Origin: an uncultured bacterium
GTDB taxonomy: Bacteria; Oederibacteriota; Muellerivitia; Muellerivitales; Muellerivitaceae
Direction: 5' to 3'
Length of the DNA: 38,713 nucleotides
Assembly: GCA_964531065.1 (NCBI GenBank)
Contig: CAZHFP010000004.1
Location: 1 to 38,713 of the forward strand
A program made the translations under genes and the position numbers. This document shows positions 1 to 38,713 of this stretch, one piece after another. The number at the start of each line of letters is the position of its first letter. Position 1 is the stretch's first letter. A model generated the notes under the pieces. The model did no database searches and was not told the origin of the DNA. It saw only the letters and a list, made by a program, of their open reading frames with translations.

Positions 1-649
1 CGGCGCTTTGGATCATCCGCCGGGCTTCCGGCGAATCTTTTCCCGAACAAAAATCTTTTTCACGTACGCCGAATTTTTTCAACTCATGCCGGGGATAATA
101 GAGGCGGCCTCTTTTGATATCCATGGAGGTGTCTTGCCAAAAGTTAATGAGCTGGAGGCCTGAGCAAATAAAATCCGAGTAGCGGTGGAGTTTTTCCTCC
201 CGGTAGCCATGAATGAGCAGAACCATTCGGCCGACGGGATTGGCGCTGTGGCGGCAGTAGTCAAGAAGGGAATTCCAGGTGGAGTAGCGGTGTTGGGAAA
301 GATCCATTCGAAAAGCCCTTAATAGGGCCAGAGGTAGGTCCGGCGGTATTTTAAAAATTTTAACGGTGTGAGCGAAAGCCTGAAGGGCTGCCGGGGATTT
401 TTTGCCGCCGAGAGCCGCTTTAAATCCTCTTTCCCACCGGTTGATTTCCAGGAGCCTTCGCCCTTCAAATCGATCCTCATCGGCGAAGTCATCGGCGGTC
501 CTGGCGAAAGCATACAAAGCGGCTACATGGGGCCGAACCTCGGCGGAAAGAAGCAGGGATGCCACCGGGAAATTTTCGTAATGCCCGAACGCCAATTTTT
601 GGCATTGACCGTAGGCCTGCTTTAAGTGGGAAGGAATGAGAGAATCCAT
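1..649 (-). CDS. hpnC: Squalene synthase, HpnC type (squalene/phytoene synthase family); 3' end cut by the window edge
   Basis: Absent from the ORF track because it has no stop in the window. My minus-strand translation from the ATG at 649-647 reads MDSLIPSHLKQAYGQCQKLAFGHYENFPVASLLLSAEVRPHVAALYAFARTADDFADE...LDYCRHSANPVGRMVLLIHG...INFWQDTSMDIKRGRLYYP. The HYENFPVAS and ARTADDxADE signatures are typical of HpnC. Confidence 0.8.
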   Translation of the reverse strand, partial: MDSLIPSHLKQAYGQCQKLAFGHYENFPVASLLLSAEVRPHVAALYAFARTADDFADEDRFEGRRLLEINRWERGFKAALGGKKSPAALQAFAHTVKIFKIPPDLPLALLRAFRMDLSQHRYSTWNSLLDYCRHSANPVGRMVLLIHGYREEKLHRYSDFICSGLQLINFWQDTSMDIKRGRLYYPRHELKKFGVREKDFCSGKDSPEARRMIQSA

Positions 650-903
650 GGCATCAGGATAAGGGGAGAGGGGCGTTGAGATAAATACCTATTTATTGTT
701 GAAGGTGCTTTGCGGTTTCTCAAGGGATTTATCCGTTTGAATTCTTCCAGGCGGTTATTTTCGGCGTCCACGACCGTCAACATTTCCCGCCGAGTCCACA
801 GCTGGGTCGGTGGATCCGTTGCATTGGCCATCCGGGGCGCCTCGTTCACCCTATGGACCCCGAAATTCCAAGTCCTTTTGGAAAAATAAATTTCACCGTC
901 CAT
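622..903 (-). CDS. Hypothetical 93-aa protein; overlaps the hpnC start by 28 nt
   Basis: The only support is an ATG-initiated ORF in an otherwise ORF-free spacer. I recognise no motif. It could be spurious. Confidence 0.25.
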   Translation of the reverse strand: MDGEIYFSKRTWNFGVHRVNEAPRMANATDPPTQLWTRREMLTVVDAENNRLEEFKRINPLRNRKAPSTINRYLSQRPSPLILMPWILSFLPT

Positions 904-1015
904 AAAATCATTATTTCAACCAAAAAACAACAAATTAAACGCGCTCCCAAATTTTAAAAGAACCAAATTTTATTCATGAAGGTGTAAACTTCTCTCAGTT
1001 TACCTTTCCTTCGGA

Positions 1016-2113
1016 TTGGATCACAGGAATTTTTATTACATGACCTTCAATAAAAATTTTTTCCTAGGAGCTTTCCTTTCTTTTGTCTTGTTGGTTCTGG
1101 GAGCCGAGGTCCTACTCCGTGCGACCGTTCCGGCCGGTTTTTGGTACAGGCATTTCGATTTTTCAGGAGACATGACTAGTTTGGCGGAGCTGCGGGACCG
1201 GATCCAATCGATTCATCCCCCCGAAGGGTTGGATTTGTTATTGGGGGACAGTGTTTTGGGTGCCAGTGCCTTGATGGAACACAGGGTCCCCGAAGCGCGA
1301 AACAAAACCCTGTCTCGGCTATTGGCCGATTTATTGAAATCACCTAACCACGTTTCGATGAGTTTAGGCTCAGATGGGTTTTTACTTCCGGATATAGAGG
1401 GAGTAACGGCTGAAATTTTAAAACATCCTCCCGCCAGAATTCTCCTGCTTCTCAATTTTAGGATGTTCGCTAAAAATTTCGACGAAGGTCCCAACGCCCT
1501 TTCGCGGAATTTTCTTTTGGGAAACTTACCTTTGGAAATTCAAAAAAAACTAGCGCCCGCAACCCCTCCGACGGAAGAATCCCAACTGAGTGATCGGCTT
1601 TACGCCGCGATGTGCGACCATTGGTTTCTTTTCCGCGAAGCGCAGATGGCCAAGACGCTTTGGTATTACCCCAGTCAAAAGGATTTTTTTCAAAGGCGTT
1701 TGGAACAAATCATGGGCCAAAACGAAGATCAAGAGGAAATGGCGGAAGCGGCGCTAAAGTTAAAAACCGCCGATTATTACCAGGCATATCTGTGGGATAA
1801 AGACGGTCTTCCTTTCCAGTGCCTGAAACAATGCCTTCAACAATGGAACCAAATGCACATACCCGTGGTGGTAGTGTTGACCCCTCAGAACAAAAAATTT
1901 TTAGGAAAGGCCTTGGACAAGCCCAGTTTTGAAAAAAACAAAAGAGCCCTGGCGTCCTTTATGAAACTCTATGCCGTCAGGGGCATACGCTATCAAGATT
2001 GGTCCAACCGTTATCCTTCTTCTTTTTTTCTGGACCATTGCCATCTAAATTTTGAAGGAAACCAGCATTACGCCGGAGATTTAGCGGAAGTTTTAAAAGG
2101 GGTCGCTCCATGA
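1016..2113 (+). CDS. Membrane-anchored SGNH/DltD-like protein, the putative periplasmic partner of the adjacent MBOAT
   Basis: It has an N-terminal TM helix (FFLGAFLSFVLLVLGAEVLL), a GDS block (LLLGDSVLGA) and a C-terminal DxxH block (FLDHCHLNFEGN). Its stop overlaps the next ORF (ATGA at 2110-2113). The ORF-track start at 1016 is TTG; the ATG at 1040 (MTFNKNFF) is an alternative start. Confidence 0.6.
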   Translation: MDHRNFYYMTFNKNFFLGAFLSFVLLVLGAEVLLRATVPAGFWYRHFDFSGDMTSLAELRDRIQSIHPPEGLDLLLGDSVLGASALMEHRVPEARNKTLSRLLADLLKSPNHVSMSLGSDGFLLPDIEGVTAEILKHPPARILLLLNFRMFAKNFDEGPNALSRNFLLGNLPLEIQKKLAPATPPTEESQLSDRLYAAMCDHWFLFREAQMAKTLWYYPSQKDFFQRRLEQIMGQNEDQEEMAEAALKLKTADYYQAYLWDKDGLPFQCLKQCLQQWNQMHIPVVVVLTPQNKKFLGKALDKPSFEKNKRALASFMKLYAVRGIRYQDWSNRYPSSFFLDHCHLNFEGNQHYAGDLAEVLKGVAP

Positions 2114-2232
2114 AGAATCATGACTTCTGGAAAGGGATCGGGTGGGGGGCGGTTTTATTCGTGCTTTTCCTGGCGATCCTTCTTTTTTCAGGCGACCTAT
2201 CCGCCTCTAAATTCATTTATGTGGATTTTTAA
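2110..2232 (+). CDS. Unannotated 40-aa single-TM miniprotein with a DltX-like C-terminal motif (KFIYVDF)
   Basis: Below the ORF-track size cutoff. My translation is MKNHDFWKGIGWGAVLFVLFLAILLFSGDLSASKFIYVDF*. The ATG overlaps the upstream stop (ATGA), and its TAA is immediately followed by the MBOAT ATG (TAAATG). It has one hydrophobic helix followed by an F-I-Y-x-[DE]-F tail. Confidence 0.55.
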   Translation: MKNHDFWKGIGWGAVLFVLFLAILLFSGDLSASKFIYVDF

Positions 2233-3438
2233 ATGATTTTCAACACCAGTTGGTTCCTGATTTTTTTCCTACTCTTTTATTTTTTCCTTTGGTTTGTGCC
2301 GAACCCCCGTTTGAGGTTTTTTTACCTGTTGGCCTGCAGCGCCATTTTTCATTACCACTTCGCCGGGCCCGCGGGAGTCACCCCGATTATTTTTATGGCG
2401 GTCCTTACTTTCTTTTGGGCGAAGTGGATCGTGAAATTTCCCGAAGGGAGCTCGGAAAAAAAATGGGTATTGGGGGGAGCCCTACTTGTTCCTGTAACGG
2501 GCCTTCTTTTTTATAAGTATCAAGCCCTTGTGTTTGGTTCGTTAGGAGCCGCCCTGGGGGATCGGGCGGGCGGATGGTTCACGGCCCACGCGCTTCAGCG
2601 GGCCATGCCGCTGGCGATTTCTTTTTTTACCTTTGAGTTTGTTCATTACCTGACTGATATTTATTATGGGAAGGGTGAACCCGTAAGGAATCCTTTCAAA
2701 TTCGCCATTTTTTGTATTTTCTTTCCGTCCATTGTTTCGGGACCGATCAAGCGGTTTCAACCCTTTTTGGCCCAACTGGAAGACGGGCTCCAGCGGCCGC
2801 CCGTCCAAAAGGCCTTGCTGGGATTGGCCCAGCTGTTGCTTGGATTTTTTAAGAAGCTAGTCATCGCGGATAACGCCACCATCCTCATCCACCTTTTAGA
2901 AAAGAGGACCAATTTGAGCACGGGTCCATGCTGCCTGTTGATGGCGCTGCTATCGATCCGCATCCTTTTCGACTTTAGCGGTTACAGCGATATTGCCATC
3001 GGATTGGGCAAGATGATCGGATTGGATCTGCCGGCTAATTTTAATTTCCCCTATATCGCCGAGAACATCACGGATTTTTGGAGGCGCTGGCACATGTCCT
3101 TGAGCAGCTGGATCCGGGATTATATTTACATACCGATGGGGGGAAATCGGTTTGGGTTGTTTCGAAAATTTTTCAATTTGATGGTCACCATGTTTGTTTG
3201 CGGCCTGTGGCACGGCGCCAGCTGGCATTTTGGAATTTGGGGTCTTTACCATGGGCTGGGCTTGGCCTCGCACAATGCTTGGGAAAAATCGAGATGGGGG
3301 CAAATGGGAAAGACCTTTCCCGGGGCCCGTTGGATCCGCGTGGGGGCCACCAACGTTTTCGTGGCCTATGGATGGCTTTTGTTTTTTTATCCCATGGACC
3401 AGGTGGTTAAAATCACCCGTCATCTTTTTTCTTTATAA
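2233..3438 (+). CDS. MBOAT-family membrane O-acyltransferase (AlgI/DltB/PatA-like)
   Basis: The protein is polytopic and hydrophobic. It carries FWRRWHMSLSSWIRDYIYIPMGGNR and CGLWHGASW, the conserved MBOAT His-containing motifs. Confidence 0.85.
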   Translation: MIFNTSWFLIFFLLFYFFLWFVPNPRLRFFYLLACSAIFHYHFAGPAGVTPIIFMAVLTFFWAKWIVKFPEGSSEKKWVLGGALLVPVTGLLFYKYQALVFGSLGAALGDRAGGWFTAHALQRAMPLAISFFTFEFVHYLTDIYYGKGEPVRNPFKFAIFCIFFPSIVSGPIKRFQPFLAQLEDGLQRPPVQKALLGLAQLLLGFFKKLVIADNATILIHLLEKRTNLSTGPCCLLMALLSIRILFDFSGYSDIAIGLGKMIGLDLPANFNFPYIAENITDFWRRWHMSLSSWIRDYIYIPMGGNRFGLFRKFFNLMVTMFVCGLWHGASWHFGIWGLYHGLGLASHNAWEKSRWGQMGKTFPGARWIRVGATNVFVAYGWLLFFYPMDQVVKITRHLFSL

Positions 3439-3451
3439 CCAGCCTTCGGAA

Positions 3452-5464
3452 TCAATGGGCGCCTTTAACGGGATCCTTATTTTCCAATCCTAAAGGGATG
3501 AGTTTCTCTTTCATGAGTTCTTGGGCCACGAGCAATGAAAAATAAATATGCCCGTTATGGTTGAAGTGATGGTTCCCTCCCGGCTCGGTAATGGGGAAAT
3601 AATTTAACCGGGTCGCGGTCATTTTGTCGGTTAAATCATGGAAGGGGATGCTCGCCGCCTGGCAGGATTCCCTCCAAAAATGACGATAGGTCTCCATGGG
3701 CAGGAGGGGGTTGCCAATCCTGTTTCCGGTTGGAAAATAGATGACGGCAAAGTCAACAGGCTTTCCCGCGGTGGTTTTCATTTGTTTTATTTTTTCGGCA
3801 AGAAGCCTCAGTGGTTTTTGTGTTATGGCCAGAAGATACTCGCGCAGCTTCGGGTCAGAAGTCATTTGGATGAAGCCCGCGAAATCTTCTTTCCCGGAAG
3901 TCACATATTTGAGATCCACGCAGCGTTGGTAAAAATCGGATAAAACCTTATCGTTGTCGATTTTCAGTCTTTCCGATATGGTTTTTTGGGTGAATTCCGC
4001 GCCATCCTGGAGGACGTCCGCTACTCCTTCCTTGTTGTAAGGTCTTTCAAAGCATCCGTTCATCTCAAAATCATTGGTGAGAAACAGCAAGACTAAATCG
4101 ACGTCAAATTTTTGGATGAGAGGCGGGTCGATGAAATAAGGCCACAAAAAAAGAGGGCTGTAGCGGTAATTATCGACGTTTAACACTTCATAATGATTTT
4201 CCGCATCGTTGAGGGAAGCCCAGGTATTGAGGAATAATTCAAGACGTTTGGGAATCATTTCCATCCGGTTAAATCCCCATGGCCAGCGTTTTTCCTGATC
4301 CCTTTCCTGCTCCTGCTGATAAAAGAGCCGGGAATCTCCCGATAACATTATTCGGAAAGCCTGAGGAGGTTTAGAAACGGGATAGGAAAAATCGAAAAGA
4401 CCGTTATCGTTAACCCGTTCTGAATTTTTATAAGCCTCAAACTCATAATCCTTAAGGCTTATAACGCAGTTCAATGTGGGGAGGCCGAAATAAAAACTTC
4501 CTTTTTGGAGAGGGTCGGCGAGGAAACCGACCGTGGGTGTGGAGGCATCAAAATGCAGAAGGTCTTCCAGTATAGAACTGCCCTTTTCCAGCAAATCACC
4601 CCAGGGTGACATGAGGGTGACCGGACCGGGATTCGGGGTGATTCTTACCCAAGGCCAATCCGCCGATTGCAAAGCGTAAAGGGTGTCCCCCGAGGAAGTC
4701 ATCGAGATGATCTTATTTCCCCTTCCCATTTCTTTGTAAGAAGCCGATGGGTTTCCGGCGGCTGTTCCGGATACGGGATCGACCTCATAGACGGAAGGCA
4801 GGTTCAAATCGGAGGCGTAAAGCTTGCCTTGGTGAAGGCATAGCGCCGCGGGATTAGGAAGTTCGGCCGAGATGGGGAAAGTTTTAATGGTTCCGGAGGA
4901 TAGGTCCAATTTTTTTAAAACTTGAAGCTGAGGCTGGGTGAAATAAACGGCATTTTCATTGGAGGCAAACGCCATTCCAAAGACATGTTCCAAAAGTCCA
5001 TGACCCTTTGAGTCAACCGAACTAGGGACGGTGGATACTTTCATGGATTTTAAGTCCAGCAGTCGGAAAAGTTTGTTGTCGGAATCATAAACCAGCAAGC
5101 GTTCTTCGGGAATAAAGAGGATCAAAGTTGGGTGATTGAAAGCCGCGGACTTAAAATCCCCATCCCGGTATCCCGCCTTGCCATCGCCGGCCAGCGTTTC
5201 GACCTTATTTTGATCCGCTAGATCTACGACCCGGATACAATGATTTTCGCTGTCGGCCACAAATAAGCGGGTATCTTTCGCGTCCAAGGCCAAGCCTGTT
5301 GGTTTGTTGAATAACGCTGAATAAAACTCGCCGTTCTTTAAACCCAAATCTCCTTCTCCGGCCACGAGGCTGATGTATCCCCACATGGGGGAAAGGGAAA
5401 AGGCTCGGGAAGAGGCCATCCAACCGATTACGGCGTAAAAGAGAATTTTTAAAATGAATCGCAT
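3452..5464 (-). CDS. Secreted NHL-repeat (beta-propeller) protein with a C-terminal SGNH/DltD-like domain, paralog A
   Basis: It has a signal peptide (MRFILKILFYAVIGWMASSRAFS) and NHL-type repeats (FNKPTGLALDAKDTRLFVADSENHCIRVVDL; FNHPTLILFIPEERLLVYDSDNKLFRLLDL). The C-terminal part has FRIMLSGDS and GGNHHFNHNGH. It aligns along its whole length with 6330-8339. Confidence 0.6.
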   Translation of the reverse strand: MRFILKILFYAVIGWMASSRAFSLSPMWGYISLVAGEGDLGLKNGEFYSALFNKPTGLALDAKDTRLFVADSENHCIRVVDLADQNKVETLAGDGKAGYRDGDFKSAAFNHPTLILFIPEERLLVYDSDNKLFRLLDLKSMKVSTVPSSVDSKGHGLLEHVFGMAFASNENAVYFTQPQLQVLKKLDLSSGTIKTFPISAELPNPAALCLHQGKLYASDLNLPSVYEVDPVSGTAAGNPSASYKEMGRGNKIISMTSSGDTLYALQSADWPWVRITPNPGPVTLMSPWGDLLEKGSSILEDLLHFDASTPTVGFLADPLQKGSFYFGLPTLNCVISLKDYEFEAYKNSERVNDNGLFDFSYPVSKPPQAFRIMLSGDSRLFYQQEQERDQEKRWPWGFNRMEMIPKRLELFLNTWASLNDAENHYEVLNVDNYRYSPLFLWPYFIDPPLIQKFDVDLVLLFLTNDFEMNGCFERPYNKEGVADVLQDGAEFTQKTISERLKIDNDKVLSDFYQRCVDLKYVTSGKEDFAGFIQMTSDPKLREYLLAITQKPLRLLAEKIKQMKTTAGKPVDFAVIYFPTGNRIGNPLLPMETYRHFWRESCQAASIPFHDLTDKMTATRLNYFPITEPGGNHHFNHNGHIYFSLLVAQELMKEKLIPLGLENKDPVKGAH

Positions 5465-5844
5465 GTTTGCCTGACCGCCTATGGATTTAATCCTACCGGG
5501 CTCTGCCGAAGGGTTTTTATACTTTTTTTTTATTATCCCGGTTCAACGTAATTATGGACGGTTTTGATTTCATTTCTTTCCGAAAAAAGCGTGAAAAAGA
5601 GGATTTTTTTCTAATTTTAACGATTTTCATGGAAAAAGGGACGAAAAGGACCGGTCCGAGAGCCGATGCAGCGGGAAATTTTCCAGAAGATGGCCGTCCT
5701 TTTGATGGCAATCACTATGGTTTGGTGGGAAAATTCTTCCGCTAAGCCGCCAGCGGCTAAAATCACACGGCTATTACCTGCAATGAGTTGCAACTTCCGA
5801 AAGATTATTTCGTCTAAATATTACAATGGTTTCAAGGAGACTTT

Positions 5845-6330
5845 ATGAAATGGATTTTGCTCTTTTTACTAGCGATAAACGCCGGGTCTTTGGGGGCGCA
5901 GGAGGCGGTCCCTTCTCCCACTCAAGTCCTGAAGCTAATGAGCCCATGGGACGGGGCTAAGGCGCCATGGGACGAGTGGTTTAAGAAAAACACGACGGCC
6001 ACGGACAAGACCGATTATGTCTATATATTTTGGGACGCGAATGATTTTAAGGGGAATTTTGAGGTGAAGGACAAAAAAAGACGGTTGGCGGAGGCCGCTC
6101 TTCAAATGGTCAAACGTCTTTATCCTTCCGATGCCACAGCCGATCTCGTGAAGCTGGATATTGGTTATATTTTAGAAAAAGATTCTTATGGTTTGCCGAA
6201 ATGGGACAGTTTGCAAAAGGTGGCGCATTTGGAATTTTTGAAATCAAAGATCCTAAAACAAGGAAAATCCCCGGTCAAATTATCGGAAGCCGTGATAAAA
6301 AAAATGTTTGATAAATTTGAGATTTATTAA
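5845..6330 (+). CDS. Secreted hypothetical protein (161 aa)
   Basis: It has a signal peptide (MKWILLFLLAINAGSLGAQE). Its stop overlaps the start of the next gene (TAATG at 6328-6332), which suggests co-translation with paralog B. I recognise no family. Confidence 0.5.
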   Translation: MKWILLFLLAINAGSLGAQEAVPSPTQVLKLMSPWDGAKAPWDEWFKKNTTATDKTDYVYIFWDANDFKGNFEVKDKKRRLAEAALQMVKRLYPSDATADLVKLDIGYILEKDSYGLPKWDSLQKVAHLEFLKSKILKQGKSPVKLSEAVIKKMFDKFEIY

Positions 6331-8339
6331 TGGGATTTTTTTTGAAGGCGCTCATTGTTTTAAGTCTTTTATTAAGCGGAGCTGGACCAGCCGGCGCCCT
6401 GGGGCCCATGTACAGTTACCATGATTTGGTGGCGGGCGAGGGGACCGCGGGAATGGAAAACGGTTTTTTTTATTCCGCCCTGTTTCATACTCCCTTAGGG
6501 ATGACCGTGGATCCGGTATCCAACCAGCTTTTCGTCGCTGATTCGGATAATCACTGCCTGAGAGTGATTGATCTTTCGGAACAAAATAAAGTGTCGACTC
6601 TGGTGGGCACCGGAAAGGCCGGTGGTACGGATGGATCTTTCGCTGTAGCGGCCTTTAACAAGCCGTCAGCGCTGGTTCTGTTACCCCGCCGGCGGATCGT
6701 TGTTTATGACAGTGGAAACGCCCGGCTGCGCCTGGTGGATTTGGATAAAAAATCGGTCGCTACATTGGCTGGAACGGGTGAAAGTGGCTCTCTGGATGGA
6801 AACGGAATAAAAGCCCAGGTGGGTCCTATTTGGAACATGGCGTACTTAGAGTCCCAGGATGCCCTTTATTTTTCCGAGCCTGAATCGGGCACGTTGAGAA
6901 AAATGGATATGAAGACTTTGGAAGTTTCCACTTTGTTGAGACATGACCCGCAAATTCCAAATCCGGCCGCCCTTTGCGTTAAGGCGGATAAGCTTTACGC
7001 GGCAGACCGAAATTTGCCGCAGGTTTACGAGCTTTTACCGGATACCAACCGACTCCTCCAAGCCCTGGCCCCGGCGATGACTCCCGCGGCCACCCCCGTT
7101 TATTTCACGAAAAATCTTGTCGCGAACGCGGAAAAAGTAATGGCCATGGCCTGGACAGGAAACTCCCTTTACGCCCTGGAAGCGAATCCCAACACACCTG
7201 TGGCTTGTTTGGCTCCGGCCCATTCGGTTGATTTTATTTCAACCTGGGGCGAACTCCTCAAAAATCCCGGACAAATGGCTTTCTTTAATGATGTCCAGAG
7301 CAATCTGCCGCTCGCATTGGTCCCGGACCCTTCTTCCGAACGTAAATTTTTCCTAAGCCATCCAGTCGAAAATATGATCACCTCGTTTCGGGACCTTTCC
7401 TTCCTCGAAGGGGTGAAAAACGAATCCTATAATTCTAACGGGTTGATGGATTTTGAGTATCCTTTGAAAAAACCAACGAATGTATTTCGGATTCTTTTGA
7501 CCGGTGATTCCCATATTTTTCACAATACTCACGGCGATGTAAACGCGGAAAATCGAATGGAACTGCCGGCGAAACGGCTTGAATTGGCATTAAATACAGC
7601 CGCGGCTATGGAAGATGCCCCGATGCGGTTTGAGGTTTTGACCCAGGCCCTGAATTCCCATGAGCCTTTGAATATTTGGACCTATTATCTGACTCCCGAT
7701 ATAGTTAAGAAGTACGACGTGGATTTGGTGCTAATGATGCAGACTTCAATCAACTATGGGGGAGGTGTTTTTACTTACTTTGAAAGGCCTTTGACCGCCG
7801 ATGAAATTCCAGCACAAAAGCTGGATCCGGAATATTTATTAAAACCTTGGACCGAAAAGGTGAAAAAAGGCTTACCGAAAGAATTATACGACCTTTGTTT
7901 GAAAAAAAAATTGGTTGAAGTGTCTTCTCAACAGCAACTTCTGTTCAAGACATTCGATGAAATGGATCAAGACCCTGAAGTTCTCGCCCTCTTGGCGAAA
8001 ATGTACTCCCGGCCCATCCAGATGTTGAAAGGAAAAATTACTTCCGTGAAAACCAGCAGCGGCGCGCCTGTTCAGTTTGCGCCCTGCTTGGTTCCCCTCC
8101 CCGCGCTTTATCCTTTCCGCCATCAACGGCCTTTTTGGAACAAGGTAAAGGATGAATTGGGTCCTCCGTTTTTGGACATGGAGGCCCCGATGACATCGTT
8201 AAGAGTCGGTTTTTTCCCCTTTACCGTCATGGACGGTTACGATCATTTCAACAGCGACGGCAATCTTTTGGTGGCTTTCATGCTCGCTTATGAATTGATT
8301 CATGACAAAATGATCCCCTTTGATTCGGTAAAAAAATAG
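6330..8339 (+). CDS. Secreted NHL-repeat (beta-propeller) protein with a C-terminal SGNH/DltD-like domain, paralog B
   Basis: It has a signal peptide (LLLSGAGPAGA) and NHL-type repeats (FHTPLGMTVDPVSNQLFVADSDNHCLRVIDL; FNKPSALVLLPRRRIVVYDSGNARLRLVDL). The C-terminal part has FRILLTGDS and DGYDHFNSDGN. Confidence 0.6.
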   Translation: MGFFLKALIVLSLLLSGAGPAGALGPMYSYHDLVAGEGTAGMENGFFYSALFHTPLGMTVDPVSNQLFVADSDNHCLRVIDLSEQNKVSTLVGTGKAGGTDGSFAVAAFNKPSALVLLPRRRIVVYDSGNARLRLVDLDKKSVATLAGTGESGSLDGNGIKAQVGPIWNMAYLESQDALYFSEPESGTLRKMDMKTLEVSTLLRHDPQIPNPAALCVKADKLYAADRNLPQVYELLPDTNRLLQALAPAMTPAATPVYFTKNLVANAEKVMAMAWTGNSLYALEANPNTPVACLAPAHSVDFISTWGELLKNPGQMAFFNDVQSNLPLALVPDPSSERKFFLSHPVENMITSFRDLSFLEGVKNESYNSNGLMDFEYPLKKPTNVFRILLTGDSHIFHNTHGDVNAENRMELPAKRLELALNTAAAMEDAPMRFEVLTQALNSHEPLNIWTYYLTPDIVKKYDVDLVLMMQTSINYGGGVFTYFERPLTADEIPAQKLDPEYLLKPWTEKVKKGLPKELYDLCLKKKLVEVSSQQQLLFKTFDEMDQDPEVLALLAKMYSRPIQMLKGKITSVKTSSGAPVQFAPCLVPLPALYPFRHQRPFWNKVKDELGPPFLDMEAPMTSLRVGFFPFTVMDGYDHFNSDGNLLVAFMLAYELIHDKMIPFDSVKK

Positions 8340-8761
8340 GGTTTCTCGAGGACTCCGCGAAAGGGTTTAAAGGTTTGCTTTCAACGGTCTTTATTTTGGG
8401 GGCCCATCCCTTAGGGGATTCGATGCGGGTTTTAAATTGAATAAACAACCATTGAATCAGGGGTTTCCCCCCGAATCATTCCGAAGCTTCCACCTAGGAA
8501 GGGAATCCCGTTGTTGGAAGAAGCATTTGCTTATCCGCTGGCTCTTGTTGTAACGATGGAGAATTAAGATCGGTGGCAGGTCATATCAAAATAAGCTTTT
8601 AGGCTTATTTTTTTGTTTCTTGAATCAGGTTCTTTTTCCGAATAAACTACAACTCTTTCCGGGTCCCTATCGGACGTTTACCCGTCAGGGCTGGGCCCCT
8701 AAAGGTCAAACACCAAGTCTGTTTTTTGATCAAGCCTCCGGCTTGATGGCTTATGGATCTC

Positions 8762-8838
8762 GGACGTTTAGCTCAGCTGGTTAGAGCGTCGCGTTCACAT
8801 CGCGAAGGTCACTGGTTCAAGTCCAGTAACGTCCACCA
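8762..8838 (+). tRNA. tRNA-Val, anticodon CAC, with encoded CCA
   Basis: I folded a complete cloverleaf by hand. Acceptor stem GGACGTT/AACGTCC; D arm GCTC-AGCTGGTTA-GAGC; anticodon arm TCGCG-TTCACAT-CGCGA; variable loop AGGTC; T arm ACTGG-TTCAAGT-CCAGT; discriminator A followed by CCA. Confidence 0.95.
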
Positions 8839-8872
8839 TTTAAAACCCCCAAACCTTTGCTATAATTTTCCC

Positions 8873-9562
8873 ATGTGCTCTCGATTTGTCCTTAAAAGCC
8901 CCCCGAAGGCTATCGCCGACCTATTTCACTTGGAGAAGGCCGTCGATTGGAAGCCCCGCTACAACGTGGCGCCCTCCCAGAAAATCCCCGCCGTGCTTCG
9001 AACCCTTGAGAACAAGAAACGCCGGATTAAACTTTTACAATGGGGATTCGTGGCTTCCTGGACCCAGGGAGGGCGTTTGATCGTGAATGTCCGCAGCGAG
9101 GAGATTGGTGAAAAACCCCTCTTTCAGGAGTCCTTCGAAAAATGGCGCTGCCTGATACCGGTGGACGGTTTCTACGAATGGCGTCATGAGGCGAAAGAAA
9201 CCAGGCCTTACTTCATCCAAATGAAGAACCGGCAGCCTTTCGCTTTGGCGGGGATTTGGGCTTCCCAAAAAGTGGAAGGGGAAACAATTGAATCCTGCGG
9301 CCTATTAACCACCACTCCCAACGACGTAATCCGGGCGGTGCATGACCGGATGCCGGTGATTGTGGATCCGAAGGATTATGGGACTTGGCTGGATTCGGAG
9401 GACATCCGAGATTTCAAGGCGCTCCATAAACTTTTCAATCCCTATCCCGCTGAAAAGATGGAGGCCTACCAGGTGGGGGCTTGGGTCAACAACGTCTCTC
9501 ATGACGACGAACAATGCGTTGAAGCTTCCCACGAACCTGAAACCCTATCCTTTAATTTTTAA
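8873..9562 (+). CDS. SOS-response-associated peptidase (SRAP/YedK family, abasic-site DNA-protein crosslinking)
   Basis: It begins MCSRFVLKS (catalytic Cys2), followed by YNVAPSQ and a PVDGFYEW-type core. The ORF-track extension at 8753-8872 is read-through of the tRNA gene. Confidence 0.8.
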   Translation: MCSRFVLKSPPKAIADLFHLEKAVDWKPRYNVAPSQKIPAVLRTLENKKRRIKLLQWGFVASWTQGGRLIVNVRSEEIGEKPLFQESFEKWRCLIPVDGFYEWRHEAKETRPYFIQMKNRQPFALAGIWASQKVEGETIESCGLLTTTPNDVIRAVHDRMPVIVDPKDYGTWLDSEDIRDFKALHKLFNPYPAEKMEAYQVGAWVNNVSHDDEQCVEASHEPETLSFNF

Positions 9563-9565
9563 CGG

Positions 9566-10030
9566 TTATTTTCCGCCCCGGTAGACCGCGAAACTGGTGG
9601 GTGTTTCCCAGAGAGCGATCTCGATCAGGGATACCTTTTCCTTTTTCAAGGATGGCTCCAGAAGTTTCCACATCGCGCCGGTTAAATTTTCCACGGTGGT
9701 TTGTAATTGGGGGTTGCTTTTAAAAGGTTCCACCTCTTGATTGATAAACCGGTGGTCGAAGCGGTCGAATACGTTTTTTTTCAGGATTTCCTTTAGAATT
9801 TTAAAATCAATCACGAATCCCGTTTCGTGGCTCACCGGGCCGCGGACGGAAACCCTTAAGCGGTAGGAATGGCCATGGGGGAAGTGGGAGGCTTTCATGT
9901 CGTCTCCCCGGAACCCCGAACATTTTTTGAAGACCTGTAAATTCTTAACCCGGTCCCATTTCGGGTTGTGGAGATAATGGGCGGCCTCGAACGAAATTTC
10001 TTTGGTGACCTCAACAATGTTTTTTTTCAT
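9566..10030 (-). CDS. queD: 6-carboxytetrahydropterin synthase / 6-pyruvoyl-tetrahydropterin synthase family
   Basis: Contains SFEAAHYL, then a Cys followed by the HGH motif (CSGFRGDDMKASHFPHGHSYRL), and LWETPTS near the C-terminus. Confidence 0.8.
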   Translation of the reverse strand: MKKNIVEVTKEISFEAAHYLHNPKWDRVKNLQVFKKCSGFRGDDMKASHFPHGHSYRLRVSVRGPVSHETGFVIDFKILKEILKKNVFDRFDHRFINQEVEPFKSNPQLQTTVENLTGAMWKLLEPSLKKEKVSLIEIALWETPTSFAVYRGGK

Positions 10031-10039
10031 TTTTTTCCT

Positions 10040-10075
10040 GGCTGCCAGCTGTCGGCTATGAACTGTCAGCTGTCT
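10040..10075. repeat. AGCTG-core palindromic repeat, copy I (GGCTGCCAGCTGTCGGCTATGAACTGTCAGCTGTC)
   Basis: It fills the nadE-queD spacer and contains the nadE stop codon (TCA at 10066-10068). A 28-nt stretch matches copy IV (31884-31920) at 23 positions. GAACTGTCAGCTG is identical to 30458-30470. Confidence 0.6.
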
Positions 10076-11706
10076 CTAAATTTTTGGGCGATGGGGATCC
10101 GCCGTCCCATGCCGAAGGCTTTGGTGGTGACCTTCAGTCCCGGCGCCATCTGGCGGCGCTTGAACTCATTTTGGTTAATTTTTTTCAAAATGTCACGGAC
10201 CACGTGGGCATCGAATCCGGCCTTCTCAATTTTAGCCGGCGTCTGGTTTTCCTCGATATATAACCGAAGGATCGCGTCCAAGGTGTCATAGGGCGGCAAA
10301 CTGTCCTGGTCGGTTTGATTCGGGCGCAGTTCGGCCGAGGGTGGCTTAGTAAAGACGGCGTCCGGGATCAAATCCTTTTCACGGTTGGCGTGCCGGGCGA
10401 GCTTATACACTAAACCCTTGGGAACATCCGATATCACCGCCAATCCTCCGCACATGTCGCCGTAAAGGGTGCAATAGCCCACCGCTAGTTCGCTTTTGTT
10501 GCCGGTGGAAAGGACCAGCCGGTTGAATTTATTCGAGAGAGCCATCAGGAGCAGGCCCCGGAGCCGGGCTTGGATGTTTTCTTCGGTGGTGTCTTGGGGA
10601 GAATCCTTGAAAACAGGCGCCAGGGTTTTTAACGACTCCTCCAAAAGGGGCGTGAGGGGCACGTTCTTGAATTCGATCCCTAAATTTTCCGTGAGGGCTC
10701 TCGAATCCTCGATCGAACCCTTGGAAGAAAAAAGGGAGGGCATGGTGACTCCCATGACATTTTCAGGCCCTAAGGCTTCCGCCGCGATCGCGGCCACCAG
10801 TGCCGAATCAATTCCGCCGGAGAGGCCGATCAGCACCTGGGAAAAGCCGCATTTGCGCACATAGTCCCGGGTGCCGGTTACCAAAGCCTGGTAAATCTTA
10901 GCGGTTTCGCTTTCTGGCGTCGTCGTTGGCTTCAAGGACGGATTTTCCGTGTCAAAAATGAAAAAATCCTCCTCAAAACTTTTTCCCACTTGGAAAATAT
11001 TTCCCACCGCGTCCACGGCCATGCTGCAACCGTCAAAAATAAGCTCGTCATTGCCTCCGACCAAATTGCAATAAAGGACCGGAGCTTTGGTCCTGCGGGT
11101 GACATCCTTTAATAGGGTTTGGCGGACCGATAACTTGGAGGAGTGGAAGGGAGAGGCGGATAAGTTGAGAACTAGGTTTGGTTTTCCTTTGGCTAATTCC
11201 TCCACCGGGTCTTTGGCGTAAAGCCGGTGGGTGGGAACCCCCTCCGCGTTCCAAATATCCTCGCAAATCGTCACGGCGATTTTCAAATCTTTGTAGGTAA
11301 AGGGTGGTTCGGGATGGGGCGCGGGCGAGAAATAGCGGGCCTCGTCAAACACATCGTAATTGGGTAGGAGAACCTTCTTATAAGTATGAAGTACCTTTCC
11401 GTCCTTGACCGCCAGTGCGGCGTTAAAAAGGGGATTACCCTTTTCTGGATTTTCTAGAATCGTTCCCACGACCGCCAGGATTCCCTTGGCCGCTTGAGCC
11501 ACCTGGAGAACGGCCATTTGGGCCTTTTCGAAAAAGGTATAGCGGTCGAGCAGATCCCGGGGAGGATAGCCGGTTAAGGTCAGCTCGGGGAAAAGGGCTA
11601 GGTCGCAGCCGGCGTCCTTGGCTTTTTTTAAACAGGACGAAACTTTTTCGACGTTGCCGTCGAAATCGCCGATGGTGGTATTGATTTGGCAAACGGCGAT
11701 TTTCAT
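10066..11706 (-). CDS. nadE: Glutamine-dependent NAD+ synthetase (CN-hydrolase domain plus NAD synthetase domain)
   Basis: It has an N-terminal nitrilase-like domain (MKIAVCQINTTIGD...FPELTLTGYPP...ICEDIW) and a C-terminal PP-loop (GLSGGIDSALVAA). The likely start is the ATG at 11706, preceded by GGGGG. The ORF-track start at 11787 overlaps the neighbouring gene. Confidence 0.9.
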   Translation of the reverse strand: MKIAVCQINTTIGDFDGNVEKVSSCLKKAKDAGCDLALFPELTLTGYPPRDLLDRYTFFEKAQMAVLQVAQAAKGILAVVGTILENPEKGNPLFNAALAVKDGKVLHTYKKVLLPNYDVFDEARYFSPAPHPEPPFTYKDLKIAVTICEDIWNAEGVPTHRLYAKDPVEELAKGKPNLVLNLSASPFHSSKLSVRQTLLKDVTRRTKAPVLYCNLVGGNDELIFDGCSMAVDAVGNIFQVGKSFEEDFFIFDTENPSLKPTTTPESETAKIYQALVTGTRDYVRKCGFSQVLIGLSGGIDSALVAAIAAEALGPENVMGVTMPSLFSSKGSIEDSRALTENLGIEFKNVPLTPLLEESLKTLAPVFKDSPQDTTEENIQARLRGLLLMALSNKFNRLVLSTGNKSELAVGYCTLYGDMCGGLAVISDVPKGLVYKLARHANREKDLIPDAVFTKPPSAELRPNQTDQDSLPPYDTLDAILRLYIEENQTPAKIEKAGFDAHVVRDILKKINQNEFKRRQMAPGLKVTTKAFGMGRRIPIAQKFRDS

Positions 11707-11801
11707 GAAACCCCCGGCGGTCAGATGACTTAAGTCAGCTTGTGGTAGCGTGGGCCATAGTGTAAGGTGAACGAACCTTGAAGTCAAAAAAGGAGAGAGC
11801 G

Positions 11802-12314
11802 TTGGTTTTCGGCGTGTTGGCGGATACCCAAACGGTCTTGTCGCCGATGGAATTACTCGCCCTCAAGAAGGTTTTCAAGGGTGTGGACGCTATTCTTCAC
11901 GCGGGCCCGGTGGGGGACATGAGGGTGCTGGATCAATTGGGGAAATTGGCGCCGACGAAAGCGGTATGCGGCAACGCCGAGGATTCCTATGTTCGATCGG
12001 ATCTTTACGTCCGGCAATCCTGGCGGGCGGGGCCGGTGACCTTGGGGCTCATTCACGGATACGGCAAACCCCATGGGTTAAAAAAATGGATTTTAAAACA
12101 GTTTGAGGAAGCGCCGGTGCAGGTATTGGTCTATGGCCGGGATTTCGAACCTACGGCCCGGCACATCGGCGGCCACTATTTTTTTAACCCAGGCTCATTC
12201 CTGGGAAACCAGCCGGAAGGGCTCCACGCTAAAAGGGGACCCCGACGCGCGGGATTATTGTTTATTCACGGGAAAAAAGTGGATGGGCAGGCGGGGATTA
12301 TCCTGAACCCTTGA
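11802..12314 (+). CDS. YfcE/MJ0936-like metallophosphoesterase-fold protein with a divergent first metal motif
   Basis: The motif order is LADTQ, HAGPVGD, CGNAED, LIHGYG, NPGS, which resembles the calcineurin-like fold, but the first DxH reads DTQ. An AGGAGA box lies 5 nt before the in-frame TTG at 11802. The ORF-track start is TTG 11778. Confidence 0.5.
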   Translation: MVFGVLADTQTVLSPMELLALKKVFKGVDAILHAGPVGDMRVLDQLGKLAPTKAVCGNAEDSYVRSDLYVRQSWRAGPVTLGLIHGYGKPHGLKKWILKQFEEAPVQVLVYGRDFEPTARHIGGHYFFNPGSFLGNQPEGLHAKRGPRRAGLLFIHGKKVDGQAGIILNP

Positions 12315-12365
12315 CGATGTTCAGCGGTTTTGAATAAAATTTTATAACTCCTCACTGGAATTCTA

Positions 12366-13070
12366 ATGAACTGGCGCCTCATCCCTTCCTCTTTTATCCC
12401 TCAAAACGGCCAAATGGCTTATGACGAGGAATGTTACCAGGGATTTGAAGAGGGGCATTCCCCCCTGCTTCGTTTTTTTTCCTTCTCCAGCCCCACCCTC
12501 ACCCTTGGGCGTTTGGAAGCCCGCCGAATCAAACTCGATCAACTTCCCTATCCTTATGAAATCCGGCCGACGGGCGGTAGGGCCGTGATTCATGGAATGA
12601 ATGACCTTTGTTATTCCATCGTAGCGTCCCAAAAGGACCCGCGGGTAGGAGGGGATCTAATTACCAGCTACCAAAAAATAAGCCGTCTATTAGCCCAGGG
12701 CCTTGCCTCGCTGGGACGGGAGGTCACGCTCACCCAGGCTAAACACTTGGGGCTGGGGGACCCCCATTGTTTTTCCGCCCCGTCCCTGGCCGAATTAACT
12801 TTTCAGGGAAAAAAAGTTGCGGGGGGAGCCCAGGCCCGGCGGGGGGATATTTTTCTCCAACAGGGAGTCCTGCTTTTATCCGTGGCCGAGGAATGGAAAA
12901 AAGCTTTTCCCGGCGCCGGATTGGACAATATGAGGGGGCTCAATGACGAAAATTCCCTTCCGGCTGTCACCGGCGAGCAGTTGGAAAAAAAGCTGACGGA
13001 AGCCTTTGAATCAAACGGGGTTCATTTTGAAAAGGTCTTGACCCCGGCTCTTCCATCATTGAAGCTATAA
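12366..13070 (+). CDS. Lipoate-protein ligase/octanoyltransferase family protein (LipM-like; catalytic BPL/LPL domain only)
   Basis: Contains RPTGGRAVIHG and FQGKKVAGGAQARR (conserved Lys). At 234 aa it has no LplA accessory domain. It is adjacent to lpd. Confidence 0.65.
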   Translation: MNWRLIPSSFIPQNGQMAYDEECYQGFEEGHSPLLRFFSFSSPTLTLGRLEARRIKLDQLPYPYEIRPTGGRAVIHGMNDLCYSIVASQKDPRVGGDLITSYQKISRLLAQGLASLGREVTLTQAKHLGLGDPHCFSAPSLAELTFQGKKVAGGAQARRGDIFLQQGVLLLSVAEEWKKAFPGAGLDNMRGLNDENSLPAVTGEQLEKKLTEAFESNGVHFEKVLTPALPSLKL

Positions 13071-13103
13071 CCCATTTCATCCTGTTCGAAAGGTTTTTTG
13101 TTT

Positions 13104-14393
13104 ATGAAGAACTTCGACGTTCTGATTGTGGGCGGAGGGCCGGGCGGCTACCGCTCCGCCCAACTCCTGGCCCAACAGGGAAAAAAAGTCGCGCTCTTTG
13201 AGAAGAAAAAACTGGGCGGCTCCTGTCTTCACGTGGGATGTATTCCCACCAAACTCCTCCAGTCGGCCGCCGTCCGTTTTCACGCCCTGGTGAAGGAAGG
13301 CAAAGCCTGGGGCATCGAGGCGGAAAATGTCCGGCTGAACTTTCAAACCCTGGTGGACCGCACTCAAAAAACACTTTCCATTTTAGAGAGAGGCATCCAA
13401 TCCACGCTCGTAGGCGCCAAAGTGGAAGTGATTCAGGGCGAGGCGGAAGTCACGGGGCCTGGCTTGATCAAATGCGCGGGTGAAGAGTATCAAGGCGCGA
13501 GCCTTATTCTGGCCGTGGGTTCCAGGCCCAAGACGATCCCGCCATTTCCTTTAGGCGGATCCACTGTGACCAGTGATGAATTATTGTCCCAACCGCGCTT
13601 GCCCAAATCTCTGCTCATTGTGGGAGCCGGCGTTATCGGGTTGGAGTTCGCTTGCCTTTACGCCCAACTAGGCGTCCGGGTTCGGATGGGGGATTTGCTT
13701 CCTAAAATTCTTCCGAACATGGACGAGGAATTGGGCCAGGTTCTTTTAAATGCCGTGCGCAAGCTGGGAGTGGAAGTGGAACTGGGGGTTCCTGAGATTA
13801 AAATAAAGGATGAGGAGATGGTGTTGGTGGCCGTGGGCCGGACGCCCAACTCCGACCGGGCCGGCATTCCTTCTCTGGGGTTGAAAACCCAAGCGGGAAA
13901 AATTGAAACCAACGAATTTTTGGAAACTTCCGTGAAAAAAGTTTACGCCCTCGGCGATTTGACCGGCAAGTACCCTTACGCGCATACGGCTTACGAACAT
14001 GCCCGTGTCGCGGCGGACCATCTCCAAAGGGGGGCTTTGGCTGACAAAATGGATGACGCTAAGGTTCCCCACGTGATTTTCACCTCGCCGGAAATCGCCG
14101 CGGTGGGATTGACCGAGGCTGAGGCCAAGCTTCAGTTTAAAAACGTGATGGTTCATAAAAATAATTTCGCGGCCAACAGCAAGGCGCGCATCCTGGGGGA
14201 AATCCAGGGCTGGGCGAAGATGGTGGTAGACGGAGATTCGGGAAAGATATTAGGAGTCCATCTGGCCGGGCCGGAAGCCACCAATCTTATCGGCGAGGCC
14301 TGTGTATTGGTCTCCCAAAGGCTCACGGTTGAAAAACTCGGGAAAGTGATTCATCCCCATCCTACTTTGACAGAGATTTTCGAAGTTCATTAA
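13104..14393 (+). CDS. lpd: Dihydrolipoyl dehydrogenase (E3 / L-protein), a short form
   Basis: Contains DVLIVGGGPGGY (FAD-binding), the redox disulfide GGSCLHVGCIPTK, a second GAGVIGLEF dinucleotide fold, and the C-terminal HPHPTLTE His-Glu dyad. The likely start is the ATG at 13104; the ORF-track start is TTG 13098. Confidence 0.85.
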   Translation: MKNFDVLIVGGGPGGYRSAQLLAQQGKKVALFEKKKLGGSCLHVGCIPTKLLQSAAVRFHALVKEGKAWGIEAENVRLNFQTLVDRTQKTLSILERGIQSTLVGAKVEVIQGEAEVTGPGLIKCAGEEYQGASLILAVGSRPKTIPPFPLGGSTVTSDELLSQPRLPKSLLIVGAGVIGLEFACLYAQLGVRVRMGDLLPKILPNMDEELGQVLLNAVRKLGVEVELGVPEIKIKDEEMVLVAVGRTPNSDRAGIPSLGLKTQAGKIETNEFLETSVKKVYALGDLTGKYPYAHTAYEHARVAADHLQRGALADKMDDAKVPHVIFTSPEIAAVGLTEAEAKLQFKNVMVHKNNFAANSKARILGEIQGWAKMVVDGDSGKILGVHLAGPEATNLIGEACVLVSQRLTVEKLGKVIHPHPTLTEIFEVH

Positions 14394-14490
14394 AGGGATG
14401 GGATGGAGGGGAGTGGGGGCGATAGCCCCCACCGATGTGCGACGGGGTACGCAGGGGGAATTTCCCCTGCGAGCGGAGCCATCCCCATCC
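14394..14490. repeat. GC-rich multi-hairpin REP-like element directly after the lpd stop
   Basis: The outer arms GGATGGGATGG (14396-14406) and CCATCCCCATCC (14479-14490) can pair. Inside them are two hairpins: GTGGGGGC-GATA-GCCCCCAC (14413-14432) and GCAGGGG-GAATTT-CCCCTGC (14451-14470). The proximal arm is also complementary to the lpd coding sequence CATCCCCATCC (14352-14362). Confidence 0.7.
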
Positions 14491-14521
14491 AACGCTGACG
14501 GAAATATTTGAAATCCATTGA
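14480..14521 (+). pseudogene. Orphan second copy of the lpd 3' end (encodes HPHPTLTEIFEIH-stop)
   Basis: CAT CCC CAT CCA ACG CTG ACG GAA ATA TTT GAA ATC CAT TGA translates to HPHPTLTEIFEIH*. The genuine lpd C-terminus at 14352-14393 is HPHPTLTEIFEVH*. The two copies are 128 nt apart and out of frame with each other, and the downstream copy has no upstream coding continuation. Confidence 0.7.
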
Positions 14522-14596
14522 AAAAGGCCGTTAAATAGCCCTCAAGAAACAGGGGAATGATCCGTTAGGTCTTGGGACGAAAACTCAAGGGGTGTC

Positions 14597-14959
14597 ATGA
14601 AAGCCTTCATTCAATCTATTCTCATTCTCAGCCTTTTATTCATTGTGGGCGCGGCGCAAGCCCGTCCACTTGAAGTCATTTATAACGATAAGGTTACGAC
14701 CAAATTCAATTGGAAGTGGCCCTATCAAACCCGCCAGACCAAAACCTATGTCCAAACCAAGCCTTATTTTTATACCGGCCGGGTGATCAACGTCGCCAAT
14801 GAAAATGTTTCCAAGTACCGTTTTTACTACACCCAGAGAACCTGCATGAACAAGTGGGGTTATTTTTTCCGTCCTAACGACAAGCTTTGTTCTAAGCAGG
14901 CCCTAACCTTCGCCCCTCCCCAGAGTATTAACGAAGTTCACATCGTTCCGAAGTACTAA
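14597..14959 (+). CDS. Small secreted hypothetical protein (120 aa)
   Basis: It has a signal peptide (MKAFIQSILILSLLFIVGAAQA). The mature part is rich in Tyr, Lys and Asn. I recognise no family. Confidence 0.5.
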   Translation: MKAFIQSILILSLLFIVGAAQARPLEVIYNDKVTTKFNWKWPYQTRQTKTYVQTKPYFYTGRVINVANENVSKYRFYYTQRTCMNKWGYFFRPNDKLCSKQALTFAPPQSINEVHIVPKY

Positions 14960-15174
14960 GCTAAATCTCCCCAAAAGCTGGTCTTTTTCGGTTGTTTCTA
15001 CAATTTTGTCCCGCTGTTTTATTGTTTCTCATACCGAGAATTTCCACTCGTTCCCAAGGAAAGCCCCTTCCCCAAGGTTTATTGAAGCTCTTTACCTTTT
15101 CGGGCCCCTTGAGTCCATTGGTACAACTATTGCTTTATTACCCGGTAATTCAAGTCCACCGCCGGGCGGCCACC

Positions 15175-15672
15175 ATGTTTCGAAAGTTTAAGTTTGAGGA
15201 AGGGATTTACGAAAAGCTCCCCTCCGTTCCCCTATCGACTCAATATAAATTAGACCGGATAGGAGCGGCTCTACCCTTAAAATACTGGAACCGTTTTTCA
15301 GCCGAAGAGAAAAACGTTCTTTGCCATCTTTCCGTCCGCAGCCAGGGCGAAATGGAATGCTATAACGAGTATCTCGGCTACCTCCTCCGCGGACTCAAAG
15401 AAAAATTAGAAAAACAAGATCCTCAGGCTTCTCAGATGGAAAAAAGCCAGTGGGAAAACCTGGCCCGGGTCCCCGAAGGGGTTTACTTGAGGGCTTTACG
15501 GTTGAAGGCCCTGGTCACTCCCGCGGATTGGATCCAACTGGATGATCTGGAACGCTACGCCTTGGTTAAGCTTTCCACCGAAAAGTACTCCCTGGAGCAT
15601 TTCGCTAAAGCTTTGGAAGAGTTTTTCGGCCCCGCGATTCTAAAACCCGCGAAAATCGCTGGGGTTTCGTAA
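15175..15672 (+). CDS. Nitrate-reductase-associated-protein-like protein (TIGR02664-like), internally duplicated
   Basis: The ATG at 15175 gives MFRKFKFEEGIYEKLPSVPLSTQYKLDRIGAALPLKYWNRFSAEEKNVLCHL, which fits my recollection of that family's N-terminal pattern. A second similar unit follows (RVPEGVYLRALRLKALVTPADWIQLDDLERYALVKL). The ORF-track extension at 14992-15174 looks non-coding. Confidence 0.45.
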   Translation: MFRKFKFEEGIYEKLPSVPLSTQYKLDRIGAALPLKYWNRFSAEEKNVLCHLSVRSQGEMECYNEYLGYLLRGLKEKLEKQDPQASQMEKSQWENLARVPEGVYLRALRLKALVTPADWIQLDDLERYALVKLSTEKYSLEHFAKALEEFFGPAILKPAKIAGVS

Positions 15673-15791
15673 ACAGCGGTTTTTACGAAGCGGGCGAGAA
15701 CCTGTAACAAGCGCTTAACCTTCCCCTGCGATCATTGTTCCCAACGACGCCTCCTCTACGCTCAAAATAAACCAAGCTCCAGGAGGATTTC

Positions 15792-15980
15792 ATGTTGAAA
15801 CTCGATCCTTTCTCCGAAAGTATTTTGTTTCAATGCGACCGATGCCAAAGAATCGGCGAGTTGTGCGCCGATATGGCGGAAGAAGAGGGGGAAATATTTT
15901 GTTGGAATTGCCTCAGGGAAATAAACCAAAAAGAACGCCAGGAAGCCGTCTTGAGGGTGAAAAAATATGCGGTTAAATGA
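15792..15980 (+). CDS. Zn-ribbon miniprotein (62 aa), tandem paralog 1
   Basis: AGGAGGA lies 5 nt upstream of the ATG. The motif is FQCDRC-x17-FCWNC (CxxC...CxxC). Confidence 0.5.
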   Translation: MLKLDPFSESILFQCDRCQRIGELCADMAEEEGEIFCWNCLREINQKERQEAVLRVKKYAVK

Positions 15981-16149
15981 AAGAAACCCCGGGTTTGAGG
16001 AAGATTTTTTTGAATGCGACCGTTGCCGGGTTCAAGGCGAAAGAAAAACCTTTGTCCTTGAGGAAAACGGCTTGGATTTTTGCCTATCCTGCTGGCTCGA
16101 GAAAGAACACAACCGTCTGACCAGCCGGCCCGTATACGCGGGATTTTAA
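15967..16149 (+). CDS. Zn-ribbon miniprotein (60 aa), tandem paralog 2
   Basis: It overlaps paralog 1 by 14 nt. The motif FECDRC-x17-FCLSC has the same spacing as in paralog 1. Confidence 0.45.
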   Translation: MRLNERNPGFEEDFFECDRCRVQGERKTFVLEENGLDFCLSCWLEKEHNRLTSRPVYAGF

Positions 16150-16167
16150 CCGAGGGGCAAGATTTTA

Positions 16168-18231
16168 TTAAAGAGCCTGTGCTTTTTTTATAGCTTGATT
16201 GCCTTCCTCTCCTTTTCCTGCCGCGTTTAAAGAAACACCTAGATCATAGTAAAGGTGGGCGGCGGGATAGCCCTGTTGAATGGCGTTTTGATAGGACAGT
16301 GCCGCGGAGTTAAAGTCTCCTTCCAAGTAATTGAAAAAAGCGATTTTTTCCCAATAGAACGACTGGAGGAATCGGTCTCCCGTGATCTGATCTTTCCTGT
16401 CTTGGAGAAACACCGAGCATTGTTTCCATAAATCATTAGAAATATTGTTTTTGATTTCGAGATTTAATTGCCGGTAAACTAAATCGGCTTGGATCCAACG
16501 AGCCAATCGATCTTGGGGAATTTCAGAAACGGGAATTAGGAATATTCCGAATGGGGCCGGGTCTTTCGGCCCCTGCTTGTCGGTTTTTAAGATACCAAAT
16601 TTCAAGCCGGGGAAATTTTTAATAAGAAAAGGGGCGTATCGGGCATTAATAATGACGGCAGACCACCGAGGGACAATTTTGGGAAGGGAGTGGTTCTGGA
16701 GGACATCAAAGGGATAACAAGCGATATTGAGGGTCTTGTTATCGTAATCCATGTTGAATTCAGAGAAAACATACATGGGTCCGGATTCCCGGCTGAATTT
16801 TTCAAGAATTTCGTAAGCGTGGTGATATTCGGTATTACGCCATTGGAGTTTCGGATCAACTTTTTCAATCTGGGCATAATGCGCCGAATAGTTGAAGCCA
16901 TCTAAAAAGCAGGATCCCAAGATCAAAATCATGATGCCGCCCAACCGCCAGGACTTCTTTCCGCGCGGAGCAAGGCTGAGGGCTCCGGCGGCGGTCAAAA
17001 CCATGAGAAGAGGGAATAGGGGTAAAATCCGATAAAGATCAAGCCCATGGGATAAGAGTCCGGGCAGAGAGGAGAAAAAGAGGCAAAGGAATACGGTTCC
17101 AACCAAAAGAAAACTTTGGCTACGGATAAGATGAAGCAAACCGATGAACAGCATGGCCGCGAGGATGGGGTTTAACAACCCACCCCAATTTGGTCCAAAG
17201 GGAAAACTACCGGAACCATTCCAAAAGAGACCCTGCAGATACAAAGGAAAGGTTTTCCAGACATCCCACTCGCTCAGGTGCCGGAGATGGTTCATTTCTC
17301 CGGGAGCTAAACGCGCTCCCACCAGAGGCAGCGTAATAATTGCCGATAAGGCCACAAAAACCAGAATAAAAATAGGACGACTGGGTTTGAGGGTTACGCT
17401 GTGAAATACAACAGCCGTCAATAAAACGAGCCAGACGCCTGCCCAATTAGACCAGGTGTAAAATCCGGCCCCCGCCATGGCCGTAAGGACCAGTAAATTT
17501 ATCCATGGGGAACCGTTCTTTTGGGAATTTCGGAAGCGTCCCAACCACTCAAAACAAAAACATTGGAATAGGGGCACCAGGATGACCAAAGAACAAAGCC
17601 GGGTCAAGGTTAGCTCCCAGAAGGCAAAGGCGGTTATCCAGGTTATGAGCAGCGAGGGATAGTTTTCAAAAAACTGTTTGGCAGCCCGATAAGCGGCATA
17701 AACGGTCAAAAGGGAAAGGAAGGCGGGAAAAAACCTGATAGAGAAAAGGGAAGGCGGCACTAGTTTAAAATATAATCCCAGCATCCAATACATAATGGGT
17801 TCAACCCGGGATTGAGTCCAAAGCAAGTTCCAGGACCAATGATGGGACAAGTTCATTCCCAGCAGGGCTTCAATGCCTTCATCGGAAAGGGGCCAAAAAG
17901 GAAGGGTGGTGAGCCGGTAAAACCGCGTGAATAAAAGAAGACCGATGAATACAAGCCAAAGCCAAGCCACTGGTTCACTTCCTTTAGAGGCGGGAGTGAA
18001 TAGTTTGCTCAAACTACGATTTGAATTTTTAGTCCGTAACCGGCCCTCCCCGATTGTCCAAATTGCGAAAGCGAAGGGCAGAAACAGACCGAAGGTGCCA
18101 ATCCAAAGTTTGGCGGGAAGACTTAATGGAACATAGGAAAGGAAAGCGTTGGAGACAAGAAAGATTAAAAAATAAACCCAAGCATTGAATGGAACGTATG
18201 TGGAAAGGGACCCTATTACTCTTTTTTGCAT
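16168..18231 (-). CDS. GT-C fold membrane glycosyltransferase (ArnT/PMT family 39-like) with a C-terminal TPR region
   Basis: The N-terminal ~450 aa contain about 12 hydrophobic segments, with YRLTTLPFWPLSDEG in the first periplasmic loop (an Asp/Glu motif typical of GT-C enzymes). The soluble C-terminal part ends in TPR-like repeats (FNSAALSYQNAIQQGYPAAHLYYDLGVSLNAAGKGEEG). Confidence 0.6.
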   Translation of the reverse strand: MQKRVIGSLSTYVPFNAWVYFLIFLVSNAFLSYVPLSLPAKLWIGTFGLFLPFAFAIWTIGEGRLRTKNSNRSLSKLFTPASKGSEPVAWLWLVFIGLLLFTRFYRLTTLPFWPLSDEGIEALLGMNLSHHWSWNLLWTQSRVEPIMYWMLGLYFKLVPPSLFSIRFFPAFLSLLTVYAAYRAAKQFFENYPSLLITWITAFAFWELTLTRLCSLVILVPLFQCFCFEWLGRFRNSQKNGSPWINLLVLTAMAGAGFYTWSNWAGVWLVLLTAVVFHSVTLKPSRPIFILVFVALSAIITLPLVGARLAPGEMNHLRHLSEWDVWKTFPLYLQGLFWNGSGSFPFGPNWGGLLNPILAAMLFIGLLHLIRSQSFLLVGTVFLCLFFSSLPGLLSHGLDLYRILPLFPLLMVLTAAGALSLAPRGKKSWRLGGIMILILGSCFLDGFNYSAHYAQIEKVDPKLQWRNTEYHHAYEILEKFSRESGPMYVFSEFNMDYDNKTLNIACYPFDVLQNHSLPKIVPRWSAVIINARYAPFLIKNFPGLKFGILKTDKQGPKDPAPFGIFLIPVSEIPQDRLARWIQADLVYRQLNLEIKNNISNDLWKQCSVFLQDRKDQITGDRFLQSFYWEKIAFFNYLEGDFNSAALSYQNAIQQGYPAAHLYYDLGVSLNAAGKGEEGNQAIKKAQAL

Positions 18232-18270
18232 GAAGTGAATTTTAACATAAAAAACCGGGAACCTGGTTCT

Positions 18271-19869
18271 TCAAGCCATATCTTCCAATTGAAAGTTGGG
18301 GCATTTCTTTTTTGTATATTCCTTGTCCCAGGAAGTGCGGAAGAGGATCACCGGGCGGCCCCGTTTGTCCTTGGTTTTAAGGATGGCAACGGGGGCGTCG
18401 AAAGCTTCGGGATCGCCCACTAGCCAGGCGCTGCATTGAAAGGGAAGAAGCTCCAATTCGGTTTCAACGCCATATTCACCCTTTAAACGGTACTGCAAAA
18501 CATCGAACTGAAGCCGTCCGACCGCAGCGACAAAAAATTCCAATCCATCCCAACTGCTGAGCATTTGGACGGTGCCTTCGGCGGTCATTTGTTCCACACC
18601 CTTGTCGAAGGATTTGCGCTTGCCCACATCTTTTGGGCGGACGCGCGCGAAAATTTCCGGCTGGAAGGAAGGCAGGGGCTTAAAGTTAAAACCCCCGTCG
18701 AGGGAAATAGTATCGCCGATGGAAAAAATTCCGGGATTGATGACGCCCACCACATCGCCCGGATAGGCTAGATCCACCGTGTTGCGGTCCTGGGCCAGCA
18801 TGGAATGGGGGCGGGAGAGGCGCAGTTCCTTGTTCAACCGGTGGTGCTTCACGACTAGGTCGCGCTCAAACCGGCCCGAACAGATTCTTAGGAAAGCCGT
18901 GCTGTCCCGGTGTTTGGGATTCATGTTGGCTTGAAGTTTAAAAACGTAAGCGCTGAAGGATTTTTCAACCGGATCAATGGTAATTTCACCCTGGGGGGTA
19001 TCGGCCAGCCGGGGGCCGGGCGGCGGAGCCATCTCGACGAAAGCGTCGAAAAATGGCTCGACACCGAAATTGGTCAAGGCGGATGCGAAAAATACCGGAG
19101 TGACTTTTCCTTTCAGGAAGCTTTCGCGTTCGTAGGGGTTTCCAGCGATTTCCAGCAATTCCATGTCATGTTGTAGAATTTCCCAGAGCTCCTCGGAAAC
19201 GTGGGATTTGATGTCCGGATCCTTTAACGAAATTCTCTCGACCGCGGCTTTGGAGGCGCCGCCCACGGATTTTTTGGTGAAGAGAAGCAAGTCGCCTACC
19301 CGCCGGTCCACCACACCCACAAATTCCCGGCCGCTTCCTACTGGCCAGTTGATTGGGGAAGAATGGATACCCAGCACCTGCTCGACTTCCTGCATCAGGT
19401 CCAAAGGATCCCGGCCGGGTAGGTCCATCTTATTGATGAAGGTCATGACGGGGATTCCCCGAAGGCGGCAGACCTCAAAGAGCTTGCGGGTCTGGGTCTC
19501 CACACCCTTGGCCGCGTCAATGACCATGATGGCGCAATCGGCGGCGGTTAAGGTGCGGTAGGTGTCCTCGGAAAAGTCTTGATGGCCAGGCGTGTCCAAC
19601 ACGTTGATCACGGCTTTCTTATAAGGAAACTGCATGGCCGAGGCGGTAATGGAAATACCCCGTTCCTGTTCCATGCCCATCCAATCGGAGACGGCCACTT
19701 TGCCGCCCTTGCGCCCTCGCACCATGCCCGCGGTCTGGATCATGCCGGAATAAAGCAGGAGTTTTTCGGTCAAGGTGGTCTTGCCAGCGTCCGGATGGCT
19801 GATGATGGCGAAGGTTCGGCGCTTGGCGATCGCGTTTTTAATTTCAGTGATGAGAGCTGGGTCGTTCAT
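18271..19869 (-). CDS. prfC: Peptide chain release factor 3 (GTPase)
   Basis: Contains RRTFAIISHPDAGKTTLTEKLLL (G1), DTPGHQDF (G3) and NKMD (G4), and the 532-aa length matches RF3. Confidence 0.92.
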   Translation of the reverse strand: MNDPALITEIKNAIAKRRTFAIISHPDAGKTTLTEKLLLYSGMIQTAGMVRGRKGGKVAVSDWMGMEQERGISITASAMQFPYKKAVINVLDTPGHQDFSEDTYRTLTAADCAIMVIDAAKGVETQTRKLFEVCRLRGIPVMTFINKMDLPGRDPLDLMQEVEQVLGIHSSPINWPVGSGREFVGVVDRRVGDLLLFTKKSVGGASKAAVERISLKDPDIKSHVSEELWEILQHDMELLEIAGNPYERESFLKGKVTPVFFASALTNFGVEPFFDAFVEMAPPPGPRLADTPQGEITIDPVEKSFSAYVFKLQANMNPKHRDSTAFLRICSGRFERDLVVKHHRLNKELRLSRPHSMLAQDRNTVDLAYPGDVVGVINPGIFSIGDTISLDGGFNFKPLPSFQPEIFARVRPKDVGKRKSFDKGVEQMTAEGTVQMLSSWDGLEFFVAAVGRLQFDVLQYRLKGEYGVETELELLPFQCSAWLVGDPEAFDAPVAILKTKDKRGRPVILFRTSWDKEYTKKKCPNFQLEDMA

Positions 19870-20005
19870 GCCGACATTCCTTTAAGGTGCCGTAAAAATG
19901 ATGCATCGGCACAGGGAGGCGCATTCTACCAAACTATGGTCTTTTCTTGGGATTGGGGTTCAAGTAAAGTAAGCGCAGTCTTTCATAAAATTCTTGGGAT
20001 TATTT

Positions 20006-21091
20006 ATGCGAAATACCTTTTGTTTGGAATGGGACCAGGCCCACGGCGCCAAGCTGGTGGATTTCCACGGCTGGAACATGCCCGTTTCCTACGCCAAGGG
20101 CATTCTGGCCGAGCACGAGGCCACCCGAACCAGCGCCGGACTTTTTAACATTTCCCACATGGGCCGGCTCCGAATCCACGGCCCGCAAGCTTACAAACTT
20201 TCCCAATACGCTTTCACCAATGATTTGACGAAATGCCCTATTGGCAGCGCTTTATACGGATTCCTCCTCAACGATAAAGGCGGCGTCATCGATGATGTCA
20301 TCATCTATAAAGAAGCCAACGATCGGTTCCTCTGGATTATTAACGCCGGGGGCCGGGAAACGGACGTGGAGCATTTGAAGCGCTTGTCTTCGGGCAAGGA
20401 TTTAACCATGGAGGTCCTTTCGGACTCGACCGCTTTACTCGCCCTGCAAGGCCCGAAGGCGGATGCGGTTTTAAAACGACTCGTGAAGGATGTGGACCTG
20501 GATAAAGTTCCTTATTTCGGTTTTGGGCGCGGCACCCTCCAGGGAAAATCAGTTTTTATCATGGCCACCGGCTACACCGGGGAAGATGGTTATGAAATCA
20601 TGGTGGACGTAAAAGACGCGCCGATGATTTGGGACCTGCTCACGGCCGAGCCGGAAGTAACAGCCTGCGGGCTGGGCGCTAGAGATTCTTTGAGGCTGGA
20701 AGCGGGGCTCCCGCTTCATGGCAATGATATTGATGAAACCACCCAGCCTTTCGAGGCAGGGTTGGGCTGGGCCGTGAAGATGGAAAAAGAAGGCGGATTT
20801 TTCGGCAGGGAAGCGCTTAACAAAACCCCAAGCCGCAAATTGATCGGGTTGACGCTGGAGGGCAACAACATTCCCCGTTCCCATTACAAAATCATTTCCG
20901 AGGGACAGGAAGTGGGCGTCGTCACCAGCGGTGTTTTTTCCCCCTCACTCAAAAAGGGAATCGCCTTGGCTTACGTGAAGGCGGAGTTTCTCGACAAACC
21001 CCTGGCCGTTGATATTCGGGGAAAGGCGGTCCCCGCGGTTACAACCAAACTGCCCTGGGTGCGTCATGTCACCAAATCCAAAGCCAAATAA
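20006..21091 (+). CDS. gcvT: Glycine cleavage system T protein (aminomethyltransferase)
   Basis: Contains GAKLVDFHGWNMPVSY, AGLFNISHMGRL, GYTGEDGYEI and LGARDSLRLEAGLPLHGND. The likely start is the ATG at 20006; the ORF-track start is TTG 19994. Confidence 0.92.
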   Translation: MRNTFCLEWDQAHGAKLVDFHGWNMPVSYAKGILAEHEATRTSAGLFNISHMGRLRIHGPQAYKLSQYAFTNDLTKCPIGSALYGFLLNDKGGVIDDVIIYKEANDRFLWIINAGGRETDVEHLKRLSSGKDLTMEVLSDSTALLALQGPKADAVLKRLVKDVDLDKVPYFGFGRGTLQGKSVFIMATGYTGEDGYEIMVDVKDAPMIWDLLTAEPEVTACGLGARDSLRLEAGLPLHGNDIDETTQPFEAGLGWAVKMEKEGGFFGREALNKTPSRKLIGLTLEGNNIPRSHYKIISEGQEVGVVTSGVFSPSLKKGIALAYVKAEFLDKPLAVDIRGKAVPAVTTKLPWVRHVTKSKAK

Positions 21092-21107
21092 AGGGCGGAG
21101 GTTTGAA

Positions 21108-21260
21108 ATGCTCGATGAAATGCCGATGGAAGCAAAGGTAAAAAAACCACTCTCGGGTTTCAAAAAGCTTTTGATTCTTTTGGTTTATGCCGGTATTGCC
21201 CTACTGGCGGTTTACGCTTTCTATAAGACCTTTGTTGAGGTCGGTATTATTAAATATTAA
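21108..21260 (+). CDS. Small membrane protein (50 aa)
   Basis: GGAGG lies 6 nt upstream of the ATG at 21108. The sequence is MLDEMPMEAKVKKPLSGFKKLLILLVYAGIALLAVYAFYKTFVEVGIIKY, with one TM helix. The ORF-track version (21009 onward) overlaps gcvT. Confidence 0.4.
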   Translation: MLDEMPMEAKVKKPLSGFKKLLILLVYAGIALLAVYAFYKTFVEVGIIKY

Positions 21261-21287
21261 ACCCAGCCAGACTGGTTCGGAGGGGCC

Positions 21288-21848
21288 GTGCCGCCTAAGC
21301 ATCATCTTCCACCCGGTTATGATCCTCAAAAAGACAGGATCGAGATCGCGCCTTATGACCCCTCTTGGCCCAGCCTTTATGCCCTAGAGGAAGCGGCTCT
21401 TCGAAAAGCGCTCTCGCAGGCTTCCGGACTTTTAATTGAACATATTGGCAGCACCTCCATACCAGGCCTGGCCGCAAAACCCATTATCGACATCATGATG
21501 GCCCTGGAATCTCGAGAACGTTGGCCTCAGTTAATTCAACCTCTTGAATCGATTAGCTTTATCCATGGGAAAGATGCTTTCGATGAATATCATTGGTTTT
21601 TTGTCAAGGGGATGCCGCCCTACGGTGAAAGACGGACCCACCAAATTCACCTCATGGAATATCAAAGTCCTCTCTGGAAGGAGCATTTGGCTTTTCGCGA
21701 CTACTTGAAGAACCATGTGGAAGACGCCCGACGGTATGAAACTTTGAAAAAGGAATTGGCGGTGAAATTTTCCATCGACCGAGAGGCCTATACCGAGGCC
21801 AAGACGGATTTTATCAAAGGTGTTCTTCAAAAAATCAGCCATCAATAA
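21288..21848 (+). CDS. GrpB family protein (UPF0157)
   Basis: Contains IEHIGSTSIPGLAAKPIIDIM, the characteristic GrpB motif. The start is GTG. Confidence 0.75.
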   Translation: MPPKHHLPPGYDPQKDRIEIAPYDPSWPSLYALEEAALRKALSQASGLLIEHIGSTSIPGLAAKPIIDIMMALESRERWPQLIQPLESISFIHGKDAFDEYHWFFVKGMPPYGERRTHQIHLMEYQSPLWKEHLAFRDYLKNHVEDARRYETLKKELAVKFSIDREAYTEAKTDFIKGVLQKISHQ

Positions 21849-21924
21849 GCTGGAAAACTTCCCGGTTTTTGATATAGTTTTGCCTTCACCACGCCTCTCC
21901 AACACCATTCCACGAAAAATTCGT

Positions 21925-21988
21925 TTAGCTGGTAGCCGTTAGCCATTGGCTGTTAGCTAAAATCTAACAGCTATCCGCCGACCGCTGC
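21925..21988. repeat. AGCTG/TTAGC-type degenerate palindromic repeat, copy II, upstream of gcvH
   Basis: The sequence is TTAGCTGGTAGCCGTTAGCCATTGGCTGTTAGCTAAAATCTAACAGCTATCCGCCGACCGCTGCC. It contains the palindrome AGCCATTGGCT and the hairpin GCTGTTAG-CTAAAAT-CTAACAGC (21949-21971). Its word composition is related to copies I, III and IV. Confidence 0.45.
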
Positions 21989-22004
21989 CTTTCAAGGAGC
22001 CTCC

Positions 22005-22373
22005 ATGCGCAAGTTCGCCAAGACCCACGAATGGTATGAGGATTTAGGGAGCGGCAAGGTCCGCATCGGTATTTCCAAGCACGCGGCTCATGAATTGTCA
22101 GACGTTGTTTTTGTCGAACTGCCGGATGTTGGAAAAAAACTCGCGGAAAAGCAAAGCCTCTGCATCCTCGAATCGGTCAAGGCTGTGGCCGACGCCTATT
22201 CCCCCGCTGGCACGGTGGTCGAAGTCAATAACGCGCTCAAAGACAAGGCCTCCCTTGTCAACGAAGACCCGGAAGGGGCGGGCTGGATCGCGGTTGTGCA
22301 GTTGGACAACCCGAAGGCCCTGGACGAATACATGGTGGAAGCCGATTATCTCAAGACGATCGTCGCTCATTAA
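22005..22373 (+). CDS. gcvH: Glycine cleavage system H protein (lipoyl carrier)
   Basis: GGAG lies upstream of the start. The lipoyl-lysine motif is ILESVKAVADAYSP, and EDPEGAGWI follows. Confidence 0.92.
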   Translation: MRKFAKTHEWYEDLGSGKVRIGISKHAAHELSDVVFVELPDVGKKLAEKQSLCILESVKAVADAYSPAGTVVEVNNALKDKASLVNEDPEGAGWIAVVQLDNPKALDEYMVEADYLKTIVAH

Positions 22374-22379
22374 AAGCTT

Positions 22380-22427
22380 GTAGGGGCGCGATTTATCGCG
22401 CCCAGGCGTCATGAATGCCGCCCCTAC
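22380..22427. repeat. REPIN-like doublet of inverted GTAG-headed REP units
   Basis: The sequence is GTAGGGGCGCGATTTATCGCGCCCAGGCGTCATGAATGCCGCCCCTAC. The left unit is GTAG plus the hairpin GGGCGCGA-TTTA-TCGCGCCC. The right unit, read on the other strand, is GTAGGGGCGGCATTCATGACGCC. The outer 9 nt are mutually complementary. The doublet is about 80 percent identical to 34866-34914. Confidence 0.7.
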
Positions 22428-22454
22428 AGTTATTAAAATTTGCGGAGCAAAATT

Positions 22455-25184
22455 TTGGCGTACATCCCGATCACCCCTGAAGACGAAAATGAAATGCTGA
22501 AGACCATCGGCGTTAAGTCCCTCGACGACCTCTTTTCAGATGTGCCGCCTTCCCAAATCCTCAAAAACGGCCTCAATGTTCCGGCGGGGCTTTCCGAACC
22601 CGAACTCAAGCGCTGGTTCAATCTCATCGGCAAAAACAACCAGCCCGTTTCCGACCGGCCCTGTTTTTTGGGCGCGGGGCTCTATTACCATGAGGTTCCC
22701 GCGGCCGTGAAGGCCATGGTCACCCGGCCTGAATTTCTGACTTCTTACACGCCCTACCAGCCTGAGATTTCGCAAGGAACCCTGCAGGTTCTCTATGATT
22801 TTCAAACTTACATGGTGGAACTGACCGGGCTGGAAGTATCCAACGCTTCTTTATATGACGGCGCGACCGCCGTGGCGGAAGCGGTTCTGCTGGGCATGCG
22901 CGCCCGTAAAAACCCGAGCCAGGTTCTCTTGTCCCGGGCTTTGCACCCCGAATACCGCCAAACCATCGCCACTTATCTGGCGCCGAAAAATATTAAAATC
23001 GTTGAAATCCCCTTGAAGGGAACGGAGACGGATCTGACGGCTTTAGAAAAGATGATCACGCCCGAATCCGTGGTGGTTCTCCAGTCTTCCAATTTTTTCG
23101 GGACCTTTGAGGAAGTGGAGAAGGCCGGGAAAATCTGCAAGGCCAAGAACGCTTTTTTCGTCCTGGCCGTGGCGGAGGCCATGAATATGGCCCTCATGCC
23201 GACGGCCGGTTCCCTAGGCGTGGACGCCTGCGCCGGGAGCGCCCAGTCCTTTGGCAATATCCTGGCTTTCGGCGGGCCCCACGCGGGTTTTTTAACCGCC
23301 AAAATGGCCGATATCCGCCAGATGCCGGGCCGCATTGTGGGCGCTACGACCGACCGGGAAGGACGAGAAGGCCTAGTCCTTACCTTCCAAGCGAGGGAAC
23401 AGCATATCCGCCGTGAGCGGGCCATGAGCAACGTCTGCACGACCCAATCCCTCATGGCCAACTTCGCTTCGGCCTGGCTTTATTTCAAGGGCGGCAAGGG
23501 AGCGCAGGAGGTCGCGAAGCAAGGCGTTGCCAACGCGCATTTTCTGGCGGAGGGACTTTCCAAATTCCCCGGCTTCAAGATTGAATCCATTCGATACTCC
23601 AATGAATTTGTGGTCCGGCCGCCCAAGCCCGGGTTCGGGGATTTCCTGGCGGAATGGGGGTTGGTCGCACCTTACGATTTATCCGCCGATTATCCGGAGT
23701 TCAAGGATTGCGTGCTCGTTTGCTGCACCGAGATGACCCATGTGGAGGATTTAGAAAGTTTTCTTTCAGCTTGTGAGGAATTTTCGGGAGCCGCGCATAA
23801 AGGAAAAGTGCACGAAAAACCGAAGGCCCTGCCCGCCTGGATCGGGAACCGTCCGGCGCCCAACATTCCCGCCCACTTTGAGGTGGAATTGATCCGCTAC
23901 TATACCGCTCTCGCTAAGAAGAACTTCTGTATCGACAGCGGTTTTTATCCGTTGGGTTCCTGCACCATGAAATACAACCCGAGGGTCCACGAGGAAATCG
24001 CCTTCCACGATAATTGGGCCAATATCCATCCCGCCCAAAGGGAAGACGAAGTTCAAGGCGCGCTCCAGGTGATTTATGAATTGGAACAGTGGCTCAAGGA
24101 AGTTACGGGCTGCCACGCCTTAACCCTTCAGCCCGCCGCCGGAGCCCAAGGGGAGCTCACCGCTCTTCTGATGGCCCGAAAATATTTCGCCGATAGGGGA
24201 GAACCGCAAAGGGTCAATGTGATCGTGCCGGACTCGGCCCATGGCACCAACCCGGCTTCCGCCACCATGGCGGGCTGGAACACGGTTTCGATCCCGACGG
24301 ACGCTAGGGGCAACATGGACGTGGCCGCGCTGAAAGCCAAGGTGGGCAAGGACACGGCGGTCTTGATGCTGACGAACCCCAGCACGCTCGGGTTGTTCGA
24401 GGAACATATTTTGGAAGTGGCCAAGATTGTGCATGACGCGGGGGGACTTCTTTATTATGACGGCGCCAATATGAACGCCATTGTGGGGATCTGCCGTCCG
24501 GCGGATATGGGGTTCGATCTGGTGCATTTAAATCTTCATAAAACTTTTTCTCAGCCCCATGGCGGCGGCGGACCTGGTTCGGGTCCGGTCGGCTGCAGCA
24601 AAACTCTGGAGCCTTATTTGCCGGAGCCGAGGGCTTTCAAAGAAGGGAACCGCTATTATTTAAAATCCGGTTCGCCCCAATCCATCGGGCGCATGAAAAG
24701 CAACGTGGGAAACCACGGAGTTTTGGTCCGTTCCCTCGCCTATTGCAAGCGCAACGGCAAAGAAGGCCTGGAGCGCATCGGGCGTATCGCCACCTTGAAC
24801 GCCAACTATCTTTTGGCGCTTTTACGGAACCACTATCCTCTGGCTTTTGACCGGGTTTGCAAGCACGAGTTTGTCTTTACCGCTGAGCCCTTAAAGAAAC
24901 AATACGGCATCTCGGCGCTGGATATCGCCAAGCGCATGATCGATTTCAACTACCATCCGCCCACCATTTATTTCCCACTGGTGGTGCCGGAAGCCATGAT
25001 GTTTGAGCCCACGGAAACCGAAACTAAAGCCACTTTGGATGAGTTCGCGAAGGTGATGATCCAGATCCGTAAAGAAATGGAAACCAATCCGGACGTCTTC
25101 AAAAACGCGCCCTACTCGACGCCCGTCTCGAGATTGGACGAGGTCAAGGCCGTGAAGGAACCGAAACTGGTAAAGAAACTTTAA
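22455..25184 (+). CDS. gcvP: Glycine dehydrogenase (decarboxylating), with subunit 1 (GcvPA) and subunit 2 (GcvPB) fused in one polypeptide
   Basis: The N-terminal half is GcvPA-like (AYIPITPEDENEMLKTIGVKSLDDLF...TPYQPEISQGTLQ). The C-terminal half is GcvPB-like (ELIRYYTALAKKNFCIDSGFYPLGSCTMKYNP...NLHKTFSQPHGGGGPG, including the PLP lysine). The reading frame is continuous. The ORF-track start is TTG 22440, but the in-frame TTG at 22455 has GGAG 7 nt upstream. Confidence 0.88.
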   Translation: MAYIPITPEDENEMLKTIGVKSLDDLFSDVPPSQILKNGLNVPAGLSEPELKRWFNLIGKNNQPVSDRPCFLGAGLYYHEVPAAVKAMVTRPEFLTSYTPYQPEISQGTLQVLYDFQTYMVELTGLEVSNASLYDGATAVAEAVLLGMRARKNPSQVLLSRALHPEYRQTIATYLAPKNIKIVEIPLKGTETDLTALEKMITPESVVVLQSSNFFGTFEEVEKAGKICKAKNAFFVLAVAEAMNMALMPTAGSLGVDACAGSAQSFGNILAFGGPHAGFLTAKMADIRQMPGRIVGATTDREGREGLVLTFQAREQHIRRERAMSNVCTTQSLMANFASAWLYFKGGKGAQEVAKQGVANAHFLAEGLSKFPGFKIESIRYSNEFVVRPPKPGFGDFLAEWGLVAPYDLSADYPEFKDCVLVCCTEMTHVEDLESFLSACEEFSGAAHKGKVHEKPKALPAWIGNRPAPNIPAHFEVELIRYYTALAKKNFCIDSGFYPLGSCTMKYNPRVHEEIAFHDNWANIHPAQREDEVQGALQVIYELEQWLKEVTGCHALTLQPAAGAQGELTALLMARKYFADRGEPQRVNVIVPDSAHGTNPASATMAGWNTVSIPTDARGNMDVAALKAKVGKDTAVLMLTNPSTLGLFEEHILEVAKIVHDAGGLLYYDGANMNAIVGICRPADMGFDLVHLNLHKTFSQPHGGGGPGSGPVGCSKTLEPYLPEPRAFKEGNRYYLKSGSPQSIGRMKSNVGNHGVLVRSLAYCKRNGKEGLERIGRIATLNANYLLALLRNHYPLAFDRVCKHEFVFTAEPLKKQYGISALDIAKRMIDFNYHPPTIYFPLVVPEAMMFEPTETETKATLDEFAKVMIQIRKEMETNPDVFKNAPYSTPVSRLDEVKAVKEPKLVKKL

Positions 25185-25201
25185 ATCAAAACCCATTTGA
25201 A

Positions 25202-25312
25202 CCACGAAGGTCACCAAGTTCACCAAGAAGGATAAAATCAAAGCCTGGATTTTTTTGGACTTCCAACCTATTTGGTTTTCGCTTTTCTTGGTGTACTTGG
25301 TGACCTTGGTGG
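25202..25312. repeat. Long imperfect inverted repeat (~29-nt arms, ~50-nt loop) between gcvP and lipA
   Basis: The left arm is CCACGAAGGTCACCAAGTTCACCAAGAAGG. The right arm is CTTTTCTTGGTGTACTTGGTGACCTTGGTGG. The reverse complement of the right arm differs from the left arm at about 3 positions. Confidence 0.65.
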
Positions 25313-25341
25313 TAAAACTGATTTTTTGTTAGGGGTTTTTA

Positions 25342-26223
25342 ATGCTGGTTCAAAATAAAACAACCGCCGTTCCCGCGTTCCTTATCAATCCTAATCCCAA
25401 ATATCTTTTCCGCGACGCCATCGCCAAGCTTCCTATGAACGGCATCCACACCATTTGTGAGGAGGCCAAGTGTCCCAACCGGGGGGAATGCCTGCCCCAG
25501 CATGGGACCATCTCCATCATGGTCATGGGTTCCATCTGCACGAGGGGCTGTCCCTTCTGCGCGGTCACGACAGGGCGGCCGAAATCTTTAGATTCCAACG
25601 AACCAGCCCAGGTGGTGGAAATCGCCAAGGCTCTGAACGTCCGCTATCTCGTTATGACTTCCCCTAACCGGGATGAACTACCCGATGGCGGCGCAACCCA
25701 ATTCACCAAGATCGTGAAGGCGCTCCGGGATTTTAATCCCGCGCTCAAGATCGAAATACTCGTACCGGATTTTTTGGGTAAACCAGAAGCTTTTGAAATT
25801 CTTCTTCAACAGCCTCCCGATGTTCTCGCTCATGATTTACAGACCGTACCCCGGCTGTATGGTCCGATCCGGCCCGGGGCGATTTATCAGAGATCGTTGG
25901 ATCTTTTCCGTTGGTACAAAAAGAATAGCGATTCTTCAAAAGTGATGCTGAAGGCGGGGCTCATGCTGGGCTTTGGGGAAACGGAAGAAGAAGTGTTCGA
26001 GGTTTTAATGGACGCGGCGGAGGCCGGTGTAAAATTTTTCACGATGGGCCAGTATTTAAAGCCGCCCGGCTCCACGCTGGAGGTGGTGGAATATGTTCCC
26101 TTGGACCGCTACCAGCGCTTTATCGAATATGGAAAAACCTTGGGGATGTCCGTCCAGGCCAGCCCTCTGACCCGTTCCAGCTATCTGGCCGACCGTTTGG
26201 CCGGAAACACAAAAAGGCCTTAA
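25342..26223 (+). CDS. lipA: Lipoyl synthase (radical SAM)
   Basis: Contains the auxiliary cluster motif CEEAKCPNRGEC and the radical-SAM motif CTRGCPFCAV. The length and C-terminal RSSY motif fit LipA. Confidence 0.92.
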   Translation: MLVQNKTTAVPAFLINPNPKYLFRDAIAKLPMNGIHTICEEAKCPNRGECLPQHGTISIMVMGSICTRGCPFCAVTTGRPKSLDSNEPAQVVEIAKALNVRYLVMTSPNRDELPDGGATQFTKIVKALRDFNPALKIEILVPDFLGKPEAFEILLQQPPDVLAHDLQTVPRLYGPIRPGAIYQRSLDLFRWYKKNSDSSKVMLKAGLMLGFGETEEEVFEVLMDAAEAGVKFFTMGQYLKPPGSTLEVVEYVPLDRYQRFIEYGKTLGMSVQASPLTRSSYLADRLAGNTKRP

Positions 26224-26227
26224 GTCC

Positions 26228-27037
26228 TTGGCCCCTGGTAAAAAAAATCCGACCGTTCCGCCCAAGCGTTTTGGAAATTTTTGGCTGCCCTTCATCATCC
26301 CCTTGTTGATTTTGATTCTCTGGCAGGTATTGGGCGACAGGGGCATTCTCAGGCCCTCTCTTCTGCCTACACCCAGCGCCGTAGGGCATGCTTTGATCCA
26401 GTCCATTCAATCGGGAGATCTTGCGAGAAACATGGGAGTGAGCCTTCAGCGGGTTCTGGAAGGCTTTACCTTGGGTTCGGGGCTGGGAATTCTTTTGGGA
26501 TTCATCCTGGGTTTTTTCAACCGAATGGAAAGGGCCAGCTTTTTTTTAATCGGATTCTTGCGGCCCATCCCCACCATCGCCTGGATTCCGGCCCTCATCC
26601 TCTGGCTGGGCATTGATGAGGCTTCCAAAGTAACGGTCATCGCCATCGGAAGTTTTTGGCCGGTCTTACTGGGCGCTTTACAAGGGGTTCGAGGCGTGGA
26701 TCCCCGCTACTTGGAAGTGGCCAGGGTTCTGGAAAAAGACCGCTGGACCCTGGTGTCCCGGATCGTCCTGCCTTCCGCCCTCCCTTCGCTTTTTACCGGG
26801 CTTCGCGTAGCTATGGGAATCGCCTGGGCCAGTGTGGTGGGTGCCGAACTCATCGCGGCTTCCTCGGGCATCGGCTACATGATTATGTACGCACGCGAAG
26901 TCTCCCAGCCCGACGTGATGCTGGCAGGCGTAGCGGTGATCGGCCTGATAGGTCTTGTCATTGATTTTCTTTTTCTCGCCGTTGAGCGGCGGCTGTCGCG
27001 CTGGGCCCCTCCCGCCTTCCCGGGACGAAAAATATGA
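26228..27037 (+). CDS. ABC transporter permease, NitT/TauT (SsuC/TauC-like) family
   Basis: It has six hydrophobic segments and an EAA-like loop (RYLEVARVLEKDRWTLVSRIVLPSALP). The start is TTG, 4 nt after the lipA stop. Confidence 0.8.
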   Translation: MAPGKKNPTVPPKRFGNFWLPFIIPLLILILWQVLGDRGILRPSLLPTPSAVGHALIQSIQSGDLARNMGVSLQRVLEGFTLGSGLGILLGFILGFFNRMERASFFLIGFLRPIPTIAWIPALILWLGIDEASKVTVIAIGSFWPVLLGALQGVRGVDPRYLEVARVLEKDRWTLVSRIVLPSALPSLFTGLRVAMGIAWASVVGAELIAASSGIGYMIMYAREVSQPDVMLAGVAVIGLIGLVIDFLFLAVERRLSRWAPPAFPGRKI

Positions 27038-27837
27038 GCCTTCCTTTTCTTATCTTAAAAGGTATTGGAAAAAGCTACGACACCCGCCAGCGTTCCTTGT
27101 TGGCGGTGGAAAAATTGGACCTTAAGGTACGGGAGGGCGAGTTTCTTTGCATCGTGGGGGAAAGCGGCTGCGGCAAGTCCACGCTACTCCGCCTCATCGG
27201 CGGATTGGAAGAGGCTACGAAAGGTGAAATTTATTTCAGGGGTCAAAAAGTTATAGCTCCATCGCTGGATCGGGGCATGGTTTTTCAGGAACCCCGCTTG
27301 TTTCCTTGGATGACGGTGGAAGGCAATATCGCCTTCGGTTGCCCCGAAAGTTTGCCGGCGGTTGAAAAAAAACGCCGGGCGGAAATCCAAATAGGCCTGG
27401 TGGGTCTGGAGGGTTTTGAGAAGGCCCATCCCCATCAATTATCCGGGGGCATGCAGCAAAGGGCGGCACTGGCCCGGGCCCTGGTGGGACAGCCGAAACT
27501 CCTTCTTCTCGATGAGCCCTTTGGGGCCCTGGACGCCTTGACTCGCATTCGAATGCAGGAAGAAATTCTCACGATTCGGCGGGCGCAAAACACCACCATG
27601 GTCATGGTCACCCATGATATCGACGAAGCCCTCTTTTTGGGGGACCGGGTGGCCGTCATGTCACGGCGGCCCGGGACGATTAAAAAAATAATCTCCCTCC
27701 GCCTGGCCCGGCCCAGGGACAGGGGGGCCTCGGGATTCCAAAAGGCCCGCCGGGAAATTTACAAAGAGTTTTTTGGTAAAAACAAAACCGAATCCAGCGC
27801 CAAGACGCCAATACTCCAAGGAAGGCGAAAACAATGA
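27034..27837 (+). CDS. ABC transporter ATP-binding protein, NitT/TauT (SsuB/TauB-like) family
   Basis: Contains Walker A (GESGCGKST), the signature LSGGMQQR, and Walker B (LLLLDEPFGALD). It overlaps the permease stop (ATGA). Confidence 0.9.
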   Translation: MSLPFLILKGIGKSYDTRQRSLLAVEKLDLKVREGEFLCIVGESGCGKSTLLRLIGGLEEATKGEIYFRGQKVIAPSLDRGMVFQEPRLFPWMTVEGNIAFGCPESLPAVEKKRRAEIQIGLVGLEGFEKAHPHQLSGGMQQRAALARALVGQPKLLLLDEPFGALDALTRIRMQEEILTIRRAQNTTMVMVTHDIDEALFLGDRVAVMSRRPGTIKKIISLRLARPRDRGASGFQKARREIYKEFFGKNKTESSAKTPILQGRRKQ

Positions 27838-28781
27838 AAAAAGTATTTTTAGGATTGAGTTTGACCCTTATTTCTTTCTCGGCGGCATTCGCTTCGGAAA
27901 CGAAAACGATCCGCATCGGCTACCAGCCTTCCAGCAATGTTCTCCAGGTTGGCAAGGCCAAGGGCTTCTACGAAAAGGCATTCGTGAAAGAAGGCATAAA
28001 GGTCGAATGGATTCTTTTTCTTTCCGGGCCCGTGGCCGTTGAGGCCGCAGCCGGGGACCGGGTGGACCTGATGGCGCTGGGCAACATGCCGCCTCTCTTA
28101 GCCCGGGCCGGCGGCATCGACCTGAAGGTTATCGCCAAGGCCGCCTTCAACCCCGCCACCAACGCGCTTTTGGTGAAGACTGATTCCCCCATCCATTCGG
28201 TGGCGGACCTCAAGGGACGCAAGGTCGCGGCCCAAGTGGGTTCCAGCCTGCATTATTTTCTTTTCCAATTACTCACGAAGGCGGGTTTGAAAGCGGCGGA
28301 TGTCCAACTGGTGAACCTGGCGGGTCCGGATCAGGGGCCGGCTCTGCAAAGCGGGGCTGTGGACGCCCTCCTGCTTTGGATGCCCTATCGAACCCAATTA
28401 GAGCAGGAGGGCAAGGCCCGGGTCATCGTGGATTCGGCTAAGGTGCCGGGGAGCTTGAGCCTTTATGCCGCGCGCAACACCTTTGGTAAAAAAAAACCAC
28501 GGCTGGTCCAATGTTTCTTGAAGGCTACTGAGGAAACCAACCATTACATGAGGAACCATCCGAAAGAATCTTTAGACATTTTGGCTCAGGGAAGTAAGTT
28601 TCCCAAAAAGGCCCTAGCCGAAAGTTTAAAGGGATTCCATTGGTCCCTGGACCTGACCGAACGGGATATCCGCGAGATGGGAGATATCAAAAACTACCTG
28701 AAAGCGAACGGAGTTATCCGTAAGGATTTTGATATCCAAGACTTGTTTGATTTGAGCTATTTGAAAGCCCTTCATCCTTGA
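27834..28781 (+). CDS. ABC transporter periplasmic substrate-binding protein (NMT1/SsuA-like)
   Basis: It has a signal peptide (MKKVFLGLSLTLISFSAAFASE) and an IRIGYQPS start typical of SsuA/NMT1-type binding proteins. It overlaps the ATPase stop (ATGA). Confidence 0.75.
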   Translation: MKKVFLGLSLTLISFSAAFASETKTIRIGYQPSSNVLQVGKAKGFYEKAFVKEGIKVEWILFLSGPVAVEAAAGDRVDLMALGNMPPLLARAGGIDLKVIAKAAFNPATNALLVKTDSPIHSVADLKGRKVAAQVGSSLHYFLFQLLTKAGLKAADVQLVNLAGPDQGPALQSGAVDALLLWMPYRTQLEQEGKARVIVDSAKVPGSLSLYAARNTFGKKKPRLVQCFLKATEETNHYMRNHPKESLDILAQGSKFPKKALAESLKGFHWSLDLTERDIREMGDIKNYLKANGVIRKDFDIQDLFDLSYLKALHP

Positions 28782-29083
28782 ACCAGCAAGACGATCTCCA
28801 TCATCTTACGATCTACACGGCCCAGCACAGCCCACTCCTGACGGAAGATCTTCTTGTTTATGTGAAGCAGGCCCTGAAGAATCTCCCAGCCCGTTTTCCC
28901 GGACTCAAAATCCTGCACCAGGCCGTCCATCCGGACCGGGTGGAGATGACCTTGGATTTCCAGAGGCTGGATGAGGATGTACTCCGGGTGGTGCAATCCT
29001 TCAAGTCCGAAGTGAAGAACCTGGCGAAGAATAAAAAATTTCCCGGCGACTCCCTCTGGCAGTGGAATTATGACGATAAGTAA
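28778..29083 (+). pseudogene. Decayed, truncated REP-associated tyrosine transposase (RAYT / IS200-like Y1 transposase) relic
   Basis: It is colinear with the RAYT layout as I recall it from E. coli YafM. HHLTIYTAQHSPLLT matches the first strand. KILHQAVHPDRVEMTLDF sits where the HUH strand should be, but H-x-H reads V-E-M. VVQSFKSEVK and SLWQWNYDD match the (W/L)WQxxF(W/Y)(E/D)H region. The ORF stops before the catalytic-Tyr helix. The start is TTG, and REP-like hairpins follow. Confidence 0.5.
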
Positions 29084-29130
29084 TGTGGACGCACGAATCT
29101 TAAGATAATTATCCTTATCCCTTGATTAGA

Positions 29131-29231
29131 CCTCGCCAATGCTACGCCCGACAAGCGGGAGAAGGCCAGGATGAGGGTGATTTAAATCTACTAAGACACC
29201 CTCACCCTACCCTCTCCCGCAAGGGGCGAGG
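29131..29231. repeat. Nested imperfect palindrome (~100 nt) in the RAYT-relic downstream spacer
   Basis: The outer pair is CCTCGCC (29131-29137) with GGCGAGG (29225-29231). The inner arms are GCGGGAGAAGGCCAGGATGAGGGTG (29155-29179) and CACCCTCACCCTACCCTCTCCCGC (29197-29220), with loop ATTTAAATCTACTAAGA. Confidence 0.65.
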
Positions 29232-29252
29232 GAAAATCGATGTTTTTTAAAT

Positions 29253-29276
29253 GTAGGGGCGGGTCTCAGACCCGCC
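29253..29276 (+). repeat. Single GTAG-headed REP unit
   Basis: The sequence is GTAGGGGCGGGTCTCAGACCCGCC: GTAG followed by an 8-bp stem (GGCGGGTC/GACCCGCC) with loop TCA. It is followed by TAGTTTTTG, so it could also terminate transcription. Confidence 0.65.
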
Positions 29277-29363
29277 TAGTTTTTGTTGGTTCGGTCTTTA
29301 AATGGTCTTAAAAACCCATTAAACTCCTACCTGTTTTAAAATTTTAATTTGGAGGCTGTCAAC

Positions 29364-29714
29364 ATGAAGAAAGTTCTCATGTCCGTTGTCGCCACCCTGA
29401 TGTTATTGGCGATGACCCAAGCGACCTTTGCCGGCGAAAAGAAAATGGCCAGCAAAGCTAAGAAGTATGAAGTGGTGGATGTGGCCTGCTATACGGGCAA
29501 GGGCGAGGCGGGAGCCGACCACAAGAAATGCGCGATAAAGTGCATCAGCGGCGGCGGCGAATTGGCCCTGCTCCACGGCGGCGACCTGTTCGTGCCGGTC
29601 GACAAGGATTTCAAGTCGGCCCGCAACAAGTTCAAGGACCACGCCGGGGAGACGGTGGAAGTGAAGGGAAAAGTCATCAGCAAGGGCGGGGTCAACTACC
29701 TGCAGGTTGAATAG
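29364..29714 (+). CDS. Small secreted Cys-containing hypothetical protein (116 aa)
   Basis: GGAGG lies 8 nt before the ATG at 29364. It has a signal peptide (MKKVLMSVVATLMLLAMTQATFA) and is followed by a strong terminator. The ORF-track start at 29349 is less likely. Confidence 0.55.
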   Translation: MKKVLMSVVATLMLLAMTQATFAGEKKMASKAKKYEVVDVACYTGKGEAGADHKKCAIKCISGGGELALLHGGDLFVPVDKDFKSARNKFKDHAGETVEVKGKVISKGGVNYLQVE

Positions 29715-29738
29715 ATTTTTTTGGTTTAAAGTTTAAAA

Positions 29739-29767
29739 GCCTCGGACTTTTGTCCGGGGCTTTTTTT
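29739..29767. terminator. Rho-independent terminator, probably bidirectional (29364-29714 gene and pncA)
   Basis: The stem is GCCTCGGAC-TTTT-GTCCGGGGC (9 bp, including one G-U pair), followed by TTTTTTT. It is preceded by AAAA, which gives a U-tract on the minus-strand transcript. Confidence 0.8.
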
Positions 29768-29780
29768 ATTTAAAGACAAT

Positions 29781-30329
29781 TTAATCTTTTGTTATTTCGT
29801 CAGAGTTGATAAGCGTAATGCCGGCATGGGCCATGGCTTTCAAGGCCTTCTCGCCGTCGCCGGGTTTCACATTGACCGCCGCGACCGCGTCTTCCACCAC
29901 AAAGGTCTCAAAACCTAATTTGTCCGCGTCGAGGGCGGTGGCCTTCACGCAATAGTCGGTGGCGAGTCCCACGACATAAAGGTCCTCAACGCCTTCTTTT
30001 TTCAAAAATTCCCCTAAGTCCGCGCTGGTGGCTTCGAAGGCCGAATAGCCGTCATCCTTATTTTTGGTTCCCTTGAGGAATATTTTTTTGATTTTGGAAA
30101 CGTCCAGTTTGGGATGGAAATCCGCCCCCAGGGTGTTTTGCACACAATGGGGTGGCCATTTCTTGAAGTGGACCGTGTCTTTGGGGTGCCAATCCTTGGA
30201 GGCGACGATGAGTTGGAAGTCCGCCATCATTTGATTGATGACCGGCACCACCTTATCGCCTTCGGGAACGGCCAGGGTTCCGCCGTGACAAAAGTCGTTT
30301 TGAACGTCGACGATCAACAGGGCTTTCAT
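29781..30329 (-). CDS. pncA: Nicotinamidase/pyrazinamidase (isochorismatase family)
   Basis: Contains MKALLIVDVQNDFCHGG, WPPHCV (metal-binding His region) and ATDYCV (catalytic Cys). The likely start is the ATG at 30329; the ORF-track start at 30350 adds 7 aa. Confidence 0.88.
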   Translation of the reverse strand: MKALLIVDVQNDFCHGGTLAVPEGDKVVPVINQMMADFQLIVASKDWHPKDTVHFKKWPPHCVQNTLGADFHPKLDVSKIKKIFLKGTKNKDDGYSAFEATSADLGEFLKKEGVEDLYVVGLATDYCVKATALDADKLGFETFVVEDAVAAVNVKPGDGEKALKAMAHAGITLINSDEITKD

Positions 30330-30390
30330 AGGGACTGTCTCCAATGCCATTATAGAACGAGGTTGTTTTTGATACTAAACTTCAATTGTT

Positions 30391-30473
30391 AGTTCACAGC
30401 TCATAGTTCGCAGTTATGATTTAAATCTTTTAATATTTACTGTGAACCGTCAACTGTGAACTGTCAGCTGCCT
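30391..30473. repeat. AGCTG-core / GTTCACAG inverted repeat region, copy III (pncB-pncA spacer)
   Basis: GTTCACAG (30392-30399) faces CTGTGAAC (30440-30447 and 30454-30461) across an AT-rich centre. The spacer ends with GAACTGTCAGCTG (30458-30470), identical to 10060-10072. This motif contains the pncB stop codon (TCA at 30464-30466). Confidence 0.6.
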
Positions 30474-31875
30474 TTCGAATGCCGGTGAATCAGTTCGATT
30501 TTTAAGTCCATCAACTTCTGGCTGGTGCCTACCTTGTAAATATGTGGGTTCTCGAATCGCTTCCGTTCAGGTGAGAGTTTCGCCAGCCTTTCCTTGGCGA
30601 ATGCCGCTGCTTCCTGCACGGTGGTCTTCACCAGGGATTTCCCCCCTTCCATTACCTTAAAGACGATTCCCTCGGGAAAACAATGGGCCACCCGGCTTTT
30701 TTGCTCAGGAAAAAAGGGGTGATAAATGAATTCGGTGCTTTTTTCATCCTCTAAAACGATACCGTCGGCGTAAAAGTACCCTTCCGGGTCGGTATAACGG
30801 ATAATTTTTTTGACCCCCGGCAGGGAAGTCTTGGCGACGTTCTCTGAAATTTTAAGGCAGGGGGTTCCCTCGTACTGGCTTAGTTTATAAACCCCGTCTA
30901 GGGCCGGTGTGTCCTGGCCCGTCACCAAATTCGTTCCCACGCCGAAGGCGTTGATGGGCGCCCCCTGATCCAACAGGCTCTTGATGATATGTTCGTCCAA
31001 CTGATTAGAGACGACGATCTTCACCGTAGTTAGTTCCGCTTGATCTAGAAGCACACGGGCGCGCTTACTTAAGTAAGCCAGATCGCCCGAATCCAGGCGG
31101 ATGCCGATGAGTTTTTTACCCTGTTTTTCCATTTCTTTGGCCACCGTAATGGCATTGGGCACACCACTTTTTAAAGTGTTGTAGGTGTCTACCAGCAAAA
31201 TACAATTGTCGGGATAGATCTCCGCGAATTTCCGGAAGGCGGTCAACTCATCCGAGAAACTTTGAATCCAGGAATGGGCCTGGGTGCCGGAAGGGGTCAG
31301 CTTATATTCCCTGGCCGCGAAAACGTTGGAGGTGGCGTCCATCCCGCCGATGGCCGCGGCGCGGGAAGCCTGAATAGCCGCCAAGCCTTGGGCCCGGCGA
31401 AGGCCAAAATCAACAATCCGGCGGCCTCTGGCCGCGAAGGCCATGCGGGAGGCTTTCGTGGCGATGAGGGACTCGAAATTGATGAAGTTCAGCAGGAGGG
31501 TTTCGATCAACTGGGTTTCAAAAAGAGTTCCCTCCACCCGCATGACGGGTTCCAGGGGAAAAATCACTTCGCCTTCCCGGACCGAATAAACCTTTCCCTT
31601 GAACCTGAAATTTTGACAGTAATCGAGAAAGGGTTTTTGAAAGCCGATGCTTTTTAAATACTCCAGGTCCTCGGCATCGAAGGAAAGGTTTTCCAAAATT
31701 TCCAACAGGTCGTTCAGCCCCGCGAAAAGGACATAGCCGCCCTTAAAGGGATTCTCGCGGAAGAAGTAATCAAAGCAAGCGGGTGTTTCGGCTTTGCCGG
31801 TTAAGACATAACCCTGAACCATGGTGAGTTCGTAAAGATCGGTGTAAAGGCCTGCGTGTTTGGGAATAAGGGACA
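30464..31875 (-). CDS. pncB: Nicotinate phosphoribosyltransferase
   Basis: Contains LYTDLYELTMVQGY, DFGLRRAQG, GTQAHSW and GIRLDSGD. The likely start is the ATG at 31875 (MSLIPKHAGLY). The ORF-track start at 31903 adds MIAVSYNSF, which is read out of the palindromic repeat. Confidence 0.9.
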
Positions 31876-31883
31876 TGAAACTA

Positions 31884-31920
31884 TTATAGCTGACGGCTAT
31901 CATCTGTCAGCTGATAGCTA
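31884..31920. repeat. AGCTG-core palindromic repeat, copy IV (dctQM-pncB spacer)
   Basis: The sequence is TATAGCTGACGGCTATCATCTGTCAGCTGATAGCTAT. ATAGCTGAC and GTCAGCT...AT are complementary. It matches copy I at 23 of 28 positions and abuts the dctQM stop (CTA at 31918-31920). Confidence 0.6.
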
Positions 31921-33831
31921 TTTATTGAACAGCCCTGGCAGCCAGGTGGTGAAGAAGGGAACGTAAGTAATTAAAAAGACCGTGGCGTAAAGGAGAACTA
32001 ACATCGGCAATACAGCCCGGTAAACCTGGACCATGGGTTTCTTGAAGCGGTAGGAAGAGAGGAAAAGATTGAGCCCTAAGGGCGGCGTGAGGAAACCCAA
32101 CTCCATGTTGGCGAGAAAAATAATGCCCATATGCACTGGGTCCACCCCGAAGGCTTGGGCCATGGGGAGAATCAAGGGCACCACTACCACGATGGCGGCG
32201 AAAATCTCCAGTAAGCCCCCGACCATGATCAGCATGAGATTGATCATCAAGAGGAACATCCATTGGGAATGGACGTTGGAATGGACCCAATCGGCCAGAT
32301 GGGTGGGGATCTGCGCGTCCACCATGTCATTGGTGAAACCCAGCGACACGCCGAGGATAAGCAATACACCACCAACCAGCATGCCGCATTCGGTGATGAC
32401 CTTGGGAATGGATTTTAATTTCAAATCACGGTAGATAAAAACTTCCACCACAAAGGCGTAGAGGGAAGTCAGGGCCGCGGACTCCACCAAGGTTACCTTA
32501 ACCCCGAAGAGGAAAATAAAAATGACGAAGGGCAGGAACAATTCCCATTTGGCCACCCAAAGGGCGTCCAGGGCTTCGCGCCAATGGAAGGGATGGCCGG
32601 CGGCTTGTTCCTTAGAGCCCTTCGTAATCCCCCAAATAGCCGTCACGCCCAACAATAGAAAGCCTGGAAGAATCCCGCCGAGAAACAATTGGTCGATCGC
32701 CGTGTGGGAAACCACGCCGTAGAGGATGACGGGAAGGCTGGGAGGAAAAAGCATTCCCAAAGATCCGGCGGAAGTTAAAAGTCCCAGGGCGTCCCGCTCT
32801 TTATATTTTTCCGCAAGAAGGATCGGCATCAACAATCCGCCCAAGGCCAGGATGGTCACGCCCGAACCTCCGGTGAAACAGGTAAAGAAGGCGCAGACCA
32901 GGGCTGTCACGATAGCCGGGCCGCCCCGCAAAGAACCAAACCAGGCTTGGAACACGCGCAAAAGCCGCTTGGAAGCGCCGCCTTCGGCCAGTAAATATCC
33001 GGTCAGGGTGAAGAGGGGAATATTAGGGATGGTGGGGGATACCACCATGCGGTAGGTTTCCGCGGGGATGGAAGCGATGGGAGTGTCGGAGTTCCAAAGA
33101 AAGAGCAGGGCCGAGCCGCCCAGTGCCACGAAGACGGGAGTTCCCATGACCACCGCGAAAAGCAGGATCGCGAAGGCCGCATAAAGAAGAGGCTGGGGAA
33201 TGGTGGTAAAGATAAGGCCCAAAGAAGCCAAGGCCCCGGCCAGGGCTAATGTTATCGCGCGCTGGGCCAGCGTTTCACCGGAGCGCCAAACCATGCGGAA
33301 AAAAACCACGGCGAAACCGGCGGGAAGAAGGAAAAGAACCACCCACTTCGGGATCCCGATGGCGATGATATCTCCCACTTCCTTTTCCACCATGGAATAT
33401 TGGAAGCCAGCCACGCACAAATAAAGGGTGAAGGCGGCGCCCAGGGCAGCGGTAAAGATATGGGCAGCGGTTTTAAACCGTTCGGGGATCAGGCTGGAGG
33501 TGGAAGATAAGGAAAGCAACTTTCCTTCCCGGGCCGCGATGGCGGCGCCCAGCATCATGATGGCCAAAACCGTGTGCTGAACCAGGTTGAGGGAGCCGGA
33601 AATTAAAGAGACATGAAATTTGCGGGTCAGGATATCCAGCAGGGGCAGAAGCAGCATGATGCCGAAGAAAAAGGTGAGGGCCAAACTTTCCGCGTAATGC
33701 CAGGGCCGGTGGACAACAGGGGCGCCGCCAGGATGGGCTTCCAGCGAGACGCCTGTTTCAGGGGCCGTGGCGATAGGGGATTTTTTTAACGGCTTGCGAC
33801 CGGAGGAAGCCGGCCGCTTTTTAGGTTTCAT
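31918..33831 (-). CDS. TRAP transporter fused small/large permease (DctQ-DctM fusion)
   Basis: It is a 637-aa polytopic protein. The N-terminal ~190 aa form a DctQ-like four-helix unit, followed by a DctM-like 12-TM unit. Its start overlaps the dctP stop by 1 nt. Confidence 0.85.
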   Translation of the reverse strand: MKPKKRPASSGRKPLKKSPIATAPETGVSLEAHPGGAPVVHRPWHYAESLALTFFFGIMLLLPLLDILTRKFHVSLISGSLNLVQHTVLAIMMLGAAIAAREGKLLSLSSTSSLIPERFKTAAHIFTAALGAAFTLYLCVAGFQYSMVEKEVGDIIAIGIPKWVVLFLLPAGFAVVFFRMVWRSGETLAQRAITLALAGALASLGLIFTTIPQPLLYAAFAILLFAVVMGTPVFVALGGSALLFLWNSDTPIASIPAETYRMVVSPTIPNIPLFTLTGYLLAEGGASKRLLRVFQAWFGSLRGGPAIVTALVCAFFTCFTGGSGVTILALGGLLMPILLAEKYKERDALGLLTSAGSLGMLFPPSLPVILYGVVSHTAIDQLFLGGILPGFLLLGVTAIWGITKGSKEQAAGHPFHWREALDALWVAKWELFLPFVIFIFLFGVKVTLVESAALTSLYAFVVEVFIYRDLKLKSIPKVITECGMLVGGVLLILGVSLGFTNDMVDAQIPTHLADWVHSNVHSQWMFLLMINLMLIMVGGLLEIFAAIVVVVPLILPMAQAFGVDPVHMGIIFLANMELGFLTPPLGLNLFLSSYRFKKPMVQVYRAVLPMLVLLYATVFLITYVPFFTTWLPGLFNK

Positions 33832-34835
33832 TACTTAGCGGCCTGCTTGGCGCGGTATTCATCACGGAACTTAATGGCCTGGCTCATCATGTCCGCCGGA
33901 ATCACGGTTCCGGAAATCTGGGGATAGGTGCTTTGGAAAAGTTTTTCCCACTGCGCCCTCTGGTCCTCGGTGATGTCATGCACGGTGAGGCCCTTGGTTT
34001 TCATCACGTCGATGGCCTTTTGCTCCCCGGCCCGGATCTCGGTCTTGAAGCGGACCCCCGCGTCCGCCGCGGCCTTGAGAAGGGCCGGTTTCATATCCTC
34101 CGGAATTTTATTCCAGGCCTTGGTGGTGATGATCGTGGCCCCGACCAAGGGCGCCCAGCGCAAGTTGGTCATGTGGGGCGCCAGGGCGAACCATTGAAAA
34201 GAGAGGGCGGAGATGGGCGTGGTGTCGAAAGAATTAATGAGGCCGGTCTGCAGATTCGGCAGGATGTCGGTGGCGGCCAGCGGCACGGGGGAATAGCCGG
34301 CGGATTTCCAAATGTTCATAGTGTCAGCGTCATCGCCCCAAACGAAAAATTTAACTTTTTTCAGGTCGTCGGGAGTCAGGATGGGCTGTTTGCCGAAAAA
34401 CATGACCCAGCCCGCCTCGCCCCAATTCAAAACCTTAAATCCCTTGGCGGCCATGCGCGCCTCTAAAACAGGCTGCATTTTTGCCCGGACGTAATCACTC
34501 TCGGCGTAATCCTTATAAAGCATGGGAATAGAAAGGGCTTGGACTCCTTTGTCGATTTTGGCCAGCCCCACTACGGTGAAGACGCCCACTTGAATTTGCC
34601 CTAAGCGCATTTTGGTGACCATGTCAGGCTCGTCACCCAAGACGCCGCCCGAATACATTTGCAGTTTCGCGCCGGCGGTCTTCCAGGCCTCGCCCATGTC
34701 CCGGATGATCAGGTCAAAAGGGGATCCTTCGGGGGCCAGGGTTCCCAGCTTCAAGATCAAGCCCTTGTCCTGCGCGAAAGAAGGCGAGGACAGAATCAAA
34801 GCCATCCATAGGACCAGCCAGGATTTTTTATTCAT
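33831..34835 (-). CDS. TRAP transporter substrate-binding protein (DctP family; TatP-type in context)
   Basis: It has a signal peptide (LVLWMALILSSPSFAQ), the N-terminal strand LKLGTLAPEGSPF, and the DctP-like length of 334 aa. Confidence 0.85.
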   Translation of the reverse strand: MNKKSWLVLWMALILSSPSFAQDKGLILKLGTLAPEGSPFDLIIRDMGEAWKTAGAKLQMYSGGVLGDEPDMVTKMRLGQIQVGVFTVVGLAKIDKGVQALSIPMLYKDYAESDYVRAKMQPVLEARMAAKGFKVLNWGEAGWVMFFGKQPILTPDDLKKVKFFVWGDDADTMNIWKSAGYSPVPLAATDILPNLQTGLINSFDTTPISALSFQWFALAPHMTNLRWAPLVGATIITTKAWNKIPEDMKPALLKAAADAGVRFKTEIRAGEQKAIDVMKTKGLTVHDITEDQRAQWEKLFQSTYPQISGTVIPADMMSQAIKFRDEYRAKQAAK

Positions 34836-34865
34836 TAGAAATTCCTCCGAATTGTTTTGTCGTTT

Positions 34866-34914
34866 GTAGGAGTGTGATTTATCACGCCCAAGGGCGCCAC
34901 GAATGCCGCCCCAC
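34866..34914. repeat. REPIN-like doublet, second copy (GTAG / GTGG heads)
   Basis: The sequence is GTAGGAGTGTGATTTATCACGCCCAAGGGCGCCACGAATGCCGCCCCAC. It aligns with 22380-22427 at roughly 80 percent identity. The right unit read on the minus strand starts GTGGGGCGGC. It sits in the tatT-dctP spacer. Confidence 0.65.
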
Positions 34915-34923
34915 CATCAAAAA

Positions 34924-35853
34924 TTATTTCACAAATATCGCGTCTTCTCTCGTCAAGAGCCACTTGGCCCTTTTTTGCGTTAACAGGTTCACCAGCCGGG
35001 AAGAAGGATCCTTGTCCGGGTCAATCGCCAGGGCTTTGTTGAGGAGATCCTCAAACTCGGTCTGGTTTTGCTCTTTCTCGCAAACGGCCTCGGCGTAATT
35101 CACGTAAGTGGAGGCGCTCTGCCCCTGGTTCACTTTCAAGGCGGCGTCAAACAATTCTTTTGCCTTTTTGGAGGAGCCTCCCATTAAAGCGGGTTTCCCG
35201 CCCTCATAGGTAATGAGAAAATCATAAATGGTTCCCTTATCGTAGTTGGGGTCCAACTCAAAGGCTTTGTAGATCAAGGCTTCGGCTTGGGGAACATCGG
35301 ACACCAGCTCCGGATCATCCTTGCCCACGGAAATGGCGGCCATCCAGGAAACGCCGGTCCAATACATCAACTCCACGTCTTGCTTTTCCGCCTTCGCCAC
35401 CGCGGCCTTGGGGTCTTTGCGGATGGCTTGGGAAAATCCGCTGAATCTGGTTTCCAATCCCCTCAGTCCATAGTCCCTGGCGCGGATATAAAGTTTTTTC
35501 GCGCGGATCTTCTGCTCCCGGGATTTTTTATAGTCCTCATCGGCGATCGCTTCGGCGTTGGTTTGAACATAGGCGTAGGCGTACTCCGTAAAGCTTTTAG
35601 TCAAGGCGGTCAGGAGGCCCCGGTGGCGCGGCGTGGCCGACAAAACGCTTTCCATCAATTTCAAGCTGAAGGGAACGGCATCGCCGACTAACTGGGGGTC
35701 GTTATCGGAGGAGAAAGTGTCGCCGGTCCCGGCCAGGCTGTCCGCGATGGAATCTACCGCCATGGATTTCAGGAAACATCCGTTGGTCAAGGGCGCGAGG
35801 ATCAATAAAAATAATAAATATCGGCTATTGGATTTCATCGAAACCTTCTTCAT
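34924..35853 (-). CDS. tatT: TatT-family TPR lipoprotein (TPR-protein-associated TRAP transporter component)
   Basis: It has a lipobox (LTNGC). SIADSLAGTGDTFSSDNDPQLVGDAVPFSLKLMESVL matches my recollection of the TatT N-terminal region. The body is helical and TPR-like. The gene order tatT-dctP-dctQM matches the Treponema pallidum tp0956-0958 locus. Confidence 0.65.
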   Translation of the reverse strand: MKKVSMKSNSRYLLFLLILAPLTNGCFLKSMAVDSIADSLAGTGDTFSSDNDPQLVGDAVPFSLKLMESVLSATPRHRGLLTALTKSFTEYAYAYVQTNAEAIADEDYKKSREQKIRAKKLYIRARDYGLRGLETRFSGFSQAIRKDPKAAVAKAEKQDVELMYWTGVSWMAAISVGKDDPELVSDVPQAEALIYKAFELDPNYDKGTIYDFLITYEGGKPALMGGSSKKAKELFDAALKVNQGQSASTYVNYAEAVCEKEQNQTEFEDLLNKALAIDPDKDPSSRLVNLLTQKRAKWLLTREDAIFVK

Positions 35854-36033
35854 TCACAAAATTGGTTTTCCCGTCACCTGGTTAGACGATCGAAAGGGGT
35901 TCACCGTTTTACACTCGCGGCAAAAGGGTGTCAATAAGCCGTAAAACCCACGGAAATATTTGAAATTATAAGGACATTTTCGGGGAACAGGGAATAAGAA
36001 ATAAGGCCTTGGACCCGCGGCTATCAAAAAGGT

Positions 36034-36071
36034 AAAAAAAAACCCAACCGGAATAGGCTTCCGGTTGGGTT
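36034..36071 (-). terminator. Rho-independent terminator of the LysM gene
   Basis: It has a 13-bp perfect stem, AACCCAACCGGAA-TAGGC-TTCCGGTTGGGTT (36041-36071). The A-run at 36034-36042 gives a U-tract on the minus-strand transcript. Confidence 0.85.
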
Positions 36072-36086
36072 CGTGAAAAAGTCTTT

Positions 36087-36500
36087 TTATTCGTCGTAAT
36101 TGACCGGCAAAGTCTCCCGGGGTTTGGTGTGGGGGCTGTAAGCCGGGGTTTCGAGTGCTTGTTTTTTGGCTTTCGCCATTTCAGCTTTTGAAAAGCCCTT
36201 TTGAATGGTGAGTTCCTGCTTAGGATAGATCAAGTCGGGGTCTTGAATCGTGCCCTTGTTGGACTTGAAAATCAAAGGCCATTCGAAGGGATCGCCGTAA
36301 TTGGAGTCTTTCGAGGAGAGGCCCCAAAGGGTATCGCCTTTTTGAACCGTATAGTTTCCATGGGTCTTTTTCACCGGCGTCATGTCAACTGACTCGGTTT
36401 TGGAAGTCGTGGTTCCTTCCACGCGGTTTTTGCCGGTGGCGCAGCCAATGGTCAACATTAATACCGCGGCTAAGGCTGTTCGAAGCGTGTTGAAATTCAT
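36087..36500 (-). CDS. LysM-domain lipoprotein
   Basis: It has a lipobox (LTIGCA) and a LysM motif (YTVQKGDTLWGLSSK...PDLIYPKQELTI). Confidence 0.8.
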   Translation of the reverse strand: MNFNTLRTALAAVLMLTIGCATGKNRVEGTTTSKTESVDMTPVKKTHGNYTVQKGDTLWGLSSKDSNYGDPFEWPLIFKSNKGTIQDPDLIYPKQELTIQKGFSKAEMAKAKKQALETPAYSPHTKPRETLPVNYDE

Positions 36501-36651
36501 TCCTAAACTCCTTCAATAATCCGATTTCACTCAGAGACCCCTTTATCTATAGTTAAGGGGTTATTTTCTGGGGCAGTGAAGCAGAGTCAGTTTAGATAGT
36601 TGTAGTCGAAAATGCAAGAAAAGAGGCGGGATGACGGACAAAATCGACAAA

Positions 36652-36686
36652 TAAAAAGCGGAAACGTTAAAAACAACGTTTCCGCT
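36652..36686 (-). terminator. Rho-independent terminator of the 36706-36894 gene
   Basis: The stem is AGCGGAAACGTT (36657-36668) paired with AACGTTTCCGCT (36675-36686), with loop AAAAAC. The A-run at 36653-36657 gives a U-tract on the minus strand. Confidence 0.75.
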
Positions 36687-36705
36687 TCGTTTTCAAAGCC
36701 AATGG

Positions 36706-36894
36706 TTATTTGGCGGGCGCGGAAGAAGGCTTAGTAGGTAAAGACCTCTTACCTTTTTTATGATGTTTTCCTTTATGCGACGCCTTAACCGTCTTAACCG
36801 CCGGCGAAGTCGTCGGCGCGGTGTCCGCCAAAACCAAATTCGAAGTCGCGGTCACAAAGAACAACGCCAAGACAGCCACTAATAACTTTTTCAT
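36706..36894 (-). CDS. Small secreted, lysine/histidine-rich basic protein (62 aa)
   Basis: AGGAGG lies 6 nt upstream of the ATG at 36894. It has a signal peptide (MKKLLVAVLALFFVTATSNLVLA) followed by ...HKGKHHKKGKRS.... The ORF-track start at 36951 adds an implausible leader. Confidence 0.55.
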   Translation of the reverse strand: MKKLLVAVLALFFVTATSNLVLADTAPTTSPAVKTVKASHKGKHHKKGKRSLPTKPSSAPAK

Positions 36895-37043
36895 GTCGAT
36901 CCTCCTGAAAATGAAAAACCGTATTCTTAAACTACACCTTTTAGACGGCAAACCCCATCAAAAAGTTGCGTGGGTTTTCCCGATCCACCAGGGCTGGGAA
37001 ACCAGTGTTTTTTGATTAATTATTTCAAAGGGACTTGATTATT

Positions 37044-37055
37044 AACCGACCGGTT
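37044..37055. promoter_or_regulatory. Candidate TetR operator half-site palindrome, AACCG-AC-CGGTT
   Basis: A short perfect inverted repeat lies 17 nt upstream of the TetR start codon. TetR regulators are commonly autoregulated through palindromes that overlap their own promoter. Confidence 0.2.
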
Positions 37056-37072
37056 GGTAGGTTTATTGACCT

Positions 37073-37678
37073 ATGGCTAAGACCTTGAACCCTCAAAAAC
37101 ACGCCGATCATAAATTGAAACTCCTCGCCCAGGCCCGCCGCCTCTTCGCCGCTCAGGGCGTCAAGGAAACCAGCATGTCCCAGGTAGCCCGCGCCTGCCG
37201 GGTGACCAAGGCCACTCTTTATCATTATTTCAAAAGCAAAGATTCCATCGTGAAAGAGATACTTTCCTGCCGCACTGAGGAAATCGCCGACTTCCACAAT
37301 CGCATGGAAGCGGCCAAAACCTTGGAAGATTGTCTTTACGTTTTCGCCAAAATCCATTTGGAATCCATGGAAAGCCCGGAGAATTTAGACCTGCTGAAGA
37401 TCCTGCTGGCGGAAACCCAAAAGAGCCGGGACATGAAACGCTATTACATGGATTTTTGCGGAGAGAATATCACCCAATGCGCCAAGGAAATCATCCGTCG
37501 TTTTGCGCCGAAGCTGCCCGAAAAAGAAGCCCGCCTGGCTTTTTACCAATTTTTGGCGCCGCTTCTGCATTACACCTGGAATGTCAAGATGGTGGGCCCC
37601 ATGGAAATCCTGATCGGCGACGACGAAACCTTTATACGGCGGCTGGCCAAGATTCACGCGAAAGCGCTGGAACTTTAA
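37073..37678 (+). CDS. TetR/AcrR family transcriptional regulator
   Basis: The N-terminal helix-turn-helix is LFAAQGVKETSMSQVARACRVTKATLYHYFKSKDSIV. Confidence 0.88.
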   Translation: MAKTLNPQKHADHKLKLLAQARRLFAAQGVKETSMSQVARACRVTKATLYHYFKSKDSIVKEILSCRTEEIADFHNRMEAAKTLEDCLYVFAKIHLESMESPENLDLLKILLAETQKSRDMKRYYMDFCGENITQCAKEIIRRFAPKLPEKEARLAFYQFLAPLLHYTWNVKMVGPMEILIGDDETFIRRLAKIHAKALEL

Positions 37679-38248
37679 ATGAATTTTCCCGGTTCCATAG
37701 ACAAAAACAAACCCTGGGGGGTCTTTCCCGTGAGCGAGGTTCTGACTTTCACCGTGAAAGATTTTCGAGAGGAACATGGTTTTCAGCGGCTGGTGGCCGA
37801 AAAAAGGGCCGCCTGGATCCGGATGGCGACCAGCATCCTCAAGAATGATTTTGAGGCGGAGGATTTAGTTCAAGATACCTTGGCGATTCTTTGGGAGCGC
37901 CGCTATTCCTTGAAGATCGAAAACCCGGAAAGCTACGCCGCCCGGGCGGTTTGGCTAAACGCGCTCAAGCGGCGGGCAAGAACTAAAAATCATATTTCAC
38001 TGGAAGAGGCCAAGGAAATCGCCGCGGCGGAAGCGGATCAGCCCGAGTGGGGAGAAATCAGCCCCCTGGTTTTGGAAAAGGCGGTGGAAAACCTTTCCGA
38101 GGCCCAGCGGACCATTATTCGGATGAAGTATTACACGGGCCTGTCCTTCAAAGAAATCGGAGCGGCCTTGAAGATTTCCTTGAACACCGCTGGAAGCCGC
38201 TGCCGTTATGCGTTGAAAGCCTTGCGGGAAAATTTAAGCGGCCGTTGA
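37679..38248 (+). CDS. ECF-type RNA polymerase sigma-70 family factor
   Basis: Region 2 is EAEDLVQDTLAILWERR...YAARAVWLNALKRR. Region 4 is LSEAQRTIIRMKYYTGLSFKEIGAALKISLNTAGSRCRYALKALR. The ATG directly abuts the TetR stop codon. Confidence 0.85.
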   Translation: MNFPGSIDKNKPWGVFPVSEVLTFTVKDFREEHGFQRLVAEKRAAWIRMATSILKNDFEAEDLVQDTLAILWERRYSLKIENPESYAARAVWLNALKRRARTKNHISLEEAKEIAAAEADQPEWGEISPLVLEKAVENLSEAQRTIIRMKYYTGLSFKEIGAALKISLNTAGSRCRYALKALRENLSGR

Positions 38249-38284
38249 TTTTAGAATAGGTCTTGAGATGAAGGAGTGGTTCAC

Positions 38285-38683
38285 ATGAGCGACGAAAGAA
38301 AAGAAAACGAACAACCGGTTCAGCAGGTCCAGTTCGCCAACAGCAGTTGTATCGCGGTGACGGGGATCATCGGCGGCGTGGTTCTCGCGCTGGGGTTTCC
38401 TTGGATGATCCTGGCCTACGGGCAGGCCTTGGGTCCCAAGCTCACCGTGACTTTCGTGATCGCGGGATTGGTCGTAGGCGGGTTGGTGACGTTGACCTCC
38501 GCATTCTTTGGGTTGGTCATGCCCCGCTCGGTAGGGGGATGGCATGGGCACTGCCGGGACTGGTCCTCCCTCATCGATGAGGCCGACTGGACCGAACCGG
38601 ACTGGGCCAATTGGAGCCCGCGGGATTGGAAGGCCTGGGGCGAGAAGTTGAAAACGAAATGGAAGCAAAAAGCCGGGCTTTGA
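38285..38683 (+). CDS. Membrane protein with two TM helices and a Trp/Asp-rich C-terminal tail; possible cognate anti-sigma factor
   Basis: AAGGAG lies 8 nt before the ATG at 38285. The TM segments are IAVTGIIGGVVLALGFPWMILAY and VTFVIAGLVVGGLVTLTSAFFGLV. The tail is DWSSLIDEADWTEPDWANWSPRDWKAWGEKL. There is no HxxxCxxC zinc anti-sigma motif. The anti-sigma suggestion rests only on its position after the ECF sigma gene. Confidence 0.5.
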   Translation: MSDERKENEQPVQQVQFANSSCIAVTGIIGGVVLALGFPWMILAYGQALGPKLTVTFVIAGLVVGGLVTLTSAFFGLVMPRSVGGWHGHCRDWSSLIDEADWTEPDWANWSPRDWKAWGEKLKTKWKQKAGL

Positions 38684-38713
38684 AGACCTGCCGAAAATAA
38701 ATATTGAAAGAGA

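What the first reader, a model, noticed from the sequence alone, without database searches (positions are those of the whole stretch)
2110..2232. Unannotated 40-aa ORF between the SGNH-like gene and the MBOAT carries a DltX-type acyl-shuttle tail
Seen in the sequence: the ORF MKNHDFWKGIGWGAVLFVLFLAILLFSGDLSASKFIYVDF* exactly fills the gap between two genes. It has an ATGA overlap upstream and its TAA abuts the MBOAT ATG. It consists of one TM helix plus a short tail.

Established knowledge, from memory and to be verified: DltX is a ~45-50-aa single-TM protein whose conserved C-terminal hexapeptide reads approximately F-I-Y-N-E-F. Its Tyr is reported to be the acyl acceptor that relays D-Ala from the MBOAT DltB to DltD.

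Inference: the tail here, F-I-Y-V-D-F, fits that pattern in a locus that has no DltA/DltC. This suggests the Tyr-shuttle mechanism operates in a non-Dlt MBOAT system. The ORF is below typical gene-caller thresholds, so it is probably missing from annotations.
Basis: partly seen in the sequence, partly recalled or inferred. Interest (0 to 1): 0.7.

Follow-up and report, generated by a model that had tools for sequence, protein, structure and literature searches.

The report
Stand-alone DltX-like acyl-shuttle microprotein
The 40-codon ORF is a real, strongly conserved membrane microprotein whose C-terminal F-I-Y-V-D-F tail most likely carries acyl groups from a short MBOAT enzyme to a DltD-like transferase, which shows that the split "DltX" design of Gram-positive teichoic-acid alanylation is also widespread in many other bacterial phyla that have no Dlt pathway.

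Summary
ORF 2110..2232 (+) encodes MKNHDFWKGIGWGAVLFVLFLAILLFSGDLSASKFIYVDF. Its start overlaps the upstream stop (ATGA) and its TAA abuts the MBOAT ATG.

It is a real gene. A one-helix miniORF ending F-x-Y-x-x-F-stop lies on the MBOAT strand in 74 of 80 homologous loci from about 10 phyla. In-frame dN/dS is 0.24, against 1.0-2.3 in other frames. G13, F35, Y37 and F40 are invariant in 121 sequences.

Its neighbours model as a DltD-like membrane-anchored SGNH protein (pLDDT 92; top 12 PDB matches are DltD) and a DltB-like short MBOAT (TM 0.7 to DltB). The short MBOAT lacks the roughly 100-residue C-terminal extension that carries the same motif in "long" MBOATs.

No DltA- or DltC-like genes were found in the window or in the 80 loci. 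The MBOAT is not a DltB orthologue (181 bits against a 375 cut-off). The microprotein fails the Pfam DltX threshold.

Best reading: a trans-acting Tyr acyl shuttle in a non-Dlt MBOAT-SGNH glycan-acylation system. Recent papers say such pathways lack a DltX-like microprotein, so this is a new variant of a known mechanism.

Donor, acceptor and Tyr acylation remain inferred.

The parts
2110..2232 (+). Gene for the 40-aa single-pass membrane microprotein ('X', a DltX analogue). Residues 1-8 are the N-terminus, about 9-28 the TM helix, and 29-40 the tail DLSASKFIYVDF.
   Evidence: Searches give the sequence. Searches show conservation in 74 of 80 loci. One search gives dN/dS 0.235 in frame. One search shows G13, F35, Y37 and F40 invariant in 121 sequences. 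One search shows it is called as a gene on 5 public contigs.
2212..2229 (+). Codons 35-40, F-I-Y-V-D-F: the C-terminal 'acyl shuttle' hexapeptide (FxYxxF). The proposed acyl-acceptor Tyr37 is codon TAT at 2218-2220. The stop TAA follows at 2230-2232.
   Evidence: The motif definition and its role in DltX and PatA come from PMC12148441 and PMC13653941.
1040..2113 (+). Membrane-anchored DltD-like SGNH protein. It is 357 aa from ATG 1040; the mechanical ORF starts at TTG 1016. It has an N-terminal TM helix, block I 'LLLGDSVLG' and block V 'DHCH'. It is the proposed acceptor of the acyl group from Tyr37.
   Evidence: homologues are 357 aa and carry Pfam PF27429 (LB_356). G69, D70 and S71 are invariant, and D332 and H335 are at least 90% conserved. 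AF2 pLDDT 92.2; the top 12 PDB matches are DltD (6pfx, 6o93, 3bma, 7dxm); syntenic in 32 loci.
2233..3438 (+). Short (401 aa) MBOAT acyltransferase without the C-terminal motif-bearing extension. Its conserved WHG histidine is His327, codon 3211-3213.
   Evidence: PF03062, 1.8e-26. TIGR04091 at 181 bits over positions 19-376 of 380, below the 375 cut-off; the WHG motif aligns to DltB. H327 is invariant; the model's best match is DltB 6bug, TM 0.71; long MBOATs carry 100-160 extra C-terminal residues ending in FxYxxF.
5845..6330 (+). 161-aa protein with an apparent signal peptide and no family match. It is a conserved member of the cassette in 23 of the 80 related loci. Its role is unknown; it may be an accessory subunit comparable to AlgF.
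   Evidence: One search shows the synteny. One search finds no Pfam family.
6330..8339 (+). 669-aa protein with an N-terminal hydrophobic segment read as a signal peptide, NHL repeats, and a C-terminal half with SGNH-like blocks ('LLTGDSHIF', 'DGYDHF'). It is a candidate terminal transferase or polymer-binding partner.
   Evidence: One search finds the NHL repeat. One search gives the sequence motifs. One search finds it in 21 loci next to the MBOAT.
3452..5464 (-). Paralogue (36% identity) of the NHL plus SGNH-like protein, on the opposite strand.

Best explanation
The miniORF encodes a trans-acting acyl-shuttle microprotein. It does the job of DltX, but in a non-Dlt MBOAT-SGNH pathway that acylates an extracytoplasmic polymer.

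Proposed steps:
1. The microprotein inserts as a single helix, N-terminus in and C-terminus out. It sits between the short MBOAT (2233..3438) and the membrane-anchored DltD-like SGNH protein (1040..2113).
2. The MBOAT, through its conserved His327, moves an acyl group from a cytoplasmic thioester donor onto Tyr37 of the C-terminal F-I-Y-V-D-F tail, which reaches into the MBOAT's outer funnel. The donor is most likely acetyl-CoA, because no carrier protein or adenylating enzyme is present.
3. The acyl-Tyr tail swings to the active site of the SGNH protein (Ser of 'GDS', Asp/His of 'DHCH') and forms an acyl-Ser intermediate.
4. That enzyme places the ester on a cell-envelope glycan, either alone or together with the conserved 161-aa protein and the NHL/SGNH-like proteins.

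Shown here:
- The gene is real and under selection.
- The motif is invariant.
- The microprotein co-occurs with short MBOATs that lack the fused motif.
- The partners have DltD-like and DltB-like folds.
- DltA and DltC are absent.

Inferred:
- membrane topology;
- Tyr acylation;
- the donor and the acceptor polymer.
For: Reality and selection:
- A one-TM miniORF ending FxYxxF-stop is found in 74 of 80 loci holding homologous short MBOATs. The source MAGs are labelled FCPU426, Firestonebacteria, Goldiibacteriota, Acidobacteriota, Verrucomicrobiota, Planctomycetota, Cyanobacteria/Obscuribacterales, Bacteriovoracaceae, Chloroflexota and Gammaproteobacteria.
- dN/dS is 0.235 (type 1, n=33) and 0.387 (type 2, n=42) in frame, against 0.9-2.3 in shifted frames. 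Antisense frames are mostly interrupted by stops.

Motif:
- F35, Y37 and F40 are invariant and I36 is at least 90% conserved in 121 sequences.
- 122 clusters at 50% identity match the profile among 1.84 billion representatives, and nearly all end F[IV]Yxx F.
- The same hexapeptide is the experimentally shown acyl-Tyr carrier in DltX and in PatA, whose peptide is FIYANF (PMC12148441, PMC13653941).

Complementarity:
- Among the 120 closest MBOAT homologues the only FxYxxF end is an incidental FTYHLF on a truncated 314-aa fragment (P0050), not a motif-bearing extension.
- Long MBOATs in L008, L035, L039 and L081 align to residues 1-350/384 and then add 100-160 residues ending FLYFRF or FIYFQF/FIYFRF. 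The microprotein aligns to the last helix plus tail of the L008 long MBOAT.

Partners:
- The upstream protein models at pLDDT 92, and its top 12 PDB matches are DltD. Its GDS serine and DxxH motif are conserved.
- The MBOAT model's best match is DltB, TM 0.71.

Gene order:
- The microprotein usually follows the SGNH gene directly, with overlapping stop and start, whichever side of the MBOAT the pair lies on.
- L032 has two tandem SGNH-microprotein pairs after a single MBOAT.

Non-Dlt context:
- No AMP-binding A3 motif and no credible PP-binding motif occurs in the 38.7-kb window or in the 80 loci (+-6 kb).
- Pfam on the window's other genes shows only housekeeping functions.
- Type-2 modules lie among glycosyltransferase and sugar-nucleotide genes.
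- Weak sequence link to DltX: 25 of 121 members hit Pfam PF12459 below threshold, best E 4.9e-5.
Against: - No biochemical evidence exists. Acylation of Tyr37 and contact with the MBOAT or the SGNH protein are inferred by analogy.
- The window's own microprotein gives no Pfam DltX hit even at E<=10.
- hhalign against one true DltX aligns only the last 16 columns (probability 8%).
- Six of 80 loci show no stand-alone microprotein within +-6 kb. Two of these are cut contigs. In L035 the short MBOAT sits next to a long, motif-bearing MBOAT.
- DltA- and DltC-like genes elsewhere in the genome cannot be excluded.
- The donor and the target polymer are unknown.
- The full text of Schultz et al. 2023 was not available, so a prior mention of such split systems in its supplement cannot be ruled out.
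Confidence: 0.8

Rival explanations
1. It is a true Dlt (D-alanylation) system. The microprotein, MBOAT and SGNH protein would be divergent DltX, DltB and DltD, fed by a DltA ligase and DltC carrier protein encoded elsewhere in the genome.
For: - The best structural matches are DltD and DltB.
- The architecture (short MBOAT plus separate microprotein) is that of Dlt.
Against: - No AMP-binding or PP-binding genes occur in the window or within +-6 kb in 80 loci, whereas dltA and dltC are operon members in known systems.
- The MBOAT scores 181 bits on TIGR04091, against a 375 cut-off. Long, non-Dlt MBOATs score the same (152-189 bits), so there is no special affinity to DltB.
- The type-2 modules inspected lie in polysaccharide gene clusters.
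- From general knowledge of these phyla, not tested here: most are not known to make teichoic acids.
Confidence: 0.06
2. The microprotein is only a structural or assembly subunit: a transmembrane 'glue' between the MBOAT and the SGNH protein, or a stabiliser of the MBOAT. Its tyrosine would not carry the acyl group.
For: - DltX also has a scaffolding role, holding DltB and DltD together (PMC12148441).
- TM-helix residues G13 and L24 are conserved too.
Against: - The strongest conservation is in the extracytoplasmic tail, not the helix. Over the last 12 codons, entropy at codon positions 1 and 2 is 0.20 and 0.10 bits.
- The invariant residues are exactly the F, Y and F of the catalytic hexapeptide, and they sit at the extreme C-terminus.
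- Short MBOATs have no other copy of the motif.
Confidence: 0.1
3. The ORF is not a functional protein. It would be a chance ORF in an intergenic gap, or an upstream leader ORF that only couples or regulates translation of the MBOAT.
For: It is very short, and it is tightly packed between two genes with overlapping or abutting stop and start codons.
Against: - The peptide sequence, not just the ORF, is conserved across phyla, with dN/dS 0.24.
- Its position relative to the MBOAT varies (upstream, directly downstream, or one gene downstream) while the peptide is kept.
- The profile finds 122 clusters at 50% identity.
Confidence: 0.02

Closest known systems
DltX (Pfam PF12459), the acyl-shuttle microprotein of the DltXABCD D-alanylation pathway of Bacillota
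   Same: - Similar size (40 aa here, about 48 aa in DltX) and the same layout: short N-terminus, one TM helix and an extracytoplasmic tail of 12-15 residues.
- The protein ends in K/T-F-I-Y-x-[DE]-F, with the Tyr four residues from the C-terminus.
- It is encoded next to a short MBOAT that lacks the motif and next to a membrane-anchored DltD-fold SGNH protein.
- There are sub-threshold Pfam DltX hits in 25 of 121 relatives.
   Different: - It fails the Pfam DltX gathering score; the window protein gives no hit at all.
- There is no dltA or dltC, and the MBOAT is not a DltB orthologue.
- The gene order is SGNH-X-MBOAT, not X-A-B-C-D.
- The hosts are uncultured members of other phyla (FCPU426, Acidobacteriota, Verrucomicrobiota, Planctomycetota and others), most of which, from general knowledge, are not Gram-positive.
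- The donor is probably an acyl-CoA rather than D-Ala-DltC.
PatA/PatB (peptidoglycan O-acetylation) and other 'long' bacterial MBOAT-SGNH pairs, such as AlgI and the Bacillus PatA-like MBOAT seen in L081
   Same: - An MBOAT with a conserved His works with an SGNH partner.
- The same C-terminal FxYxxF hexapeptide is present (NgPatA has FIYANF).
- There is no carrier protein, and the context is glycan modification.
   Different: - In those systems the motif is fused to the MBOAT on about 100 extra C-terminal residues (two helices).
- Here that extension is missing and the last helix plus motif is a separate gene.
- The literature states that such pathways lack a DltX-like microprotein (PMC12148441).
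Alginate O-acetylation machinery AlgI-AlgJ-AlgF-AlgX (comparison from general knowledge)
   Same: It is a multi-component cassette: an MBOAT, a membrane-anchored SGNH-like protein, a small secreted accessory protein, and a secreted SGNH-like protein carrying an extra substrate-binding domain. The window has the same set: MBOAT, DltD-like protein, 161-aa protein, and NHL plus SGNH-like protein.
   Different: - No sequence-family match to AlgJ, AlgF or AlgX was found.
- AlgI carries its own motif.
- The polymer here is unknown, and the type-1 cassette has no alginate synthesis genes nearby.
OatA-type AT3-SGNH O-acetyltransferases
   Same: They use the same chemistry: an acyl-Tyr intermediate is handed to an SGNH serine (PMC12148441).
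   Different: The membrane domain is unrelated (AT3, not MBOAT), the enzyme is a single polypeptide, and there is no C-terminal hexapeptide.

Membership tests
DltX (Pfam PF12459) | Matches the family HMM at or above the gathering score (25 bits) | tested here: not met
   - The window protein gives no PF12459 hit at E<=10.
- Positive control: B. thuringiensis DltX scores 75.7 bits.
- 25 of 121 relatives hit at E<=1 (best 4.9e-5); the one relative whose score was shown individually (L025 type) reached 18.7 bits.
- hhalign against BtDltX aligns only the last 16 columns, probability 8%.
DltX (Pfam PF12459) | Single-pass membrane microprotein of about 40-50 aa with a short cytoplasmic N-terminus and an extracytoplasmic C-terminal tail | tested here: met
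   It is 40 aa with one hydrophobic stretch of about 20 residues and a 12-residue tail. Relatives are 34-98 aa with the match at their C-terminus. The orientation is inferred from K2/K8 and from the analogy; it was not measured.
DltX (Pfam PF12459) | Invariant Tyr inside an FxYxxF hexapeptide at the extreme C-terminus | tested here: met
   The tail is FIYVDF followed by the stop. F35, Y37 and F40 are invariant in 121 sequences. Tails among 119 further cluster representatives are FIYVAF, FIYVDF, FIYVSF and similar.
DltX (Pfam PF12459) | Encoded in a dlt operon with dltA (D-Ala ligase) and dltC (carrier protein) | tested here: not met
   Motif scans find none in the window or in 80 loci. Pfam on the window's other genes finds no AMP-binding or PP-binding domain.
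DltX (Pfam PF12459) | The Tyr is acylated by the MBOAT and passes the acyl group to the SGNH serine | not testable with these tools
   This needs biochemistry or mass spectrometry. The complex model could not be run.
Bacterial MBOAT-SGNH acyl-shuttle systems (Schultz 2023; Anderson 2025) | An MBOAT with the conserved catalytic His | tested here: met
   PF03062 at 1.8e-26. The WHG His327 is invariant and aligns to the DltB WHG. The fold matches DltB at TM 0.71.
Bacterial MBOAT-SGNH acyl-shuttle systems (Schultz 2023; Anderson 2025) | A partner SGNH-fold transferase with Ser / Asp-x-x-His | tested here: met
   G69-D70-S71 are invariant, and D332 and H335 are at least 90% conserved. The AF2 model has pLDDT 92, and its top hits are DltD followed by GDSL/SGNH esterases. 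The spatial arrangement of the triad in the model was not inspected.
Bacterial MBOAT-SGNH acyl-shuttle systems (Schultz 2023; Anderson 2025) | An FxYxxF hexapeptide supplied either by the MBOAT C-terminus or by a microprotein | tested here: met
   It is supplied in trans by the miniORF. The short MBOAT ends ...RHLFSL and has no motif of its own.
DltB (NCBIfam TIGR04091, equivalog) | Score at or above the curated cut-off of 375 bits | tested here: not met
   It scores 181 bits. Long non-Dlt MBOATs score 152-189 bits, so the match reflects the general bacterial MBOAT fold. Only the shared short architecture (model positions 19-376 of 380) is DltB-like.
DltD (sequence family) | Sequence-model match to DltD | tested here: not met
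   There are no Pfam or NCBIfam hits and no PDB sequence hit. The similarity is at fold level only (E 1e-6, TM 0.43-0.48, 13-15% identity). Homologues carry the newer Pfam PF27429 'LB_356'.

The most novel reading that the evidence does not exclude
Splitting the shuttle from the MBOAT may not be a Dlt peculiarity. It may instead be a widespread, modular design in which each membrane-anchored SGNH transferase brings its own shuttle microprotein to a shared MBOAT. One MBOAT could then feed several transferases or polymers. The evidence that points this way is the SGNH-X gene coupling, the two tandem SGNH-X pairs behind one MBOAT in L032, and the extra NHL/SGNH proteins in this cassette. On this reading Dlt would be one specialised offshoot of an older, pan-bacterial split family, possibly one that uses acyl groups other than acetyl.
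Probability: 0.2. Interest if true: 0.7.

Novelty: new variant of a known kind. Interest (0 to 1): 0.58.

Why it matters
- The acyl-Tyr shuttle mechanism (Schultz et al. 2023; Anderson et al. 2025) is currently described as either 'microprotein in Dlt' or 'fused to the MBOAT everywhere else'. This locus and its relatives add a third class: stand-alone shuttle microproteins with short MBOATs and DltD-fold transferases, in at least ten phyla that have no Dlt pathway.
- It gives a function to at least 122 sequence clusters of 'hypothetical' 35-70-aa proteins. A few of these are mis-named XapX-like.
- It provides a simple rule for annotating such operons.
- It offers natural split and fused pairs for studying how the shuttle docks.
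- It points to unknown acylated envelope polymers in poorly known phyla such as FCPU426, Acidobacteriota, Verrucomicrobiota and Planctomycetota.

Tried and rejected
- **Complex model.** A pseudo-multimer AF2 model of MBOAT plus microprotein could not be made.
- **PDB search with the microprotein.** No DltX chain was found, only a chance MurJ match.
- **Schultz et al. 2023 (PMC10664464).** The paper is not held, so the 'no microprotein elsewhere' statement rests on the 2025 JBC paper by the same groups.
- **Fetching a real dlt operon.** A tblastn of the MBOAT against plasmids returned only generic or PatA-like long MBOATs. This was useful as a fused-motif control. A true DltX sequence was taken from PMC5541007 instead.
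- **hhalign of the microprotein profile against one DltX.** It aligned only the tail, with low probability.
- **hhalign of the DltD-like profile against the type-2 partner proteins.** It gave only a faint block-V or N-terminal match. Their SGNH nature rests on the motifs GGSS/AGNS and D-x-x-H plus an N-terminal TM helix.
- **Apparent SGNH-microprotein fusions.** Some GC-rich loci show long stop-free ORFs that look like fusions. I rejected this reading: the two genes are in different frames.
- **Stop-codon readthrough.** In the window the microprotein and the MBOAT are in the same frame, separated only by TAA. I rejected readthrough because the spacing varies from 0 to 68 nt in relatives.
- **Other scans.** Rfam and the promoter/terminator scans around the locus showed nothing relevant.
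Full report
**Observation**

- ATG at 2110 lies inside ATGA, whose TGA (2111-2113) ends the upstream ORF 1016..2113.
- Forty codons encode MKNHDFWKGIGWGAVLFVLFLAILLFSGDLSASKFIYVDF.
- TAA is at 2230-2232, and the MBOAT ATG follows directly at 2233.
- An AAAGGGG run lies 7 nt before the ATG.
- The peptide has a short N-terminus with two lysines, one hydrophobic helix of about 20 residues, and a 12-residue tail.
- The pattern F.Y..F-stop occurs only once in the six frames of the whole 38.7-kb window, at this ORF.

**Is the recalled DltX consensus right?**

Yes.
- L. plantarum DltX ends NQAKFIYNEF, with 45-FIYNEF-49 as the critical motif (PMC13653941).
- B. thuringiensis DltX is MERLKEIWSRPLTQWVAKTVYYLAILFALLWLYGFHDTNTSTFIYNEF (PMC5541007).
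- Anderson, Schultz et al. define the 'acyl shuttle' motif as FXYXXF. They show that PatA auto-acetylates the Tyr of its own C-terminal copy; the N. gonorrhoeae peptide is FIYANF (PMC12148441).

**Is it a real gene?**

I searched for homologues of the MBOAT. With an alignment of 20 of them, I then fetched 80 loci from one-genome-per-species contigs. The loci come from MAGs labelled FCPU426, Firestonebacteria, Goldiibacteriota, Acidobacteriota (Thermoanaerobaculia, Holophagales), Verrucomicrobiota (Opitutaceae), Planctomycetota (Gemmataceae), Cyanobacteria/Obscuribacterales, Bacteriovoracaceae, Chloroflexota and Gammaproteobacteria.

A six-frame scan of these 915 kb for F.Y..F-stop gave 78 hits, all on the MBOAT strand.
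- 75 are a one-helix miniORF, found in 74 loci (L032 has two copies).
- The other 3 are the C-termini of long (483-519 aa) MBOATs that happen to lie in L008, L035 and L039.
- Of the six loci without a stand-alone miniORF, two contigs end about 0.5-1.1 kb after the MBOAT. In L035 the short MBOAT sits next to a long, motif-bearing one.

Two sequence types exist.
- Type 1, which includes the window: ...LLFSGDLSxSKF[IL]YVDF.
- Type 2: ...HYxLYRxxLPxxPFIYV[AS]F.

Codon analysis shows the annotated frame is the selected one.

| Measure | Type 1 (n=33) | Type 2 (n=42) |
|---|---|---|
| Mean entropy at codon positions 1/2/3 | 0.86 / 0.45 / 1.47 bits | 1.09 / 0.68 / 1.50 bits |
| Same, last 12 codons | 0.20 / 0.10 / 1.30 bits | 0.64 / 0.46 / 1.36 bits |
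| dN/dS in frame | 0.235 | 0.387 |
| dN/dS in the two shifted frames | 0.97 and 2.28 | 0.92 and 1.83 |

Antisense frames mostly contain stops.

Further evidence on conservation and spread:
- In 121 aligned sequences G13, F35, Y37 and F40 are invariant, and L24, L30, I36 and V38 are at least 90% conserved.
- A profile search of 1.84 billion cluster representatives found 122 clusters at E<=1e-3. Nearly all are 34-98-aa proteins matched at their C-terminus, ending FIYVAF, FIYVDF, FIYVSF, FIYAAF or FVYVAF. No true DltX (FIYNEF) was among them.

- The exact 40-aa protein is called on five public contigs.
- Relatives are deposited by NCBI, JGI and ENA as 'hypothetical protein'. A few are mis-named 'XapX-like'.

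**The neighbours**

The downstream gene is a 401-aa MBOAT.
- Pfam PF03062 matches at 1.8e-26.
- It aligns over positions 19-376 of the 380-position DltB model TIGR04091, but at 181 bits, far below the 375-bit cut-off.
- Long non-Dlt MBOATs score the same (152-189 bits). It is therefore not a DltB orthologue; it only shares DltB's short architecture.
- Its WHG histidine (His327) is invariant and aligns with the WHG of DltB.
- An AF2 model (pLDDT 81) matches DltB best: 6bug and 8jem, TM 0.69-0.72.
- Long MBOATs (L081, a Bacillus PatA-like protein ending NPFIYFRF; L008; L035) align with residues 1-350/384 of the short one. They then continue for 100-160 residues that end in the motif.
- The microprotein aligns with the last helix plus tail of the L008 long MBOAT: WRPNILWGCLLAVLFLATLLMVTGN-SEFLYFRF.
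- Among the 120 closest MBOAT homologues, the only one ending in an FxYxxF pattern is an incidental FTYHLF on a truncated 314-aa fragment (P0050).

The upstream gene is probably 357 aa from ATG 1040, as its homologues are called.
- It has no match in the local Pfam, NCBIfam or PDB sequence searches.
- Its homologues carry the recent Pfam PF27429 'LB_356'.
- It has an N-terminal TM helix and an invariant G-D-S.
- It also has a conserved D-H-C-H, the D-x-x-H of SGNH block V.
- Its AF2 model (45-sequence alignment, pLDDT 92.2, pTM 0.90) finds DltD structures as its top 12 PDB matches: 6pfx, 6o93, 3bma and 7dxm, with E from 1e-6 to 2e-4.
- Generic GDSL/SGNH esterases follow in the list.

The three adjacent genes are therefore, at fold level, DltD-like, DltX-like and DltB-like.

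**Wider cassette and gene order**

- In 32 loci the type-1 set is SGNH - X - MBOAT.
- In L025-L029 the order is instead MBOAT - gene - SGNH - X.
- The set is usually followed by a conserved 161-aa protein with an apparent signal peptide.
- One or more proteins of about 670 aa are also usually present. They have NHL repeats in front and SGNH-like blocks behind. The window has two, at 3452..5464 (-) and 6330..8339 (+).
- In type-2 loci a roughly 400-aa protein with an N-terminal TM helix, a GGSS/AGNS block and a D-x-x-H block lies between the MBOAT and X, or just after X.
- Across the loci, X most often follows the SGNH gene directly, with overlapping stop and start (a rough count).
- L032 has one MBOAT followed by two tandem SGNH-X pairs. 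This argues that X is functionally paired with the SGNH transferase, much as DltX binds DltD.
- The two type-2 modules inspected in detail (L040, L068) lie among glycosyltransferases, a Bac_transf priming transferase, a DegT aminotransferase and ManC. These are polysaccharide clusters.

**Not a Dlt system**

- A scan for the adenylation A3 motif and the phosphopantetheine attachment motif found nothing credible in the 38.7-kb window or in any of the 80 loci.
- Pfam annotation of the window's other large genes shows housekeeping functions only: SRAP, PTPS, NadE, a lipoate ligase, Lpd, RF3, glycine cleavage, ABC and TRAP transporters, and NAPRTase.

**Family membership of the microprotein**

- Pfam PF12459 (DltX) is present in the library and scores a real DltX at 75.7 bits.
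- The window protein gives no hit.
- One type-1 relative reaches 18.7 bits (E 1.2e-3), below the 25-bit threshold.
- 25 of 121 relatives hit at E<=1, best 4.9e-5.
- hhalign against B. thuringiensis DltX aligns only LFS-GDLSASKFIYVDF with LYGFHDTNTSTFIYNEF.
- The protein works like DltX by every structural and contextual criterion I could test. It is not a member of the DltX sequence family as currently defined, and it is not in a dlt operon.

**Mechanism proposed**

1. The microprotein inserts N-in/C-out next to the short MBOAT. There it supplies in trans the terminal helix and hexapeptide that long MBOATs carry in cis.
2. His327 of the MBOAT catalyses transfer of an acyl group from a cytoplasmic thioester to Tyr37. 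The donor is probably acetyl-CoA, because no carrier protein is present.
3. The acyl-Tyr tail moves to the Ser of the GDS block of the DltD-like protein.
4. That enzyme esterifies an envelope glycan, possibly with the 161-aa protein and the NHL/SGNH-like proteins.

Steps 1-4 are inferred from the experimentally established DltX and PatA mechanisms. What is shown here is gene reality, motif invariance, short-MBOAT/microprotein complementarity, partner folds and the absence of DltA/DltC. I put about 0.8 on this explanation.

Rival explanations:
- a true Dlt system with DltA/DltC encoded elsewhere (about 0.06);
- a purely structural subunit (about 0.1);
- a non-functional or leader ORF (about 0.02).

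**Novelty and score**

The chemistry is known, and so is the existence of a microprotein shuttle in Dlt. What appears to be unreported is a large, phylogenetically broad family of stand-alone shuttle microproteins outside Dlt. These are paired with short MBOATs and DltD-fold transferases. My literature searches found nothing on them, and the 2025 paper says explicitly that such pathways lack a microprotein. The caveat is that the full text of Schultz et al. 2023 was not available.

I rate it a new variant of a known kind, with interest about 0.58. It would be a useful correction and extension for specialists and an annotation rule for hundreds of hypothetical microproteins, but it is not a new principle.

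Noticed in passing
L032 6001-9883: One short MBOAT is followed by two tandem pairs of membrane-anchored SGNH-like gene plus FIYVAF microprotein. Each microprotein's start overlaps the stop of its SGNH gene. This suggests the shuttle is paired one-to-one with the transferase rather than with the MBOAT.
   Followed up: partly
L008 29-1588; L035 and L039 4540-5991: Long MBOATs (519 and 483 aa) ending in a fused FLYFRF or FIYFQF motif lie in the same loci as short MBOATs. In L035 and L039 they sit immediately upstream. In L035 no separate microprotein was found, so the short MBOAT there may rely on a neighbour or be differently served.
   Followed up: partly
window 3452-5464 (-), 5845-6330 (+), 6330-8339 (+): Two paralogous proteins of about 670 aa (36% identical), each with NHL repeats plus a C-terminal SGNH-like half, and a 161-aa protein with an apparent signal peptide and no family match, are conserved next to the MBOAT in about 20 related loci. 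The set resembles AlgJ/AlgF/AlgX-type accessory proteins, but no sequence family matches.
   Followed up: partly
window 1040-2113: Homologues of the DltD-like protein carry Pfam PF27429 'LB_356'. That family is newer than the local Pfam copy, which gives no hit. The most likely start is ATG 1040 (357 aa, as called in public data), not the mechanical TTG at 1016.
   Followed up: partly
window 2118-2216 (-): A 32-aa antisense ORF lies inside the microprotein gene and recurs in 8 relatives. Antisense frames have dN/dS of at least 1 or contain stops, so it is a by-product of constraint on the sense strand.
   Followed up: yes
window 2110-3438: The microprotein and the MBOAT are in the same reading frame, separated only by TAA. 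In relatives the gap varies from 0 to 68 nt, so no readthrough fusion is implied.
   Followed up: yes
window 1-1015: The apparently empty left end is explained by public contigs carrying the same locus. A squalene/phytoene synthase (SQS_PSY) gene on the minus strand runs off the window's end. A conserved 93-aa minus-strand ORF (622..903) with no family match is called there too.
   Followed up: partly
window 8753-9562: tRNA-Val(CAC) lies at 8762-8838. The mechanical ORF 8753..9562 begins by reading through the tRNA. Pfam matches the SRAP domain from residue 41 of the ORF, so the real SRAP (SOS-response peptidase) gene probably starts at the internal Met-Cys at about 8873.
   Followed up: no
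P0313, P0314, P0323: Some type-2 microproteins are named 'xanthosine utilization system XapX-like protein' or 'F0F1-type ATP synthase assembly protein I' by JGI. These names are probably chance hits of a single TM helix (TIGR03510 at 14 bits).
   Followed up: partly
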